Shown: positions 1 through 64,000 of the stretch, piece after piece
How the letters are laid out: each line of letters starts with the position of its first letter
Numbering within the stretch: the stretch's first letter is position 1
Assembly (NCBI GenBank): GCA_022486625.1
Contig: JAKVKH010000021.1
Span: 1,008 to 65,007 of the forward strand
Source of the DNA: Butyrivibrio sp.
Lineage (GTDB): Bacteria; Bacillota; Clostridia; Lachnospirales; Lachnospiraceae
Direction of reading: 5' to 3'
DNA: 64,000 nt
Program-made: the position numbers and the translations under genes
Notes under the pieces: generated by a model
What the model saw: only the letters and a program-made list of their open reading frames with translations
Databases searched by the model: none
Told to the model about the DNA's origin: nothing

Positions 1-1896
1 CTTCATGGAACAGGTCACGGTTTCGTAAATCATTTCTCCCAGCTGCGTCGGCGTGATGATCTGCGTCTTCTTGTTCAGATTCAGATACCCGATATTGACA
101 AGCTTTGTCAGAATCCCGGCACGTGTTGCCGACGTTCCGATTCCGCTGCCCTTGATCTGCGCACGCAGTTCTTCATCCTCAATGAACTGTCCGGCATTTT
201 CCATGGTCAGAATGATCGTTCCGGAATTGTAACGCTTTGGCGGCGCTGTTTCGCCTTCCTTGAGGTTCAGCTCCTTCAGCGGCATGATACTGCCTTTTTT
301 CAGCTTCTTCAGCTCTTCGAAGAATTCCTCATCAGTCATCTCCTCTTCTTCATCGCCGCTGCCTTCCGCATTCTCATCTGCGTCCGCACTGCCACCACTG
401 CTGCCGGAGCTGTTCTGACTTCCCGTCTGTGCATCCTCTTTCTTTTTGAAAAAAGAATAGTCCATCACGTGCAGATATCCCTTGCCGGTCAGCACCTTGA
501 AATTGGAATAGAAATGCTCGATAAACTCCGTTCCCGGCATCGGCACCGCCCAGGTGATCGCCACCTTCTGATAGGTTGCCGGCGGATAGAAAATCGCCAG
601 GAATCTGCGTACGATGATCTCATACACCTTCGCCGATGTCGGGCTTAAGGATTTCAGATTCTGAAGTCCCTGCCCAGTCGGAATGATCGCATAGTGATCG
701 GTGATCGCCTTGTCGTTTACATATCTGGTCTTCGCAATGCCTTTATAGGATTCATGCTGCAGCACCGACTTTGCATAGATTGCCGCCGGCCCGTAGTTCT
801 GAAGTCCCCCGATATTCTGATTGATCACCTTGGAAATCGCTGTAGACAGGACACGTGCATCCGTTCTGGGATATGTCGTCATCTTTTTCTCATACAGTTC
901 CTGTGCAATTGCCAGTGTCTCGTCCGGATTGATCTTGAAGAATCTGGAGCAGTCATTCTGCAGCTCTGCAAGGTTATACAGGAGCGGTGCATTCTTGACT
1001 TCCTTTTTCTTCTCGCTCTTCTCAACGGCCGCATCCACGGGAAGCTGTCCAAAAGAAGAAATCAGATTCTCAGCACTTTTTTTCTCTTTAAAGCCTTTTT
1101 CATTATAGAGTTCCGGAGAATTAAAATATCGGCTCTGCTCCGCCACACGCCATTCCGCATCACCTGTGCGGCTGCCGAAATCAAGTCCTGCCATCACACG
1201 GTAAAAAGGTGTCTTGACGAAATTACGTATTTCTCTTTCTCTGTCTACCACAATTCCCAGTACACATGTCATGACACGCCCGACAGAAACGACACACTTG
1301 GGTCTGTTCAGATATGTCTTGATCGAATAACCGTATTTAAGCGTCAGCGCACGGCTGAAATTGATTCCCATCAGGTAATCTTCCTTGGCACGCAGATACG
1401 CCGCCGCTCCAAGCGCATTGTATTCGGAATCGTCCTTTGCCTCTTTGATTCCGCGCAGAATCTCTTCTTCCGTCTGCGAATCGATCCAGACACGCCTGCG
1501 GATCTTGCCTTCCACATGTGCCTGTTCATCCACCAGCCGGTATATATACTCGCCCTCACGTCCTGAGTCCGTACAGATATAAATCGTATCCACATCTGCC
1601 CTTGTCAGAAGCCCTCTGACAATATTAAACTGCTTCCTGACATCCGCTATAACTTCATACCTGAACTGCTCCGGAATAAAGGGAATCGTTTCCAATGACC
1701 ATTTTTTATACTTCTCGTCATAAACTTCCGGATAGCTCATCGTTACCAGATGTCCGACGCACCAGGTAATGATGGCTTCGTCTGATTCCCAGTAGCCATC
1801 CGCTTTTCTGTAATTATAATGATACGCGTGCTCAAGCGCCTCGCCAAACGCCTTGGCCACACTCGGCTTCTCCGCGATATATACGCTTTTACTCAT
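1..1896 (-). CDS. topB: Type IA DNA topoisomerase III (C-terminal end runs off the window start)
   Basis: Not in the ORF track; translated by hand from ATG 1896: MSKSVYIAEKPSVAK...ITWCVGHLVTMSYP...CTDSGREGEYIYR (TOPRIM), SVGRVMT, and GSGIGTSATRAGILTKL near the window start. Confidence 0.92.
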   Translation of the reverse strand, partial: MSKSVYIAEKPSVAKAFGEALEHAYHYNYRKADGYWESDEAIITWCVGHLVTMSYPEVYDEKYKKWSLETIPFIPEQFRYEVIADVRKQFNIVRGLLTRADVDTIYICTDSGREGEYIYRLVDEQAHVEGKIRRRVWIDSQTEEEILRGIKEAKDDSEYNALGAAAYLRAKEDYLMGINFSRALTLKYGYSIKTYLNRPKCVVSVGRVMTCVLGIVVDREREIRNFVKTPFYRVMAGLDFGSRTGDAEWRVAEQSRYFNSPELYNEKGFKEKKSAENLISSFGQLPVDAAVEKSEKKKEVKNAPLLYNLAELQNDCSRFFKINPDETLAIAQELYEKKMTTYPRTDARVLSTAISKVINQNIGGLQNYGPAAIYAKSVLQHESYKGIAKTRYVNDKAITDHYAIIPTGQGLQNLKSLSPTSAKVYEIIVRRFLAIFYPPATYQKVAITWAVPMPGTEFIEHFYSNFKVLTGKGYLHVMDYSFFKKKEDAQTGSQNSSGSSGGSADADENAEGSGDEEEEMTDEEFFEELKKLKKGSIMPLKELNLKEGETAPPKRYNSGTIILTMENAGQFIEDEELRAQIKGSGIGTSATRAGILTKLVNIGYLNLNKKTQIITPTQLGEMIYETVTCSMK

Positions 1897-3262
1897 TCTG
1901 TAACTCTTCCATACCTACCAATCTGATTCTTCCTTTTTCTTTATTTGCCAGCTTCGTCAGTGCAGTATCAAATCCTGCTCCGGAAAAGAAATACAGATAT
2001 TTCCCGGTCAGTCGGGCCTTTTTCTCACATTCAAGGAGCCAGGCGAAATCATCCCCTGTCAGCATACGCTTCCAGGAGCAGATTCCCAGAATGGTATCCC
2101 CGTTCTCAGACTGTGCAACAATATCAATATTTCCGGTCTTACCTGCCCATTCTCCCTGTTCGCTGATACGAATCGGCAGTCTGCCCGCTCTGTCAAGGCG
2201 TCCAAGCCATTGCCGGCACAGCTCTGCAAAAAAACGATCCAGATAGCTCTGCAGACCGGCAGATATAAATATATCATAAAACCGATCTGAAGACATCATT
2301 TTCAGACTGCTTTCATTTGGATAGACAAAACGGAACCAGAAGGAAAGCAGCGGATCCTTGATCCGGTAAACGCCTTTTTTCGTATTTTCAATTCCTGTAT
2401 TTCCAAAGGAATAAACTTTCTCCACCAGTTCCAGCATCATCAGATTCTTCAGATATACTGCAATCTTGGCTCTGGAAAAACCTGTCGCATGGTATAGATC
2501 ATTGAGTTTACCGCTGCCCGCCGCCAGTTCGCATAAAATCGTATTGTATACCGCAGGCTCGCGAAGCGGCCCCCGGATCATCTCCTGCAGCTGTATCTGC
2601 AGACTGCTCCCGCCGTTCAGAAGCTGCCGGCAGATATTGTCCCTGAAGTTCCGCTTCCTGTCAAGGGCGTTCCACCGCTGTGTCTGCCCGCCCAGTACCG
2701 AATAGGTCATGAATGCATTCTGAAATGACATACTGCCATACGCCGCACGCATTTCATAAAACGGAATTTCCCGCAGCTTCAAAAGGCCGCTGATTCCATG
2801 GGCATCATCTCCCAGCTGCTCAATCATATGCTGCTCGACCCAGATTGCTTCATCTGTCATAAGGAGCACAATGGTTCTCTTCTGTCTCCTGTCAGCCACC
2901 AGTTCATGAAGCACTTTCATAAAACTGCTCCCGTCATGCAGCAGCTGTTCAAAATGTTCGATCATCAGAATCAGGGGTTCGTCACCTGCTGCCCTGCGAA
3001 CACTCTCCAGAATCTGTGCATAGGACGGCCACTGGTCGATCTGCTGTCCTCTTGCTCTCAGCTCATTTGCCCACAGATGGCGCTGACATCTGTCCGATGC
3101 AGGTCTCCCCAGATAATAGGCACAGCTGCGCCCTTCCGTAAAATCATCCAAAAGAGGCAGCGGATCTGTGCCATGTAAATAATACATGACCACAATGCTG
3201 CTGCCACTCTTCTGATAATATTTATTCAGTTCTTCCAGTTCTCTGATTCTGGTTTCTTCCAT
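1889..3262 (-). CDS. Archaeal-type AAA ATPase (ATPase_2) + winged helix + DUF234 protein with degenerate Walker A/B and nuclease motifs
   Basis: ELEELN N-terminus, wHTH (GKLNDLYHATGFSRAKIAVYLKNL), YRIKDPLLSFWFRFVYP motif, C-terminal IDIVA; stop overlaps the topB start. Confidence 0.8.
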   Translation of the reverse strand: MEETRIRELEELNKYYQKSGSSIVVMYYLHGTDPLPLLDDFTEGRSCAYYLGRPASDRCQRHLWANELRARGQQIDQWPSYAQILESVRRAAGDEPLILMIEHFEQLLHDGSSFMKVLHELVADRRQKRTIVLLMTDEAIWVEQHMIEQLGDDAHGISGLLKLREIPFYEMRAAYGSMSFQNAFMTYSVLGGQTQRWNALDRKRNFRDNICRQLLNGGSSLQIQLQEMIRGPLREPAVYNTILCELAAGSGKLNDLYHATGFSRAKIAVYLKNLMMLELVEKVYSFGNTGIENTKKGVYRIKDPLLSFWFRFVYPNESSLKMMSSDRFYDIFISAGLQSYLDRFFAELCRQWLGRLDRAGRLPIRISEQGEWAGKTGNIDIVAQSENGDTILGICSWKRMLTGDDFAWLLECEKKARLTGKYLYFFSGAGFDTALTKLANKEKGRIRLVGMEELQNE

Positions 3263-3368
3263 AATGTTGCATAATCTCCCTGATGCTCTGGTGCCCGAAA
3301 TTTAATCGTGATTATATTTATCTTACTGCAGATAGAAGATTTATGCTATAAAAAATATGGAACAGTTC

Positions 3369-3485
3369 TCAATTCCCCCTTGGTTTCCCAATCCCATATT
3401 TCTGATACATCTGTTCTCTGAACGTCTCGTCTACATCCGCTCTGGCCGCATCTTCCGTACGGATATCTTTTTTCCTAAATGCCAT
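3369..3485 (-). CDS. Possible small protein (38 aa, MAFRKKDIRTEDAARADVDETFREQMYQKYGIGKPRGN)
   Basis: Open frame read by hand in the intergenic gap, co-directional with its neighbours; no clear SD. Confidence 0.25.
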   Translation of the reverse strand: MAFRKKDIRTEDAARADVDETFREQMYQKYGIGKPRGN

Positions 3486-3540
3486 TTTCTATTTTGTTGT
3501 ATCGTTCAGATATGCATCGCACAGAAACGGAATCTGATAC

Positions 3541-4365
3541 TCATACAAAAAACTCCGCCTCAGCCCTTCTCTTATAGTTCTGTTCCAGCATTGCCACATG
3601 CGACAGAAACGCGGGGTCTGCAAAATACTTTGCACCTCTGGGACATTTTTTCACGCAGGCCTGGCACTTGATACAGATGCCCCTTACTTCGGCGGGATTC
3701 TCCTCTGAAATTGATCCCATGGGACATACTTTCACACATATGCCGCAGCCATCACACTTTTTCGGATCTGTAAGCGGCTTTGCCTTCAGGAATACAGCCG
3801 GCTGACCGTCTGTTCCAAGCGGCGTGTAATAAGGTGCCGGATATTCTCCTGCTACCTTTACCTGCACAGTTATATTCTCCGGCAGCAGTTTTACCATATC
3901 TGCCGCATGCTTTGCGAACTTTCTGATCCGGTTAATGTCTGCGGATGCAGGTCTTCCTTTTGCAAGCTGATCTGTAAATGCATGCTCTGCAGGAACTGCT
4001 GCCGCCGCAAATGTATGAAAGCCATGCAGTTCGAGTTCATGCTGCAGTTCCTTTAAGCCATTATCATAGCTCCGGTTTCCAAAGGTAACCACCGGTATTG
4101 CTGCCGCTCCGTTACCTTCGATTTTTTCCTGCAGATATGGCAGTATCTTATTGGGTACGCGGCCTGCATACACAGGCATACCTGCAATTACCAGATCCCC
4201 TTTCTGAAATTCCAGCGCCGCCAGACGGTTCCCCGGCAGGGTAATATCCGCCTTTTCGCAGGGCACCTGCAGACACTCTGCCATTTTCTGCCCGATTGCA
4301 GATACGACTTTTTCTGTATTTCCCGTTGCACTGTAATATAAAAGAGTTATCTTCGTTACGTTCAT
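3541..4365 (-). CDS. EFR1-family flavodoxin/ferredoxin fusion
   Basis: Flavodoxin loop YYSATGNT, P-V-Y-A-G-R-V-P, and two CxxCxxCxxxCP motifs; AGGAG SD. Confidence 0.88.
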   Translation of the reverse strand: MNVTKITLLYYSATGNTEKVVSAIGQKMAECLQVPCEKADITLPGNRLAALEFQKGDLVIAGMPVYAGRVPNKILPYLQEKIEGNGAAAIPVVTFGNRSYDNGLKELQHELELHGFHTFAAAAVPAEHAFTDQLAKGRPASADINRIRKFAKHAADMVKLLPENITVQVKVAGEYPAPYYTPLGTDGQPAVFLKAKPLTDPKKCDGCGICVKVCPMGSISEENPAEVRGICIKCQACVKKCPRGAKYFADPAFLSHVAMLEQNYKRRAEAEFFV

Positions 4366-4464
4366 AGGCTCCTCTTTTCTGAAGTCTGATTTAATGAACT
4401 TGTCTGTATGATCATGTACTATCTACATTATACCGTAAATACATCCCGCATTCACAAATAGTTT

Positions 4465-4493
4465 TTGACTCTGTGATCGTAGTATACGATAAT
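4465..4493 (+). promoter_or_regulatory. sigma70-type promoter
   Basis: TTGACT-N17-GATAAT upstream of ORF 4563. Confidence 0.45.
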
Positions 4494-4562
4494 AAATATA
4501 TGAATCATACAATCTGCTTTTGGATTCTGAAAAAGCATCAATATTGATGGAGGAATCAGGCA

Positions 4563-4847
4563 ATGGATGGATTTGGGATCAGCAAACAGGATGCAGTAAA
4601 AGAGCTGCGCAGAATGGGTTATTCAGATTGTGAACTTGCAGATGGTGTTGTCTATGTCAGCGGAACTGATAATTACGATGAATTGGCGGTAAAACTCCGC
4701 TCCGTCATGAAAGCAATCGGTTATACCAATGCCTGGGGTATCCGCTCTCCCAGAAAATCATCCTCCTATGGGCAGCCCGCCTTTGCTGCAGAAGAAGATC
4801 CGGACAATGATGAAGACATCACCCTTTTGGAAAATCATCCAGAGTGA
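4563..4847 (+). CDS. Hypothetical protein (94 aa, acidic tail)
   Basis: GGAGGA SD, upstream promoter, protein-like composition. Confidence 0.7.
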   Translation: MDGFGISKQDAVKELRRMGYSDCELADGVVYVSGTDNYDELAVKLRSVMKAIGYTNAWGIRSPRKSSSYGQPAFAAEEDPDNDEDITLLENHPE

Positions 4848-5313
4848 CCGCACTGTCTCTGATGCCTGCTTCTTCCTGCGCATCTCCGAAGAGCCAGCAG
4901 CGGTCAATCTGCATGCATTTTCGTAAGTAAACTGACAGAGCGCCGTTTTCTGCATTTTCCGACAGTACACCGCTGGTTTCTTCTGTCTCTTTGCCCTGCC
5001 ATTCCACGCGCAAAGTCCAGAACCCCTCTTTCATATCTGCCATTTCCGGCTCCGTATCATCACTTCTGTGACATAACGGCACCAGCTTCCGTAACAGCAT
5101 CTGTCCTGCCTCCTGTCCGATTTCCCTGTGAATCCGTTTCCCCGGCTTGAACCTGCCAAAGCCTTCTCCGAAACAGAACGTTTCAAAAGAGATACTGCCT
5201 GCTTCTGTAATTGTCAGCTTCTGCTCCACCTCTTCCTCTTTATCCGGAATTTTCCCTGTTCCAAGCCTGATTGAAGTAAGTTCTGCTTTTTTCGGTTCTG
5301 TCATTTCCATCAT
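4819..5313 (-). CDS. Hypothetical protein
   Basis: ORF track 4819..5325; start moved to the ATG following GAGGA; overlaps the convergent ORF by 29 nt. Confidence 0.65.
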   Translation of the reverse strand: MMEMTEPKKAELTSIRLGTGKIPDKEEEVEQKLTITEAGSISFETFCFGEGFGRFKPGKRIHREIGQEAGQMLLRKLVPLCHRSDDTEPEMADMKEGFWTLRVEWQGKETEETSGVLSENAENGALSVYLRKCMQIDRCWLFGDAQEEAGIRDSAVTLDDFPKG

Positions 5314-5327
5314 TTTCCTCATCAAAA

Positions 5328-5393
5328 AAGATCTGCTTCTGTCACTGCTCAGATCATAACATATCCGGGCACCTGTATTCAGAAGCAGATCTT
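5328..5393 (-). terminator. Probable intrinsic terminator after asd (14-bp stem, large loop)
   Basis: AAGATCTGCTTCTG...CAGAAGCAGATCTT followed by a T run on the minus strand. Confidence 0.55.
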
Positions 5394-5410
5394 ATTATCT
5401 CATTATTTCT

Positions 5411-6496
5411 TTATTTTGCTGTGATAAAGCCCTTTGCCTTAAGAAGCTCTGCGCACTCTACAGCACCGCCTGCTGCACCACGCAGCGTATTATGAGACAG
5501 GCCGACGAACTTCCAGTCATAAACCGTATCTTCACGCAGACGGCCGATGCTGACGCCCATGCCGCCTTCATAATTGACATCCATGGTCACCTGCGGTCTG
5601 TTGTCTTCTTCCATATACTGAATGAACTGCTTCGGTGCACTCGGAAGCCCCAGCTTCTGAGGCTCACCGCTGAAGTTTACCAGCTTCTCCACGAGCTGTT
5701 CCTTTGTTGCCTTCTTTCTGAACTTTACAAAAGCTGCTGCCGTATGGCCATACAGAACCGGAATACGGATACACTGGCAGGTGATAATCGGGCTGACTGC
5801 CGGAACGATCTGGCCGTTCTCGATATGTCCCCAGATACGCAGAGGCTCTTTCTCACTCTTTTCCTCTTCTCCTGAGATGAACGGAATTACGTTTCCAACC
5901 ATTTCCGGCCATTCCTTAAAGTTCTTGCCTGCACCGGAAATTGCCTGATATGTTGTAGCCACTACTTCATAAGGCTCGAATTCCTTCCATGCGGAAAGTG
6001 CGGGTGTATAGCTCTGAATGGAGCAGTTTGGCTTAACTGCGATAAAGCCCTTCTGCGTTCCAAGTCTCTTTTTCTGATACTCGATAACATCCGCGTGCTC
6101 CGGATTGATCTCCGGAATGATCATCGGTACATCCGGTGTCCATCTGTGTGCGCTGTTATTGGATACAACCGGTGTCTCTGTCTTTGCATACTCTTCTTCA
6201 ATATGCTTGATTTCATCCTTGGACATATTTACTGCAGAGAATACGAAATCAACATCAGATGCAACATTTTTTACATCCTCTACGTCCTTGATTACAAGAT
6301 TCTTAATGGCATCCGGAATCGGTTCATCCATCTTCCATCTGTCTCCAACGGATTCTTCATAGGTCTTTCCTGCTGAGCGCGGGCTTGCTGCAATGGTGGT
6401 AACTTCGAACCACGGATGATTGTTCAGAATGGAAATAAATCTCTGTCCTACCATTCCGGTTCCGCCAAGGACTGCAACTTTTAACTTTTCACTCAT
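5411..6496 (-). CDS. asd: Aspartate-semialdehyde dehydrogenase
   Basis: VAVLGGTGMVGQRF, PNCS catalytic Cys, SHNTLRGAAGGAV. Confidence 0.96.
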   Translation of the reverse strand: MSEKLKVAVLGGTGMVGQRFISILNNHPWFEVTTIAASPRSAGKTYEESVGDRWKMDEPIPDAIKNLVIKDVEDVKNVASDVDFVFSAVNMSKDEIKHIEEEYAKTETPVVSNNSAHRWTPDVPMIIPEINPEHADVIEYQKKRLGTQKGFIAVKPNCSIQSYTPALSAWKEFEPYEVVATTYQAISGAGKNFKEWPEMVGNVIPFISGEEEKSEKEPLRIWGHIENGQIVPAVSPIITCQCIRIPVLYGHTAAAFVKFRKKATKEQLVEKLVNFSGEPQKLGLPSAPKQFIQYMEEDNRPQVTMDVNYEGGMGVSIGRLREDTVYDWKFVGLSHNTLRGAAGGAVECAELLKAKGFITAK

Positions 6497-6578
6497 TTTT
6501 CCACTTCCTCCTCTTTCTCATGAATACAATTATGATCAGGATACCAATGACGTATTCCCGGTTAACGTGATAAACTGT

Positions 6579-7970
6579 CTATTTTCTGGTCCAGAAATCC
6601 TTCAAAAAAGCCTCATTCATGCGAATAACCTTATCCATTGCGGCAGATCCCGGAGCTCCTACCGTCAGTCTCTTCTCCACGCAGGTTTTAAGACTGATCG
6701 CATCATAAACATCCTCTTCAAACTGCGGTGCAAACTGCCTGAGTTCAGATATACTCAGTTCATCAATGCTGCAGCCCTTTTCAATACAGTGCAGCACGAT
6801 CCGTCCTATGATTCCGTGCGCATCCCTGAACGGAACGCCCTTCACCACAAGGTAATCTGCGGCATCTGTTGCATTTGTAAATCCGCGCATTGCGCTCTTT
6901 TCCATAATTTCCCGGTTAAACTTCATCGTACGGATCATATCGGTAAAAAGAGTCAGGCAATGCTGAACGGTATCAATAGCATCAAACGCTGCCTCTTTGT
7001 CTTCCTGCATGTCCTTGTCATATGCAAGCGGGATTCCCTTCATCGTAGTCAGAAGAGACATCAGATCGCCGTATACGCGTCCGGTCTTGCCTCGTACAAG
7101 TTCTGCAATATCCGGATTTTTCTTCTGCGGCATAATACTGCTGCCGGTAGAATAAGCATCATCGATTTCCACAAATCTGTACTCATTGGAATTCCAGATA
7201 ATAACCTCTTCGCTGAATCTCGACAGGTGCATCATTACTGTGGAAAGCGCCGCCAGATATTCAATCAGATAATCTCTGTCCGAAACAGAATCCATACTGT
7301 TAAGTGTCGGTCCCGTAAATGCCAGAAGCTGTGCAGTATATTCACGGTCCAATGGATACGTCGTTCCCGCAAGCGCACCTGCACCGAGCGGACAGTAATT
7401 CATCCTTTCATAAATGTCATGCATCCGCAGGCTGTCCCGTTTGAACATTTCAAAATAAGCACCAAAATGATGTGCCAGTGTAACCGGCTGTGCCTTCTGC
7501 AGATGCGTAAAACCCGGCATATAGGTGTGAAGATTATCCTTCATGATCGCTGAAAGTGTCTGCAGCATGTCATACAGACAGTCTGCCGTTTCCTTTACCT
7601 GCTGCCTTGTATACAGCCGCATATCCAGCGCCACCTGATCATTTCTTGATCTTCCGGTATGCATTTTCTTGCCTGCATCACCGATTCTGCTGATCAGATT
7701 GGCTTCTATGAAACTGTGTACATCTTCATATTCGCCTGTAATCTGTAATGTACCATCTTCCACATCTTTTTTAATGCTGTGAAGGCCGGAGATAATGCTC
7801 TCCTTTTCTTCCCGTGTAATAATTTCCTGTTTTGCCAGCATGGTGACATGTGCAATGCTGCCTTCGATATCCTGATCCAAAAGACGTTTATCAAAAGAAA
7901 CTGATGCATTGAAATTCCATGCAAGTTCATCAATCTGTTTGGTAAAACGTCCTCCCCATAACTGCGCCAT
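6579..7970 (-). CDS. argH: Argininosuccinate lyase
   Basis: LWGGRF, HTGRSRNDQV, GSSIMPQKKNPD fumarate-lyase signature. Confidence 0.97.
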   Translation of the reverse strand: MAQLWGGRFTKQIDELAWNFNASVSFDKRLLDQDIEGSIAHVTMLAKQEIITREEKESIISGLHSIKKDVEDGTLQITGEYEDVHSFIEANLISRIGDAGKKMHTGRSRNDQVALDMRLYTRQQVKETADCLYDMLQTLSAIMKDNLHTYMPGFTHLQKAQPVTLAHHFGAYFEMFKRDSLRMHDIYERMNYCPLGAGALAGTTYPLDREYTAQLLAFTGPTLNSMDSVSDRDYLIEYLAALSTVMMHLSRFSEEVIIWNSNEYRFVEIDDAYSTGSSIMPQKKNPDIAELVRGKTGRVYGDLMSLLTTMKGIPLAYDKDMQEDKEAAFDAIDTVQHCLTLFTDMIRTMKFNREIMEKSAMRGFTNATDAADYLVVKGVPFRDAHGIIGRIVLHCIEKGCSIDELSISELRQFAPQFEEDVYDAISLKTCVEKRLTVGAPGSAAMDKVIRMNEAFLKDFWTRK

Positions 7971-8121
7971 ATACGTTCCTTCCTGTCATTTCTCTGTCAC
8001 GTCTTCGTATTAAAGCATAAAAGTTATTAAGAGATTATCATAAGCGTTCTGCAATTACAACCCGAAATTGAAAAATATCTTCTTATATTATGTAAAAAAT
8101 CAGTTTCCACTGATACAACAA

Positions 8122-8149
8122 AACCCGTTCCTTATAAAAGGAACGGGTT
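8122..8149 (-). terminator. Intrinsic terminator of tRNA-Thr
   Basis: AACCCGTTCC/GGAACGGGTT stem with a T-rich tail on the minus strand. Confidence 0.75.
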
Positions 8150-8160
8150 CCGCAGATGAG

Positions 8161-8233
<73 letters not shown>

Positions 8234-8267
8234 ACTCCGTCCTGCGTTTTTCGCAGGAACAAAGACA

Positions 8268-8296
8268 ATTATAACTGTCACAGCAGACTTTGGCAA
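8268..8296 (-). promoter_or_regulatory. sigma70 promoter of tRNA-Thr
   Basis: TTGCCA-N17-TATAAT. Confidence 0.75.
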
Positions 8297-8309
8297 GAGA
8301 AAAAGACAA

Positions 8310-8352
8310 TTTTCCCGCGGGAAATTTTTTATACAGAATTTCCCGTGGAAAG
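8310..8352 (-). terminator. Probable terminator hairpin after mscS
   Basis: TTTCCCGCGGGAAATT and AATTTCCCGTGGAAA pair as an imperfect stem. Confidence 0.45.
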
Positions 8353-8375
8353 TTTGTCGGTCTTACGTTTCTGTC

Positions 8376-9314
8376 TTACTGTTTCATGTGCACATCCAAC
8401 TGCGGGAACGGAATCTCAATATGTGCTTCGTCAAGCGCAATCTTGATCTTCTCGTTCAGTTCCCATTTCGCAGAAAGGAAATGCTCTGCCTTTACCCAGC
8501 ATCTGATACCGAGCGTGATACTGCTGTCTCCCAGATTATCGACAAAAACAACTCTCTCCTGATCGCCCAGCGTCCATTTGCACTCTTCCATTGTCTTCTC
8601 CAGCACTTTTCTTGCCAGCCGGATGTCCGTATCATAACCAACGCCGATTTTGATTTCAACCATACGGGTATCATTTCCCGTCGCATTTGTCAGTGAGGTA
8701 TTGGCAAGGCTTCCGTTGGGAAGGACGATAATCTTGTTGTCCGGTGTAATCAGTCTGGTATTGAAAAGAGAAATTTCTTTTACTGTACCTTCATGTCCCT
8801 TATTGTCTTCAATAATATAATCGCCCAGCCGGAACGGTTTGAGCAGCAGAATCATGATTCCGCCTGCCAGATTGGAAAGACTTCCCTGTACAGCCAGACC
8901 GATTGCCACACCGGCAGAACCGAGAATGGCAACAATGCTGGCAGTGTCCATGCCAAACGCGGCCAGCACGCCGAAAACCAGAATGATTTTCAGTGCGATT
9001 CCGACAAAGGAACACATAAAATGAATGGTGCTTTCATCTACCTTTGTACGCTCCATGGATTTGCGCATGACTTTGGTAATGGTTCTGATCACCTGCAGTG
9101 ATATCAGAATCACAATCACTGCAATCACCACGCGGATTCCCAGCTGCGTTGCCTTATCCGGAAGTTCATTAAAAAACTGTTTGAGCGCTCCCGGATCCAC
9201 ATCCTGTCCTGTCACTTCGGACAGTTTGTCAATTGTTTCCTGCGTTCCCTGCTCCAGCGCACTGCTGCTGATTGTGCTGGCATTTAAAAATGCAGGTATC
9301 ATCATTAATGGCAT
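8376..9314 (-). CDS. mscS: Small-conductance mechanosensitive channel
   Basis: TM helices, GLAVQGSLSNLAGG, KPFRLGDYI, IEIPFPQLDVH. Confidence 0.92.
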   Translation of the reverse strand: MPLMMIPAFLNASTISSSALEQGTQETIDKLSEVTGQDVDPGALKQFFNELPDKATQLGIRVVIAVIVILISLQVIRTITKVMRKSMERTKVDESTIHFMCSFVGIALKIILVFGVLAAFGMDTASIVAILGSAGVAIGLAVQGSLSNLAGGIMILLLKPFRLGDYIIEDNKGHEGTVKEISLFNTRLITPDNKIIVLPNGSLANTSLTNATGNDTRMVEIKIGVGYDTDIRLARKVLEKTMEECKWTLGDQERVVFVDNLGDSSITLGIRCWVKAEHFLSAKWELNEKIKIALDEAHIEIPFPQLDVHMKQ

Positions 9315-11788
9315 TACTGATTCTCCTTACCCTTTTTCTTTGCTGCTGTCTTTTTTGCTGCTGTCTTTTTTGCTGCAGGCTTTTTGACTGCAGTCTTTCT
9401 GGCAGGCTTTTCTTCCGACACAATACTGAAAATCTTCTCTTCTTCGATCTTCACATACTTGTCCTGAATGGCTTTTTCCTGCTCGGCAAGCTCTTCTTCA
9501 TACTTTTTCTTCAGTTCTTCCAGGAGCTTTGCTTCTTCCTGTGCATGCTGATCCAGAAGTGCCTGCCTCCCCGCTTCCTGCTCCTGTTCCATCTTCAGCT
9601 GTGCTTCTTCCCTGATCTTGCGGATCTGCTTCTCCTGCTCTGTATAAGCAGTAAACGAGAATACGCCAAGAGAAAGCGGTGCCATGTGAACGTTGATGGA
9701 ATACTGCCTTCCATCGCATTCTCTGCGTACAGGCTCGATCTCATTACGGTTCACGATACCCTTTCCGCCATAGGACACGTCATCGGTATTGAGTATTTCC
9801 TGATATCGTCCGTCACTTGGAACGCCTACAGTAAACTCACGTTCCACGCCTGCCATGTTCATCACAACGAGCAGTACATCATCATCATTTCTGCCCCTGC
9901 GAAGGAAAGAAAGCATACACAGATCCGCTGCCATGCAGTTGATCCAGTCAAATCCCTCTTCTGAACTGTCATACTCATAAAGGGCCGGATGGTCAAAATA
10001 CATCCGGTTTAAGTCACTCATGAAACGCTCCAGTCTCTGTGCTTTTTCACCTGAAAGAGAATATTTTCCGGGGTAAAACATTTTTTTACCCGGATGTGTC
10101 ATCAGATAAGCCAGGGACATTCTAACGCCGGCTTCCTCCTGCACTTCATCTCCCGGCATCATGGATTTGAGCGCATCATATCCGCCGATATCCTCATGGG
10201 AAAAGGTCAGAATAAATTTCTCCGTGTAACTGTAAATCATACTGAACGTCAGCTCATTATGATGTGCAGAACGGTAGATCGGATCATTCTGAATATAGCC
10301 CAGATAATCATGTGTCCATCCGTTGTTCCACTTATAGTCAAAACCAAGACCGCCGTTTTCCTGTGAATCTGTCAGCTGCGGCCAGCACGCTGTTTCCTTC
10401 GTGATCATGAGAATTCCCGGATCCACTTTGTTCACCATGGATACCAGATGCTTCACAAATTCAACTGCTTCAAGGTTCTCATTTCCGCCGTAGACATTCG
10501 GTGTCCATTCTCCCGGTTTGCGGTCATAATCAAGGTACAGTGCCTTGGAAATATCCGTCAGGCGCAGTCCGTCTGCATGGAAATTCTCAAGCCAGAACAG
10601 TGCACAGCTCAGCAGGTAGTTGGTCACCTGCTTTCTGCCGTAGTCAAAGATCAACCTGTCTGTACCCGGCTGTATGCCTTTTCTGGAATCTGCATATTCA
10701 TACAGGCTCTCTCCATCATAGCAGGCAAGCCCGATTTCCGTCTTCTGGAAAAAAGTGACCGGCAGATCCAGAATGACACGGATCTGTGCCTTATGCATCT
10801 CATTGACAAATGCCATGAAGTCCTGCGGCGTACCATAGCCTGACTTCAGTGCAAAATAGCCTGTCACATCATACTTGTGCTGATCCGTATGCTCCATAAC
10901 CGGAATCAGTTCGATCGCATTATAACCGCAGGACTTCACATGCTGCAGCACATGGATCGCGAGATTTCTGTAATTTGCGTTTTCTCCCGTCTGAATGCAT
11001 TTTTCTGCAAAAGTATCCAGGGTAATCTCGCAGATGGAAAGCGGTGATTCCTGTTTATCATATTTTTTGCGTGCATTCATCCAGCTGTCATCTTCCCAGG
11101 AAATTGTGCCGATCTCACTGACAATAGAAACCGCACCGGTAGAGTCCTTACACCTGAGTGCATACGGATCCGGTCGTTTAAAGCAAAGCCCGCTCTTAAG
11201 TCTGATCTCATACTGATACTCATCCCCGACATTGACTTTCGGAACAAAAATCTCAAATATGCCGGTCGGTTCAAGTCTCCGCATCTGATCAATGCGACCA
11301 TCCCAGTTATTAAAATTCCCGACAACACTGACGCGTGCTGCTTCCGGTGCCCATACGGCAAAATTCACGCCGACAACTCCGTCTCGTTCCATCGGATGCC
11401 CGCCCAGTCTGCTGTCAATATGATAGTGAATGCCGCTGTTAAATTTGATGCAGTCTTCTCTGCCCAGGAGCGGTTCAAACACATACGGATCGTTTTCAGA
11501 AGTCACATTTCCGTCTGCTGTTGTTATTTCATAATGATACTGTGTGCCCTCCCTGATCGGAACCAGTACAGCATAAAATCCGGCATCATCTGCCAGTTCC
11601 ATTTCATACTTTTTACCACTGATTTCGCTGACCACTTCAATTTTTGAAACATTCGGATGAAACGTCTGGATCAGAAACGCATTTCCCACCTTGTGCGCGC
11701 CCAGAATCCGGTGCGGATTGTCTCCGTCTGAATAAATGATTTCCTCAATTTCTGGCCAGTTCATAAGTTTATAGAGTTTACTATTCAC
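9314..11788 (-). CDS. GlgB-like GH13 protein with substituted catalytic residues, C-terminal coiled coil and Lys/Ala-rich tail
   Basis: GlgB N-terminus, CBM48 (GVNFAVWAPEAARVSVVGNFNNWDG), GH13 barrel; regions II/III/IV read RLTD, ITKET, SHEDI. Confidence 0.85.
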   Translation of the reverse strand: MNSKLYKLMNWPEIEEIIYSDGDNPHRILGAHKVGNAFLIQTFHPNVSKIEVVSEISGKKYEMELADDAGFYAVLVPIREGTQYHYEITTADGNVTSENDPYVFEPLLGREDCIKFNSGIHYHIDSRLGGHPMERDGVVGVNFAVWAPEAARVSVVGNFNNWDGRIDQMRRLEPTGIFEIFVPKVNVGDEYQYEIRLKSGLCFKRPDPYALRCKDSTGAVSIVSEIGTISWEDDSWMNARKKYDKQESPLSICEITLDTFAEKCIQTGENANYRNLAIHVLQHVKSCGYNAIELIPVMEHTDQHKYDVTGYFALKSGYGTPQDFMAFVNEMHKAQIRVILDLPVTFFQKTEIGLACYDGESLYEYADSRKGIQPGTDRLIFDYGRKQVTNYLLSCALFWLENFHADGLRLTDISKALYLDYDRKPGEWTPNVYGGNENLEAVEFVKHLVSMVNKVDPGILMITKETACWPQLTDSQENGGLGFDYKWNNGWTHDYLGYIQNDPIYRSAHHNELTFSMIYSYTEKFILTFSHEDIGGYDALKSMMPGDEVQEEAGVRMSLAYLMTHPGKKMFYPGKYSLSGEKAQRLERFMSDLNRMYFDHPALYEYDSSEEGFDWINCMAADLCMLSFLRRGRNDDDVLLVVMNMAGVEREFTVGVPSDGRYQEILNTDDVSYGGKGIVNRNEIEPVRRECDGRQYSINVHMAPLSLGVFSFTAYTEQEKQIRKIREEAQLKMEQEQEAGRQALLDQHAQEEAKLLEELKKKYEEELAEQEKAIQDKYVKIEEEKIFSIVSEEKPARKTAVKKPAAKKTAAKKTAAKKKGKENQ

Positions 11789-11899
11789 AGTCGGATCTCC
11801 TTATCTGAATTATTTTCTGATAAAGCTCTGTCATTTTTGCACCTATGACGTCGCATCATAAGTTGCCGGGCAAAATGAACCCTCATAAATTTGCTCATA

Positions 11900-13150
11900 T
11901 CATATTTTATCATTAATTGCATGAATAAATAACCCACTAAGAAGTTTTGGTTCAAACCAGGTAGATTTCGGCGGCATCAGTCTGCCGGCATCCGCTACGG
12001 CAAACAGTTCATGAATGGATGTCGGGAACATTGCAAATGCAACTCTCATATCTTCATGGCATCTGCGCTCCAGTTCAGAAAGTCCGCGAATTCCACCGAT
12101 AAAGTCAATTCTCTCATCTGTTCTGGGATCGCCGATTCCAAGTACCGGACCAAGAAGTTCATTTTGCAGCACGGAAACGTCAAGTCCGTCCACCGCATCG
12201 TCTTTCCGAATGTCTTCATGTGCTTTCAGAAGATACCAGTGCTCATCCAGATACATGCCAAACATTCCTTTTCCTTCCGGCTTTACCGGGCTGTTCTGCA
12301 TTTTCATCACATCAAATTTTGCAGAAATCTTCTTCATAAATGTTTCTGTATCAAGACCGTTTAAATCTTTCACCACGCGGTTATAGTCCATGATCATCAA
12401 CTGGGAATCCGGAAAAAGGACAGAGAGAAAAAAGTCATATTCCTTCTGCCCGGTCGGATGCATATCCTGCGCTCTTCTGGACAGCCCGACCTTCACTGCG
12501 GAAGCACATCTGTGATGCCCGTCCGCAATATATATTTCCTGCATCCCGGCAAACGCATTCTGTAAAAGACTGATATCTTCCTTATGATTCACGGCCCAGA
12601 TCCGGTTATGTACCTGATCGGATGAAGTAAATTCATAAAGCGTTTTCTGTGTATGACAGATTTTTTCCACACAGGCATCAATTACCCTGTTTTCCCTGTA
12701 ACAGAGGAAAATCGGTCCGGTCTGTGCATTGCATGCATCCACATGACGGATTCTGTCCTGTTCCTTTTCCTGTCTGGTATTCTCATGCTTCCTGATGACG
12801 CCGTTTATATAATCGTCAATTGCAGCACAGCCCACGATTCCCGTCTGTATCCGTCCATCCATGTTCTGTTCATAAATATAATATTCTGCAGTTTCATCCT
12901 GCTCAAAAGTGCCCTCTGCAATCCTGTCCCGGAGCATATCATGTGCTTTCTGATAAACCCGGTCTGCATACATGTCGCAGTCCGGTGCAAACTGTGTCTC
13001 CGGTCTGTCGATTGTCAGAAAGGACATGGGTTCACGCGCCGTTTCCTTTCGTGCCTCTTCTCTGTTATAAACATCATATGGAAGTGCTGCCACGCGGGAT
13101 GCATATGCACCCTGCGGACGGATTGCCTTAAACGGTCTGATCTGTGCCAT
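11900..13150 (-). CDS. DUF1015 family protein (ParB/Srx-like)
   Basis: MAQIRPFKA start after an AGGAG SD; PYDV, HENT, IADGHHR, MPPKSTWFEPK motifs. Confidence 0.88.
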   Translation of the reverse strand: MAQIRPFKAIRPQGAYASRVAALPYDVYNREEARKETAREPMSFLTIDRPETQFAPDCDMYADRVYQKAHDMLRDRIAEGTFEQDETAEYYIYEQNMDGRIQTGIVGCAAIDDYINGVIRKHENTRQEKEQDRIRHVDACNAQTGPIFLCYRENRVIDACVEKICHTQKTLYEFTSSDQVHNRIWAVNHKEDISLLQNAFAGMQEIYIADGHHRCASAVKVGLSRRAQDMHPTGQKEYDFFLSVLFPDSQLMIMDYNRVVKDLNGLDTETFMKKISAKFDVMKMQNSPVKPEGKGMFGMYLDEHWYLLKAHEDIRKDDAVDGLDVSVLQNELLGPVLGIGDPRTDERIDFIGGIRGLSELERRCHEDMRVAFAMFPTSIHELFAVADAGRLMPPKSTWFEPKLLSGLFIHAINDKI

Positions 13151-13195
13151 AACTTTTTCTCCTTTGTGTAAGTAGTGTCCGTATACAGTCGGAAA

Positions 13196-13220
13196 GGGCA
13201 GCCACAAACTGTGACTGCCC
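13196..13220 (-). terminator. Hairpin between serA and DUF1015 (weak terminator or stability element)
   Basis: GGGCAG..CTGCCC stem with only a short T tract. Confidence 0.4.
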
Positions 13221-13252
13221 CTGTTTACCTGAGTTTACTGCCATTCACTTTT

Positions 13253-14422
13253 TCAGAATGCCTTTCTGATTACTCTGACGCGGTATACACCGTCGATCTT
13301 TGAAAGCTTCTTTACAAGTTCATCTGTAATGTCCTTTTCGCAGTCGATCATGGTATATGCCACATCTCCTCTGGACTTATTGGTCATATCAGAAATGTTA
13401 TAACCTGCTCCGCCGATTTCGTTGGTGAACTGGCTGATCATGTTGGCAATATTTTTATGGAAAATAGCGATTCTGGGCTTTGTGCAGATTCCCATATCGC
13501 AGTTCGGATAATTCACACTGTTACTAATATTACCATTTTCAAGATAATTCATCATCTCAATAACTGCCTTGACTGCACAGTTATCCTCGGACTCCTCTGT
13601 GGAAGCGCCCAGATGCGGAATTACGATGCAGCCGTCATGACCTGCTATTGTAGCGTTCGGGAAATCCGTTACATACTTGCGAATCTTACCGGAATTGATA
13701 CCGGCCAGAACATCTGCCTCGTTCGCAAGAATATCTCTTGCCAGATTCAGAAGGATGACACCCTTTTTCATCTTTGCAATTGCTTCTGCATTGATCATGC
13801 CCTTTGTGGCATCCATTGCAGGTACATGAATGGTAATGATATCGCACTTGGAATAGATATCATCAACATTGGTGACATGCTTGACATCACTGGAAAGGCT
13901 CCATGCCGCATCTACTGACAGGTAGGGATCATAGCCGTATACATCCATGCCAAGATTCTTGGCTGCGTTGGCAACACGGACACCGATAGCACCAAGGCCG
14001 ATGATTCCGAGCTTTTTACCCATGATTTCAGTTCCTGCGAACTTCTTCTTGGATTTCTCCGTCAGCTTTGCAATATCCGGATCTCCGGCATTTGCCTTTA
14101 CCCATTCCACGCCGCCGATGATGTCACGGGAAGCCAGCAGCATTGCCGCCAGTACCATTTCCTTTACGCCGTTTGCATTTGCTCCCGGTGTATTGAAAAC
14201 CACGATACCTTTTTCCGCGCACTTCTCAAGCGGAATATTGTTGACACCGGCACCGGCACGTGCGATGCACATGAGCTTATCCGAGAACTCCATATCCAGC
14301 ATGTTGGCACTTCTGACCAGAATGCCTTCTGCCTCGTCCACATCATCTACAGCACTGAACTGATCGGAAAAATTATTCAGACCGATCTTTGCGATCGGAT
14401 TTAAGCATTTATACTGATACAT
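13253..14422 (-). CDS. serA: D-3-phosphoglycerate dehydrogenase with C-terminal ACT domain
   Basis: RAGAGVNNIP, LGIIGLGAIG, PHLGASTEESE; downstream of serC. Confidence 0.93.
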   Translation of the reverse strand: MYQYKCLNPIAKIGLNNFSDQFSAVDDVDEAEGILVRSANMLDMEFSDKLMCIARAGAGVNNIPLEKCAEKGIVVFNTPGANANGVKEMVLAAMLLASRDIIGGVEWVKANAGDPDIAKLTEKSKKKFAGTEIMGKKLGIIGLGAIGVRVANAAKNLGMDVYGYDPYLSVDAAWSLSSDVKHVTNVDDIYSKCDIITIHVPAMDATKGMINAEAIAKMKKGVILLNLARDILANEADVLAGINSGKIRKYVTDFPNATIAGHDGCIVIPHLGASTEESEDNCAVKAVIEMMNYLENGNISNSVNYPNCDMGICTKPRIAIFHKNIANMISQFTNEIGGAGYNISDMTNKSRGDVAYTMIDCEKDITDELVKKLSKIDGVYRVRVIRKAF

Positions 14423-14437
14423 ATCTTTATCTCCTCT

Positions 14438-15520
14438 TTACTGGTTGTTTTTCTCAAATTCTTCCATGAATGCAACAAGCTTTGCCACACCTTCCTTCGG
14501 CATTGCATTGTAAATGCTGGCTCTCATACCGCCTACGGTTCTGTGTCCCTTAAGGCTTACAAAACCTGCTTTTGTTGCTTCTGCAATGAACTTTGCATTC
14601 AGTTCGTCACTGTCTGTGACAAACGGTACGTTCATAAGAGAACGGTCTTCCTTGCGGACAGTACCCTTGAACATATTGCTCTGATCAAGGAAATCATAAA
14701 GGATGGCTGCCTTCTCTTCATTTCTCTTCTTCATCTCGGAAAGACCGCCCTGTGCCTTCAGCCATTTAAATACCAGACCGCACATGTAAATACTCCAGCA
14801 GTTCGGTGTGTTATATAAAGATCCGTTGTCCGCCTGTGTCTTGAACTTCAGCATCGTCGGGCAAAACGGCATGACATCATCACGGATCAGATCCTCACGG
14901 ATAATACTGATTACCATACCTGCAGGACCCACATTCTTCTGCACGCCGCCGTAGATGATGCCATATTTGGAAACATCCACAGGCTCGGACAGGAAGCAGG
15001 AGGAAACATCTGCAACAAGATCATGCCCCTTTGTATTCGGGAGTGTATGGAACTTCGTCCCGTAAATCGTATTATTCTCACAGATATAAACATAATCCGC
15101 ATCCGCCGGAATATCCAGATCAGAACAGTCCGGAATATATGAGAAGGTCTTATCGGCACTTGATGCAACTGCAATCGCTTCGCCATACTTCTGTGCTTCC
15201 TGATAAGCTTTCTTTGCCCACTGACCGGTAATCACATACGCAGCCTTCTTATTCTTCATCAGGTTCATCGGAATTGCAGCAAACTGCTGACTCGCACCGC
15301 CCTGAAGGAAAAGCACCTTATAATTGTCCGGAATATTCATCAGATCACGGATATCCTGCTCTGCTGTCTGAATCACACTGTCAAAGGTCTTGGAACGATG
15401 ACTCATCTCATTGATTGACATTCCGCATCCCTGATAATCAAGCATCTCGCTCGCTGCCTGTTTCAAAACCTCTTCCGGTAAAACTGCCGGACCTGCTGAA
15501 AAATTATAAACTCGTGACAT
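14438..15520 (-). CDS. serC: Phosphoserine aminotransferase
   Basis: YNFSAGPAVLP, GGVQKNVGPAG (PLP Lys), GHRTVGGMRASIYNA. Confidence 0.97.
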   Translation of the reverse strand: MSRVYNFSAGPAVLPEEVLKQAASEMLDYQGCGMSINEMSHRSKTFDSVIQTAEQDIRDLMNIPDNYKVLFLQGGASQQFAAIPMNLMKNKKAAYVITGQWAKKAYQEAQKYGEAIAVASSADKTFSYIPDCSDLDIPADADYVYICENNTIYGTKFHTLPNTKGHDLVADVSSCFLSEPVDVSKYGIIYGGVQKNVGPAGMVISIIREDLIRDDVMPFCPTMLKFKTQADNGSLYNTPNCWSIYMCGLVFKWLKAQGGLSEMKKRNEEKAAILYDFLDQSNMFKGTVRKEDRSLMNVPFVTDSDELNAKFIAEATKAGFVSLKGHRTVGGMRASIYNAMPKEGVAKLVAFMEEFEKNNQ

Positions 15521-15570
15521 TTCCTCTTCCTCCTGATTCGCAAAAAGAACTGTTTCAAAACTTATTTTTC

Positions 15571-15598
15571 ATTCTATTCCTATTTCATTTTTTGTCAA
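15571..15598 (-). promoter_or_regulatory. Proximal sigma70 promoter of serC
   Basis: TTGACA-N16-TAGAAT. Confidence 0.55.
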
Positions 15599-15729
15599 TA
15601 TCGTCATTTCATAATTAATGTTATTTTATTTTTTAAAATGTAAATATTGCCAGTTTTATTTTTTCGTTTTTGTCTATTTTTTAATTTTATATTGCATACT
15701 TATTCTCGTTATGCATAAAAAATATTAAT

Positions 15730-15758
15730 TTTATAATGTATTTAACAGTATTTATCAA
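15730..15758 (-). promoter_or_regulatory. Possible distal sigma70 promoter of serC
   Basis: TTGATA-N17-TATAAA in an AT-rich stretch. Confidence 0.4.
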
Positions 15759-15978
15759 TTTCAGGTTGCCGATCATGATGTATTTTATTCATTTCTCTTT
15801 TTCTTGTATTTCTATTTTTCGATCTGTCATTATACAATTATCATCCACATTTTCTGACATCTTTTTCAGATTTTTCTTTGCTGTTTTTTCAAAAAAATTC
15901 AATTATAAAGTAACCATACTCAAGAACCAGGCATTCATCTTCTCCCGCCTCTTCTGCCACTTAAAAGAGACGACAAAA

Positions 15979-15997
15979 GAACCCGCTTCGCGGGTTC
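15979..15997 (-). terminator. Intrinsic terminator closing the leuB...GT2/GtrA unit and the structured element
   Basis: GAACCCGC-GAA-GCGGGTTC followed by TTTTG on the minus strand. Confidence 0.75.
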
Positions 15998-16405
15998 CGC
16001 AATACAAAACAGCAGCCATGCTCATTTTCAAGCCATGACTGCCGTTCCAATATCCATACAATATTCAATCCATCCAGATTCACAACACCAGCGGGAACAG
16101 CGAAGCGCCTTCCCGTACTATCTCCACACAAGTCAGCGGGAACAGCGAAGCGCCTTCCCACGTCCCTGCCGCGAAGTCCGTGTCGCAAAACACAACCAGG
16201 AATGCGGTTCATCACCGGACGCGCCCATGGAAACGGAGGCGAAACGATTTGCAACAAGCCGCCCCTCTGCAGGCGCCGGTACTTGCGCCGCGTCCTCCAG
16301 CGGTGCTTAGTACCGCTGCGACCTGCAGCGGAGCGAAAGCGCGGCGGCGGATGCAAACGTTTTGCCAAAGGCCCACAGGCTCACCTGTCCTCCGCCGCAT
16401 TCCGT
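15998..16405 (-). ncRNA. Candidate structured non-coding element (ncRNA or REP/MITE-like)
   Basis: GC-rich island with many nested inverted repeats, no credible ORF, terminator at the 3' end; strand is inferred from the terminator. Confidence 0.45.
16089..16159. repeat. Two identical 26-bp palindromic direct repeats, 19-bp spacer
   Basis: CAGCGGGAACAGCGAAGCGCCTTCCC at 16089-16114 and 16134-16159. Confidence 0.95.
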
Positions 16406-16408
16406 CCC

Positions 16409-17500
16409 CTACTTATACACGAACTCGCGGCAAAAGTAATAACTGAAGAAGAAAAGGCAGAAGTCAACCGGAATCTTGAAAAGAACTTCCGGTCCGCCAA
16501 TCAGCCAGTGCAGGAGCGAAACCGCTGCCGCGCTCATTGCCATCTGCACAATGCAGAGCATAACCCACCTGGCAAACGAAGCTGTCTGTGAACTACGTGT
16601 TCGGAATACAATCCGGTAGTTCAGACGGTAATTCACTGTTGCAGAAAAGACACGTGCCGTTGCCGTTGCAAGTGCAACATATAACTGTGTTTTTTCCAGT
16701 ACGCTTACACCGTCATATATATTGCAGAATACCGTAAACAGAATCAGATCGACAACACTTGCCACCAGTGACGTATAAATATATGCCGCAAAAGACAGAT
16801 AAATCGGAAGATTATCCTTCAGTGTCCGTAAATGTGTCAGATTTCTTCTTGCAGAATATCTGGTCTTTAAATTCACTTCTCTGACACTGACAGAATATTT
16901 CTTACAATTAATCAGTGTGTTTGTGTCAAACTCATACCGCTCTCCTCTGACATTCATGAGTTTTTTCATATAGGCTGCCGGAATTCCGCGAAGACCTGAC
17001 TGTGCATCCGTTACCATGATCCCGACCAGATAATGAAATGACAGCTGCAGTACCTTGTTTCCAATTCTCGATTTTCTGGGCATTGATGTCGCATCAAGTA
17101 TTCTTTTTCCCAGAATCAGATCTGTCGGATGCTCAATCAGTTCATTCATCACCGCCAGTATGTCCTCTACAGGAAAACTCCCTCTGCAGTCCATCGTCAC
17201 GCAACCGACTGCATCTGTCTGCTCGCACAGAATCAGATTAAATGCGCTTTTCAGTGCTCTGCCTTTTCCCATATTTACCACATGTCTGATTACACAGCAC
17301 CCGTATGTTTCCTGGGCTGTTCTGAAAATATTCTGATATTGTTCCCCGCTCCCGTCATCAACAACAATAATATTATTTATATTATTCTGCTTCAAACGCT
17401 CAATCAGGCTGATCAGTTCTTCATCCGGCTGATATGCCGGAATAACAATTGGAAACCGATTATATACCGCTGATTCTTTTTTCATTTCTCTCAGTTCCAT
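16409..17500 (-). CDS. Bifunctional GT2 glycosyltransferase / GtrA-family protein
   Basis: IVIPAYQP, VVDDGSG, NMGKGRALK, DAQSGLRG, then a 4-TM GtrA-like C-terminus. Confidence 0.88.
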   Translation of the reverse strand: MELREMKKESAVYNRFPIVIPAYQPDEELISLIERLKQNNINNIIVVDDGSGEQYQNIFRTAQETYGCCVIRHVVNMGKGRALKSAFNLILCEQTDAVGCVTMDCRGSFPVEDILAVMNELIEHPTDLILGKRILDATSMPRKSRIGNKVLQLSFHYLVGIMVTDAQSGLRGIPAAYMKKLMNVRGERYEFDTNTLINCKKYSVSVREVNLKTRYSARRNLTHLRTLKDNLPIYLSFAAYIYTSLVASVVDLILFTVFCNIYDGVSVLEKTQLYVALATATARVFSATVNYRLNYRIVFRTRSSQTASFARWVMLCIVQMAMSAAAVSLLHWLIGGPEVLFKIPVDFCLFFFSYYFCREFVYK

Positions 17501-17536
17501 TCTATTTTATCCCGTAAAGGGTATTTGCCAGATCAA

Positions 17537-19036
17537 TCAGTCAAACAGGACAACCGGAGTTCCGATCTGCACCATCTGATATAATCTCCTGATCTGTTTT
17601 TCCGGACCGTTGATACATCCATGTGAACCTCCGGCTTCATAAATCTCCCCGCCGAATTCATCTCTCCATGAAGCATCATGGATTCCAACTCCCTTATAGA
17701 CTGCCATCCAGTAATGAACAAAAGAGGCATAGCCCTGACCTCTCAGAACTCTGTCTCTTGCTTTTGAATAAATATAGTATACACCCTCCGGTGTACTCCT
17801 GTGTTTTTTAATATTTCCAGTCACGACAGGCATTGTAATTACCAGCCTGCTTTCTTCATAATAGTATAGCCGCTGCTCACCCATATCGATTTCAATGTAG
17901 GTATTCCCGATATCATTACTTCCTGTTGCCCTTGCCTGTTTGCTGAACTCAGGTGTATGTCTCTCCTTTTTATGTGCGATAAGCGCATTTTTGAGATACA
18001 CAAACTCCCCTGGAAGATCAATGGCATTGCCATACGTACCGCCACTGATATTCACCATTCTGCCACTTGTCGCAGAAAAATTTCTTGTCTTCCCAACTGT
18101 ATTATATGGCTCACAGATCTTCTGGAGATCTGCGTACATTGCAGACTCACTGACCAGGAGATTTCCCTCTGCATCTGTCGCAAAACCGTTTTCACTGCGT
18201 GCATCAGATGGAAACCGGATTTCTTTTCCTGCTGCCAGGAACCAACCGCTCCCCGGTTTATTTCCGCTGACTTCCTCTGCCTGTGCCTGCTTCATCTGCT
18301 GTTCGGTCACAATCCATCCGGAAACAACTGATGCCGACACCTCCGTCTGTTCATCTCCAAACACGTAGATCACATCAAAATCCTGCAATTTCTGCAGTTT
18401 ATCCGCAGTTTTCATTATCGACTGCATCAGGTCTGTTTTTTCCAGATTTTTATAACAGTCACTGTCCGTCTGCAGCTGCAGTTCCGTATTCAGAGACATA
18501 AGTGCATTCTGTACTGCTTCTGTAACCTTGCTCTTTACTGGCACATTTTCGGTAGTATCCTGCAATTCGTAACCGTTTTTACCATGAACTATAGTTACAT
18601 CTCTCTTATTATCCTGAAGTGCAAACAGACTCCATCCGGAAATAATTCCATCCAGCTGATCTCTGTCGTACGTCACAACCGGCAGTACCGTATGCTGCCT
18701 GCCAATAAACAGATTCACACCCCAGGCAAACGGATTCTGCTGATCCATATATGTCTGAAGCGTTTGTGTATAATCTGCTCTCAGATTGATTTCTGAAGGA
18801 CTGATCTGATATACACTGCCATCCGCCGCTGTCACCTTAAGACCGTCATAAGTATTTTTTTTCATCAGAAGCACATTTACTTCTGATGCACTTTTTCCGG
18901 TACAATAAATCCCATTAATCCATGTACCATAAGAAAAACCATCAGCATAATATAACGACAGCATCAGATAGCCGGTCAAAAGTACCAGCAGTGCAGTCAA
19001 CATGATCATCCACAGCCATTTGCAGGCAGTTCTCAT
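17537..19036 (-). CDS. L,D-transpeptidase (YkuD family) with N-terminal anchor and PG-binding region
   Basis: YIEIDMGEQRLYYY, TPEGVY, GIHDASWR, GSHGCIN catalytic motif. Confidence 0.92.
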   Translation of the reverse strand: MRTACKWLWMIMLTALLVLLTGYLMLSLYYADGFSYGTWINGIYCTGKSASEVNVLLMKKNTYDGLKVTAADGSVYQISPSEINLRADYTQTLQTYMDQQNPFAWGVNLFIGRQHTVLPVVTYDRDQLDGIISGWSLFALQDNKRDVTIVHGKNGYELQDTTENVPVKSKVTEAVQNALMSLNTELQLQTDSDCYKNLEKTDLMQSIMKTADKLQKLQDFDVIYVFGDEQTEVSASVVSGWIVTEQQMKQAQAEEVSGNKPGSGWFLAAGKEIRFPSDARSENGFATDAEGNLLVSESAMYADLQKICEPYNTVGKTRNFSATSGRMVNISGGTYGNAIDLPGEFVYLKNALIAHKKERHTPEFSKQARATGSNDIGNTYIEIDMGEQRLYYYEESRLVITMPVVTGNIKKHRSTPEGVYYIYSKARDRVLRGQGYASFVHYWMAVYKGVGIHDASWRDEFGGEIYEAGGSHGCINGPEKQIRRLYQMVQIGTPVVLFD

Positions 19037-20721
19037 TTATTTTTTTCCTTCGCAGCAAGATCCTTCGCATCAAAAGCCTCACTGATCGGCGCACCCGCCG
19101 GAACCATCGGAAATACCTTATCATCTGCTTCAATCATGCAGTCGAGTACAACCGGTCCCTTTATGGAAAGTGCCTTTTGAATTGCAGGTCCTACATCTTC
19201 TTTTCTGGTGATTTTTATCGCAGTGCAGCCAAGGCCTTCTGCCACCTTACAATAATCAATCTTATCATCAAAAACAGTCTGTGAATAGCGTTTTCCGTAA
19301 AACAGCGTCTGCCACTGTCTGACCATTCCCAGCACATGATTATCAATAATAATCTCAATCAACGGCAACTGATATCTGCTGGCCGTCGCCAGTTCATTCA
19401 TGTTCATTCGGAAGCACCCATCACCTGCAATATTCACACAGATTTTATCCGGATTGCCGACTTTGGCACCGATACATGCGCCAAGGCCATATCCCATAGT
19501 ACCAAGTCCCCCGGAAGTCAGGAAGGTTCTTGGATTTTTAAACCGGTAATACTGTGCTGCCCACATCTGATGCTGTCCGACATCTGTAGACACGATGGCA
19601 TTACCATCTGTCTGGCGGTCAAGTTCCTCCATAATATAGGGGCAGGTCAGTTTATCCTGCTCATAGTTCAAAGGATATTTATCCTTGAAATCGCTGATTT
19701 CTTTCAACCATTCCTTATGATCAATCGGCTGCAACTGTGCATTGATATCCGTCAGAATCATTTTCAGATCACCGACAACAGATCCGTCCGTATGAATGTT
19801 CTTATTGATCTCTGCAGCATCAATATCAAACTGCAGAACCTTTGCATTCTGTGCAAACGCTTTGGGATTTCCAACCACACGATCTGAAAATCTTGCACCA
19901 AGTGCAATCAGAAGATCGCATTTGCTGACGCCAAAATTGGAAGTCTTCGTCCCATGCATGCCGATCATTCCGGTATAAAGCGGATGATGACCGTCAAATG
20001 CGCCTTTCCCCATCAGGGTATCACAGACAGGTGACTGAATCATCTCCGCAAATGTCTTAAGCTCTGCCGAAGCACCTGAGATAACAGCACCGCCCCCGAC
20101 ATAAATATAAGGCTTTTTTGCAGCCTTAATCATACTGACCGCATTGTCAATTTCTTCCTGTGTGTAATGTTTTTCCGGCTTTGGTTCTGAAATCTGCACC
20201 GGTTCATAATCGCAGCTCTGCGCAGTCACATCCTTGGTAATATCTACCAGAACAGGTCCCGGTCTTCCACTTCTTGCAATAGCAAAAGCCTTACGCAGTG
20301 TATCTGCAAGGATATTGACATTTTTAACAATATAGCCATGTTTGGTGATTGGCATGGTAATACCGGCAATATCCACCTCCTGAAAAGAATCCTTTCCCAA
20401 AAGAGGCAGGTTAACATTACAGGTAATGGCAACGATCGGAACGGAATCCATATATGCAGTTGCAATTCCGGTGACCAGATTTGTGGAGCCGGGACCGCTG
20501 GTTGCCATACAGACACCTACTTTTCCGGTTGATCTTGCATAACCATCCGCAGCATGTGCCGCTCCCTGTTCATGCGAAGTCAGAATATGTCTGAATTCAT
20601 CTGCATGCTTATAGATTTCATCATAAATATTCAGTATGGTGCCTCCCGGATAACCGAAAATGGTATCCACTCCCTGCTCCTTCAGGCATTCCAGTACGAT
20701 CTGTGCTCCAGTTAACTGCAT
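19033..20721 (-). CDS. ilvB: Acetolactate synthase large subunit
   Basis: FGYPGG, HEQGAAHAADGYAR, TSGGLGTMGYG, GDGCF TPP motif. Confidence 0.96.
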   Translation of the reverse strand: MQLTGAQIVLECLKEQGVDTIFGYPGGTILNIYDEIYKHADEFRHILTSHEQGAAHAADGYARSTGKVGVCMATSGPGSTNLVTGIATAYMDSVPIVAITCNVNLPLLGKDSFQEVDIAGITMPITKHGYIVKNVNILADTLRKAFAIARSGRPGPVLVDITKDVTAQSCDYEPVQISEPKPEKHYTQEEIDNAVSMIKAAKKPYIYVGGGAVISGASAELKTFAEMIQSPVCDTLMGKGAFDGHHPLYTGMIGMHGTKTSNFGVSKCDLLIALGARFSDRVVGNPKAFAQNAKVLQFDIDAAEINKNIHTDGSVVGDLKMILTDINAQLQPIDHKEWLKEISDFKDKYPLNYEQDKLTCPYIMEELDRQTDGNAIVSTDVGQHQMWAAQYYRFKNPRTFLTSGGLGTMGYGLGACIGAKVGNPDKICVNIAGDGCFRMNMNELATASRYQLPLIEIIIDNHVLGMVRQWQTLFYGKRYSQTVFDDKIDYCKVAEGLGCTAIKITRKEDVGPAIQKALSIKGPVVLDCMIEADDKVFPMVPAGAPISEAFDAKDLAAKEKNK

Positions 20722-20768
20722 TTCATTCCCCTTCCTCTGTAACTTTTCATATCAGTCTGATCTATGAC

Positions 20769-22436
20769 TTACTTCCTGACTTCCAGAATTGCTCCGCGAT
20801 TACCGCTTGTTACCATCTCCATATATCTGGAAAGATACCCTGTCGTGATCTTCGGCTGCCTTGGCTTCCATGCTGCACGGCGTTTTGCAATTTCTTCGTC
20901 AGAAACCTTCATGTTCAGTGTATTTTTCGGAATATCAATACTGATGATATCTCCCTCCTCCACCAATGCAATCGGCCCACCGACTGCAGCTTCCGGAGAT
21001 ACATGTCCGATGGATGCACCACGGCTTGCACCTGAGAATCTTCCATCTGTAATCAGCGCAACGCTTGAGCCAAGTCCCATCCCCGCGATTGCAGATGTCG
21101 GATTGAGCATTTCACGCATACCCGGACCTCCCTTAGGCCCTTCATAACGAATCACAACCACGTCACCTGCCACGATTTTGCCGCCAAGAATTGCTGCAAT
21201 TGCATCTTCTTCACAGTCAAATACTCTTGCAGGGCCTTCATGTACCATCATTTCAGGTGCTACTGCAGAGCGCTTTACAATGCCGGTATCAGGTGCAAGA
21301 TTCCCCTTCAGAACTGCAATACCGCCATTGGCCATATACGGATTGTCAATAGGTCTGATGACCTCCGAATTCATGTTGACTACATTCTCCAGATTTTCAG
21401 CAATGGTCTTTCCCGTGCAGGTCATAAGATCCGTTTTTAACAGATTCTTTTTGCACAGTTCCTTCATGACCGCATATACACCGCCTGCTTCATTTAAGTC
21501 TTCCATATAGGTCGGACCTGCAGGTGCAAGGTGACAAAGATTAGGTGTATGATCAGAAATTTCATTTGCCATCTCCATATTGATCTCCACGCCTGCTTCA
21601 TGGGCAATTGCCGGCAGATGCAGCATGGTATTCGTAGAACATCCAAGCGCCATATCGACTGTCAGTGCATTCATGAAAGCATCCTTTGTCATGATGTCTC
21701 TCGGACAGATATTGTCCCTGATCAGATTCATGATCTGATAACCTGCCTTTTTCGCCAGACGGATACGTGCGGAGTATACAGCAGGAATCGTACCGTTTCC
21801 GCGAAGTCCCATGCCGATCGCCTCTGTCAGACAGTTCATGGAATTGGCAGTATACATACCGGAACAGGAACCACAGGTCGGACATACCTTTTCTTCATAT
21901 TCTGCCAGTTTCTCTTCTGTCATTGTCCCTGCAGCCACACTTCCAACTGCTTCAAACATGCTGGAAAGACTTCTCTTCCTGCCATCCACATGGCCGGCCA
22001 TCATCGGACCGCCGGATACGAATACCGTCGGAATATTTACTCTTGCCGCAGCCATCAGAAGTCCGGGAACGTTCTTATCACAATTCGGGATCATGACCAT
22101 ACCGTCAAAGGCATGTGCCATTGCAAGACATTCTGTGCTGTCTGCAATCAGGTCTCTTGTCACAAGGGAATATTTCATTCCGACATGTCCCATGGCAATA
22201 CCATCGCATACCGCAATGGCAGGCACAATCACCGGCATGCCACCCGCCTCTGCAACTCCCATCTTCACTGCTTCCGCTATACGATCAAGTTCCATATGTC
22301 CCGGAATAATTTCACTTTGTGAACTGACAATGCCAATCAGAGGTTTTCTTCTTTCCTCCTCTGTAAAACCAAGTGCATTGAACAGACTTCTGTGCGGAGC
22401 CTGCTGGATACCTTTCATGACGCGATCACTGTTCAT
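20769..22436 (-). CDS. ilvD: Dihydroxy-acid dehydratase
   Basis: [39 protein letters not shown]. Confidence 0.97.
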
Positions 22437-22458
22437 AGCTTTGTCTCCTTTATGGTAT

Positions 22459-24165
22459 TTATTTTACATATAAAATGAAATCATCATTCTCATAAACCAC
22501 ATGCATGGTTCTGATATAGCTCCAGGGAATGGTCTCAAAGGTCTGGTAATACTTCCACAGATCATCTCCCCGATAATTCTTTCTGGTCATATTTCTGTCC
22601 AGAATCACACAATCCGAATCCTCCACCTGCGTATTATCACATTCAATATTCCATCCGAACTTGAGCAGATATTTCTGATCCACATCACATACGCAGATTC
22701 TGGATCTTTGCAACGGATGTGCCATCAAAAGCGCCAGATAGGCATTATCCTCTCTGGTTCCCAGCTGAGCAAAAAAAGCCGGATTAAGAGTCTGCGAAAT
22801 CAGAAATAAGATACCTAAAAATACCGGAATCATCTGATGAAGATAAGGCCATATGCGAAATTTTATTTCTTCTGTCTGTATTTTTTCCGGCAGATTCTTT
22901 TTCTGTCTGCGTTTTTCAAACAGAAAATGAAGCATAAACATCACATGTCTTATAATGACACTGCAGGAAAGTGCTATTGCTATTCCGTAATAGGAAAAGA
23001 CTCTGTAATATGGAAGTTTACTCTGCAAAATCAGCATCATCGGCATAAACAGAATCGTACAGGCAAAAATCAGTCTGAATGAAGTTCTGCTTTCTTCAAA
23101 ATGAAATACGCAGCCGCTGATCATAATAGTCGTTGCCATTATAATAATCACCAATACTGCAATTCCTGCACCAGGCACAAACTGATCGTCAAAGCTCAGT
23201 ATCCAGTTCCAGAAGCTGCCCCAGAATTCCTTTCTGGGTACGCTCTGAATATACGGCGAAGACAGCATGTAGGAAATGCCCCTTTGGATCACGGTAATCG
23301 GTGCATGAAGAATAATGTGGAAATGCCCCATTCCATACATACTGCTGGTTTTGTCCTTCATGAGCAGATTTGAGCCGATTGCCAGCCATATGACCATATA
23401 CAGCATCATTGTACAGACTGCCGCAATCAAACCCGTCACAATAAGATTTATCAGCTGTTGCCAGTATTTGTTTTCAGAAATCGTTCTGCTGATCTTTCTG
23501 ATCCGTAAACCATTGATTGTCAGAAACAGTGCCGTTGCGAAGCAGATCGGAACAACCCAGTAAATGCTGCTGGGAACCGTATAAAGCCCAAGTACCAAAA
23601 GCATTACCAGATAAATATACCTTGAAATGCCAGTATGGCCGATTCTGCTGAGATCTGTAAGTACCTTGACGGACAGTAAAAAGCACAGTGTGGAAAGTGT
23701 ATACCCTCTTCCCTGTACTGACAGCTGATTGACAAGCTGAAGTCCGCTGTAGATCATTACGGTAAAAAGAGACAGCCAGTTGGTAAAATATAACTTGCAG
23801 ACCCGATACAGAATCACCAGATTGGCCACCGCGCAGAGCCACGATACACCACGAAGTCCGATATAGGGATTACCACAGAGGTCCAGTAATGCAGACAGAA
23901 CAGAATATCCGACATGATTATTGGGAAGTGGCCAGTGAATCGCTGCATATAAAGGACCCCTGCTGATAAAATAATAATAGGTATAAAGTTCATCATACCA
24001 GGGTGTCAGATACAGCATTCTCCAGAGATAATATACCGCCATTGCAATAATGAAAAGCGCTGCTGCCATATTTTCCGGATCCTGAATCAGACGCTCCCAC
24101 GCTTTGAATCTGAACGGTTCCTTTTTATTTTCCGATTCTTTCTGAACCATTTTACCTGTTATCAT
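22459..24165 (-). CDS. Polytopic GT-C-fold membrane glycosyltransferase (PMT-like)
   Basis: WYDE motif after TM1, PNNH loop, about a dozen hydrophobic segments, soluble C-terminus. Confidence 0.65.
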
Positions 24166-24180
24166 CTTTTCTCCTGATCA

Positions 24181-25275
24181 TCAGAATATCCGCTCTGCGA
24201 TCAGATCTCCCATTTTGCTGCATCTGCAGGATTTATGCTGATCATCCTCAGTTCCCAGCAGATCTGACGTTCTGTAACCGTCTTTCAGAACCTGCCTTAC
24301 TGCATTTTCGATCGCATCCGCTTCTGTATCCAGATTAAAGGAATAGCGCAGCATCATTGCTGCTGAGAGAATCGTTGCAATCGGATTGGCAATATCCATT
24401 CCGGCAATATCCGGTGCAGAACCATGGCTTGGTTCATACAGACCAAAGCTTGTATCATTCAATGAAGCACTTGGCAGCATTCCGATGGAACCTGTGATCA
24501 TACTTGCTTCATCAGAAAGAATATCTCCGAACATGTTCTCTGTCAGAATGACATCGAACTGCGCCGGATCATGCACAAGCTGCATCGCACAGTTATCTAC
24601 CAGCATGTGAGACAGTTCGACTTCCGGATAGTTCTTTGCCACCTCTTCCGTCACACTTCTCCAGAGTCTTGAAGAATCCAGCACATTGGCCTTATCTACA
24701 CTTGTTACCTTTTTACGGCGTTTCATGGCAACATCAAAGGCACGGATGGCAATCCTTCTGATTTCTTCTTCTGTATAAACAAGCGTATCGGTAGCGGTTC
24801 TGACACCATTTACTGTTTCCGTATGGCGCTCTCCGAAATATAATCCGCCCGTAAGCTCCCTCATGATCAGAAGGTCAAAGCCCTTATTCCCCGTAGACTC
24901 CTTAAGCGGGCAGGCATTCTTAAGCTCCGGATAAAGATATGCCGGTCTTAAATTTGCAAAAAGGCCAAGCGCCTTGCGTATCTTTAAAAGTCCTGCTTCC
25001 GGTCTTAAATTCGGCGCCAGTTTATACCACGGTGAAGTAGAGGTATTTCCTCCGATGGATCCCATCAGAACAGCATCTGCCGCTCTTGCCGTTTCAATTG
25101 CCTCATCTGTCAGTGGTACTCCGTATCTGTCAATGGACGCTCCGCCCATCAGAATATCTGTACTGACAATCTCGTGTCCATATACCTCTGCGGTTCTGTT
25201 CAGAACCTTTTTCGCTTCAGTAACAATCTCCGGACCGATTCCATCTCCGGGAATACATGTAATCTTCAGTTTCAT
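24181..25275 (-). CDS. leuB: 3-isopropylmalate dehydrogenase
   Basis: [44 protein letters not shown]. Confidence 0.96.
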
Positions 25276-25409
25276 ATCTGCTCCTCCTGCTGTGATGCAC
25301 TTTGATACGTTACAGCATAAAACTTCACTACATATTATATTACTTTATGCAAAAAAACAAGGTGCATAATTAATGTGATGAATGCAGTTTTCCTCCGGAT
25401 ATAACAAAA

Positions 25410-25456
25410 GCCGGGCGACAAATCTGTTCACCCGGCCCAAGCATCCTTTTCAAAAG
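25410..25456 (-). terminator. Terminator after yajC
   Basis: GCCGGG..CCCGGC stem followed by TTTTGTT on the minus strand. Confidence 0.6.
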
Positions 25457-25459
25457 GAA

Positions 25460-25831
25460 TTACTTCGTTTTCTTTTCTTTGTCCTTTTTGCTGTCAGCCT
25501 TGGTCTCAACCGGCTTTACTGCATCCTCAGGCTTTTCAACTTCAACAATTGCCTCTCTTACCATGGGAATACGGCAGTTTCTGTTGTTACCGAATTCAAC
25601 GATTACCATGTCATCATTAATATCAATGACAGTTCCAATGAATCCGCCTGTAGTTCTGACGCTGTCTCCTACTGCAACGGAAGAAAGAAGTGCTGCCTTC
25701 TGTTTCTGTTCTTTTCTCTGCGGACGCATAAAGAAGAAATAAATGAATCCGAAAATTGCAACGATGTAAATTACCCAGAACAGTCCTGAGCTGGTTGCAG
25801 ATGTCGCTGTCGATGTTAAAAGAATACCCAT
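25460..25831 (-). CDS. yajC: Preprotein translocase subunit YajC
   Basis: FFFMRPQRKEQK, GDSVRTTGGFIG; downstream of tgt; start placed after GGAGG. Confidence 0.92.
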   Translation of the reverse strand: MGILLTSTATSATSSGLFWVIYIVAIFGFIYFFFMRPQRKEQKQKAALLSSVAVGDSVRTTGGFIGTVIDINDDMVIVEFGNNRNCRIPMVREAIVEVEKPEDAVKPVETKADSKKDKEKKTK

Positions 25832-25947
25832 TTGTAATGCCTCCAGAATATACGTTGTCTTAATGCATATGCAATCGCACCTGCATTTAATTACTTTTTC
25901 AATGATACACAATAATCCGGATAAAGACAAGAATTATTTATCTGATT

Positions 25948-27126
25948 TCAGCCCTTACGCCAGTTTTTAGCGATATCATAACTGGCTGCTTCTTCCTCTT
26001 CCTGCATTGCGTCCAGCTTCTGTTTCTTATAGGCTGCAAATTCCCCCCGGTCAAGTGCATCGCGAATTTCTGCCATCATCGTATTATAAAAATACAGATT
26101 ATGCATTACGCAAAGTCTCATGCCAAGCATTTCACCGGCCTTAAGCAGATGCCTGATATAACTGCGGGAATATCTACGGCAGACAGGACACTGACACCCC
26201 TCTTCAATCGGCCTTTCATCCAGCTCGTATTTTGCATTCATCAGATTGATCTTTCCTTTACCGGTATACAGATGACCATGCCTTCCGTTTCTGCTCGGAT
26301 ATACGCAATCAAAAAAGTCCACACCGCGCTCTACCGCTTCCAGAATATTCGCAGGCGTACCGACACCCATCAGATAGGTAGGCTTATTCTGAGGAAGATA
26401 CGGTACCACTGTTTCCAACACATGATACATCTGTTCATGCGTTTCTCCGACGGCAAGTCCCCCGACAGCATATCCATCCAGATCCATCTGTGAAATTCTC
26501 TTTGCATGTTCAATCCGGATATCATCAAAAATTGCCCCCTGATTGATTCCAAACAACATCTGACTGGGATTAACTGTTCCCTCAAGTCCGTTCAGCCTTG
26601 TCATTTCTTTCTGGCATCTGTCCAGCCATCTGGTGGTTCTGTCCACAGACTGCTGCACATATTCATGGTCTGCCCTGCTGGATGGACATTCATCAAACGC
26701 CATGGCAATTGTAGAACCGATATGAGACTGAATCCGCATACTTTCTTCCGGTCCCATGAACAGGGGATGTCCGTCAATATGGGAATGAAAATACACACCC
26801 TCTTCACGGATTCTGCGCATCTTTGCCAGAGAAAAGACCTGAAATCCTCCGGAATCAGTAAGAATGGGCTTATTGCATGACATGAACTTATGCAATCCGC
26901 CCATTTTATAAATGACATCATCACCCGGTCTTAAATGTAAATGATAGGTGTTAGAAAGAACGACCTGCGTTCCGATTGCTTCAAGATCTTCTGTTGATAA
27001 TCCGCCTTTGATTGCTGCCACTGTCGCAACATTCATAAACACCGGCGTCTGAATGGTTCCATGTACGGTAACAAATTCACCACGCTTGGCCAGTCCTTCT
27101 GTTTTCAGTAAATGATACATACACAC
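25948..27126 (-). CDS. tgt: tRNA-guanine transglycosylase
   Basis: TPVFM, NTYHLHLRPG, LTDSGGFQVFSL, CQCPVC Zn site. Confidence 0.97.
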   Translation of the reverse strand: MCMYHLLKTEGLAKRGEFVTVHGTIQTPVFMNVATVAAIKGGLSTEDLEAIGTQVVLSNTYHLHLRPGDDVIYKMGGLHKFMSCNKPILTDSGGFQVFSLAKMRRIREEGVYFHSHIDGHPLFMGPEESMRIQSHIGSTIAMAFDECPSSRADHEYVQQSVDRTTRWLDRCQKEMTRLNGLEGTVNPSQMLFGINQGAIFDDIRIEHAKRISQMDLDGYAVGGLAVGETHEQMYHVLETVVPYLPQNKPTYLMGVGTPANILEAVERGVDFFDCVYPSRNGRHGHLYTGKGKINLMNAKYELDERPIEEGCQCPVCRRYSRSYIRHLLKAGEMLGMRLCVMHNLYFYNTMMAEIRDALDRGEFAAYKKQKLDAMQEEEEAASYDIAKNWRKG

Positions 27127-27144
27127 TCCATAATTTTAATCTGA

Positions 27145-28275
27145 TCATTTGTAGATATAATCTGTCCAGAACTCTTCAAGACAGATTTTCTTTTCCGTGA
27201 TTACCTTTGCTGCATCTTTGCCGACATAACGGAAATGCCAGGGTTCATACTCAATTCCGGTAATCGTTTCTTTTCCCTTGGGATACCTGAGAATGAATCC
27301 GTATCTGCAACTGTTCTTTGCAAGCCACTTCCCGGCATCCGTATCTCCGAATCCGGCATCCAGATAGGAATAATCATCCGCAATAATATCAATGGCAAGG
27401 CCGATCTGATGCTCGCTTGAACCCGGAATGGTAACTGCCTGTGCTGCCATCATATAAGCATTCATATATGTCATTCCATCATCCAGATAGGAATTGATCT
27501 TACGTGTAAACAGTTTTTCCTGTCTGACTTCGCTCCTGTACGGGGAACAGATGACCAGATTGATTCCATCATTCTGCGCCTGTCTGAACATATCAAGAAG
27601 GTTACTCAGAATTCTTTTATCACAGTACATATTACCTTTGATATTACTCATGGGGAACTCATAGTCATCCGGAATCGGATGCTGCTTATTCACCAGAATC
27701 AGTTCCCAGTCATCCGCGCTGAAAGTATTCTCTGTGTTCTCTGATGCTTCTGCAACAGAAGAATCCGCTGTTTCCGCACTGCTGCCGGAACCGATGATAT
27801 CCGAAAGATGATACTGATCTTCTTCACTGACTTTACCCTGTTCTTCCTCATCATCATCAATGTCTTCCTGCATTTCATCTGAGCTTAAGGTGCCGGCAAC
27901 ATCAGATACCATATCTGCAAGCTCCGCCTCTGACTTCTGTACTCCGGAAGGCTTATTTGCTCTTGGTGAATTCTCTGATCCTATGGTAACTCCTGATATT
28001 TCTTCTCCTGATTTTCCGGAAACGAAACTGACATCCAGTGGAAGCACCGGATAAGAAAAACTGCTGCTGGTGATAAAGAACAAAACAAGGCATATTATGC
28101 TCACAAGTTTTTTGCGGTTATTATATAAAGTCTTTGCAGACTCATCTGCCGCAACCACAAGTGCCGTCACAAGTACGCCTGGGATGAATAACCCTCTATG
28201 CTTTTTTACAATCCTCCCGATCTGCTTGATGATTCTGTCTCGCAGTCCCGGTTCTGTCTGATGCATTTTATCCAT
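27145..28275 (-). CDS. M15B-family peptidoglycan carboxypeptidase (VanY/LdcB-like), membrane anchored
   Basis: SPYRS, SEHQIGLAID, EPWHFRYVG; acidic Ser-rich linker. Confidence 0.9.
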   Translation of the reverse strand: MDKMHQTEPGLRDRIIKQIGRIVKKHRGLFIPGVLVTALVVAADESAKTLYNNRKKLVSIICLVLFFITSSSFSYPVLPLDVSFVSGKSGEEISGVTIGSENSPRANKPSGVQKSEAELADMVSDVAGTLSSDEMQEDIDDDEEEQGKVSEEDQYHLSDIIGSGSSAETADSSVAEASENTENTFSADDWELILVNKQHPIPDDYEFPMSNIKGNMYCDKRILSNLLDMFRQAQNDGINLVICSPYRSEVRQEKLFTRKINSYLDDGMTYMNAYMMAAQAVTIPGSSEHQIGLAIDIIADDYSYLDAGFGDTDAGKWLAKNSCRYGFILRYPKGKETITGIEYEPWHFRYVGKDAAKVITEKKICLEEFWTDYIYK

Positions 28276-28471
28276 ATGATCGAAAATTCCCCCGCGGATA
28301 TTCGATACAACATAGAATCATTATAGTACAGAATTTAAAAATTTACACTCTTTTTATTATTTTTCTGAACAGGATAAGTTTGTTCCTTTGCTTTTTACAG
28401 ATTATTTTTTATAATGGATAATAAATATAATGAAGGTGCAGTCCGGATACGGTGCTGCAGAAAGGATATCA

Positions 28472-29578
28472 ATGGCCGGATCATCTTATGGCAATCAACT
28501 TGGCATTACTACCTGGGGAGAATCACACGGTCCCGGAATCGGCGTTGTACTGGACGGATTTCCAGCCGGCATGAATCTGTGTGAAGAGGATATTCAGAAA
28601 TATCTTGATCGCCGTAAGCCGGGCCAGTCAGCCGCAACCACTTCCAGAAAGGAAGCTGACCTCGTGGAAATTCTGTCCGGCGTATTCGAAGGCAGAACTA
28701 CCGGAACTCCGATTTCTCTTATGGTAAAAAATACAGCTCAGCATTCTGCTGATTATGAAGACATTGCACACTATTACCGTCCGGGGCATGCCGATTATAC
28801 CTTTGACATGAAATACGGTTTCCGTGATTACCGCGGTGGTGGCAGATCATCCGGTCGTGAGACCATCGGCCGCGTAGCGGCAGGCGCTGTCTGTGCAAAA
28901 CTCCTGTCGGAAATGGGGGTATTGCTGTGTGCCTACACCCGTTCCATTGGTTCTGTCTGCATGGATGAGCAGCATTTTGATGCAGCACAGATTCTGAAAA
29001 GTCCCTCCGGCATGCCGGATGCAGATGCAGATGCCAGGGCTATGGCCTATATTGCCTCCTGCCGTGAGCACCAGGATTCTGTCGGCGGAGTGATTGAATG
29101 TCGTATTGACGGCGTTCCTGCCGGGATCGGTGATCCGGTATTTCGAAAACTGGATGCCATGCTTGCTGATGCAGTCATGGGAATCGGTGCGGTAAAGGCT
29201 GTTGAAATCGGGGACGGATGCCTGGTTTCCGGTCTTCTTGGTTCAGAAGACAATGACTGTTTCTATGCAGAAGACGGTCATATTGCCAAATCCACCAATC
29301 ATGCCGGTGGCATCATGGGCGGTATCAGTGATGGCTCACGAATTCTTCTGCGCTGCCATGTAAAGCCGACACCCTCCATTTCTCAGACGCAGAAAACGGT
29401 AACGCAGTCCGGAGAACCGGTAGATGTCAATATTCACGGACGCCACGATCCTGTTGTAGTCCCGCGCGCTGTTGTTGTTGTTGAGTCCATGTGTGCAATC
29501 ACCATTCTCGATGCCATGATGGCCAACATGACGGCAAAGGCTTCCTATCTGACTGATTTCTACTGTAAAAAAAGATAA
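28472..29578 (+). CDS. aroC: Chorismate synthase
   Basis: [28 protein letters not shown]; start placed after AAAGGA. Confidence 0.97.
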
Positions 29579-29591
29579 AATGGAACGGATA

Positions 29592-29635
29592 AACGGCAGC
29601 AGATTTTCCCTTCTTCTGGGAAACCTGCTGCCGTT
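29592..29635. terminator. Hairpin between convergent aroC and tannase genes
   Basis: AACGGCAGCAG...CTGCTGCCGTT. Confidence 0.65.
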
Positions 29636-29670
29636 ATATTTTACGGAATCTGTATGTCTTACTTATTCAC

Positions 29671-31390
29671 TTATTCTGCTGTGCAGTCATTTACCCAGGC
29701 GATAAAGTTGTCTGTACTGTTACCTGTGCGCTCTGCTGTGGTATGCGGCTGTCCCCATACAGTTGCAAAGTCTACACTCTTTACCCCATAGTTTTTCAGT
29801 GCCAGCTTCAGATCCTCTTCTGTGCAGAGTGCTGTATCGGACTGATTGATTCCGGTACGAATTCTCCAGTATTTTGCCACATTGGAAGTCTTATAACCAT
29901 CATAATAATCAGACAGGAAATACATCGGATTATACATGTCCGAACGTGTTGTCATTACTGTGCCGATTTCATCCTTTGCGGCCAGGTCCGCTGCAAAATC
30001 AGTCAGACAGGAAGCCTTCCAGTCTGAAAACTTTGCATACTTTGTCTGGTTCTTAATCAGCAGTGCATTTTCAAAAGCATCAAAATGAGCAGCTGTATTT
30101 TCTGCATTTCCAAACAGATTATTCTCACCGCGGCTCTTATCAAGTACATCAAAAGCGCCGACCGGCTTACTCGGATTCTTGCAGTTCTTTACAAAATCAC
30201 CCACATTTGTAATTGTAGCCTTATTTGCCGCTGCATCATAGCTGATCCACTTTCCGTCTTTATTCAGTGAATCAATGTAATCCTGCGGTGTCTGATATAC
30301 AACGCTCTCAGATGAAGATGAGCCGCCTCCCGGCATTCCTGCGCCGCCTGCAGCCATACCATGTCCGTCTCCGTCAGGCTTTGTTCCTGAAGGCATACCC
30401 TGTGCACCTGTCGGTACTCCGGTGCCCTGATCGCCGTTCGCCTGTGCAAAGCCCTGTGCTCCGCCGGAAGTCGGTGTATTACCGACCTGTACCGCAGTCG
30501 CCGTATAGGTATACGGGAAGCTGTTATCGCTCAGAAAATTGTTCAGTGAAGTTTCAATTTCAGTCTTCATATAATCATAATAACTGCCGGCATTGCAGAT
30601 GCCGGTATCTGACTTTGTCAGTGAAAGTGTCGTTCCATCTTCACTCTTAAGTCCCATCTGATTGATATAGTCTGCAAACTCCGCTGCCATATCTGCAGAA
30701 AGCGCTGACGTGAACGTGGAAGAAGCACGTGTGTCTGTATCAAAATACTGTCCCATATTCCACTCATATGCTTCATCTGCAATATCCAGATTGGTAACAG
30801 GGCACCAGCACATGGAACCTGTCACAGCATCATTGACTGCCGTTCCGTTACAATAGGTCATGGCTGCGCCGATACTTTCAAGGTAAGGTGTATACAGAAC
30901 GCTGTTTCCCGTTGCACCTGCCAGTGCACTCTGTGCCCCTCCTCCGCTCATACCGTAAGTGTAGAAATTATCTGTATCTCCCGGAAGTACATTCAGGTTA
31001 TAACGGATATAACGGATGGCTGCCTTCAGATCGGTAATTCCCCAGGGCGCACCGCAACTGTAGGAAAGTGCTGTATCCGACGTTCCGCTCATTCCCTGTC
31101 TTCTGCGCATTCCTGCCAGCACATAGACAAATCCTGCTTTCACATAGTCCGATACAGAGTCATAACTGTATGACGTCGGTGCTGCCTGCGCAGCATAGCC
31201 GGGAGTATCTATCGGCCAGACCACCGGCGCTGTTGATGCCGTATACCCTTTTATCGTCCCGCATGATTTACCGTGCAGGTATAGGTTCCTCTCCCGCCGC
31301 CTTTGCTGACAGCGGTTCCGATACCGCTCTCATTGAAAGCGCTGTTGACGCTACAAGAACACATGATAGTAACTTCTTTCCAAATCTCAT
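29671..31390 (-). pseudogene. Disrupted subtype A tannase-like esterase
   Basis: Signal-peptide ORF 31268..31390, a GTYTCTVN fragment in a second frame, and the catalytic body (TAPVVWPIDTPGY, GMSGGGAQS, WCPVT, WGQPHTTAER) in a third frame. Confidence 0.72.
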
Positions 31391-31605
31391 TCCTGTTACC
31401 CTTCCTTTCTGAAAGGCATACACTCCGATTTGGGTCAAAGACCCTCATTCTGCAGCATTCTCTGTAAAAGACCGTTTTTCTCTGCTCATTTTTACAGAGA
31501 AAAAGTGCACGATATATTATAAAAATACATCATGCACTTATTGTCTATTATTATATTCTGTTTTTATCTGAAATACATATGTTTTTTTATCAAAAAAGCA
31601 TATTT

Positions 31606-32688
31606 TTACAGCTTATGGAAGCAGATGCAGTTCGGCTGATCCACTTTGATCTCAGGTCCATTCATCACCAATGTCTTCTTTGCCATATCTACTTTAAAGA
31701 AACTCATACTGTTAGACTCATGGTTCAATGAAACCAGATGCCTGTTATCAGGGAACAGTGCCGCATCTTTCGGATACTCTCCTGCGATCGGCAGCCCCAG
31801 CACCTTCTTAAGCAGACCCGTTTTTTTATCTACCCTGAAAATATCCACGTCATTTTCTCCGATGGAAGAACTGAGCAGATAATTAAAGTCCTCAGAAAAG
31901 CTGAGCGCACTCGTTGCAATTCCCTGCGTGTCACTGGTCTCGCATGTAGATACCGTCTGAATCCTTTCAAATTCAGGAATATTGTCATGCTCTTCATAAG
32001 AATAAACTTCAATGGAATTCTTCTGTTCATGCACAATATACAGGAACCTTCCGTCATCCGAAAACTTCAGATGTCTTGGTGCCGATTCCTGATCGCAGTG
32101 AATAATATCCACTGACCTCAGCTTTCCCGTTTCACGATTCAGCAGATAAACATTGACGCGATCCATGCCAAGATCCGCTGCACAAAGGAACTTATTGTCT
32201 CTTGTCATCTTGACGCACTGCACATGCGGTCTGTGATTACGTCCTGCAGCAGAACCAAGACCCTTCTGATAAATTTCATCAGTGATCTCTCCGATGCTGC
32301 CATCCTCATTCAGGCGAAGTACAGTTACCTTACCATCATGGTATCCTGCGCAGAACAGGTATTTATCTTCATAGTCAGTAGAAAGATAACACCCTCTCAT
32401 TCCATTGATCGATGCTTCATTGATCATGGTCAGAAGGCCATCCTTCTCCATACGATATGATTCCACACCAAAATCGGTAATAGAGTACAGGTATTTACAG
32501 TCATGTGACTGCGCAATATAAGAAGAATTGGTAATCTTAATCTTCTCCTTCTCTGTCATTCGTCCGTTCTCTACGTCCACATCATATACTCGAATACCAT
32601 ATTTATCGCCCGTACCATTGGTATAACTTGATACATACGCTACAAACCGTTCATTTCTGTTTACTTCTTTACTGATTTCTTTTGCCAT
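31606..32688 (-). CDS. Lactonase family 7-bladed beta-propeller (6-phosphogluconolactonase-like)
   Basis: YVSSYT, HVQCV, ADLGMD, PRHL, YPKD repeats. Confidence 0.88.
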   Translation of the reverse strand: MAKEISKEVNRNERFVAYVSSYTNGTGDKYGIRVYDVDVENGRMTEKEKIKITNSSYIAQSHDCKYLYSITDFGVESYRMEKDGLLTMINEASINGMRGCYLSTDYEDKYLFCAGYHDGKVTVLRLNEDGSIGEITDEIYQKGLGSAAGRNHRPHVQCVKMTRDNKFLCAADLGMDRVNVYLLNRETGKLRSVDIIHCDQESAPRHLKFSDDGRFLYIVHEQKNSIEVYSYEEHDNIPEFERIQTVSTCETSDTQGIATSALSFSEDFNYLLSSSIGENDVDIFRVDKKTGLLKKVLGLPIAGEYPKDAALFPDNRHLVSLNHESNSMSFFKVDMAKKTLVMNGPEIKVDQPNCICFHKL

Positions 32689-32725
32689 GAAACTCTGTGC
32701 CTCCTGAACTTATATCGTCATGATA

Positions 32726-32856
32726 TGAGTTTAGCATAAATGAAAACGCTTGTTAAATGGTTTTAAAAAAATAATTTGAAAATTCTATCCGATATTGATT
32801 GACATGCTTTCTGCCAAATGTATAATATACATCGTTGAGTTTAGCATGAGTAAACT
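32726..32856. promoter_or_regulatory. Repeated candidate operator flanking the pot promoter
   Basis: TGAGTTTAGCAT at 32726-32737 and 32836-32847; the second lies in the palindrome AGTTTA-N7-TAAACT (32838-32856). Confidence 0.55.
32799..32826 (+). promoter_or_regulatory. Consensus sigma70 promoter of the regulator-potABCD operon
   Basis: TTGACA-N16-TATAAT. Confidence 0.8.
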
Positions 32857-32931
32857 TTATGTTTATTTCCACTGTTGATGTCAGACAGCGCAGACACATA
32901 CATTTTTTCGTACAGAAAGAAGGGGCAGTGA

Positions 32932-33474
32932 ATGGATATCGGCCATAAAATCAAGGAGCTGCGGATTCAGAAGCATCTGACACAGGAAGAACTTGCGGAC
33001 CGGTGTGAGCTGACAAAGGGATTTATCTCTCAGCTTGAACGTGATCACACCTCGCCTTCCATTGCCACACTGATGGACATCCTGCAGTGCCTTGGAACAG
33101 ATCTTCCGTCTTTTTTCAACAATGATGATAAGGATGAACAGATTGTGTTTCATCAGTCTGATTATTTTGTCAAAAAAGACGACGAACTGCATAACCAGAT
33201 CGAATGGATCATTCCGAATGCACAGAAAAACATCATGGAACCGATCCGTCTGACGCTGGAACCGGGCGGATCAACATATCCGGACAATCCCCATGAGGGA
33301 GAAGAATTCGGTTATGTGCTTGCCGGAAGCATCCAGATCATTCTGGGACGCCGAGTTCTCCGGGCACGCAAGGGAGAATCGTTCTATTTCACACCTGGTT
33401 CTCAGCATTACATCCGGGCAAATGAGAAAACCGGCGCTGTCATTATCTGGGTCAGCAGTCCGCCAAGTTTCTGA
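32932..33474 (+). CDS. XRE-family HTH + cupin transcriptional regulator (PuuR-like)
   Basis: LTQEELADRCELTKGFISQLERD HTH; HEGEEFGYVL cupin. Confidence 0.92.
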   Translation: MDIGHKIKELRIQKHLTQEELADRCELTKGFISQLERDHTSPSIATLMDILQCLGTDLPSFFNNDDKDEQIVFHQSDYFVKKDDELHNQIEWIIPNAQKNIMEPIRLTLEPGGSTYPDNPHEGEEFGYVLAGSIQIILGRRVLRARKGESFYFTPGSQHYIRANEKTGAVIIWVSSPPSF

Positions 33475-33536
33475 GCAGCATGCACCGCCGCTGATAAATA
33501 TTTGAGCAAGGCTTTATTTTGGGAGGAATACCGATT

Positions 33537-34610
33537 ATGAGTAAGGATCTGATACTGCTTGAACACATTTCCAAATCCTATGACGGACAGATGATTCTGG
33601 ATGATCTGTCTCTGTCCATTCATGAGAATTCATTTGTGACACTGCTCGGCCCAAGCGGCTGCGGCAAAACGACTACACTTCGTATCCTTGGCGGCTTCGA
33701 AACACCTGACAGCGGAAAGGTTGTTTTTGACGGCAAGGATATCACAGGGCTTGCTCCCAACAAACGTCAGCTTAATACTGTCTTTCAGAAATATGCACTG
33801 TTTACGCATCTTGACATCGCGGAAAATATTGCCTTTGGTCTGAAAATAAAAAATAAATCAAAATCCTATATTGATGACAAAATCAAATATGCACTGAAGC
33901 TGGTCAATCTGGAAGGTTTTGAGCATCGTATGCCGGACTCTCTCTCCGGCGGCCAGCAACAGCGTATTGCAATTGCACGCGCCATTGTCAATGAGCCCAA
34001 GGTGCTGCTTTTGGACGAACCGCTTGGTGCACTGGATTTAAAGCTCCGTCAGGACATGCAGTACGAGCTGATCCGTCTGAAAAACGAACTGGGCATTACC
34101 TTCCTCTATGTTACACATGATCAGGAGGAGGCACTGACCATGTCTGATCATATTGTAGTTATGAATCAGGGCTATATCCAGCAGGAAGGCTCTCCGGAAA
34201 AGATCTACAACGAACCTGAAAACGCATTTGTTGCCGACTTTATCGGTGACAGCAACATCATTCCCGCAACCATGGTACGTGATGAACTTGTTGAAATTCT
34301 CGGTGCAAAGTTTGCCTGTGTCGATAAAGACTTTGGCGAAAACAAGCCGGTTGACGTTGTCATCCGTCCTGAAGATGTCGAACTTGTAAGTCCGGAAAAA
34401 GGGACCCTCACCGGCGAAGTCACGCATATCATATTCAAGGGTGTACATTATGAAATGACCGTTCAGGCCGGCGGTTTCGAATGGCTGGTACATTCCACCA
34501 GAATGTCCGCACCGGGTACAAAGGTCGGCATTACAGTGGATCCGTTCAACATTCAGATCATGAACCGTCCTGCATCAGAAGACGAGGAGGCAATCAGCGA
34601 AAATGCTTAA
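33537..34610 (+). CDS. potA: Spermidine/putrescine ABC transporter ATPase
   Basis: [31 protein letters not shown]-like C-terminus. Confidence 0.93.
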
Positions 34611-35421
34611 ATCTGCAAAGACATCACGCCTTCTGGCCTCTCCCTATCTGGCCTGGGCCTTTATCTTTATTCTGGTTCCTCTGGGCATGATCCTGTACTA
34701 CGGACTGACAGATGATGCCGGAGCATTTACACTTCAGAATATTACCTATATTGCAAAGCCCGCCTATTTCAAATCACTGCTGCTGGCCCTTGAGCTTGGT
34801 GTCATCAGTACCGTGATCTGCTTTCTGCTGGCATATCCGCTTGGTATGATTCTGGCCGGAATGAAACTTGGCAGACATGAATTCATCCTCACCCTTTTTA
34901 TTCTGCCGATGTGGATGAACTTTCTGCTGCGTACGCTGACCTGGATGACTCTGCTGGAACGAAAGGGAGTCCTGAATGATATCCTGGGTCTTTTGCATCT
35001 GCCTCCTGTTTACATCATCAATACACCGGCTGCAATTGTCATCGGCATGGTTTACAATTTTCTTCCGTTCATGATCCTGCCGATATACAACTCTCTGAGT
35101 AAAATTGATGATAATGTCATCAATGCCGCCCGTGATCTCGGCGCCGACCCGTTACAGACCTTTTTAAGAGTGACGCTTCCGCTCTCTGTTCCCGGAATTA
35201 TCAGCGGCATTACGATGGTTTTTATTCCTGCACTGACCACCTTCGCCATCAGTGCCATGCTCGGCGGCTCCAAAGTACTGCTGATCGGTAACGTCATCGA
35301 ACAGGAATTTACCGTTGCCTATGACTGGCATCTGGGAAGCGGCATGTCCATTATCCTGATGCTGTTTATTCTGATCAATATGGTGATTTCCTCTGTTTCT
35401 GACAGAAAGGAGGCCGGCTGA
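34603..35421 (+). CDS. potB: Spermidine/putrescine ABC permease
   Basis: [14 protein letters not shown]-like loop NAARDLGA, operon context. Confidence 0.9.
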
Positions 35422-35423
35422 AC

Positions 35424-36203
35424 ATGAAAAAAACATTTGAAAAAATCTATCTTACACTTATATTCATTTTCATGTACGCGCCGATTGCCGCACTGATTGT
35501 CCTGTCCTTTAATGCCAGCAAATCCCGTGCAAAGTGGGGCGGATTCACATTGGAATGGTATGCAAACCTGCTGAGCGATTCGGAAGTTCTGGACGCACTG
35601 ATCAACACACTTGTCATCGCCTTTATTGCGACAATATTTGCCACACTGATCGGTACCGTTACATGTATTGCCATGATGGGACTGAAGAGACGTTCCAGAG
35701 CTATCATTATGGGTATTACCAATATCCCGATGATCAATGCGGATATCGTGACTGGTATTTCTCTGATGCTTCTGTTCCGTATAATGAATGTCAGCACCGG
35801 CTTCCTGACAGTTGTACTGGCGCATATCACCTTTAATATCCCATTTGTCATGCTCAGTGTCATGCCCAGAATGAAAGAACTGAATCCTTCCGTCTATGAG
35901 GCTGCGCTCGACCTTGGTGCAACGCCATATACCGCTTTCACGAAAACAGTTCTTCCAGACCTGCTTCCTGCGATCATATCCGGTGCGCTGATGGCCTTTA
36001 CCATGTCTCTGGATGACTTTATCATCACATACTTTACCAAGGGTTCGGGCTTCGATACGCTTTCCACACTGATCTACAATGAAGTCAAAAGAGGAATCCA
36101 GCCGGAGATCTATGCACTGTCCGCAATTATCTTTACCGTAGTTCTGCTGCTTCTTCTGTTTATTAACCGGGTTCCTCATAAACTGAGTATCCCGCACAAA
36201 TAA
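35424..36203 (+). CDS. potC: Spermidine/putrescine ABC permease
   Basis: SFNASKSRAKWGGFTLEWY, EAALDLGA, SLDDFIITYF. Confidence 0.9.
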   Translation: MKKTFEKIYLTLIFIFMYAPIAALIVLSFNASKSRAKWGGFTLEWYANLLSDSEVLDALINTLVIAFIATIFATLIGTVTCIAMMGLKRRSRAIIMGITNIPMINADIVTGISLMLLFRIMNVSTGFLTVVLAHITFNIPFVMLSVMPRMKELNPSVYEAALDLGATPYTAFTKTVLPDLLPAIISGALMAFTMSLDDFIITYFTKGSGFDTLSTLIYNEVKRGIQPEIYALSAIIFTVVLLLLLFINRVPHKLSIPHK

Positions 36204-36224
36204 AACCTTACAAAGGACAACATC

Positions 36225-37298
36225 ATGAAAAGACTTCTTTCAGTATTTCTGATTACACTTGGCTGCACCGCCATCATTCTGAGCGGCTGTGGCAGTTCTT
36301 CAGGCAGTGCCGCCGGAAAAAACGGAAAACTGTATGTATATAACTGGGGTGAATATATTGATCCGGATGTCATTACTTCCTTTGAAAAAGAAACCGGCAT
36401 TAAGGTCATCTATGATATGTTCGAATCAAATGAAATCATGTACGCAAAAATCGCACAGGATGACTCTGCCTATGATGTCATCTGTCCTTCTGATTACATG
36501 ATTCAGAAACTCATTGAATCCGGTCTTGTACAGAAGCTCGATTACAGCAAACTGCCGAATGCAACTGCAAATATCGGCAAGGATTACTGGACCAAGTCAC
36601 AGCAGTTCGATGCAGGGAACCTTTATTCCGTCCCCTACTGCTGGGGAACTGTCGGTATTCTGTATAATAAGACCATGGTCAGTGATCCGGTTGACAGCTG
36701 GAATATTCTCTGGAACAGTAAATACAAGGGTGAGATTCTCATGCAGGATTCTGTCAGAGATGCCTATATGGTAGCCCTGAAAAAAGACGGCTATTCCTGC
36801 AATACCACAGACAAGGCGCAGCTGGAACAGGCCACACAGGATCTGATTGCGCAGAAACCTCTGGTACAGGCATATGTCATTGATCAGGTGCGTGATAAGA
36901 TGATCGGAGGCGAAGCCGCGCTTGGTGTCATCTATTCGGGAGAAGCAATCTATACGAAACGTGAAAATCCGGATCTTGAATATGTGATTCCGAAAGAAGG
37001 CACAAATATCTGGATCGATTCATGGGTCATTACCAAAGATTCTAAAAACAAAGAAAATGCCCTTAAATGGATCAATTACATGTGCCGTGATGATATTGCA
37101 CTGAAAAACTTTGATTATATTACCTATTCTACCCCCAATGTAAAGGCGCAGGCTGAGATTACGGACGACGACATCCGTAATTCCAAAGTGGCATTCCCTG
37201 ATCTTAATTCTATCAAAACGGAAGCCTACAGTAACCTTGGTGAAGCAGGTGACCGCATGTACAATGACTATTGGATGCAGGTAAAATCTGCAGACTGA
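36225..37298 (+). CDS. potD: Spermidine/putrescine-binding lipoprotein
   Basis: Lipobox LSGC, VYNWGEYID, PSDYM, PKEGTNIWID. Confidence 0.92.
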   Translation: MKRLLSVFLITLGCTAIILSGCGSSSGSAAGKNGKLYVYNWGEYIDPDVITSFEKETGIKVIYDMFESNEIMYAKIAQDDSAYDVICPSDYMIQKLIESGLVQKLDYSKLPNATANIGKDYWTKSQQFDAGNLYSVPYCWGTVGILYNKTMVSDPVDSWNILWNSKYKGEILMQDSVRDAYMVALKKDGYSCNTTDKAQLEQATQDLIAQKPLVQAYVIDQVRDKMIGGEAALGVIYSGEAIYTKRENPDLEYVIPKEGTNIWIDSWVITKDSKNKENALKWINYMCRDDIALKNFDYITYSTPNVKAQAEITDDDIRNSKVAFPDLNSIKTEAYSNLGEAGDRMYNDYWMQVKSAD

Positions 37299-37331
37299 AA
37301 AAGATAGAGGTGCTTGCACCTCTATCTTTTT
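37299..37331. terminator. Bidirectional terminator
   Basis: AAAAGATAGAGGTGC-TT-GCACCTCTATCTTTT. Confidence 0.85.
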
Positions 37332-37390
37332 CAGTTTGCTTTGCAACCTCTGTTTTTATTCTACTTTGCATGCTTCATAAAAAATTTTAC

Positions 37391-38488
37391 TTATTCATGC
37401 TGCTCTGCAAGTTTTGAATACTTTTTTCTATAATGCCGATTCATTTTCATACAGTCCATCCAGCTTAAGAAATGGGCTTCACCATATCTTGTTGCTGCAA
37501 TCTGTGCAATACATCCCTTATCCAGAACAATGGCAACCGCTTCCGCATCATCTCTGCTCTTCCCAAGACAATATGCACCATCATTTAAATTAAATACCAC
37601 ATTAACATTTTTTCTGATATGAAGCCGGTCCCCATCATGCCCGTGTACATTCAGCGGAACCGTAACTTCGGTTCCGATCAGTTGGGCAAAATCATCCAAC
37701 AGCGGCTTCATATGTACTGCCCTTCTTGACATCAGCATGACAGCCTCAGATTTATTATGCACGATATGGCTGATGTCCGGACGTTTCGTATAGATTTCTT
37801 CATGAATTCTCTTTACCCTGTCCGGTGTATCTTCTATATCGTAGATAATCTGACCATTTGTTTTTCTGCTGCTGTACCCTTCGCATACACCATGGCGAAT
37901 ATCCGTATTACAGCGATCCATCAGAAAATTATTGGCAGCAATCTCCAACTTTACTGCTTCCTGAACCGCTTCTGCACTATTACTGCCAATGCAGACCGTT
38001 CCATGGTTTGACATGATCAGTCCTCTCGCCTGCTTATAACGCTGCAGCGTTTCACTGACATGATCTGCCAGTTTCTGCGTTCCGGGAAGTGCATATGGCG
38101 CACAGGGAATGCAAATCTCATCTTCTTCATACTCCGTACTTATCTCATGCAGCCCCAACGCCCCCGCGCATGAAGCATACACCTGATGCGTATGTACAAT
38201 GAATCTGGCATCTTTACGTCTCTGATAGCAAACTGCATGAACCATTTTTTCACTGGAGGGAAGTATACTTCCCTCATAGGAGAGATCCTCTGCATTTACA
38301 CAGACAATCATCTCCGGCGTCAGATCTTCATACCTGATCCCGCTTGGTGTAATCAGAAAATGTTTCTCATCGATACGGCTGCTGATATTCCCCCAGGTTC
38401 TTACCAGAAGTCCCTTATCATGCAGAAGTCTGCCTACCCTGATGATTTCTTCTTTTTCCGTCTGCATGCTGTTGCTCTTCATCGCCAT
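37391..38488 (-). CDS. Class II aldolase/adducin family protein with a duplicated domain
   Basis: TWGNIS, ITPSG, PSSE, HTH, NHG in domain 1; degenerate second copy. Confidence 0.85.
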   Translation of the reverse strand: MAMKSNSMQTEKEEIIRVGRLLHDKGLLVRTWGNISSRIDEKHFLITPSGIRYEDLTPEMIVCVNAEDLSYEGSILPSSEKMVHAVCYQRRKDARFIVHTHQVYASCAGALGLHEISTEYEEDEICIPCAPYALPGTQKLADHVSETLQRYKQARGLIMSNHGTVCIGSNSAEAVQEAVKLEIAANNFLMDRCNTDIRHGVCEGYSSRKTNGQIIYDIEDTPDRVKRIHEEIYTKRPDISHIVHNKSEAVMLMSRRAVHMKPLLDDFAQLIGTEVTVPLNVHGHDGDRLHIRKNVNVVFNLNDGAYCLGKSRDDAEAVAIVLDKGCIAQIAATRYGEAHFLSWMDCMKMNRHYRKKYSKLAEQHE

Positions 38489-38513
38489 GTTTCTTCTGTT
38501 CCCCCGGATCTGA

Positions 38514-39761
38514 TTATTTTCTGATCTGACCATTTCCGACAATCTCGTATTTATAGGAGGTCAGTTCCTTAAGTCCCATTGGTCCTCTGGCATGCAGCTT
38601 CTGTGTACTGATCCCGATCTCTGCACCGAATCCGAATTCAAAACCGTCTGTAAACCTCGTTGATGCATTGACATACACACACGCTGCATCTACTCTGTCC
38701 AGGAACATTCTTGCATGTGCTTCATTTTCTGTCACAATTGTTTCCGAATGTCCTGTATTGTAGCGATTGATATGTGCAATTGCTTCTTCCACAGAATCTA
38801 CTGTTTTCATTGAAATAATATAATCCAGATATTCCTTACCATAATCCTCTTCTGTTGCCGGAACCACATCGGGAAGTACCGCCATCGTATCTGCGTCTCC
38901 GCGCATTTCCACATGATGAGCACGCAGCTGCTCTGCAAGAAGCGGCAGGAACTGCTGCCTGATGCTGCGATGAATGACCAGTGATTCCGCAGCATTGCAT
39001 ACACCGATCCGCTGTGTTTTGGCATTAATGATGATCGGAATCGCCTTTTCAAAATCTGCCGCATCATCTACATAAATATGACAGTTTCCGGTTCCTGTTT
39101 CAATGACAGGAATAGTACTGCTTTCTACGACTGAGCGGATCAGACCCGCACTTCCCCTGGGAATCAGAACATCCACACAATCATTCATCTGCATGAATTC
39201 ACGGACTATGCTTCTGTCTGTATCTTCAATCAGCTGCAATACATCCGGATTAAACCCGCATGCGGTAAGCGTATCCCGGATTACCTGGGCAATAACTATA
39301 TTGGAATGAATCGCATCACTTCCACCTTTTAAGATTGTCACATTCCCTGACTTGAAACAAAGGCTGAATGCATCAGCTGTCACATTCGGTCTGGATTCAT
39401 AGATGATGCCGATGACACCGATCGGAACACGTACCTTTGTAATCTTCAGTCCGTTTGGTCTTTCAAACTGATCCAGTACTTCGCCAATGGGATCCGGCAG
39501 AAGAGCCACCTGCTCAAGCCCTTCTGCCATGGCATTAATCCTTCTTTCATCAAGTGCCAGCCTGTCCAGAAGTCCCGGATGCATTTCTTTTCTACGTCCA
39601 TTCTCGAGATCCTCTGCATTGGCTTTAATAATTCTCTGCTGATTATCCCGAAACGCCTGTGCGATTTTCAAAAGTGCCTGATTCTTACTCTTTGTATCTG
39701 CCCTTTGCAACTCATACTTTGCCGCAACAGCCTGTTTTCCCATTTCTGTCAGGTTACTCAT
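38514..39761 (-). CDS. proA: Gamma-glutamyl phosphate reductase
   Basis: IIYESRPNVT, GVCNAAE, FTDGFEFGFGAEIGISTQKLHARGPMGL. Confidence 0.97.
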   Translation of the reverse strand: MSNLTEMGKQAVAAKYELQRADTKSKNQALLKIAQAFRDNQQRIIKANAEDLENGRRKEMHPGLLDRLALDERRINAMAEGLEQVALLPDPIGEVLDQFERPNGLKITKVRVPIGVIGIIYESRPNVTADAFSLCFKSGNVTILKGGSDAIHSNIVIAQVIRDTLTACGFNPDVLQLIEDTDRSIVREFMQMNDCVDVLIPRGSAGLIRSVVESSTIPVIETGTGNCHIYVDDAADFEKAIPIIINAKTQRIGVCNAAESLVIHRSIRQQFLPLLAEQLRAHHVEMRGDADTMAVLPDVVPATEEDYGKEYLDYIISMKTVDSVEEAIAHINRYNTGHSETIVTENEAHARMFLDRVDAACVYVNASTRFTDGFEFGFGAEIGISTQKLHARGPMGLKELTSYKYEIVGNGQIRK

Positions 39762-39785
39762 TTCCGGTCTGTTCCTTTCTGTTTA

Positions 39786-40538
39786 TCAGTAATTAATTCC
39801 CGTGATCTGCCACTGATCCTTGTCTTTACTCAGAATAATATCCGGTGCAGCACCATCTTTGCTGATGATCAACCCTGCCTTCGTAATTTCTGCATCCATA
39901 AGATTCGTTTCTGTCACAGAAGACACCAGTGCATCTGTAAAAATATCTTCTGCCTTATATGCAGATGTAAAATCGTCCTTGCTCTTAATGGTCTTGCCAT
40001 CACCGATCCCGACATAAACGGGATATGCGCACATCTCTTCCAGTGAATCAAGATTCTTGCTTTCTACTGCCATGATAACTTCCCCTGCTGCTGCAAGTGC
40101 ATCTGCATCATTTGCCTTTGTTGCAACATCCTTTGCGGATACCAGCGTAAGAGAATCATCATCTCCGGAAAAAGTAATATCAATCCCGTTTCCCAGAAGA
40201 AGTCCATTAGAAAGTCCCGAAGTGTCAGAACTGTCATCCAGCATATACGTCTGCGTCTTTCCATCTGTTGTCTGAATCGTCACCTGATTCATACTGGCAT
40301 CAATTACAACGCCCTGTGCTTCATTTGCTGCTTTCTTATCATCGGAAGAGGCTGCTGACGCAGATGATGTTGCTGCAGATGAAGCCGACGATGCCGATGA
40401 CGAAGAAACCGCCGCCACTGAAGATACTGAAGCCGCTGCTGCAGATGATGCAGTATTTCCTGATTTTGCACTGCCACACCCTGCCAGTAAACCTGCTGCC
40501 ATAACCGTTGTCATAAAAATCACACTGAATCTTTTCAT
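39786..40538 (-). CDS. Uncharacterised lipoprotein with Ser/Ala linker
   Basis: MKRFSV...LLAGC lipobox after GGAGG. Confidence 0.8.
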   Translation of the reverse strand: MKRFSVIFMTTVMAAGLLAGCGSAKSGNTASSAAAASVSSVAAVSSSSASSASSAATSSASAASSDDKKAANEAQGVVIDASMNQVTIQTTDGKTQTYMLDDSSDTSGLSNGLLLGNGIDITFSGDDDSLTLVSAKDVATKANDADALAAAGEVIMAVESKNLDSLEEMCAYPVYVGIGDGKTIKSKDDFTSAYKAEDIFTDALVSSVTETNLMDAEITKAGLIISKDGAAPDIILSKDKDQWQITGINY

Positions 40539-40656
40539 ATGTTTTCCTCCTGTTTTAACCTCGCCGTCTGTCATATGTATGAGATCGGTAAAATCTGTGT
40601 TTTTCATTCCACCCATCTTTTATTATAAATGTTTTCAGTATATTAGCAAATCGCAG

Positions 40657-41244
40657 TTATAAATTTCTGTAAACATGATCTTCTGTCACAATCATCTCTG
40701 CCCGGACATCATGCGGATCAGTCGGAAGCGTCTCCGCAAACAGCTGACAGGAAAAGCAGATTGCCACCTTTGCCGCATAGGGAATACGAACCAGATACCT
40801 GTCATAATAACCGCCGTTATATCCGATCCGGTTACATTCTTTATCAAAAGCAACCCCCGGCAGAACTACAAGAGTCGTTCCCTTTTCAGAATCTGAATAA
40901 TCCTGCGTCATATAAACTTCCTGTGTAACCGGTTCCGGAATTTCCTTAAAACCTGCTCTCAGATCAGAAATGTCATGAATTCTGTAAAATTCCATCTGCT
41001 TCTGTCCGGCATCCGTGATTCTGGGACAATACACCTTCTTATGTGCCCGGATTGCCTGTGAAATCAGCCCCCTTGTTGATACCTCTGACAGATAAGAACA
41101 ATAGATCAGGAGTCTTTCCGCCTGCTTCCAGTTCTCCGATGCCATCAGACTGATGGCTATTTTGCTGCTTCTGTTCTCGCGCTCTTCCGGTGTCAGCCGG
41201 TTTCTTCTCTCAATTGCAAGTTTCCTGTAATCTTCCTTTTTCAT
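40657..41244 (-). CDS. 5-formyltetrahydrofolate cyclo-ligase
   Basis: VLPGVAFD, RIGYNGGYYDRYL, DPHD. Confidence 0.9.
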   Translation of the reverse strand: MKKEDYRKLAIERRNRLTPEERENRSSKIAISLMASENWKQAERLLIYCSYLSEVSTRGLISQAIRAHKKVYCPRITDAGQKQMEFYRIHDISDLRAGFKEIPEPVTQEVYMTQDYSDSEKGTTLVVLPGVAFDKECNRIGYNGGYYDRYLVRIPYAAKVAICFSCQLFAETLPTDPHDVRAEMIVTEDHVYRNL

Positions 41245-42914
41245 TCCCTGCCTCCCGGCATTCCTGTCCCCGGCCGATACTTCTCTGCAATTATTTCTGC
41301 CACACGTATGCCATCCATTGCTGCAGACATGATTCCGCCCGCATAGCCTGCACCCTCTCCGCACGGATAAAGTCCCGATGTATTTACAGATTCAAAATCA
41401 TCGCCTCTCGTTATTCTCACCGGCGATGAAGTCCTGCTTTCAATCCCATCCATCAGTGTATCCGGAGCATCAAACCCATGTATCATATGTCCGAAATGTG
41501 CCATTCCCTCAATCAGCGCACTTTTCAGAAAATCCGGCAATAATTCATGCACATCTGCAAATACATATCTGCCCTTAATGCACGGCGTGTTCCAACCATC
41601 TCTTTTTCCTTCATTATGACCTTTTCTGAAGTCTTCATAATATTCCACCGGTACGTTTCCCTGTCCGATCTGATATGCCTTTTCTTCCAGCTTCCTCTGA
41701 AATTCAACGCCGGCAAGCGGTTCATCACTGCCAAAATCCTGCGGTGTCACCGAAACAATGATTGCACTGTTCGCATTATGACTGTTTCTTGCATGATAAC
41801 TCATTCCGTTCACGGCAAGTCGTCCGTTTTCGGATGACGCATTCACAACATACCCGCCGGGACACATGCAGAAAGAGTACACACCTCTTCCGGAAGAAGT
41901 TGTAACCGCTACCTTATACGGCGATGGCGGAAGGCTCTCCGGATCTTCCATTCCATATTGTGACAGATTAATGGTTTTCTGCGGATGTTCCACACGAAGC
42001 CCTACTGCAAATGCCTTGGGTTCCATATGAACCTGCTGCTTCAAAAGCTGCTCAAAGGTATCTCTGGCACTATGCCCGATTGCCAGTACAACCGTATCTG
42101 ACAGAAAATCTCCTTTTGAAGTGTGTACCCCACAGATTCTGCGCTCTTCATTCTCTGCCAGAAGTAACCCTGTTACCTGTGTTTCAAAATGAACTTCGCC
42201 GCCATGTGAAATAATATCCTGTCTGATCTGTTTCACCACTCCGGTCAGGATATCCGTTCCGATATGAGGTTTGCTCTCATACTGAATATCTTCCGGTGCA
42301 CCTGCTTCCACAAAAATCCGCAGTGCTTCCTTTCCTCTTCCATCCTTATCCTTAACCAGCGTATTGAGCTTTCCATCCGAAAAAGTTCCGGCACCGCCTT
42401 CTCCGAACTGCACATTCGACGTCGTATCAAGCACTCCGGTTTCCCAGAATTTCGCAACATCCGCCTGACGCTGCTCCACATCTCTGCCGCGTTCAAGAAG
42501 TACGGGTCGGTATCCGTGCATGGCCAGCTGATAAGCGCAGAACAGTCCTGCCGGTCCTGCACCTATGACCACCGGTCTATGCTTCATTTCAAGTATGCCA
42601 CTCTGCGGAAAATGATAAACTGCCGGCCTGACCACCACTGCCTGGTGATTGTGAGACCGGCGGATCACCTCTTCTTCATTCCCGTTTTTCAGTTCTATGT
42701 CCGCCACATAAATATCGTATATCTCCGGCTTTTTACGCGCATCAATGGAATGTCTTACAACATGAAGTGACCGGATCTGTGAAGGATCTGTTTTCAGAAG
42801 CCTTGCCGAAACTCCCGTCAGCTGTTTTTCCAGTTCCTTCGTCTCGATACTTCCATTGTGATAGTCCTTCTGTTTTCCCTGATTCTTTATTTTTATCTGA
42901 TTAATTCTGATCAT
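41241..42914 (-). CDS. Uncharacterised FAD-dependent oxidoreductase
   Basis: IGAGPAG, QFGEGGAGTFSDGKL, FCMCPGG, GEGAGYAGGIMSAA. Confidence 0.88.
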   Translation of the reverse strand: MIRINQIKIKNQGKQKDYHNGSIETKELEKQLTGVSARLLKTDPSQIRSLHVVRHSIDARKKPEIYDIYVADIELKNGNEEEVIRRSHNHQAVVVRPAVYHFPQSGILEMKHRPVVIGAGPAGLFCAYQLAMHGYRPVLLERGRDVEQRQADVAKFWETGVLDTTSNVQFGEGGAGTFSDGKLNTLVKDKDGRGKEALRIFVEAGAPEDIQYESKPHIGTDILTGVVKQIRQDIISHGGEVHFETQVTGLLLAENEERRICGVHTSKGDFLSDTVVLAIGHSARDTFEQLLKQQVHMEPKAFAVGLRVEHPQKTINLSQYGMEDPESLPPSPYKVAVTTSSGRGVYSFCMCPGGYVVNASSENGRLAVNGMSYHARNSHNANSAIIVSVTPQDFGSDEPLAGVEFQRKLEEKAYQIGQGNVPVEYYEDFRKGHNEGKRDGWNTPCIKGRYVFADVHELLPDFLKSALIEGMAHFGHMIHGFDAPDTLMDGIESRTSSPVRITRGDDFESVNTSGLYPCGEGAGYAGGIMSAAMDGIRVAEIIAEKYRPGTGMPGGRE

Positions 42915-42923
42915 GATTTTCCT

Positions 42924-44153
42924 TTACCATTCTGCCGCAGCTCTTCCTGCAATTGTCCCGCTCATCCATGCCCATTGCAGATTGTAGCCACCGCATCTGC
43001 CGTCCACATCAGTAATTTCTCCCGTAAAATAAACACCGGGAGCTTTCACTGCCTCCAGTTCATCTGTCAGCTCATCAAGACAGATTCCTCCGGAAGTCAC
43101 CTGTGACTGCTGATACGTTCCCGTTCCGCTGATTTCGACGCAAATGCAGCGGTAACTTCGCAAGATTTCTTTCAGTTTCTGCTCCGGAATGTCCTGCAGC
43201 GGCGTTGTTCCACTGACTTTCTGCCGTTTCAGAATCATCTGATTCACATGAATATTACACAGGCCTTCCAGAAATTCCTCAATGGAACCTCTTTTACGAA
43301 GTAACAGGAGATCCTGTATCATCTCTTCAAATTTTTTCGCATCATATCCCGGAAAAAAATCAATTTCCGCCGTTACTGCCTTTCCCTGCGCAAGACACTG
43401 TGCAACTTTCCCGCTTGCCTGCATAATCGGAATGCCGGAAATTCCATGTGCGGTAATCTGCAGCTCGCCTTCTTCCGCTGTAAGAATCTGCTGCTCTGAC
43501 CTGAACGTAATCTCTGCTTCCATCCGCACTCCGGCTTCCTGAGGCAGTGTATCATCTCTGCTTAGAAGCTGCACAAGTGCCGGATAGCATTTCTCAGAGG
43601 TAATGCCAAGCTTTCCTGCAATATAATATCCATCTCCGGTAGATGCCGTTACCTTCGGTCCGGCCAGGCCTCCTGTGGCAAGAATCACCGCATCCGCCTG
43701 ATAACTTATTCCTGAAGTTCTGACTGTATATGCTTTTCCTTCCGGATTTTTTATAATTTCCTTTATCTGTGTGTGAAAGATCAGCTCCACGCCCAGACGT
43801 TCCATCTCCTTCTGCATGACATCCACTACACTGGATGCCTGACCGGAATATGGGTAAAGGTATCCCGCTTCGCTGCGGACCACAATGCCGAGGGATCTGA
43901 AAAATGCAATCGTATCTGCCGTTCCGAACTGTCCCAACCATTTTTGCATTCTGTCTGCAGCACGTACATTATAATCCTCCGCCTGCATCTCTTCATTCGA
44001 CAGATTGCACCTGCCGTTTCCCGTCATTGACAGCTTTTTCCCTGCATGATCCTCTTTTTCTATTACCGTGACCATTGCTCCTGCCCTTGCACAGCAAATC
44101 GCCGCACACATTCCCGAAGCACCAGCCCCCGCGATCAGAACCCTTTTCTGCAT
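42924..44153 (-). CDS. HI0933/YhiN-family flavoprotein
   Basis: GAGASG, TGNGRCNLSN, ATGG, GGYNLQWAWMSG. Confidence 0.9.
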   Translation of the reverse strand: MQKRVLIAGAGASGMCAAICCARAGAMVTVIEKEDHAGKKLSMTGNGRCNLSNEEMQAEDYNVRAADRMQKWLGQFGTADTIAFFRSLGIVVRSEAGYLYPYSGQASSVVDVMQKEMERLGVELIFHTQIKEIIKNPEGKAYTVRTSGISYQADAVILATGGLAGPKVTASTGDGYYIAGKLGITSEKCYPALVQLLSRDDTLPQEAGVRMEAEITFRSEQQILTAEEGELQITAHGISGIPIMQASGKVAQCLAQGKAVTAEIDFFPGYDAKKFEEMIQDLLLLRKRGSIEEFLEGLCNIHVNQMILKRQKVSGTTPLQDIPEQKLKEILRSYRCICVEISGTGTYQQSQVTSGGICLDELTDELEAVKAPGVYFTGEITDVDGRCGGYNLQWAWMSGTIAGRAAAEW

Positions 44154-44165
44154 GCTCTTCCTCCG

Positions 44166-45791
44166 TCACATCAGATGAAGTTTTCTGGCAAATCTGACCA
44201 GTAATGTACCACCGGGGATTTCATAGCATTCATACTCATTAATTCCCTTAAGTACTGTCAGCAGCACCAGATAAATCGGGGTTCCGATGACAATACATGT
44301 AACAATGGACAGGATCTCGCCAATTACTCCAACCAGCAGTCTGCTTAAAAAATACACGACAAGTGCAGCAACACCGGCACTGATCAGAGGAATGGCAAAG
44401 CTTCTGAGCCATTCCTGATGATAATGAATCATTCTGGATATCTCCATCAGTGTAACTGCATCATATACTGCCAGCATCAACATCATTGCCAGAATATCCG
44501 CATGAAGTCCCATTCCGCCTGCAATTGTCATAATCAGTACCATGACTACATGCACTGCAAATGCCAGAACAGAATTTACAATCAGTATTTCTACCCTGTG
44601 AAGCCGCAACATGATGCAGGATGCAATCAGTGCAAATGACGCAAGCAGCACGGTAATACTGCCAAAAGAAGTCATTGCTACAGCACTGTCATTGGGTATG
44701 CCAAAGAAAGCGGTCTGAATCGGTTCCGCCAGAATCGCCACAAATGCAGTAACCGGAATCAGCAAAATCGCCTGCGCATGAATCATCATCGACAGTTTTT
44801 CTCCTGCCTGTACCAGATCTGCATGTGAAATTCGTGCACAGAACTGATAACATCCCCTGATAAACGGAACTGCACAGATCAATGCGATCAGATAAATGAC
44901 AGACATGAAACTGCCATAATAAATTCCCCAGTTGCCGATCATGGCATCCCGGTCTCCTCTAAGCGCAGCAAAAATAAAATAAATCTTTTCATCTGCAATT
45001 GTCAGAAGTGCAAATCCTGTCGTAATTGCGATCATTGATTTCAGATTTTTACCAATTCCGATATGCGCATCAAGATATCTCGGTGCTCCATGATCAATTT
45101 TTTCCCGAATCTGACCTCTGCGAATTCTATATACAATCGTGATATGAATCAGCGAAAACAGCAGTGACAACGCAATTCCGGTCATTGCGCCAAGTGCTCC
45201 ATAAGCCGGAGCACAGTCCTCCACACGCAGAAGTGCGTTCATCCGGAGACCATACCGATAAAAAATCTGTGCCAGAATCCAGGACAGTACAAATGATAAC
45301 ACCGCTTGAACTATCATCGAATAAAGAACAGGAACTGCTGCTCCAAAGCCATGCAGATATCCCCTCATTGTTCCCTGCATTCCCATCAGAATCAGACAGA
45401 CTCCGGCTGCTGCGAATGCCATAAAGGCTTTTTGCATTCCCAAAACAGTTCCCGCAAGTACCTCTGAAAGCAAAATTATCATCACTCCGATGATCAACGC
45501 TGAAAGGCCCGCCATGCGAAGCGCAATCTTCATTCCATAATCTGCATTCTGATACTGCTCTCTTCGTGAACGAAGTCTGATCATGCTATCCACCGCACGC
45601 TCATATGAATACAGAAAAACCGCACATCCCAGTACATATATTTCCAGCGGAGCACTCAGCATTCCAATACCTTCTTCTCCGATGACATATACCATACTGA
45701 TTCTGATCATCATAAAGACTGCAAGGGAAAGGATGACCGCTCTGGAGAGCATATCCGGCCTTACTTTATGTAAATCAGCCCGTAGCTTCAT
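44166..45791 (-). CDS. MOP-superfamily flippase (SpoVB/MurJ-like)
   Basis: About 14 TM segments, RGYLHG, AYGALGA motif. Confidence 0.7.
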   Translation of the reverse strand: MKLRADLHKVRPDMLSRAVILSLAVFMMIRISMVYVIGEEGIGMLSAPLEIYVLGCAVFLYSYERAVDSMIRLRSRREQYQNADYGMKIALRMAGLSALIIGVMIILLSEVLAGTVLGMQKAFMAFAAAGVCLILMGMQGTMRGYLHGFGAAVPVLYSMIVQAVLSFVLSWILAQIFYRYGLRMNALLRVEDCAPAYGALGAMTGIALSLLFSLIHITIVYRIRRGQIREKIDHGAPRYLDAHIGIGKNLKSMIAITTGFALLTIADEKIYFIFAALRGDRDAMIGNWGIYYGSFMSVIYLIALICAVPFIRGCYQFCARISHADLVQAGEKLSMMIHAQAILLIPVTAFVAILAEPIQTAFFGIPNDSAVAMTSFGSITVLLASFALIASCIMLRLHRVEILIVNSVLAFAVHVVMVLIMTIAGGMGLHADILAMMLMLAVYDAVTLMEISRMIHYHQEWLRSFAIPLISAGVAALVVYFLSRLLVGVIGEILSIVTCIVIGTPIYLVLLTVLKGINEYECYEIPGGTLLVRFARKLHLM

Positions 45792-45814
45792 ATCTATTCC
45801 ACATCCTTCCGATG

Positions 45815-46324
45815 TTAATCCTGATCCCTTGTAATTCCAAGGCTGTCAAGGATCAGCGTCTGCTTATCTTCCATTACCTTTGCTTCATCCGGTTCCATAT
45901 GATCATAGCCACACAGATGCAACATGCTATGCGCTGTCAGAAATGCAAATTCTCTCTTCTGACTATGTCCATAACTCAGCGCCTGCTCCCGCACACGTTT
46001 TTCATTAATGACAATGTCTCCCAACATGATTTTCCCGGTATCAGGATCAAGACAGTCATTCTTCTGTACTCCATCCAGTGCGGAGAAATCTGCCGGTTCC
46101 GGATACTCTACATTTGGAAATGACAATACATCTGTCGGCCGATCAATCTCTCTGAACTGCCGGTTCATTTCCTGAATTCCGTTATCATCGGTAATAATCA
46201 TATTCACTTCTACATCCCACGGACAGGACTCTTCCTGCAAAACTGCCTCACAGACTGATCTGGCAATTTCTTCCGGGTCAAAATCAAATTCTGCATCTAC
46301 TTCATTCTCAATGAAGAAAATCAT
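45815..46324 (-). CDS. ybeY: rRNA maturation endoribonuclease YbeY
   Basis: TDVLSFP, HSMLHLCGYDH. Confidence 0.95.
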   Translation of the reverse strand: MIFFIENEVDAEFDFDPEEIARSVCEAVLQEESCPWDVEVNMIITDDNGIQEMNRQFREIDRPTDVLSFPNVEYPEPADFSALDGVQKNDCLDPDTGKIMLGDIVINEKRVREQALSYGHSQKREFAFLTAHSMLHLCGYDHMEPDEAKVMEDKQTLILDSLGITRDQD

Positions 46325-47513
46325 AATAAAGTTTCTCCTTCTTCAACAGTGCTCTGATCTGGTTCAACTGCGCAATAGTCATTGAACTGTCCCTAAATTC
46401 ACCTGCATCTGTTTTTCTCTGAAAAATCTTGTCTATCAGTTCATCGTAGTTCAGCTTTGTCCCGGGTTCTTTCTGATAAATATACATAATTGAAGCCACA
46501 ATAGTTTCGCAGATCATGACAATTGCCGTCTGAACAGATACCTCGCCGCTTTTATGGTTAAAATATTCTCTCAGAAGCTCCTGCGCATCATCCGGAAAAT
46601 GATATTCCCTGCAATATTTCTCCACCATATTCCAGGAATGATCTCCTGTAATATGCCCGATCCGATGATAATAAGCGCAGGTCTTCACTGCACGATGATC
46701 CACTCCCAGCGCCATGGCAATCCGCTCCGCCAGATATGCGGTATGAATTGCCCGATAATACTCTTCCTTATCTTTCTCTTTCAGCTGAACCAGCAGTACA
46801 AATTCCGGATCATTAACTTCCATATACATATCCGTACCGTGCCGGATCACACTTCTGCTGAATACATTAATCAGAATCAGAAGCAGAATCATGCTGATCA
46901 GCATATTCAGTGCCGGTACTGCAAACATTGCCACAGAGAATGTAACATTTTCAAACAGAACATAGTATGCCATCAGGAGCACGCCCTGCATCAGCAGTGA
47001 AATCAGAAGCGGAAGCCCCACTTTCATATCTTCGTCCAGATTTCGGAACAGAATCAGTGCAATGGAACCTGCCATAAAATACATGAAAAACTCACCATAT
47101 TCTCCGTTTTTTTCCAACATGACTGAAATCATCAGCAGCACCGTACCGGTAAAAAAACCAATCTGAAGATTCGAAAAAAGTCCCAGAATAACAAATATAA
47201 CCAGGTAAGGCCATGCTGCATAACTAATCAGTGGCAACACTGATGCAACCACTAGACAGACAATACAAATAAAAACAAATCTTGGTATGTGTTTTCCGTT
47301 ATCATACGAAAACGTCTGATTCCGGCTGCCATCCTGAATCATATAAATCAGGATTCCGGCACCCATCAGCGCTACAATCGTATTACGCTGTATTTCTTCA
47401 ATGCTCTTTTCATAAAGCAGTGAAAAGCCAAACACAACTGCTCCTGTTACTGCAAACAGAAGAATCATCAGCAGTCTGCTTTTTTCGCTTTGCTTATTTA
47501 TATCAGTTGCCAT
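46308..47513 (-). CDS. 7TM-HD (PgpH-like) membrane protein with a degenerate HD motif
   Basis: Multi-TM N-terminus; LAERIAMALG...YYHRIG; lies between phoH and ybeY. Confidence 0.75.
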   Translation of the reverse strand: MATDINKQSEKSRLLMILLFAVTGAVVFGFSLLYEKSIEEIQRNTIVALMGAGILIYMIQDGSRNQTFSYDNGKHIPRFVFICIVCLVVASVLPLISYAAWPYLVIFVILGLFSNLQIGFFTGTVLLMISVMLEKNGEYGEFFMYFMAGSIALILFRNLDEDMKVGLPLLISLLMQGVLLMAYYVLFENVTFSVAMFAVPALNMLISMILLLILINVFSRSVIRHGTDMYMEVNDPEFVLLVQLKEKDKEEYYRAIHTAYLAERIAMALGVDHRAVKTCAYYHRIGHITGDHSWNMVEKYCREYHFPDDAQELLREYFNHKSGEVSVQTAIVMICETIVASIMYIYQKEPGTKLNYDELIDKIFQRKTDAGEFRDSSMTIAQLNQIRALLKKEKLYYDFLH

Positions 47514-48558
47514 GTCTGGTCCGGCGCTCCGTATTCTTTACTGAATTTTTTGATGTACTGCGTTTTTTCCTGTTCGCCGCAGTCGTTTCATAGTCTTCAT
47601 AGGCTTTGACAATTTTCTGGACAAGCGGATGTCTGACCACATCCTTACTTGTAAGTGTACAGAATGCGATATCATCAATCCCATGCAGAACAGACTGCGC
47701 TACATCAAGTCCAGATCTGGCATCCGGTGCCAGGTCCTTCTGTGTAGCATCTCCTGTCACAATCACCTTGGAACCAAAACCGATTCTGGTCAGAAACATC
47801 TTCATCTGCGCCGGCGTCGTATTCTGTGCTTCATCCAGAATAATGAATGCATTGTCCAGCGTACGACCTCTCATATAAGCAAGCGGAGCAACTTCTATCA
47901 GACCCTTTTCCATGTTCTTCAGAAAATTCTCCGTTCCCATGATCTGATAAAGCGCATCATAAAGCGGTCGAAGATATGGGTCTACCTTGCTTTGAAGATC
48001 TCCCGGCAGGAATCCCAGTTTTTCACCTGCTTCAATTGCCGGCCTCGTCAGAATGATCCTGCCAACTTCCTCTCTCTGAAATGCAGTAATTGCCATCGCC
48101 ATACCAAGATATGTCTTTCCCGTCCCAGCCGGCCCAAGTCCGAAAGTTATCATGTGATTTCGGATATCATCCACATATTTTTTCTGCCCGAGTGTTTTTG
48201 GTTTTACCGGCTTACCGTTTATCGTATGGCAGATACAGTCCTTATCAATATCCAGCAGGACGGAGTCACTGCGACCTTCCTGCATATGCGGTTCTTCTTT
48301 TTTCAGTGAAATAGCATAGTCCACGCTTTGTTCTTCAATCACCGAACCGCTTCCGCTGAGTTTTGACAGCTGATGAATAATCCCGGAAGCCTTTGTAACT
48401 TCTTCACGTCCTCCGATAATATGAAGTTCCCCGTTCCTGTCAATAATTTCCACATGAAGATTTTCTTCAATCTTCCTGACATAATTGTCATTACCTCCGA
48501 AAACATTCTGCAGATCCTGCAATGGCATTGTCAGCTTCAGTTCCGTAACATCATTCAT
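47503..48558 (-). CDS. phoH: PhoH-family ATPase
   Basis: GPAGTGKT, LTRPAIEAGEKLGFLPGD, LDEAQNTT. Confidence 0.95.
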   Translation of the reverse strand: MNDVTELKLTMPLQDLQNVFGGNDNYVRKIEENLHVEIIDRNGELHIIGGREEVTKASGIIHQLSKLSGSGSVIEEQSVDYAISLKKEEPHMQEGRSDSVLLDIDKDCICHTINGKPVKPKTLGQKKYVDDIRNHMITFGLGPAGTGKTYLGMAMAITAFQREEVGRIILTRPAIEAGEKLGFLPGDLQSKVDPYLRPLYDALYQIMGTENFLKNMEKGLIEVAPLAYMRGRTLDNAFIILDEAQNTTPAQMKMFLTRIGFGSKVIVTGDATQKDLAPDARSGLDVAQSVLHGIDDIAFCTLTSKDVVRHPLVQKIVKAYEDYETTAANRKKRSTSKNSVKNTERRTRHGN

Positions 48559-49037
48559 TTGTGATATGGCTCTCCATTTATTATTTTATAACCGCGATAA
48601 ATCTGTTCCAGCAATATGACCCGCATCATCTGATGAGGAAACGTCATATCAGAAAAGCTGATGAGACTGTCTGCTGCTTTTAGCACGGATGAATGCAGGC
48701 CGAGGGATCCTCCAATAATAAACTGAATATGATTTTTTCCCTGAAGACCGATCTGGCTGATCTGCTGTGCAAATCCGGGAGAATCAAATTTCTTCCCTTC
48801 TATTGCAAGTGCGCACACCTGCGCACGCGGGTCAACATACTTCAGAATCCGCTCCGCTTCCTTTTCCTTAATCTGCTCTTCTATTGCTGCCGGAGCATTT
48901 TCAGGTGTTTTTTCATCCTGTACTTCAATGATCTCAAAACGGCAGTATCTCCCAAGCCGTTTCGTATACTCATCAATTGCTTCTTTCCAGTATTTTTCCT
49001 TGATTCTGCCTACACAGATCACCGTAATTGTACTCAA
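48555..49037 (-). CDS. rlmH: 23S rRNA m3Psi1915 methyltransferase
   Basis: IIGGSLG, TFPHQMMRVILLEQIYR, GEPYHK. Confidence 0.96.
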   Translation of the reverse strand: MSTITVICVGRIKEKYWKEAIDEYTKRLGRYCRFEIIEVQDEKTPENAPAAIEEQIKEKEAERILKYVDPRAQVCALAIEGKKFDSPGFAQQISQIGLQGKNHIQFIIGGSLGLHSSVLKAADSLISFSDMTFPHQMMRVILLEQIYRGYKIINGEPYHK

Positions 49038-49519
49038 TCAGACTGTTCTCCATATAACTCTGTATAAAATGTATCGATAAAATGATCCAGAAGATCTTCA
49101 TCCAGGTTCAGAAATTTCTCCTGTATCTTTTCCTTCATATAACCGGTTCTGGAAAAATAAGCTCCCTGCCCGTCACTGTCCGCATTCAACTCTTCCGTCA
49201 TGCACTGCTCATCAATCAGTTCTGCAGTCAGGTTTTCACGGCACCATTTTTCTAGTGTTTCCTTCAGCGTATTTTCTTCTGCAGCCTTGATATGAAGCCG
49301 CTTATAGCTCTTCATTGACAATGCTCCCATGACAATGAAAAGGATGAACAGCGCGCCCATTACGCCAAGTGAAAGATACTGATTAAAAACAGGCATATGA
49401 AACGGATCCATGGCAAAAACAACAATGTCTGCCACAAGTCCTGCGCTTCCGAGAATCAGGAGCATGTATGCCGAAGAATGATTATCCCTTGCCTGCTCCT
49501 CACTGCTTTGATATCCCAT
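49034..49519 (-). CDS. Hypothetical 2-TM membrane protein
   Basis: Two hydrophobic segments; start after AAAGGA; overlaps rlmH by 4 nt. Confidence 0.7.
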   Translation of the reverse strand: MGYQSSEEQARDNHSSAYMLLILGSAGLVADIVVFAMDPFHMPVFNQYLSLGVMGALFILFIVMGALSMKSYKRLHIKAAEENTLKETLEKWCRENLTAELIDEQCMTEELNADSDGQGAYFSRTGYMKEKIQEKFLNLDEDLLDHFIDTFYTELYGEQSD

Positions 49520-49549
49520 GATCTGCCGTCCTTTCACCACGCACATTTC

Positions 49550-50569
49550 CTACTGTGCACTGATCAGATTCTCCACCTTATAATTTCTGTTCGCCGCATC
49601 AGACATCCAGATATAATGATCCTGCTGCTGCGCCTGATACAAAGCCGGTATGTTTTTGCTCTGATCAGGATCTCCCAGTGCCTTCCATATTCCCATATCA
49701 CAGGTACCATACCATTCTGTTGTATTTCCCGACTGATCCTGGGTCATGACATACATTTCTCCGTTATAGAAGCCTCCGGTAAATGTACCGATCACATTCT
49801 GCGGATAAAAAGATACCCCGTCCATTCCGGTCAGGTCATAATCATAATGTTCCTGTCCCTTCCCGTCCGGCAGATCCTGTGCCCAGGCACCTGTGTACAT
49901 ATGCTCCTTTACCACATAGGAACTGTATGACGGATAGAACTGATACCATGAACCCTGTCCGCTTCTTTTGCCCGCAGACCATGTACCGTAATAATACTGA
50001 TCATTTGCATATACTGCAATTCCGGTTCCGTCCGGCATTCCTGATGCATCCCGGTCTCCATAATACTGATAATCCGTTCTGGAAACAGACGCCGACATTG
50101 CCTCGTAACGGTCCAGATGCACCAGTTCCTCCACAGCATCCATACTTCCTGCCGCCCAGTAGGTCATCAGTTCCTTCAGCTGTGTATCCGCATCAAATTT
50201 CACTTCCTGATACTGATTTCTGAACACTGCACCCTTGGTATCATAAAGCGAGTTACCGGAAACATCATTTCTGTCCTTTACCTTCAACTGCTGCTCCGAT
50301 GCCGCAATAAGGGCACTGTCTTCACCTGCGTCCGCTGTCCTTTTTCCGGCACTGCTGTCCGCATATTCTACAATATCACTTTTCAGAAGGTCTGCATCTG
50401 CCGTATGTTCTCTTTTTCCAAATGCAATCAGTGCTGCCAGAATCAGAAATGCTGTGGCAATCACTCCTGCTGTCACCATGACTTTACGTCTGTCGTTATG
50501 ATCCATAAATCCTCCGGGTAAATTATATCCGTATCCGGGCATTCTTCTGCCCCGTTTTTCTGCTGACAC
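49550..50569 (-). CDS. Membrane-anchored protein with MORN-like repeats
   Basis: Single TM, then YYG...PDGTG, YYGTWSAGKRSGQG, YTGAWAQDLPDGKG. Confidence 0.7.
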   Translation of the reverse strand: MSAEKRGRRMPGYGYNLPGGFMDHNDRRKVMVTAGVIATAFLILAALIAFGKREHTADADLLKSDIVEYADSSAGKRTADAGEDSALIAASEQQLKVKDRNDVSGNSLYDTKGAVFRNQYQEVKFDADTQLKELMTYWAAGSMDAVEELVHLDRYEAMSASVSRTDYQYYGDRDASGMPDGTGIAVYANDQYYYGTWSAGKRSGQGSWYQFYPSYSSYVVKEHMYTGAWAQDLPDGKGQEHYDYDLTGMDGVSFYPQNVIGTFTGGFYNGEMYVMTQDQSGNTTEWYGTCDMGIWKALGDPDQSKNIPALYQAQQQDHYIWMSDAANRNYKVENLISAQ

Positions 50570-50612
50570 CAGTCAAAACTGATTATACCATGAAATGACA
50601 ATACAAAAAAGT

Positions 50613-50650
50613 AAAGTGTTACATCCATCTCCCGACAGATATAACACTTT
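50613..50650 (-). terminator. Terminator after nfnB
   Basis: AAAGTGTTA..TAACACTTT plus a T run on the minus strand. Confidence 0.55.
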
Positions 50651-50677
50651 TCTTTTTGAAGCACTCTATACTGTATA

Positions 50678-52078
50678 TCAAAGGCTCATCAGATACTCAT
50701 CAATTCCCTTTGCTGCTGCCTTTCCTGCTCCCATGGCAAGAATAACGGTTGCTGCACCGGTTACGGCATCTCCGCCGGCAAAGACACCCCTTTTAGATGT
50801 CTGCCCGTTTGTTTCTTCTGCAACAATACACTTTCTCTTATTGACATCAAGACCTTCCGTTGTAGAAGAAATCAGCGGATTCGGTGAAGTTCCAAGTGCC
50901 ATAATAACTGCATCACAGTCAATCTCAAATTCAGATCCCTTAATTTCTACCGGACTTCTTCTTCCTGATTCATCAGGTTCGCCAAGCTCCATACGGATGC
51001 AACGGATTCCGCTTACCCATCCGTTCTCATCTGCAAGAACCTCTACCGGATTGGTCAGAAGATCAAAGATAATTCCTTCTTCCTTTGCATGCCCGACTTC
51101 TTCTTTTCTGGCCGGAAGTTCTTCCTCACTTCTGCGGTATACCACATGCACCTCAGCGCCAAGACGAAGTGCGGTTCTGGCTGAATCCATTGCAACATTA
51201 CCACCGCCAACCACAACGCATTTCTTCGGATGCATGATCGGTGTCGTGGAATTCGGAGAAAACGCCTTCATCAAATTGCTTCTGGTCAGGAACTCATTGG
51301 CTGAAAATACACCAAGGCTCTGTTCTCCAGGAATTCTCATAAATCTTGGAAGTCCTGCGCCGGAACCGATAAATACAGCATCAAAACCTTCATTTTTCAT
51401 CAGCGAATCAATGGTAACCGATTTACCGATGACAACATCAGTTTCGATTTTAACGCCAAGTGCCTTCACATTATCAATTTCCTTCTGTACTACATCTTCC
51501 TTGGGCAGACGGAATTCAGGAATACCATAAACCAGAACACCGCCGGCTTCGTGCAATGCTTCAAAAATGGTAACATCATATCCCATCTTTGCAAGATCTC
51601 CTGCGCAGGTCAGTCCGGACGGACCTGAACCGATGACTGCCACCTTGTGATTTTTCTTTTCCTTTGCACCTTCCGGCATAATGCCCATGGCTCTTGCCGT
51701 ATCTGCAACATACCGTTCCAGCTTGCCAATAGAAACTGCATCACCCTTATACTGGCGGATGCATTTGCCTTCACACTGGCTCTCCTGCGGACATACACGA
51801 CCACAGACCGACGGAAGTGCAGAAGATCTGCTGATGACCTGATACGCCTCTGCAACATTTCCCTTTTTAACTTCTTCAATAAACTGAGGAATCTGAATGG
51901 CAACGGGACATCCCTTTACACACTGCGGATTCGGGCAGTTCAGACATCTGGAAGCTTCTGCTTCCGCTTCTTCTTTATTATATCCGAGGCAAACCTCTTC
52001 AAAATTGGTAGCGCGTACCTTAGGATCCTGCTCGCGCACCGGTACTTTCTTTAATACGTCCATTCCAATAATCTCCAT
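50678..52078 (-). CDS. nfnB: NfnB / glutamate synthase beta-like subunit (often annotated gltA)
   Basis: RCLNC..CVKGCP, GRVCPQESQCE, GSGPSG, GGGNVAMD; follows nfnA. Confidence 0.85.
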   Translation of the reverse strand: MEIIGMDVLKKVPVREQDPKVRATNFEEVCLGYNKEEAEAEASRCLNCPNPQCVKGCPVAIQIPQFIEEVKKGNVAEAYQVISRSSALPSVCGRVCPQESQCEGKCIRQYKGDAVSIGKLERYVADTARAMGIMPEGAKEKKNHKVAVIGSGPSGLTCAGDLAKMGYDVTIFEALHEAGGVLVYGIPEFRLPKEDVVQKEIDNVKALGVKIETDVVIGKSVTIDSLMKNEGFDAVFIGSGAGLPRFMRIPGEQSLGVFSANEFLTRSNLMKAFSPNSTTPIMHPKKCVVVGGGNVAMDSARTALRLGAEVHVVYRRSEEELPARKEEVGHAKEEGIIFDLLTNPVEVLADENGWVSGIRCIRMELGEPDESGRRSPVEIKGSEFEIDCDAVIMALGTSPNPLISSTTEGLDVNKRKCIVAEETNGQTSKRGVFAGGDAVTGAATVILAMGAGKAAAKGIDEYLMSL

Positions 52079-52111
52079 TTCTGCAAATGATCTGTTGCAA
52101 ACAAAAGCTGA

Positions 52112-52984
52112 TCAGCAGTTGCCGCAGCCACCGTGATGAGTGTCACCTTCTTTGGCTTCAAGGTAAAGTCTTCCCTCTTCCGTCTTATAAAGTCTGGTAC
52201 GATTCATCGCCTGATCGAAGTCCACCTTATGTCCGTCAAATTCAGGTCCGTCAACACACGCAAACTTTACCTCGTCCCCAACTGTAAGACGGCATGCGCC
52301 GCACATTCCCGTTCCGTCTACCATAATCGGATTCATGCTGATTACAGTCGGAATATTCAGTTCTTTTGTCAGCTTGCATACGAATTTCATCATGATCATC
52401 GGCCCAATGGCAACACAGTGATCATAATGATGTCCTTCGTCTACAAGATCCTGCAGACATTTTGTTACCATTCCGCTTCTGCCATAACTGCCATCATCTG
52501 TTGTCACGTACAGATTGCTGACAGCGCCAAGCTTATCTTCAAGAATTACGAGATCCCTGTTCTTGGCACCAACAATACAGTCAGCAGTAATGCCATGCTC
52601 CTTAAGCCACTTGCACTGCGGATAAACCGGAGCTGTTCCTACACCACCGGCAATAAATACAATGTGTTTTTTCTTCAGTTCTTCAATGTCTTCATGTACA
52701 AGATCCGAAGGATTTCCAAGGGGTCCCACAACATCAGCAAGACTGTCTCCTGCCTTAAGTTTTGACAATTTATAGGTTTCTGCACCTACTGCCTGCACCA
52801 CGATTTCAACAGTACCCTTTTCACGATCATAATCGCAGATTGTAAGGGGAATTCTTTCACCATCAGAATGAACTCTGATGATCAGAAACTGACCGGGAAG
52901 GCATGTTCCCGCAACACGGGGAGCTTCCACTACCATCTGAAAAATGTTGGCAGCAAGTTCTTTTGCTTCTAAAATCTTGAACAT
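52112..52984 (-). CDS. nfnA: NfnA ferredoxin-NADP+ reductase alpha subunit
   Basis: ERIPLTI, GGVGTAP, MVDGTGMCGACR, CVDGPEFDG. Confidence 0.87.
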   Translation of the reverse strand: MFKILEAKELAANIFQMVVEAPRVAGTCLPGQFLIIRVHSDGERIPLTICDYDREKGTVEIVVQAVGAETYKLSKLKAGDSLADVVGPLGNPSDLVHEDIEELKKKHIVFIAGGVGTAPVYPQCKWLKEHGITADCIVGAKNRDLVILEDKLGAVSNLYVTTDDGSYGRSGMVTKCLQDLVDEGHHYDHCVAIGPMIMMKFVCKLTKELNIPTVISMNPIMVDGTGMCGACRLTVGDEVKFACVDGPEFDGHKVDFDQAMNRTRLYKTEEGRLYLEAKEGDTHHGGCGNC

Positions 52985-53081
52985 CTTTTTTCCTCTTTCC
53001 TTTTACATCTGATCACGGTACCTGAATTACAGAACTGAGTAAACAAGTTCAAACAGAGTGCCATTTCAACGTTTGTCTAAC

Positions 53082-53110
53082 ATAATATCGTGTATTGTCG
53101 GATAATGCAA
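53082..53110 (-). promoter_or_regulatory. Possible sigma70 promoter of nfnAB
   Basis: TTGCAT-N17-TATTAT. Confidence 0.4.
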
Positions 53111-53155
53111 TACATTAAAGCAGTAAATTCCAATGCAAAAACATGCATTTATTCT

Positions 53156-54652
53156 CTACTGCGCCATATTTACCAGAAAATAATTACCTGAAGAATCATA
53201 GGACATTCTGCAGACAGTGCCGTCCTGCGTATTTACAGCATACATCAGATTGGTCTTTTCCCGGTGTCCGTCATTATACTCATGATACTCGGAAATCGCA
53301 TAGTACTCTCCCGAATCCGGGACCTGAATCACAGAATCCACAACATATACATTTCTGCCATCCAGCCCTCTGACCTTACCTGTTGCATCAAGCAGTACAT
53401 CCTGTTTCATCAGTGCACTGATCACCAGCGCTGTGGCCTGATCCTCTGTCACCTGCTTCGGATAACTGAGGTGATAGGTACACTTTGTAATTTTACTGGC
53501 ATTTCCCTTACTGTCATAGGCGATAAAGCGGAACGTTGAATCACCATATGGCATGGAAATCGGTGATACATACTGCTGTGACTTCATCGTCGGCCGGCTT
53601 CCGTCCGTTGTATAGAAAATCGTGCAGCCTGAATCCGCAACCGCCACAATCATAGTATCCTGCGTATAATTTCCGCTCTTCTCCATGATCTGTGGTGCAT
53701 TCGGTACCAACAGCGTCACATGATACTCCGCAGTTGCCACATCACTGCTGATCCCATAACTGTTGACCAGAACTGCCTGTATCTTATAATCTCCGCTCTT
53801 ATCCAGCACAATTTCCTTTGCATACCTGCTGTCAGAAGCTGTCGGAATCCTATCTTCAAGCGTATAATATACCGTTCCGTCTGAGGAATCCTGAAGTTCT
53901 ATGGACAACTTATCTTCATAATTACCGCTCTTTACAGAAAAAGACGGTGCCTGCGGAAGATACTGGCTATATCTGGAGACAAGCTCCTCATACGGACAGT
54001 CCAGAAGCATTTCATGAATAGAGTCATAGGCTTCCTCTGATTCATAAATCTTAATCATCTCATCATAGGCACGCTGCATTTCTTCATCATCAAATGCTGC
54101 TGAATTCAGGATTCTCTGAAGTACTTCAACAGCCTGTTCCGGCTGATGATTCTCCATTCGATAGGTTGCCAGAAGAAAAATCACCGCAGAATCTTTCTCA
54201 TTCATACGGTATGCCTGTTCCAGATCACTGATCGCCTGATCATAATTGCCTGCAGAACTTGCAGACTGTGCCTGATCCACATAATCCTGCGCTGAAATCT
54301 GATTTGCCGTATGGTAAGTCACCACAAAACAGATCAAGAGTGAAACAGCCACCAGCGCCACTACTGCCCAGACAATGGCATCCTTTCTGATTCGCCGGAT
54401 TGCCTTTCTCATCAGAATGGATATCTGCCTTCTGTCCGCAATATTCTGATGTGTTCCTGCAGATTTCTGATCGCCCTCAGACGTACTTTCTCCTGCCTCT
54501 GGATTAATGGAATCCGCCATATCGGAAAGTGTTTTGCTTATTCTGTTTTCTAATTCAGGATCAAATTCCGGTACGATCTTGATCTCCGCACCACAGCTGT
54601 CACAGTACAGATGTCCATCCGGAACTTCCTGACCACAGTTTGGGCACTTCAT
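53156..54652 (-). CDS. Zn-ribbon / TM / TPR / tandem chitobiase-Fn3-associated domain protein
   Basis: CPNC..YCDSCG, one TM, TPR helices, two YYT-DG-xPT repeats. Confidence 0.75.
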   Translation of the reverse strand: MKCPNCGQEVPDGHLYCDSCGAEIKIVPEFDPELENRISKTLSDMADSINPEAGESTSEGDQKSAGTHQNIADRRQISILMRKAIRRIRKDAIVWAVVALVAVSLLICFVVTYHTANQISAQDYVDQAQSASSAGNYDQAISDLEQAYRMNEKDSAVIFLLATYRMENHQPEQAVEVLQRILNSAAFDDEEMQRAYDEMIKIYESEEAYDSIHEMLLDCPYEELVSRYSQYLPQAPSFSVKSGNYEDKLSIELQDSSDGTVYYTLEDRIPTASDSRYAKEIVLDKSGDYKIQAVLVNSYGISSDVATAEYHVTLLVPNAPQIMEKSGNYTQDTMIVAVADSGCTIFYTTDGSRPTMKSQQYVSPISMPYGDSTFRFIAYDSKGNASKITKCTYHLSYPKQVTEDQATALVISALMKQDVLLDATGKVRGLDGRNVYVVDSVIQVPDSGEYYAISEYHEYNDGHREKTNLMYAVNTQDGTVCRMSYDSSGNYFLVNMAQ

Positions 54653-54679
54653 ATCAAAACTCCGTCTTCTGCATCAGAA

Positions 54680-55540
54680 TCAATTTTTTCTTCTCATTAT
54701 GAACGCTTCATAGCAGTTATTCATCAACATGGCAATGGTCATCGGTCCAACGCCTCCCGGTACCGGTGTAATTGCACTGACATGAGGCAACACATCATCA
54801 AAATCCACATCCCCGCAAAGCTTTCCTGTTTCCGGAATACGGTTGATGCCGACATCAATCACGACTGCTCCCTCTTTCACATAATCCGCAGTAATCATCC
54901 TGTGTCTTCCGATCGCCGCTATCAGAATATCAGCTCTTCTGCAGACTTCTTTCAGATCCCTTGTCTTTGAATGTGCAACTGTCACTGTGGCATTCTCGCG
55001 CAACATCAGCATTGCCATCGGCTTACCAACAATATTACTCCTGCCCACAATGACGCATTCCTTACCTGCAATTTCCACCCCTGAACGCTTAAGAAGCTGA
55101 ATCACTCCTGCCGGCGTGCAGGATACAAAGCCAGGCTCCCCGATACACAGCGCACCAACACTCATCGGATGAAATCCATCTACATCTTTTGCCGGACTGA
55201 TGGCATTGATTACCTTTTTCTCATCTATCTGCGAAGGAAGCGGCATCTGTACCAGAATTCCATCTACATCGTCACGCCCGTTAAGATCTTTCACAAGATT
55301 CAGAAGGCAATCCTGTGTTGTATCTGCCGGAAGTTCAAACGCAAGCGAACGATATCCGATATATTCACATGCTTTTCTTTTATTTCTGACATATACCTGT
55401 GATGCCGGATCTTCGCCAACCAGAACTACTGCCAGCGTAATCTCTGTCTGCGTTTCCGCCTTGAGTTTCTGTGTTTTTTCCTTCAGTTCGTCCTTTATCT
55501 GAGCGGAAATCGCCTTTCCGTCAATCAGCACTGCGTCCAT
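54680..55540 (-). CDS. folD: Methylene-THF dehydrogenase/cyclohydrolase
   Basis: KDVDGFHP, PCTP-like SCTPAG, GRSNIVGKP, PVPGGVGPMT. Confidence 0.96.
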   Translation of the reverse strand: MDAVLIDGKAISAQIKDELKEKTQKLKAETQTEITLAVVLVGEDPASQVYVRNKRKACEYIGYRSLAFELPADTTQDCLLNLVKDLNGRDDVDGILVQMPLPSQIDEKKVINAISPAKDVDGFHPMSVGALCIGEPGFVSCTPAGVIQLLKRSGVEIAGKECVIVGRSNIVGKPMAMLMLRENATVTVAHSKTRDLKEVCRRADILIAAIGRHRMITADYVKEGAVVIDVGINRIPETGKLCGDVDFDDVLPHVSAITPVPGGVGPMTIAMLMNNCYEAFIMRRKN

Positions 55541-55576
55541 CGGTTAATCCTTTCTTCATTTCATTTCTTCAGTGAC

Positions 55577-57247
55577 TTAAAAGAGTCCGACAATCTTTCC
55601 GCTTTCATCCACATCAATATCAAATGCAGCAGGGCGTTTCGGAAGTCCCGGCATGGTTACGATGGAGCCCGTAAGTGCCACCACAAATCCTGCACCTGCA
55701 GATACATAAGCCTCTCTTACCGTAATATCAAAGTTCTGAGGTCTTCCAAGTTTCTTCGGATCGTCTGAAAGTGAATACTGTGTCTTTGCCATGCAGACCG
55801 GAAGATTTCCAAATCCCATTTCCGTAATCTTTGCCAGCTGTTTCTTTGCCACCGCCGTATAGGTCACATCATCTGCGCCGTATATTCTGGTTGCCACGGT
55901 ATGAATCTTATCTTCCAGCGACATTTCATCCGGATAGATCGGTGCATAATGGCTTTCCTTGTTTTCCAGTGTACTGATAACTTCCTTTGCAAGTTCTTCT
56001 CCGCCTTCTCCGCCTTTTGCCCAGACCTCTGAAAGTGCAAATTCACAGTTTCTCTCCTTACAGAAGTTTCTGACAAACTCAATTTCTGCCGGTGTATCTG
56101 ACAGGAAAGAATTAAGTGTCACAACAACAGGAACACCATACTGCTGAATATTTTCGATATGTTTCTCCAGATTGACAATCCCCTTTTTCAGTGCTTCAAG
56201 ATTCTCTGCTCCAAGCTCTGTCTTGGGTACTCCGCCATTATATTTCAATGCACGGATGGTTGCTACAAGTACACATGCATCCGGGTGAAGTCCTGCAACA
56301 CGGCATTTGATATCCAGAAACTTCTCCGCACCGAGGTCGGCACCGAAACCTGCCTCCGTCACCACATAATCTGCAAGGTGAAGTGCTGTATCCGTAGCAC
56401 GTACAGAATTACAGCCATGTGCGATATTGGCAAAAGGGCCACCATGTACAATGACCGGTGTATGCTCAAGAGTCTGTACCAGATTAGGCTTTATTGCATC
56501 CTTTAAGAGAGCCGCCATGGAACCGACTGCCTTTACATCCTCTGCCGTTACCGGTCTGCCGTCATAAGTATAGGCCACAATGATTCTCGCAAGACGTTTC
56601 TTCAGATCTTTCATGTCTGTTGCAAGACACAACACCGCCATAATCTCAGAAGCAACCGTAATGACAAAATGATCCTCACGGACAAATCCGTCACCCTTTG
56701 CACCCATACCTACCACAACATTACGAAGTACACGGTCATTCATATCCTCACAACGTTTCCAGACAATCTGTCTGGTATCGATTCCAAGTTCATTTCCCTG
56801 CTGAATATGATTATCAATCAGAGCCGCCAGGAGATTATTGGCAGACGTAATTGCATGAAAATCGCCTGTAAAATGCAGATTCAGATCCTCCATGGGAACG
56901 ACCTGCGCATAGCCACCGCCCGCAGCACCTCCCTTGATACCAAAACAAGGTCCGAGAGAAGGCTCACGAAGCGCAATTACCGTTTTATGTCCGAGACGGT
57001 TAAGTGCATCTCCGAGTCCCACGCTGGTTGTTGTCTTTCCCTCTCCGGCAGGTGTCGGATTGATGGCTGTCACCAGAATCAGTTTTCCCTTTTTATTTCC
57101 ACTGATCTTTGAAAGAAATTCTTCCGTCAGCTTCGCCTTGTACTTTCCGTAAAGTTCAAGATCATCTTCACTGATTCCGGCTTTCTCTGCGATTTTGACA
57201 ATTGGAAGTTTCTCCGCTTCCTGTGCGATCTCAATGTCTGTTTTCAT
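55577..57247 (-). CDS. fhs: Formate--tetrahydrofolate ligase
   Basis: [43 protein letters not shown]. Confidence 0.97.
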
Positions 57248-60167
57248 AATCTTCCTCCATCTGTTCAAACTCTTCCTTGCTCATCAGTACTTTTCTGGGC
57301 TTTGTGCCTTCTTCTTCCCCAACGACCCCTGCATCACACAACTGATCCATAATTCTGGCAGCACGGTTAAACCCGATTTTGAATACACGCTGCAACATCC
57401 CGATAGATGCCTTATCCTTCTCGATAATAAACCTTCCGGCGTCTGCAAAGTATTCATCCAGATCGGATCCCTCTGCATCAGAAGCATTTCCTCCGCCTGC
57501 TGTCTGGAGATTCTGGATTTCTTCCTGTATATCACTGCTGTATGATGTTTCAACGGTCTGTTTTTTCAGGAAATCTGTAATTCCCTGGATCTCCTGATCA
57601 GACACGAAAGCTCCCTGAATTCGAACAGGTTTGGAATAATTCTGAGGGTAAAACAGCATATCCCCCTTGCCAAGCAGCTTTTCCGCACCATTCATGTCCA
57701 GAATGGTTCTGGAATCCGTACCACTGGAAACCGCAAATGCAATACGGCTCGGCATATTAGCCTTGATCAGGCCGGTAATAACATCTACGGAAGGACGCTG
57801 CGTGGCAATGATCAGATGAATTCCTGCAGCTCTTGCCAGCTGTGCCAGACGGCAGATTGCCTCCTCCACTTCATTGGCAGATACCATCATCAGATCTGCC
57901 AGCTCATCTACAATAATGACAATCTGCGGCATGCGTACAAGGCTTTCATCTTCGCCCTGATGTGCCTGGACATATTCGTTATAGCCCTTGAGGTCACGAA
58001 CTTCTGCATCTGCAAATTTTTTATATCTTGTGGTCATTTCCTGAACTGCCCAGTTCAATGCCGCCGCTGCTTTTTTCGGATCTGTCACCACCGGAATCAG
58101 CAGATGTGGAATGCCATTATAAACACTCAGTTCCACGACCTTGGGGTCAATCATAATCAGCCTTACTTCTTCCGGCTTCGATTTGTATATCAGGCTCAGA
58201 ATCATGGTATTGATACATACTGATTTTCCGGATCCTGTTGCTCCCGCAATCAGAAGATGCGGCATCTTGGCAATATCTGTCACCACAGTCTTGCCGGCGA
58301 TATCCTTGCCGACGGCAAACGCCAGTCTGGAAGAAAAATGCTGATACTCCTCTGATTCAAACAGATCCCTGAGTGCAACCATGGAATTTTCCTTATTCGG
58401 TACTTCAATTCCAACTGCAGGTTTGCCCGGAATCGGTGCTTCAATACGGATATCCGTTGCTGCAAGATTAAGCTTGATATCATCTGAAAGATTCACAATT
58501 CTGCTGACCTTGACACCAACTTCAGGCTGCAGCTCATATCTGGTAACTGCAGGTCCCTGACTGATGTCCGTTACCGTAACATTCACGCCAAAGGTCTTCA
58601 GTGTCTTTTCCAGCTTCATTGCAGTTTCCTTCAGCTGCTTTTCAGAATCAGTATTTTTATTCTTTACACCCTTTTTCAAAAGAGACAACGGAGGAAATAC
58701 ATACTCTCTGACCGGCTGCGCCTGCTTCTGCAGAATTTCCTGCTGGATCCCGCTGCCCGCGCCTGCATCAGATTCTGCTGCCATTGTTCTGCCGCCCTGC
58801 GGCATCCCGGGCTCCGGTACCTTCATCGGTGCGCTTGCATGAGAATCAATCTGCTGCGCTTTTTTTGCCGGTGAAATATGATCCTGCGTGTGAACGGTAT
58901 AGCCGTCATTTACTTCTGCATTTTCTCTGTGAATCGGAATGTCAGGAAGTGCATCTGCAGCCACCTGTACCTGAAGTCTTGCTCCCGGCCTCTGCTGCGG
59001 GATATCCTCCTGATTTTCCTCTGCTTCTTCCTCCTGCTCTGTCAGTTCTTCCAGAGGAAAAACTTCCGTTTCCTCCGGCAAAACATTTGCAGCTTCATGC
59101 ACCTCAGGCATACCCGTAACCTCCGGAAGTGCTGCCGGAAGTCCGTTTTCATTCTGTTCTTCTTCCTTAACATAAGTATGAATCACAGGTCCGGTATGAA
59201 TAACATGCTGCCCGTCAGGCTCAACATCTGTCCCCATCTGGCTGTGTATTGTAATTTCATGAATGTCATCACGAATCTCATCTTCATCCGGAATGAAAAT
59301 ATTATGGGAAGCCGCCGGTGCCTTGGGCTGTTTCTGATCCGGCTGCTTTTCCGTATCTTTTTCTTCCTCATCCTCTTCTTTTTTCAGATCAATGGAAGCC
59401 GTAATTCCACTGACTTTTTTATTCATCCGAAGAATCTTTTCATCTTCCTTCTGTTCAAGTAAAAGCCGCTTCTGCTCAGCCTCCTGCTGACGTCTTTCTT
59501 CATTTCTGGTCCGACGTTCTTCCATCTGCTGTCTGTATTCCGCTGCATCTTCACCGGCGCGTTCCATTACCCGGTGACTGCCGCTGCGGATTCCCTCTAT
59601 GACAGATTTCTCTGTAAGAACCACAATACTGATAGTTCCGAATACCAGAATCAGAATCACAGTACCTGCCATGGATAATGTATGAAAACAGAGGTAGCAA
59701 AGCGATCCTGCAATAACACCTCCGCCGTTTCCGGCATTCGATGCATCCATATAAATCTGTACCGGATCATATCCTTCATACATCTGCACCCTGCCACTGA
59801 TAATTTCCGCAAGCATGCCAAAAAGGAGCGCCAGAACACACCCCGCAACAATTTTGCGTACTGCAGCTGCCGATCCGTTATTGGAAATATGAAATACCAC
59901 CATCAGAAAAATCAGAAGCGGAGCAAGATATGCCATTACGCCGAAAATACCGAACATAATGCCGCTCATGATGTCGCCGAAGCTCCCGCATACGCCGAAA
60001 TTACATAAAAACAAAAAGATTGAGAGTGCCAGCAGAACGATAATCAGTATTTCACTTTTCAGTGCATAATCTAGCTGCTCATTTTCTCTGCGTGTCTGTC
60101 TGTTTCCGGATTTTCCTGTGGATCCTGTTTTTTTCTTTCTGTTATAATTTCTTTTTCCTGATGCCAT
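57231..60167 (-). CDS. ftsK: DNA translocase FtsK/SpoIIIE
   Basis: 4-TM N-terminus, acidic linker, [21 protein letters not shown], gamma domain. Confidence 0.95.
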
Positions 60168-60386
60168 TCTTTACCCGTCAATATTTTTTCTGTATTTATC
60201 GGTATCTCTGCTTTTTCATACAAAACAAAAAATCCGACAACCACAAGTATACCATTTTTACTGCCTTTATGCTATACTATGTGAAGATTTCTGAAAGACA
60301 AAATGTATTGCAATACGCGGTCACAGCCTCAGGCGCAGAGGATCCGTGATCCATTCTGTAAAAGGTTTCCGCGGGAAAGAGGATTT

Positions 60387-60956
60387 ATGGAATTCAAACA
60401 GGTTGTAGAATCAGGTACATTAAAACAGATCGGAAACGATAATGTTTCGCTCAAAATAAGAGAAGTTGCAGAAAAATGTAAACTGGTCAAAACAGAAAAC
60501 GGTCTGAAGGTAGACTGTACTTACACAGGTCCCAATGCCAGCAGCTATCTGCAGTATATTGACAAGCACAGAGAAGAACTGACACAGTATCTTATGAATC
60601 CGGACATTTCCGATTATTATGAATGGCTGGAGGCAAGTCATCAGACTGCCATCACACTGAAAAAGCATGAAAAGGAAAAGCTGATCCTTTATGTTAATTT
60701 TGATCCGGCCACCAAAATTATGGAAACAGGTATTTCTGATGATAACATTACGTTAAAGCTGGGAGCTCCGCTGGTTCATCTCAATCTCGATGAAATGGAT
60801 CGTAACACCTTCAAACTGAAAGTATATGACATGCTTCTGCTTGCAGACGAAATTGCCCTTGGCATGGGAAATGAAGAACTTCGCTCCATGGCAAATATCG
60901 AAATGGTAAAAACCTATCTTGCAGAACTTTATGATAAGTACCACGAACTTGCTTAA
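60387..60956 (+). CDS. Hypothetical protein (189 aa)
   Basis: GAGGA SD, long ORF, downstream terminator. Confidence 0.75.
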   Translation: MEFKQVVESGTLKQIGNDNVSLKIREVAEKCKLVKTENGLKVDCTYTGPNASSYLQYIDKHREELTQYLMNPDISDYYEWLEASHQTAITLKKHEKEKLILYVNFDPATKIMETGISDDNITLKLGAPLVHLNLDEMDRNTFKLKVYDMLLLADEIALGMGNEELRSMANIEMVKTYLAELYDKYHELA

Positions 60957-60979
60957 TAAATTAAATACAGATGCAATAA

Positions 60980-61021
60980 AAAAGCCGTGAAAGAATGATT
61001 TTTCATTCCTTCACGGCTTTT
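60980..61021. terminator. Bidirectional terminator
   Basis: AAAAGCCGTGAA...TTCACGGCTTTT. Confidence 0.8.
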
Positions 61022-61037
61022 ATCAGCAGTACTGTAA

Positions 61038-61832
61038 TTATTTTGCTACAAAAAGTGTACCGACCTTTTTCTTATTAATTATATCATACAGAAGTTCCGG
61101 TTTATGACCATGCGTGATCAACACATCAATTCCGCGTGAGGTTGCCAGTTCTGCCGCATCAAGCTTGGTAATCATGCCGCCTGTACCGCGATTGGATCCT
61201 GTGCCTTCTGCAATTGCGCGGATATTTTCATCAATTTTTTCTACTCTGCTGATCAGTTTTGCATCCGGGTGCGTATTCGGATTACTGTCATAGAGTCCGT
61301 CAATGTCTGACAGAATAATCAATTTTGATGCATTACAAAATACCGCTACCACTGCAGAGAGCATATCATTGTCAGAAAAAAGCTTTTTATCTGACTCAAT
61401 TTCCACATGACTGACAGAATCATTTTCATTCACAATCGGAATAATATGATTCTCAAGCAGTGCATCAAAAGTATTTCTGAGGTTATCTCTGCGCTCAGGA
61501 ATCTCCACATCATCGCTGTTTAACAGAATCTGTCCTGCCATTCTCCCATATTCCTGAAACAGCTTATCATACAGATGCATCAGTTCACACTGTCCGACCG
61601 CTGCAGCCGCCTGTTTAAGCCGAAGATCCTTAGGTTTCTGCTGAAGACGCATTTTATTTGCGCCTACGGCAATTGCTCCTGAAGAAACCAGCACCAGATC
61701 ATATCCCAGATTTTCAATTCCCGAAAGTGCTCTGCAGAGCAGATCCATCTCATGAATATCAATATCACCACGTTCATTGGTCAGCGTTGAAGTCCCGACC
61801 TTTACTACTATTCTTTTCTTACTCAGACTCAT
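61038..61832 (-). CDS. proB: Glutamate 5-kinase (short form, no PUA domain)
   Basis: VVKVGTSTL, SSGAI, AAVGQ, NENDSV, DND, GTGGMITK. Confidence 0.95.
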   Translation of the reverse strand: MSLSKKRIVVKVGTSTLTNERGDIDIHEMDLLCRALSGIENLGYDLVLVSSGAIAVGANKMRLQQKPKDLRLKQAAAAVGQCELMHLYDKLFQEYGRMAGQILLNSDDVEIPERRDNLRNTFDALLENHIIPIVNENDSVSHVEIESDKKLFSDNDMLSAVVAVFCNASKLIILSDIDGLYDSNPNTHPDAKLISRVEKIDENIRAIAEGTGSNRGTGGMITKLDAAELATSRGIDVLITHGHKPELLYDIINKKKVGTLFVAK

Positions 61833-61942
61833 TTTTCATTTCCGCCCATGATCTTCACATTTTTCATGCTATTGCAGTTCTTTTCAATTATATACTCGAA
61901 CCGCCATTACACGCAAGGCGCGATCTTAATCCCTTTTACAAC

Positions 61943-63250
61943 TTACTGCTTCAGCTGTCTGAGTTCTGAAAGCATCGTATCCGTTGTCGTAATCACACGG
62001 CTGTTCGCCTGGAACCCTCTCTGAGCCGTAATCATTCTGGTAAACTCATCTGCCAGATCCACATTGCTGGCTTCCAGTACTCCGGTTGTAATGGATCCGC
62101 CATCCGCAGTCACATCCATCATCTGCGCCGCACCTGAATTGGCACTAGCAGAATACAGATTATTCCCCGCTTTTTCCAGGCCTGAGGCATTTGCAAATTC
62201 TGCCACTGCCACCTGCCCAAGCAGTCTGGTATCTCCATTCGTATATGTTGCATTGATCATACCGTTCTTGGAAACGGTCACGCCATTCATGGCACCCGCG
62301 GGACGTCCTTTTCCTGTTTTACCGTCAGAAGTACCCCTTGCTGCAGAAATCGTAGAATTTCCCGCCGTCGTTGAAGCATAATTCGTCGTCGCAGATAAAT
62401 CCAGCGTCATACCACCGATCGCCGCCGGAAGTGCCAACGCAACTGAAGTCCCTGCCGTATCACCATTTACGCTGGCAAATTTACCGGTGGATGCATTATA
62501 CTTCAACGCATAAGAATCTGTTGCCGTTGTCGTAACTGCTTTTCCGTCTGCATCAGTAATACCGTCAAGTGACAGATTATAGGTAGTAGCATCACTGTCT
62601 CCTGCATCCGTCAGTTTAAATTTGAGTGTATACTGCTTGCCATCTGCTCCGTAGATGCCCAGTGTAACAGCTTTTCCTGCCGAATCAGAAAGGCTGGTAT
62701 CCTTTGCATCAATATTCCCCGAAATCGTAGCCGCCGTCGTCGCAACTGCTGCAGACTTCTTATTGGCATCTGTCAGAAGCGCCAGCTTACCGACTGCACC
62801 GGTTGTGGAAACTGTTGCGCCGTCTCCTGACGTCCATCCCTGTACATAATATCCATTGGATCTTGTTACCAGATTGCCTGCTTCATCTACCTGAAAAGTA
62901 CCATCCCGGGTATAGAGATTACCGGCTCCGTTATTGACCACAAAAAAGGAATTCCCGCTGATCATCATGTCAAATGGTTCATCCGTTGTCTGCGCCGATC
63001 CCTGCGTGGAAATATTGGTTGCAATGGATCCCGTTTTACTGCCAAGACCGATCTGCTTTGCACTTACACCGCCTTTGGTCGCTGTCGGTGCCGAAGCACT
63101 TCTTGTAGTCTGATACAGAAGATCATTAAAAGACAACTGCTGAGATTTATACGCCGTTGTATTTACGTTCGAGATATTATTACCGATCACATCCATCTCG
63201 TTCATGTGAGTATTGAGTCCGGAAACTGCTGAATACAGTGCTTTGACCAT
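61943..63250 (-). CDS. flgE: Flagellar hook protein FlgE (isolated copy)
   Basis: LYSAVSGL, NNISNVNTTAYK, YTRDGTF, LEASNVDLADEFTRMITAQRGFQANSR; 435 aa. Confidence 0.88.
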   Translation of the reverse strand: MVKALYSAVSGLNTHMNEMDVIGNNISNVNTTAYKSQQLSFNDLLYQTTRSASAPTATKGGVSAKQIGLGSKTGSIATNISTQGSAQTTDEPFDMMISGNSFFVVNNGAGNLYTRDGTFQVDEAGNLVTRSNGYYVQGWTSGDGATVSTTGAVGKLALLTDANKKSAAVATTAATISGNIDAKDTSLSDSAGKAVTLGIYGADGKQYTLKFKLTDAGDSDATTYNLSLDGITDADGKAVTTTATDSYALKYNASTGKFASVNGDTAGTSVALALPAAIGGMTLDLSATTNYASTTAGNSTISAARGTSDGKTGKGRPAGAMNGVTVSKNGMINATYTNGDTRLLGQVAVAEFANASGLEKAGNNLYSASANSGAAQMMDVTADGGSITTGVLEASNVDLADEFTRMITAQRGFQANSRVITTTDTMLSELRQLKQ

Positions 63251-63254
63251 AAAG

Positions 63255-63341
63255 CCCTCCTGTTGCTATCCCGAGACATCCGTGACTCTAATAGCCTTTT
63301 TCATCTATATCTATTATCGGACTTTTTTTTCAGAAAATAAC
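63255..63341 (-). promoter_or_regulatory. sigma28-like promoter and CsrA-like GGA sites upstream of flgE
   Basis: TTAT-N15-TCCGATAA; leader carries ACGGA in a small hairpin, CGGGA, and CAGGAGG SD. Confidence 0.55.
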
Positions 63342-63480
63342 CCCCCGATCTGAATTTTATCCGATTTTTTCAGATTTATGGTTTTTATGGCATTCCATAG
63401 TTTTTTTCTGACCCATTCCGTTTTATATTGTTTTTCGTTGCTTAAAATACCTTGAACCAAATTTTCAGAGGGAAACTCAG

Positions 63481-64000
63481 ATGAAAAAATTTTTAGAAAA
63501 ATTTACAGAGAACCGAAAAATCAGCAGTGTATTTGCGCACACATTCAAATGGCTGACAGGATCACTCCTGTTTGTCAGCGTTTTCGCAATCATCGCTACC
63601 GCCGTTATTTCCTCATTTATTTTCAGATTATATCAGGGACCTTATCACATCGGCAATGTCATTGGTCAGGCCAATGCAGCCTTTGAATCAAATGAAAGCG
63701 CCATCTATCAGGCCTCTTCCGCTAACAGCATGGAGCAGATCACCAGCGCAGTAAATGCTGCAGGAGCTGCTGTTTCCGCCATCGTTCCGGATCTTGATCA
63801 GATTGCAGCTACCACTTCCGACCCAACTGTCCTTGGCGCAATCAAACAGCTGAAAGCTGATATCACAGCGCTGAATGAAGAATCAGTCTCCGTTACCTCT
63901 GCGCGTGACAGCATTGCAGCAAATACTCTGCTTCATAATAAAATGACACCCCTTTTTGATGATGCATCAAAGAATTTCTCCATTCTTTTGCAGTATTCCG
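63481..64000 (+). CDS. Probable methyl-accepting chemotaxis protein, N-terminal part (runs off the window end)
   Basis: Translated by hand: MKKFLEKF...TM1...LYQGPY followed by an amphipathic helical sensor-like region; the signalling domain is not in the window. Confidence 0.45.
   Translation, partial: MKKFLEKFTENRKISSVFAHTFKWLTGSLLFVSVFAIIATAVISSFIFRLYQGPYHIGNVIGQANAAFESNESAIYQASSANSMEQITSAVNAAGAAVSAIVPDLDQIAATTSDPTVLGAIKQLKADITALNEESVSVTSARDSIAANTLLHNKMTPLFDDASKNFSILLQYS

Follow-up and report, generated by a model that had tools for sequence, protein, structure and literature searches.

A rumen Butyrivibrio-type bacterium carries a GlgB-family protein that has lost its catalytic residues, is held under purifying selection and is orthologous to presumably active, tail-bearing GlgBs. 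Because catalysis is lost but the starch-binding parts, a charged helix and a lysine-rich tail have been kept, this dead GlgB probably organizes glycogen rather than making it. Our best reading, which we put forward tentatively, is of a non-catalytic descendant of a Lachnospiraceae long-form branching enzyme that would act as a glucan-binding scaffold, with its tail on a polyanion, plausibly the nucleoid.

The glgB2-type gene (Table 1) is an 824-codon open reading frame that starts with GTG 7 nt downstream of a Shine-Dalgarno sequence (GGAGA) and runs to a stop codon at 9314-9316 without a frameshift, as stated in the initial annotation. The ATG of the following mscS gene overlaps this stop (TAATG, 9312-9316), and at 15598-15571 there is a promoter-like site (11 of 12 matches). 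No canonical glgB1 is present within the window, by which we mean the whole 64-kb stretch of DNA analyzed. In the published annotation of B. hungatei MB2003, a short glgB1 of 663 aa is listed alongside an 824-aa glgB2 (PMC5716241). An active 'BfGBE' of B. fibrisolvens has been described in the literature, and Butyrivibrio makes cytoplasmic glycogen inclusions (PMC2914790).

Table 1. The glgB2-type gene, its parts and its neighbors, in window coordinates
Feature	Position	Strand	Residues	Evidence
MscS-family channel gene	8376..9314	-		Pfam MS_channel_2nd and MS_channel_3rd
glgB2-type gene, GlgB-family pseudoenzyme of 824 aa	9314..11788	-		ORF, NCBIfam GlgB models, 3k1d match
Lys/Ala/Thr-rich disordered tail, 33 residues	9317..9415	-	792-824	pLDDT <50, composition
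15-nt tandem repeat, x4, coding for (T/P)AAKK tail units	9339..9398	.		TRF
Highly charged alpha-helix, 75 residues, ending in IFSIVSEE	9416..9640	-	717-791	AF2 single helix
C-terminal all-beta domain (Alpha-amylase_C)	9656..9946	-	615-711	Pfam PF02806, E 5.4e-17
Remodeled (beta/alpha)8 barrel, catalytically dead	9959..11083	-	about 236-610	Alignment to solved GlgBs
Region IV FSHEDI (canonical FSHDEV); transition-state Asp to E532, invariant	10187..10204	-	SHDEV to SHEDI, 530-534	
Region III ITKET (canonical IAEES); acid/base Glu to K464, invariant	10391..10405	-	AEES to TKET, 463-466	
Region II GLRLTDI (canonical GLRVDAV); nucleophile Asp to T411; D412 clade-invariant	10550..10570	-	RVDAV to RLTDI, 409-413	
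Region I DLPVTF (canonical DWVPAH); His to F346	10751..10768	-	341-346	
CBM48 glucan-binding module	11159..11407	-	128-210	Pfam PF02922, E 3e-24
GlgB N-terminal domain	11483..11758	-	11-102	Pfam PF22019, E 2.9e-25
DUF1015 gene, directly upstream of the glgB2-type gene	11900..13207	-		Pfam PF06245, E 8e-114
serA-like gene, in start of conserved gene string	13253-14422	-		Pfam 2-Hacid_dh
serC-like gene, in start of conserved gene string	14438-15520	-		Pfam Aminotran_5

The protein has the complete GlgB architecture of N domain, CBM48, (beta/alpha)8 barrel and C-terminal beta domain. Both the GlgB_N and CBM48 models are matched over their full length (CBM48, 2-83 of 83), GlgB_N is found by Pfam in 54 of 54 family members, and the Pfam Alpha-amylase match spans residues 280-342. 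Two GlgB models pass their cut-offs (NF008967, 629.8 bits versus 577; TIGR01515, 588.4 bits versus 464), with NF003811 falling below its own (636.5 versus 741). Solved GlgBs match with HMMER E values of 1e-119 to 3e-145, the best PDB match being M. tuberculosis GlgB (3k1d, E 3e-145). The AlphaFold2 (AF2) model has a pLDDT of 82, with the barrel mostly above 85, and its top 44 Foldseek matches are all bacterial GlgBs (3k1d, TM 0.77/0.88). Every public record examined labels these proteins GlgB.

When the protein is aligned residue by residue with HMMER to the GlgB of M. tuberculosis (3k1d) and to Cyanothece BE1 (5gqz), the alignments bear out all of the motif changes listed in the initial annotation, including that of WGY to HKY at residues 304-306. 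Three of the seven GH13 signature residues are kept (D341, R409 and H531) and four are replaced (F346, T411, K464 and E532); the last three of these occupy the positions of the catalytic triad, which is absent here and across the clade. The canonical substrate-site positions W376 and the Trp-Gly of WGY (304-305) are also lost. A set of 125 positions is near-invariant across 51 canonical GlgBs (conservation of 90% or more). The query differs at 38 of them: 35 fall in the barrel, and just 3 precede residue 236, within the part formed by the N domain and CBM48. This distribution and the Pfam matches agree with the earlier description of the N-terminal GlgB and CBM48 domains as intact. Since nucleophile and acid/base are both absent, no retaining GH13 mechanism is possible, and the sequence predicts a protein that cannot transfer glucan chains and has no branching activity.

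The same altered motifs are found in more than 120 homologs from Butyrivibrio/Lachnospiraceae, among them the 120 best (54-99% identity), and recur at 66 of 80 genome loci. TKET occurs in 121 of 121 sequences (the query plus the 120 best homologs), and an alignment of 54 sequences shows no variation at D412, T463, K464, E465, T466, H531 and E532; sister clade b likewise retains D412 and a basic residue at 464, as R464 with PDI. Open reading frames are full length in the 120 homologs (797-894 aa) and at nearly all of the 80 loci, two shorter ones stopping at a contig edge. Whole-gene dN/dS is 0.03-0.08 for the 40 closest pairs (0.07 for the query versus locus L001), on par with active orthologs, and by part it is 0.01-0.08 in the dead barrel, 0.00-0.08 in the helix and 0.05-0.45 in the tail. 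A fold that has lost catalysis and is still under purifying selection is the pattern of an ISA2-type pseudoenzyme. Strong purifying selection has conserved the changed catalytic site, the helix and the basic tail throughout the genus, and the neutral decay that the initial annotation had named as a threat to its proposal is excluded. A functionless copy decaying and kept by chance, for which the loss of catalytic residues is the sole point in favor, was rejected on the full-length reading frames, the whole-gene dN/dS, the invariant replacement residues and the conserved synteny, and we give it virtually no credence.

Beyond the C-terminal beta domain, the protein continues in an extension of 109 aa (residues 716-824, nt 9643-9317) that comprises the helix and the tail. 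E, K and R make up about 44% of the query helix, and family-wide about 54% of residues in the extension upstream of the tail are charged; the IFSIVSEE motif at the helix end is conserved. A coiled coil of about 70 residues had been proposed for this region. AF2 does model a charged helix there, but heptad (3.5-residue) periodicity is absent from the family hydrophobicity profile, in which Fourier power is 6.7 at a period of 3.67 and 1.05 at 3.5; canonical orthologs are alike (4.74 at 3.67, 1.69 at 3.5). A coiled coil is not established, because the hydrophobic periodicity peaks at 3.67 rather than 3.5. The helix may form a coiled coil of the hendecad type, or it may be a single charged helix.

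The tail of the query, KKPAAKKTAAKKTAAKKK, contains 12 K and 1 R, giving a net charge of +9.8 and a pI of 10.5, versus a pI of 5.0 and a net charge of -34 for the core. The underlying repeat (period 15, 4.0 copies, 88% matches) varies in number, and a 99% identical homolog (P0001) has exactly one five-residue unit fewer. Family tails are conserved in composition and not in sequence: the last 35 residues hold a median of 12 K+R versus 2 D+E, and many tails are Ser/Thr-rich rather than AKKA-like. The histone-like character that the initial annotation gave to the tail is compositional only. HC2 (histone H1-like) matches residues 793-818 weakly (E 0.0024; 18.5 bits, under the cut-off of 40). Across the family, HC2 hits occur in 5 of 54 members, the strongest at E 6.8e-6.

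Gene order at this locus is widely shared. In 62 of 80 loci DUF1015 lies upstream of glgB, separated from it by a median of 34 bp, and serA/serC synteny is seen at 56-58 of 80. Of the 73 loci whose sequence extends far enough to judge, 30 have mscS directly downstream, among them the canonical-motif orthologs wherever that flank is available; so do all 4 of the 4 very divergent degenerate relatives. The core species of Butyrivibrio retain the tail but have lost mscS at this site, which apt and relA occupy. In other, uncultured gut Lachnospiraceae (loci L064, L066 and L069-L080; proteins P0367-P0486), the string serC-serA-DUF1015-glgB-mscS contains positional orthologs that are catalytically intact long GlgBs. 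These share with dead GlgB the N-terminal MNWPEIE motif, the N-domain architecture, 45-48% identity and a charged C-terminal extension of 74-168 aa, Lys-rich at its end in most. Unlike dead GlgB, they keep DWVPAH, GIRIDAV (GIRMDAV in three loci), [IV]AEES, FSHDEV and KWNMG[FW], from which we take them to be presumably active, and their extension is rich in Ala, Glu and Lys, has next to no hydrophobic seam and lacks IFSIVSEE.

Since these catalytically intact syntenic orthologs already carry the helix and basic tail, the tail is older than the catalytic loss. The notion that helix and tail arose as an adaptation of the dead protein therefore fails, and the tail alone does not explain why a dead copy was kept. 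An unrelated canonical GlgB (P0207) has AAKK repeats together with an RGRP AT-hook-like motif; with the tails of the intact orthologs, this sequence suggests a localization module attached to GlgB.

Degenerate GlgB-like proteins more broadly form a large and diverse metagenomic radiation in which many members bear a charged C-terminal extension, the helix being the most widely shared feature. Almost any residue occurs at the triad positions, and a complete catalytic triad is missing from 88 of the 125 closest 50%-identity cluster representatives (1000 aa or less), so metagenomic CAZyme surveys may overestimate how much branching capacity the Firmicutes of gut and rumen have. A clearly basic end is found in just 17 of the 44 extensions from this radiation; polyanion binding therefore cannot be a universal function of degenerate GlgBs.

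We tentatively propose that dead GlgB works as follows. With the GlgB fold whole and the nucleophile, acid/base, transition-state Asp, region-I His and about 35 other barrel positions changed, it would carry out no transfer. The N domain, CBM48 and GlgB surface would hold it on glycogen, and glucan binding is likely. From the C domain, the charged helix would project as a spacer and/or oligomerization element, roughly 11 nm long if fully extended. At its end, the disordered Lys/Ala/Thr tail (+10) would adhere to a polyanion without sequence specificity, the DNA of the nucleoid being the most plausible one; such binding is a real possibility, just short of evenly balanced. Dead GlgB would then anchor glycogen particles or keep them apart, in the manner of PhaF/PhaM with PHA/PHB granules and of AlgP with polyphosphate granules, with branching left to the short canonical GlgB1. 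A role in granule positioning or partitioning is conceivable and somewhat doubtful. We regard as unlikely the fuller history in which the ancestral long GlgB used a stiff charged helix and polyanion-binding tail to anchor nascent glycogen to the nucleoid, the copy of Butyrivibrio and several other lineages having given up catalysis and become a dedicated tether or spacer. The dead barrel is as constrained as that of its active counterparts. A passive scaffold would not need so much constraint, and this counts against one.

Alternatively, dead GlgB might be a non-catalytic partner or regulatory subunit of GlgB1, GlgA, GlgP or GlgX, engaged through its helix or barrel surface and modulating activity, substrate delivery or chain-length specificity, with the tail as an inherited accessory. 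Parallels are known: in plants, ISA1 has the inactive ISA2 as a partner, as GlgC has GlgD in Firmicutes. The invariant D412, K464 and E532 fit a demanding interaction surface, as does a barrel dN/dS as low as that of active orthologs, and canonical glgB1 coexists with glgB2 in B. hungatei; the wide sharing of the charged helix among degenerate relatives points the same way, as do the non-catalytic roles documented for plant isoamylases (PMC12510319). However, the gene adjoins other glg genes at none of the 80 loci (L001-L080), where its neighbors are serC, serA, DUF1015, mscS, apt and relA, and the helix lacks heptad periodicity. On balance, we consider a partner role unlikely.

The remodeled pocket (D341, R409, D412, K464, E465, H531 and E532) might instead bind a new ligand that acts as a signal (for example, a sugar phosphate, a nucleotide sugar or maltodextrin) or form a different catalytic center, making the protein a sensor or neo-enzyme rather than a passive scaffold. 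The substitutions are indeed fixed rather than random, as TKET in all 121 sequences illustrates, the basic residue 464 and D412 extend to sister clade b, and constraint on the barrel is very strong. Yet the retaining mechanism is gone, the loss of W376 and of the WGY Trp-Gly suggests that the -1 subsite was lost rather than retuned, and the tolerance of almost any triad residue in the wider radiation fits relaxed chemistry, leaving this option improbable. We see a similarly slim case for membrane or channel anchoring, in which glycogen or dead GlgB would be kept at the membrane by attachment of the basic tail to anionic phospholipids or to the co-translated MscS-family channel. The adjacency of long glgB and mscS is ancient, reaching canonical-motif orthologs and very divergent degenerate relatives, and the two genes overlap in the window; but adjacency by itself is weak evidence, core Butyrivibrio keep the tail where mscS has given way to apt/relA, and the C-terminal end shows no evident amphipathic helix of the membrane-targeting type.

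Glycogen serves bacteria widely as a store of carbon. In E. coli, unanchored glycogen undergoes phase separation at the old pole and renders division asymmetric (PMC11042326), and a glycogen tether, if dead GlgB is one, would counteract polar phase separation of that type. A 2025 review of bacterial organelle positioning treats PHB, polyphosphate, carboxysomes and magnetosomes and nowhere mentions glycogen (PMC13052382), consistent with the initial annotation, which knew of no described system of this sort; a glycogen tether would therefore be new, and would be the first positioning or partitioning system described for glycogen. A conserved, putatively glucan-binding protein of tether-like design is a concrete candidate for control of glycogen positioning. 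Moreover, because active and dead orthologs share one locus, the passage from enzyme to structural protein can be studied here.

We found no description of the dead GlgB family in the literature searched, and its closest known counterparts are the bacterial GH13 GlgBs (3k1d; Cyanothece BE1, 5gqu; E. coli, 1m7x), which are homologous and alike in fold and four-domain architecture. Unlike dead GlgB, these have the nucleophile, acid/base, transition-state Asp and region-I His, and lack the 109-aa extension of helix plus basic tail. GlgD of Firmicutes is a non-catalytic paralog of the ADP-glucose pyrophosphorylase GlgC and thus an inactive paralog kept as a functional subunit in the same pathway and phylum; in contrast to dead GlgB, it belongs to another enzyme family, sits inside the glg operon beside its partner and has no tail. 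Plants have non-catalytic starch proteins, including PTST1/2/3 (coiled coil plus CBM48), the inactive isoamylase ISA2 and the inactive BAM4/BAM9. There too, a CBM48 and/or a dead glycoside-hydrolase fold combined with helices targets, scaffolds or regulates glucan metabolism, but these proteins are of independent origin, eukaryotic and plastidial, PTST lacks the GH13 barrel, and we know of no histone-like basic tail in PTST, ISA2 or BAM4/BAM9.

The tether-like design itself has its nearest likeness in PhaF of P. putida, PhaM of C. necator and AlgP of P. aeruginosa, which combine a granule-binding head with a Lys/Ala-rich low-complexity tail. Dead GlgB is not homologous to them: Pfam finds no phasin or AlgP N-terminal match in it, only the GlgB domains and the weak HC2 hit, its head would bind glycogen rather than PHA or polyphosphate, and the likeness of the tails is compositional. 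Tails of this kind bind DNA non-specifically and space or partition storage granules (PMC13052382; PMC9239181), and PHB and polyphosphate granules are tethered to the nucleoid by histone-like tails (PMC13052382). Repeat number also varies within algP, according to the title of a 1990 paper cited in PMC13052382, much as the tail repeat of dead GlgB does.

The glgB2 gene carries a GGAGA Shine-Dalgarno sequence upstream of its start, and its product passes two curated NCBIfam cut-offs for GlgB. The solved structures closest to this protein are branching enzymes, with M. tuberculosis GlgB as the top match (E 3e-145). An AlphaFold2 model obtained with an alignment of 54 family members (mean pLDDT 82) displays a normal GlgB body followed by one unbroken helix (residues 717-791) and a disordered tail (792-824). 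In Foldseek searches with this model, the top matches were all GlgB structures (M. tuberculosis 3k1d, TM 0.77/0.88). The predicted pI is 5.0 for the body versus 10.5 for the tail.

Features of the glgB2 gene, its product and the surrounding window
Feature	Position	Strand	Details
glgB2 ORF	9314-11788	-	824 residues, GTG start
GlgB_N	residues 11-102		Pfam
CBM48	residues 128-210		Pfam
Alpha-amylase barrel, partial match	residues 280-342		Pfam
Alpha-amylase C domain	residues 615-711		Pfam
15-nt tandem repeat	9339-9398		4 copies, 88% matches; encodes basic tail
mscS	8376-9316		directly after glgB2
serC-serA-DUF1015	11900-15520		directly upstream of glgB2
tRNA gene	8161-8233	-	Rfam, 72 bits; between mscS and argH
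274-aa protein	3541-4365	-	4Fe-4S ferredoxin domains; downstream of asd, neighbour of 168-aa ORF
168-aa ORF	4819-5325	-	no Pfam match; downstream of asd
568-aa ORF	22459-24165	-	no Pfam match (E <= 1e-6)
517-aa ORF	29671-31224	-	no Pfam match (E <= 1e-6)
541-aa ORF	44166-45791	-	no Pfam match (E <= 1e-6)
401-aa ORF	46308-47513	-	no Pfam match (E <= 1e-6)

The initial annotation held that the canonical branching-enzyme motifs are all altered in this protein, and ungapped HMMER alignments to 3k1d and to the Cyanothece BE1 structure 5gqz bear this out exactly: DWVPAH reads DLPVTF, RVDAV reads RLTDI, AEES reads TKET, SHDEV reads SHEDI and WGY reads HKY. The nucleophilic Asp is replaced by T411, the acid/base Glu by K464, the transition-state Asp by E532 and the region-I His by F346; D341, R409 and H531 are retained. 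By the established GH13 mechanism, a retaining transglycosylase cannot act once its nucleophile and acid/base are gone, and we infer from this that the glgB2 protein is likely devoid of catalytic activity. A one-residue register shift that would restore the acids (D412, E465 and D533, each at +1) was rejected, as neither structure alignment has a gap in regions II-IV. E465 and D533 match residues already present in the canonical AEES and HDE; D412 alone is new, and aligns with the small Ala following the canonical nucleophile. We treat the +1 acids as not restoring catalysis.

The extent of the remodeling was assessed by setting 63 dead-clade sequences against 51 triad-intact GlgBs, at the 125 positions where the latter show at least 90% conservation. 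The dead clade keeps 87 of these positions and has changed 38. The barrel holds 35 of the changed positions, with clusters at 299-317, 337-350, W376, 411-416, 463-467, 530-537 and 568-574; only 3 of the 38 fall in the N-domain/CBM48 part before residue 236. The active-site pocket has therefore been rebuilt, with the N-terminal domain and CBM48 left almost untouched.

Conservation of the dead site and dN/dS across homologs, proposed initially as a check, both speak against decay. Each of the 120 top database homologs (54-99% identity, 797-894 aa; Butyrivibrio spp. where named) carries xTKET and R-x-[S/T/A]-D-[I/V], and, with few exceptions, [S/T]HE[D/E/N]. D412, T463, K464, E465, T466, H531 and E532 are invariant across the 54-sequence alignment. 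Nei-Gojobori estimates on the 40 closest pairs (89-98% identical) give a dN/dS of 0.03-0.08 for the whole gene (0.07 for the window versus L001, a related genome locus), 0.01-0.08 for the dead barrel, 0.00-0.08 for the helix and 0.05-0.45 for the tail. Three pairs of orthologs with canonical catalytic motifs give matching barrel values (0.01-0.04). Together, the ratios and the invariant replacement residues rule out neutral decay of glgB2.

A genome scan using one genome per species identified 331 relatives, and the best 80 of these loci sort into three groups. Group a, with the dead site of the TKET type, consists of Butyrivibrio and closely related Lachnospiraceae. Group b comprises five MAGs in which the site is more diverged still (GFRLPDI, I[VAT]RE[TS], LG.D.L), with D412 kept and position 464 still basic. 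Group c comprises fourteen Lachnospiraceae/Clostridia MAGs with 45-48% identity, fully canonical motifs (DWVPAH, GIRIDAV or, in three, GIRMDAV, [IV]AEES and FSHDEV) and a charged C-terminal extension of 74-168 aa, mostly with a Lys-rich end. Because the gene order serC-serA-DUF1015-glgB is common to all three groups and group c is both motif-intact and tailed, the dead protein is the positional ortholog of a presumably active long, tail-bearing GlgB. The helix-plus-tail module thus predates the loss of catalysis. The extension had initially been presented as a feature of the dead protein; the charged extensions of the motif-intact syntenic orthologs show that it is not specific to it. A further search showed uncultured gut Lachnospiraceae to be rich in canonical-motif long forms (785-899 aa). 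Neighbour-joining places groups a and b as sister to group c, and several further degenerate sequences fall between them; the deep branches that join these long-branch degenerate sequences are not reliable.

Degenerate GlgB-like proteins extend beyond this lineage and form a large set of very high diversity. We searched 1.84 billion cluster representatives exhaustively with HMMER, and among the best 150 matches (P0121-P0270), the Asp/Glu/Asp triad is incomplete in 88 of the 125 representatives of at most 1000 aa, and nearly any residue can occupy the triad positions of these 88. C-terminal extensions of 50 aa or more are present on 44 of the 88 degenerate versus 6 of the 37 canonical representatives (Fisher p 5.6e-4), in a sample biased by ranking on a dead, tailed query. 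The last 35 residues are clearly basic in only 17 of these 44 extensions, so that a charged extension is a more widespread feature than a basic tail. Extensions of degenerate representatives are often 50-250 aa long and charged, and one degenerate cluster is named Lachnospira sp. In several degenerate representatives two of the three catalytic acids survive, suggesting that the losses were stepwise or repeated. Pfam annotation consists of ordinary GlgB domains in all four degenerate representatives looked up, and canonical cluster representatives looked up derive from unrelated phyla. For very divergent degenerate representatives, an MscS-family gene lies immediately downstream in four of four examined on their contigs; P0134 has DUF1015 upstream too, and P0131 shares with the window the downstream genes MscS, argH and asd.

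In the window, a 111-bp gap separates DUF1015 from glgB2, and a promoter/terminator scan, with counts at chance level overall, placed no terminator-like site in the DUF1015/glgB2 or glgB2/mscS junctions. The glgB2 stop and mscS start overlap (TAATG, 9312-9316), and the mscS Shine-Dalgarno sequence lies inside the last glgB2 codons. The tRNA gene after mscS, the only hit in an Rfam scan of the window, is probably where the transcription unit ends. An MscS-family gene is downstream in every group c locus with that flank present and in 30 of 73 loci overall, and adjacency of long GlgB or GlgB-like genes to mscS spans very divergent lineages (loci L064-L084). Core Butyrivibrio species have apt and relA/spoT in place of mscS; therefore, the channel is not obligatorily linked to the tail. 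DUF1015, for which we know of no function, adjoins the GlgB-like gene in 62 of the best 80 of 331 loci (median gap, 34 bp), and in most loci is tightly tied to serine-biosynthesis genes as well. A glycogen-operon context was rejected for glgB2, since neither the 64-kb window nor these 80 loci contain glg neighbours, a second glgB included. The remainder of the window contains housekeeping genes. Relatives of the 568-aa ORF occur at the equivalent upstream site in 11 of the 80 related loci, and the 274-aa ferredoxin-domain protein has none in related loci.

Published annotation of B. hungatei MB2003 lists both glgB1 (663 aa) and glgB2 (824 aa), each marked as having homologs in type strain JK615 (PMC5716241). 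Among our database homologs, P0102 is the glgB2 ortholog from a B. hungatei type-strain assembly (DSM 14810). BfGBE of B. fibrisolvens is listed among characterised GH13 branching enzymes, citing Rumbak et al. 1991 (PMC13515694), and cytoplasmic glycogen inclusions have been seen in B. proteoclasticus by electron microscopy (PMC2914790).

Approximately 44% of the helix residues in the query are Glu, Lys or Arg, and across the family the extension upstream of the tail is approximately 54% charged. This segment was initially read as a coiled coil. A classical heptad coiled coil is unsupported because the periodicity of its sparse conserved hydrophobic positions has its maximum at 3.67 residues (power 6.7) and not at 3.5 (power 1.05); in the canonical orthologs' extension hydrophobic positions are almost absent. 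A hendecad coiled coil, an amphipathic docking helix or an ER/K-type single helix are possible. Fully extended, 75 helical residues would span approximately 11 nm. For A2, a canonical tail-bearing ortholog, the AlphaFold2 model is poor (mean pLDDT 48, shallow alignment) and contains a long C-terminal helix (735-832).

The proposed histone-like character of the tail holds for its Lys-rich composition, which is kept, but the likeness is compositional only: the match of the last 26 residues to HC2 (histone H1-like) is weak and below the Pfam cut-off (E 0.0024). Across the family, composition is conserved and sequence is not: the last 35 residues contain 32% K, 15% A, 14% T and 12% S, with a median of 12 K+R versus 2 D+E. 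A metagenomic homolog with 99% identity (P0001, 819 aa) is exactly one TAAKK unit shorter than the window protein, and tail length therefore varies between close strains by repeat slippage. Outside the lineage, basic tails also end some catalytically canonical GlgBs: P0207 carries AAKK repeats, then KRRGRPPKKK (RGRP, AT-hook-like), and P0221, from Oscillospiraceae, has 13 Arg/Lys in its final 26 aa. Such tails may be recurrent on branching enzymes.

The best-supported reading of these sequences is that the glgB2 protein is a pseudoenzyme, a putatively non-catalytic, glucan-binding GlgB-family member under strong selection. What it would do is less certain. Because the dead barrel is so strongly constrained and D412, K464 and E532 are fixed, there is real room for a regulatory subunit, like ISA2 or GlgD, and for a new ligand-binding pocket. 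The initial annotation proposed that the protein links glycogen granules to the nucleoid. The combination of a glucan-binding head with a long, stiff and charged helix and a disordered, basic tail on an otherwise acidic protein would amount to a tether design, and histone-like tails mediate nucleoid tethering of PHB and polyphosphate granules (PMC13052382). On these two grounds we keep a glycogen-granule tether acting through the basic tail as the leading mechanism, with modest confidence and three corrections: the tail is ancestral and present on active enzymes as well, its likeness to histone tails is one of composition only, and its polyanionic partner may be DNA, RNA, polyphosphate or membrane.

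Our literature searches returned no description of a catalytically dead GlgB paralog in bacteria, of GlgB bearing a coiled-coil, lysine-rich or histone-like extension, or of glycogen-nucleoid tethering, and a large 2024 review of prokaryotic alpha-glucan enzymes mentions an inactive branching domain only in a chlamydial GlgA-GlgB fusion. We regard the glgB2 protein as a GH13 pseudoenzyme that possibly works like the known histone-tail granule tethers.

Follow-up and report, generated by a model that had tools for sequence, protein, structure and literature searches.

Bacterial MITEs that fold into hairpins include Correia/NEMIS in Neisseria, ERIC/IRU in enterobacteria, RUP and BOX in Streptococcus pneumoniae, and Bcr1 in Bacillus cereus. 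Such elements are non-coding imperfect palindromes of 100-400 bp with perfect terminal inverted repeats. They are present in one genome and absent from a close relative, occupy the space that separates a stop codon from a terminator, and are co-transcribed into the mRNA; the locus described here would resemble them in these respects. Repetitive extragenic palindromes (REP, BIME, and REPIN sequences) were described in, for example, Escherichia, Pseudomonas, and Stenotrophomonas (PMC2817692, PMC3337134, PMC3733652). Those located downstream of genes were described as plausibly transcribed RNA elements, and the CGTC and GTAG super-families were characterized by an unpaired head tag, a stem of 8-9 bp, a loop of 4-5 nt, and, in the CGTC type, a CCA tail (PMC3733652). 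Firmicutes and Clostridia are not mentioned in this 2013 survey (PMC3733652). A literature search on MITEs in Lachnospiraceae returned nothing relevant.

Of the GC-rich islands in the 64-kb stretch of DNA that was analyzed (the window), the paired region described here alone is non-coding, since the three others all lie within long ORFs. The window is a syntenic housekeeping region, and the paired region occupies the first 430 nt of the ~890 non-coding bases that separate a bifunctional GT2/GtrA glycosyltransferase gene from the downstream serC-serA-DUF1015 genes (Table 1). The GC content of the region peaks at 0.65-0.67, compared to a window mean of 0.453, and the folding of 15970-16410 surpasses that of dinucleotide shuffles on both strands (z = -4.3 for the minus strand and -6.7 for the plus strand), in agreement with an earlier note on this DNA that had described ~430 bp of GC-rich, densely paired non-coding sequence. 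The region is probably (a probability of about 0.6) a composite of REP/MITE-like, hairpin-forming palindromic DNA insertions in the GT2/GtrA 3′ UTR of one uncultured Butyrivibrio-like species. Its overall appearance is that of REP/MITE-type junk or selfish DNA, not that of a conserved RNA gene.

On its downstream side, the region abuts a very AT-rich promoter region, as the note had also stated; this spacer contains a predicted promoter-like site ahead of serC (TTGACA-16-TAGAAT), with an 11/12 match to a sigma-70-like promoter. Leaders of serC and serA in Firmicutes often contain a riboswitch or a T-box; neither was found in the spacer by Rfam. The spacer, ~430 nt long, holds a 17-nt tandem repeat and is partly alignable to the sister species introduced below, and its counterpart is also AT-rich in two more distant relatives (L009 and L010). 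Elsewhere in the window, a tRNA gene (72 bits) lies between the MscS-like and argininosuccinate lyase genes.

Table 1. Positions of the features of the locus within the 64-kb window.
Feature	Position	Strand	Remarks
GT2/GtrA bifunctional glycosyltransferase gene	16409-17500	minus	Pfam PF00535 and PF04138; stop codon TAG at 16409-16411; sister orthologue 93-94% identical (aa)
GC-rich inserted block, 333 nt	16076-16408	minus	begins directly behind the stop codon; absent from sister and more distant relatives
Long imperfect palindrome, 205 nt	16199-16403		closed by perfect 9-bp GGAATGCGG/CCGCATTCC
43-nt core of long hairpin	16307-16349		recurs on one other metagenome contig
26-nt exact direct repeat, first copy	16134-16159	minus	part of ~45-nt tandem unit; 22-nt hairpin at 16138-16159
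26-nt exact direct repeat, second copy	16089-16114	minus	45 nt from first copy; 22-nt hairpin at 16093-16114
Ancestral 3′ UTR and intrinsic terminator	16006-16075	minus	94% identical to sister species; predicted terminator stem-loop at 16006-16048
36-nt unit, TTTTG-TATTGC-GGAACCCGC-GAA-GCGGGTTCC...TTTTG	15974-16009	minus	second, separate insertion; missing in sister genome L003; 21-nt hairpin at 15978-15998
CGTC (plus strand; CGTA in one unit)	15969-15972, 16160-16163, 16404-16407	plus	behind 3′ arms of palindrome and small hairpins
AT-rich ancestral spacer	15501-15926	minus	17-25% GC; serC promoter-like site; outside insertion; alignable to L003
17-nt tandem repeat in spacer	15783-15819
Promoter-like site ahead of serC (predicted)	15598-15571
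serC	14438-15520		downstream of GT2/GtrA
serA	13253-14422		downstream of GT2/GtrA
DUF1015 gene	11900-13207		downstream of GT2/GtrA; missing from L010 contig
YkuD L,D-transpeptidase gene	17537-19036		missing from L010 contig
tRNA gene	8161-8233	minus	sole Rfam match in window at gathering threshold
Helix GGAATGCGG/CCGCATTCC	16395-16403 / 16199-16207		perfect 9-bp inverted repeat
Helix GCGGCGGA/TCCGCCGC	16391-16398 / 16344-16351
Helix ACAGG/CCTGT	16384-16388 / 16375-16379
Helix GCAAA/TTTGC	16361-16365 / 16353-16357
Helix CTGCAGG/CCTGCAG	16322-16328 / 16267-16273
Helix CAGCGGT/ACCGCTG	16312-16318 / 16298-16304
Helix GGACGCG/CGCGTCC	16289-16295 / 16217-16223

A search of the GT2/GtrA protein against species-representative genomes revealed one close relative, a MAG of an ‘uncultured Butyrivibrio sp.’ (L003), whose orthologue shares 94% amino acid identity. 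A second contig of the same species (L007) was found in a protein collection. Both align with the window at ~85.5% nucleotide identity over 5-7 kb (7.3 kb for the longest alignment), and both carry an empty site, in which the TAG stop continues straight into GGATGAATTT... / GGATGAATTTAATATTGTATGG... and 16076-16408 is absent. In pairwise alignment with L003, the empty-site junction lacks 333 nt, with a position that is ambiguous by 2 nt (GG) and BLAST segment ends at 16407 and 16075. Both contigs also lack the hairpin unit at 15974-16009. Empty sites were likewise observed in metagenomes: a sister-type contig of run X1 skips 333 nt between 16073 and 16407, and contigs of runs X5 and X3 pass from 16075 directly into the end of the sister's gene.

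Three more distant orthologues, L008 (70% amino acid identity), L009 (69%), and L010 (61%), have no GC-rich element behind GT2/GtrA; the DNA at this position is AT-rich with simple terminators, and the gap between GT2/GtrA and serC is only 170 nt in L010. Because the GC-rich DNA is missing from these three relatives too, the 333-nt block and the 36-nt unit were inserted in the window lineage, not deleted in the sister. On this comparison of sequences, both are derived insertions that postdate the split from the sister species.

The relatives differ among themselves at this site. L008 has a simple terminator (GACAACTCC...GGAGCTGTC followed by a T run) at ~3277-3310, behind the orthologous gene. 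In L009, an L008-like outer stem (GACAGCTCC...GGGGCTGTC followed by a T run) at ~2758-2862 contains ~80 nt of extra hairpin-forming DNA in its loop, apparently the result of a further insertion at the GT2/GtrA locus, this time within the terminator and unrelated to those in the window. The L010 contig has the gene order ilvB-GT2/GtrA-serC-serA-glgB, with ilvB and GT2/GtrA frames that overlap by 47 nt, and lacks the YkuD L,D-transpeptidase and DUF1015 genes of the otherwise syntenic window.

The 333-nt block immediately follows the GT2/GtrA stop codon and precedes the ancestral terminator. It consists of the 205-nt imperfect palindrome, a 36-nt linker, and a tandem pair of ~45-nt units that both contain a 22-nt hairpin. 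The two repeated hairpins of the earlier note correspond to exact 26-nt direct repeats, which form the structure GGGAAgGCG-CUU-CGCugUUCCC with a predicted folding energy of -14.5 kcal/mol. Together with the hairpin of the 36-nt unit, they are located between the GT2/GtrA stop and the serC promoter. All seven helices that the note had named are present (Table 1), though they cannot all form together: GGAATGCGG and GCGGCGGA share 4 nt, and GGACGCG sits within the CTGCAGG helix with its partner CGCGTCC outside, such that this pairing crosses that helix. The 205-nt hairpin has a minimum free energy of -108 kcal/mol on the minus strand and -111 kcal/mol on the plus strand (z = -3.3 and -6.0, respectively, compared to shuffles). 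G-U pairs account for 4 of the 72 predicted pairs, and the arms are ~63% alike overall. The scarcity of G-U pairs, with a plus strand that folds as well as or better than the minus strand, points to a DNA-level inverted repeat and not to an RNA shaped on one strand.

The earlier note had suggested looking for empty sites with target duplications in relatives; the empty site was found, but the duplication is just an 8/10 match. The candidate sequences, GGACGGAATG and GGATGGATTG, need one extra G to be aligned and overlap the closing stem of the hairpin, and a 10-bp target-site duplication of the 333-nt block is therefore doubtful and, on its sequence, unconvincing. The junction overlap that is certain amounts to 2 nt only. 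The closing stem of the 205-nt palindrome, together with its flanks, bears a slight likeness to a third small unit whose loop would hold 187 nt (p = 0.03-0.05); this similarity of the palindrome ends to the small repeat unit is a lead, not a finding. The CGTC motifs listed in Table 1 look like a tag; at the other end, ahead of the 5′ arm, the long palindrome and the small hairpin units have YCAG.

The earlier note had proposed an unannotated large structured RNA as one of two readings, and had seen no hallmark sequences of RNase P, tmRNA, T-box, or the common riboswitches. The latter observation was upheld. At the gathering threshold of Rfam 15, nothing in the element was matched in a search of the whole window. 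At E <= 10, a search of 15500-16700 gave no match inside 15979-16405 and three flanking matches, all below 19 bits. The families covered included riboswitches, T-box, RNase P, tmRNA, ribozymes, group I/II introns, OLE, ROOL, GOLLD, HEARO, raiA, and Clostridiales-1, among others. ARAGORN detected neither a tRNA nor a tmRNA in the element. The overlapping ORFs, which had been judged spurious-looking, indeed have no Pfam domain and no relatives: the joined six-frame translation of the element, which was meant to catch spurious ORFs called on other copies, had no match at E <= 10 in a set of 5.8 billion proteins. The structured-RNA proposal itself was not supported. An independent conserved RNA gene is unlikely on the grounds that the sister species (L003 and L007) and L008, L009, and L010 all lack the element at the orthologous position, that its pairing is strand-symmetric, and that neither an Rfam match nor a homologue was found. 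Retron, integron attC, and single-strand-origin readings were dropped too, as no reverse transcriptase, integrase, or plasmid gene lies nearby, and the size and loop motifs presumably do not fit.

The ancestral terminator is predicted to consist of the stem-loop at 16006-16048 followed by UUUUG (-23.5 kcal/mol, z = -6.3). The non-coding DNA at 16006-16075 shares 94% identity with the sister species, compared to ~85.5% for the neighbouring coding DNA, and is thus more conserved than the surrounding genes. Since the 333-nt block lies upstream of this conserved terminator, it is most likely transcribed as the 3′ UTR of the GT2/GtrA mRNA. The 36-nt unit adjoins the T run of the ancestral terminator, directly behind it. 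Its hairpin has nine pairs, six of them G-C, and a loop of 3 nt followed by TTTTG, a pattern recognized in a terminator scan, and the unit is predicted to be an added terminator-like hairpin. The strong terminator that the note had placed at the end of the region is present as a terminator-like hairpin with a T run, but it was inserted separately from the 333-nt block, and the ancestral terminator is flanked by these two insertions. The 36-nt unit is 77% similar (17/22) to the 26-nt repeats in inverted orientation, so related hairpins flank the ancestral terminator on both sides. The arrangement is reminiscent of tandem intrinsic terminators, in that a hairpin followed by UUUUG (15978-15998) stands directly behind the ancestral terminator; it differs from them in that this hairpin arrived as a repeat unit by insertion and did not evolve as part of the operon, and in that the sister manages with one terminator.

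The position of the insert within the transcription unit, upstream of a conserved terminator, and its very stable predicted structure would also be expected of a recently acquired functional RNA. Such an RNA would affect GT2/GtrA mRNA stability or act in trans, either as a structured element of the 3′ UTR or as a small RNA derived from it. REPs behind genes provide a precedent as plausibly transcribed RNA elements (PMC3733652), and the 333-nt block is fixed and identical in sequence in all runs that hold the species, from 2018 to 2025. However, the flanks are as invariant as the insert, and identity of the insert across runs is therefore uninformative with regard to selection. We consider a functional RNA improbable: its conservation is limited to one species, it has no Rfam match, its pairing is strand-symmetric with almost no G-U, the minus strand has no promoter-like site of its own, and the single RNA run that shares words of the locus has no coverage over 15800-16700.

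The 333-nt block was found in ~20 wastewater and bioreactor runs, always with its flanks. Contigs cross the element and both flanks unbroken at flat depth (11.8 in run X1, 11.3 in X2, and 11.4 in X3), and neither blastn-short nor pattern searches with 3 mismatches found a second copy in the window, which together indicate that the block is single-copy in its own genome. For each small unit, too, one copy was found in this genome. Searches of plasmids, phages, viral contigs, and the protein database yielded no near-full-length second copy of the block; a ‘distant’ blastn search gave no match to the element in plasmids and phages, and a degenerate hairpin pattern gave 10 matches in viral contigs, all by chance and in coding DNA.

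Parts of the region do recur in the metagenomes. In each run, 3-6 other contigs carry the 36-nt unit, which differs there by 2-4 mismatches and is embedded in unrelated sequence, and depth suggests ~4-7 copies in a co-occurring genome at the depth of the sister species. The 43-nt core of the palindrome has a counterpart on one further contig, from which it differs by 5 mismatches and a 1-nt gap and where it lies between different GC-rich flanks (TCCCGCAGGATACACACATACACCGCAGCT and ATGCGGCTGCGCCGGATGCTCCGCCCTCTC). In runs X3 and X5, the core was seen on contigs of 2374 and 448 nt and the 36-nt unit on contigs of 22, 1.8, and 1.4 kb. Depths in run X1 were 20.5 for the sister species, 18.2 for the 43-nt core contig, and 17.5-27.7 for the 36-nt unit contigs; the corresponding values were 27.6, 30, and 25-30 in X11, 64.3, 66.5, and 52-70 in X5, and 59.1, 66.7, and 41-53 in X3. 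Based on this depth correlation alone, the other copies of both parts appear to belong to the sister genome, which would then have an empty site at this locus, ~4-7 small-unit copies, and one relative of the palindrome core elsewhere. In runs X2 and X4, where no sister-type contig was seen, no extra contig matched 16040-16425, and none matched the 36-nt unit in X4; run X2 is uninformative for the 36-nt stretch, as not even the species' own contig gave a match. A metagenome scan with an exact flank of the other 43-nt core contig (GGATACACACATACACCGCAGCT) gave no matches, and a scan with a flank common to the other hairpin copies (ATGCAATGGCAGTYCRTYT) gave 57, all by chance and none beside a hairpin. 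The other copies of the 36-nt unit (X1, X3, X5, and X11) share further flanking sequence, with ...(A/C)TGCAATGGCAGTYCRTYT at one end and a GTTGCTG-like motif at the opposite end; the repeat of the presumed sister genome therefore extends beyond the portion it has in common with the window.

These observations bear on a rather unlikely alternative, according to which a foreign or paralogous scrap was captured once by illegitimate recombination or repair, or was built by template-switching and slippage, with neither transposition nor function. A block that is single-copy at flat depth, has no clean target duplication and no transposase within 64 kb, stands ~20 points above the genome in GC content, has an internal 45-nt tandem duplication, and has just 43 nt in common with another locus would be compatible with such an origin. 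It is less easily reconciled with a small hairpin unit that forms a dispersed multi-copy family elsewhere, or with the perfect 9-bp terminal inverted repeat that ends the block. Moreover, two independent, related hairpin insertions flank one terminator, which suggests a targeting process and not a single accident.

No transposase or RAYT (Y1 transposase) gene was found among the ~50 ORFs of the window. Together with the single copy and the doubtful 8/10 target duplication, this leaves the mobile reading unproven. The miniature mobile or REP-like element that the earlier note had offered as its second reading is the better supported of the two, by the empty site, the dispersed small hairpin, and the occurrence of the 43-nt core elsewhere, but not by copy number or a transposase. 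IS200/IS605-type elements leave GC-rich structured non-coding ends, and the region might be a decayed end of this type, either a palindrome-associated element or the leftover scaffold of an omega RNA after deletion of tnpA/tnpB. Related subterminal hairpins, the lack of a clear target duplication, and insertion beside a hairpin are in line with this origin, which we nevertheless regard as very improbable, given that no trace of tnpA or tnpB was detected in any frame, no such gene is present in the window, and the HEARO and IS605-orfB motifs of Rfam had no match at E <= 10.

Compared to the described systems, the small hairpins resemble REP/BIME sequences in being short (20-40 nt), GC-rich, extragenic, downstream of a gene, clustered, present in both orientations, and probably transcribed (PMC2817692, PMC3733652), and a related genome appears to contain several scattered copies of the 36-nt unit. 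However, one copy per genome is found here and ~4-7 in the sister, whereas REPs number tens to thousands. The units also differ from the REP super-families in having no GTAG and loops of 3 nt, not 4-5, and they read YCAG-stem-loop-stem-CGTC/CGTA on the plus strand, with tag and tail ends swapped relative to the published CGTC REPs. Finally, the window has no RAYT, and the host is a Firmicute. As in MITEs, the 205-bp palindrome has terminal inverted repeats (the perfect 9-bp GGAATGCGG/CCGCATTCC) and the insertion is present or absent between relatives, but multiple copies were not found for the 333-bp block, of which the 43-nt core alone recurs. The palindrome further differs from MITEs in that it is single-copy, has no known parent insertion sequence, and has a GC content far above that of the host. 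By its sequence features, the region would best be filed as a new sequence within the broad class of intergenic palindromic insertions, and as ordinary in kind.

A more specific version, to which we assign a low probability, is that Lachnospiraceae harbour an undescribed mobile family of REP-like units, which would target intrinsic terminators and be able to nest in itself. Three observations bear on this possibility: the related units flank the ancestral terminator in opposite orientation, TTTTG stands at either end of the 36-nt unit as though the T run of the terminator had been duplicated, and the ends of the 205-nt palindrome show the weak likeness to a small unit mentioned above. If true, this would add a transposase-in-trans, 3′-UTR-rewriting element to a phylum in which REP-type repeats are hardly described.

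Under the preferred reading, that of a composite of REP/MITE-like insertions, the pieces would be non-autonomous or decayed mobile DNA, either mobilized in trans or derived by copying of a locus elsewhere in the genus. The 333-nt block would be co-transcribed in the GT2/GtrA mRNA, upstream of the conserved terminator, and its stable stem-loops would have no more than a generic effect, by blocking 3′ exonucleases or by being cut by double-strand RNases. The additional hairpin, followed by a U run, might serve as a back-up terminator that insulates the serC promoter.

The locus is chiefly a cautionary example, in that a strongly folding, GC-rich non-coding island of 430 nt within an AT-rich genome mimics a new large RNA, and one comparison with a sister genome reveals a lineage-specific palindromic insertion. 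It provides a clean pair of filled and empty sites for the study of the effects of insertions on 3′ UTRs and terminators, and the insertion serves as a species marker in metagenomes. It is also a record of hairpin DNA of the REP/MITE-like kind from a Lachnospiraceae lineage that is uncultured and lives in wastewater.
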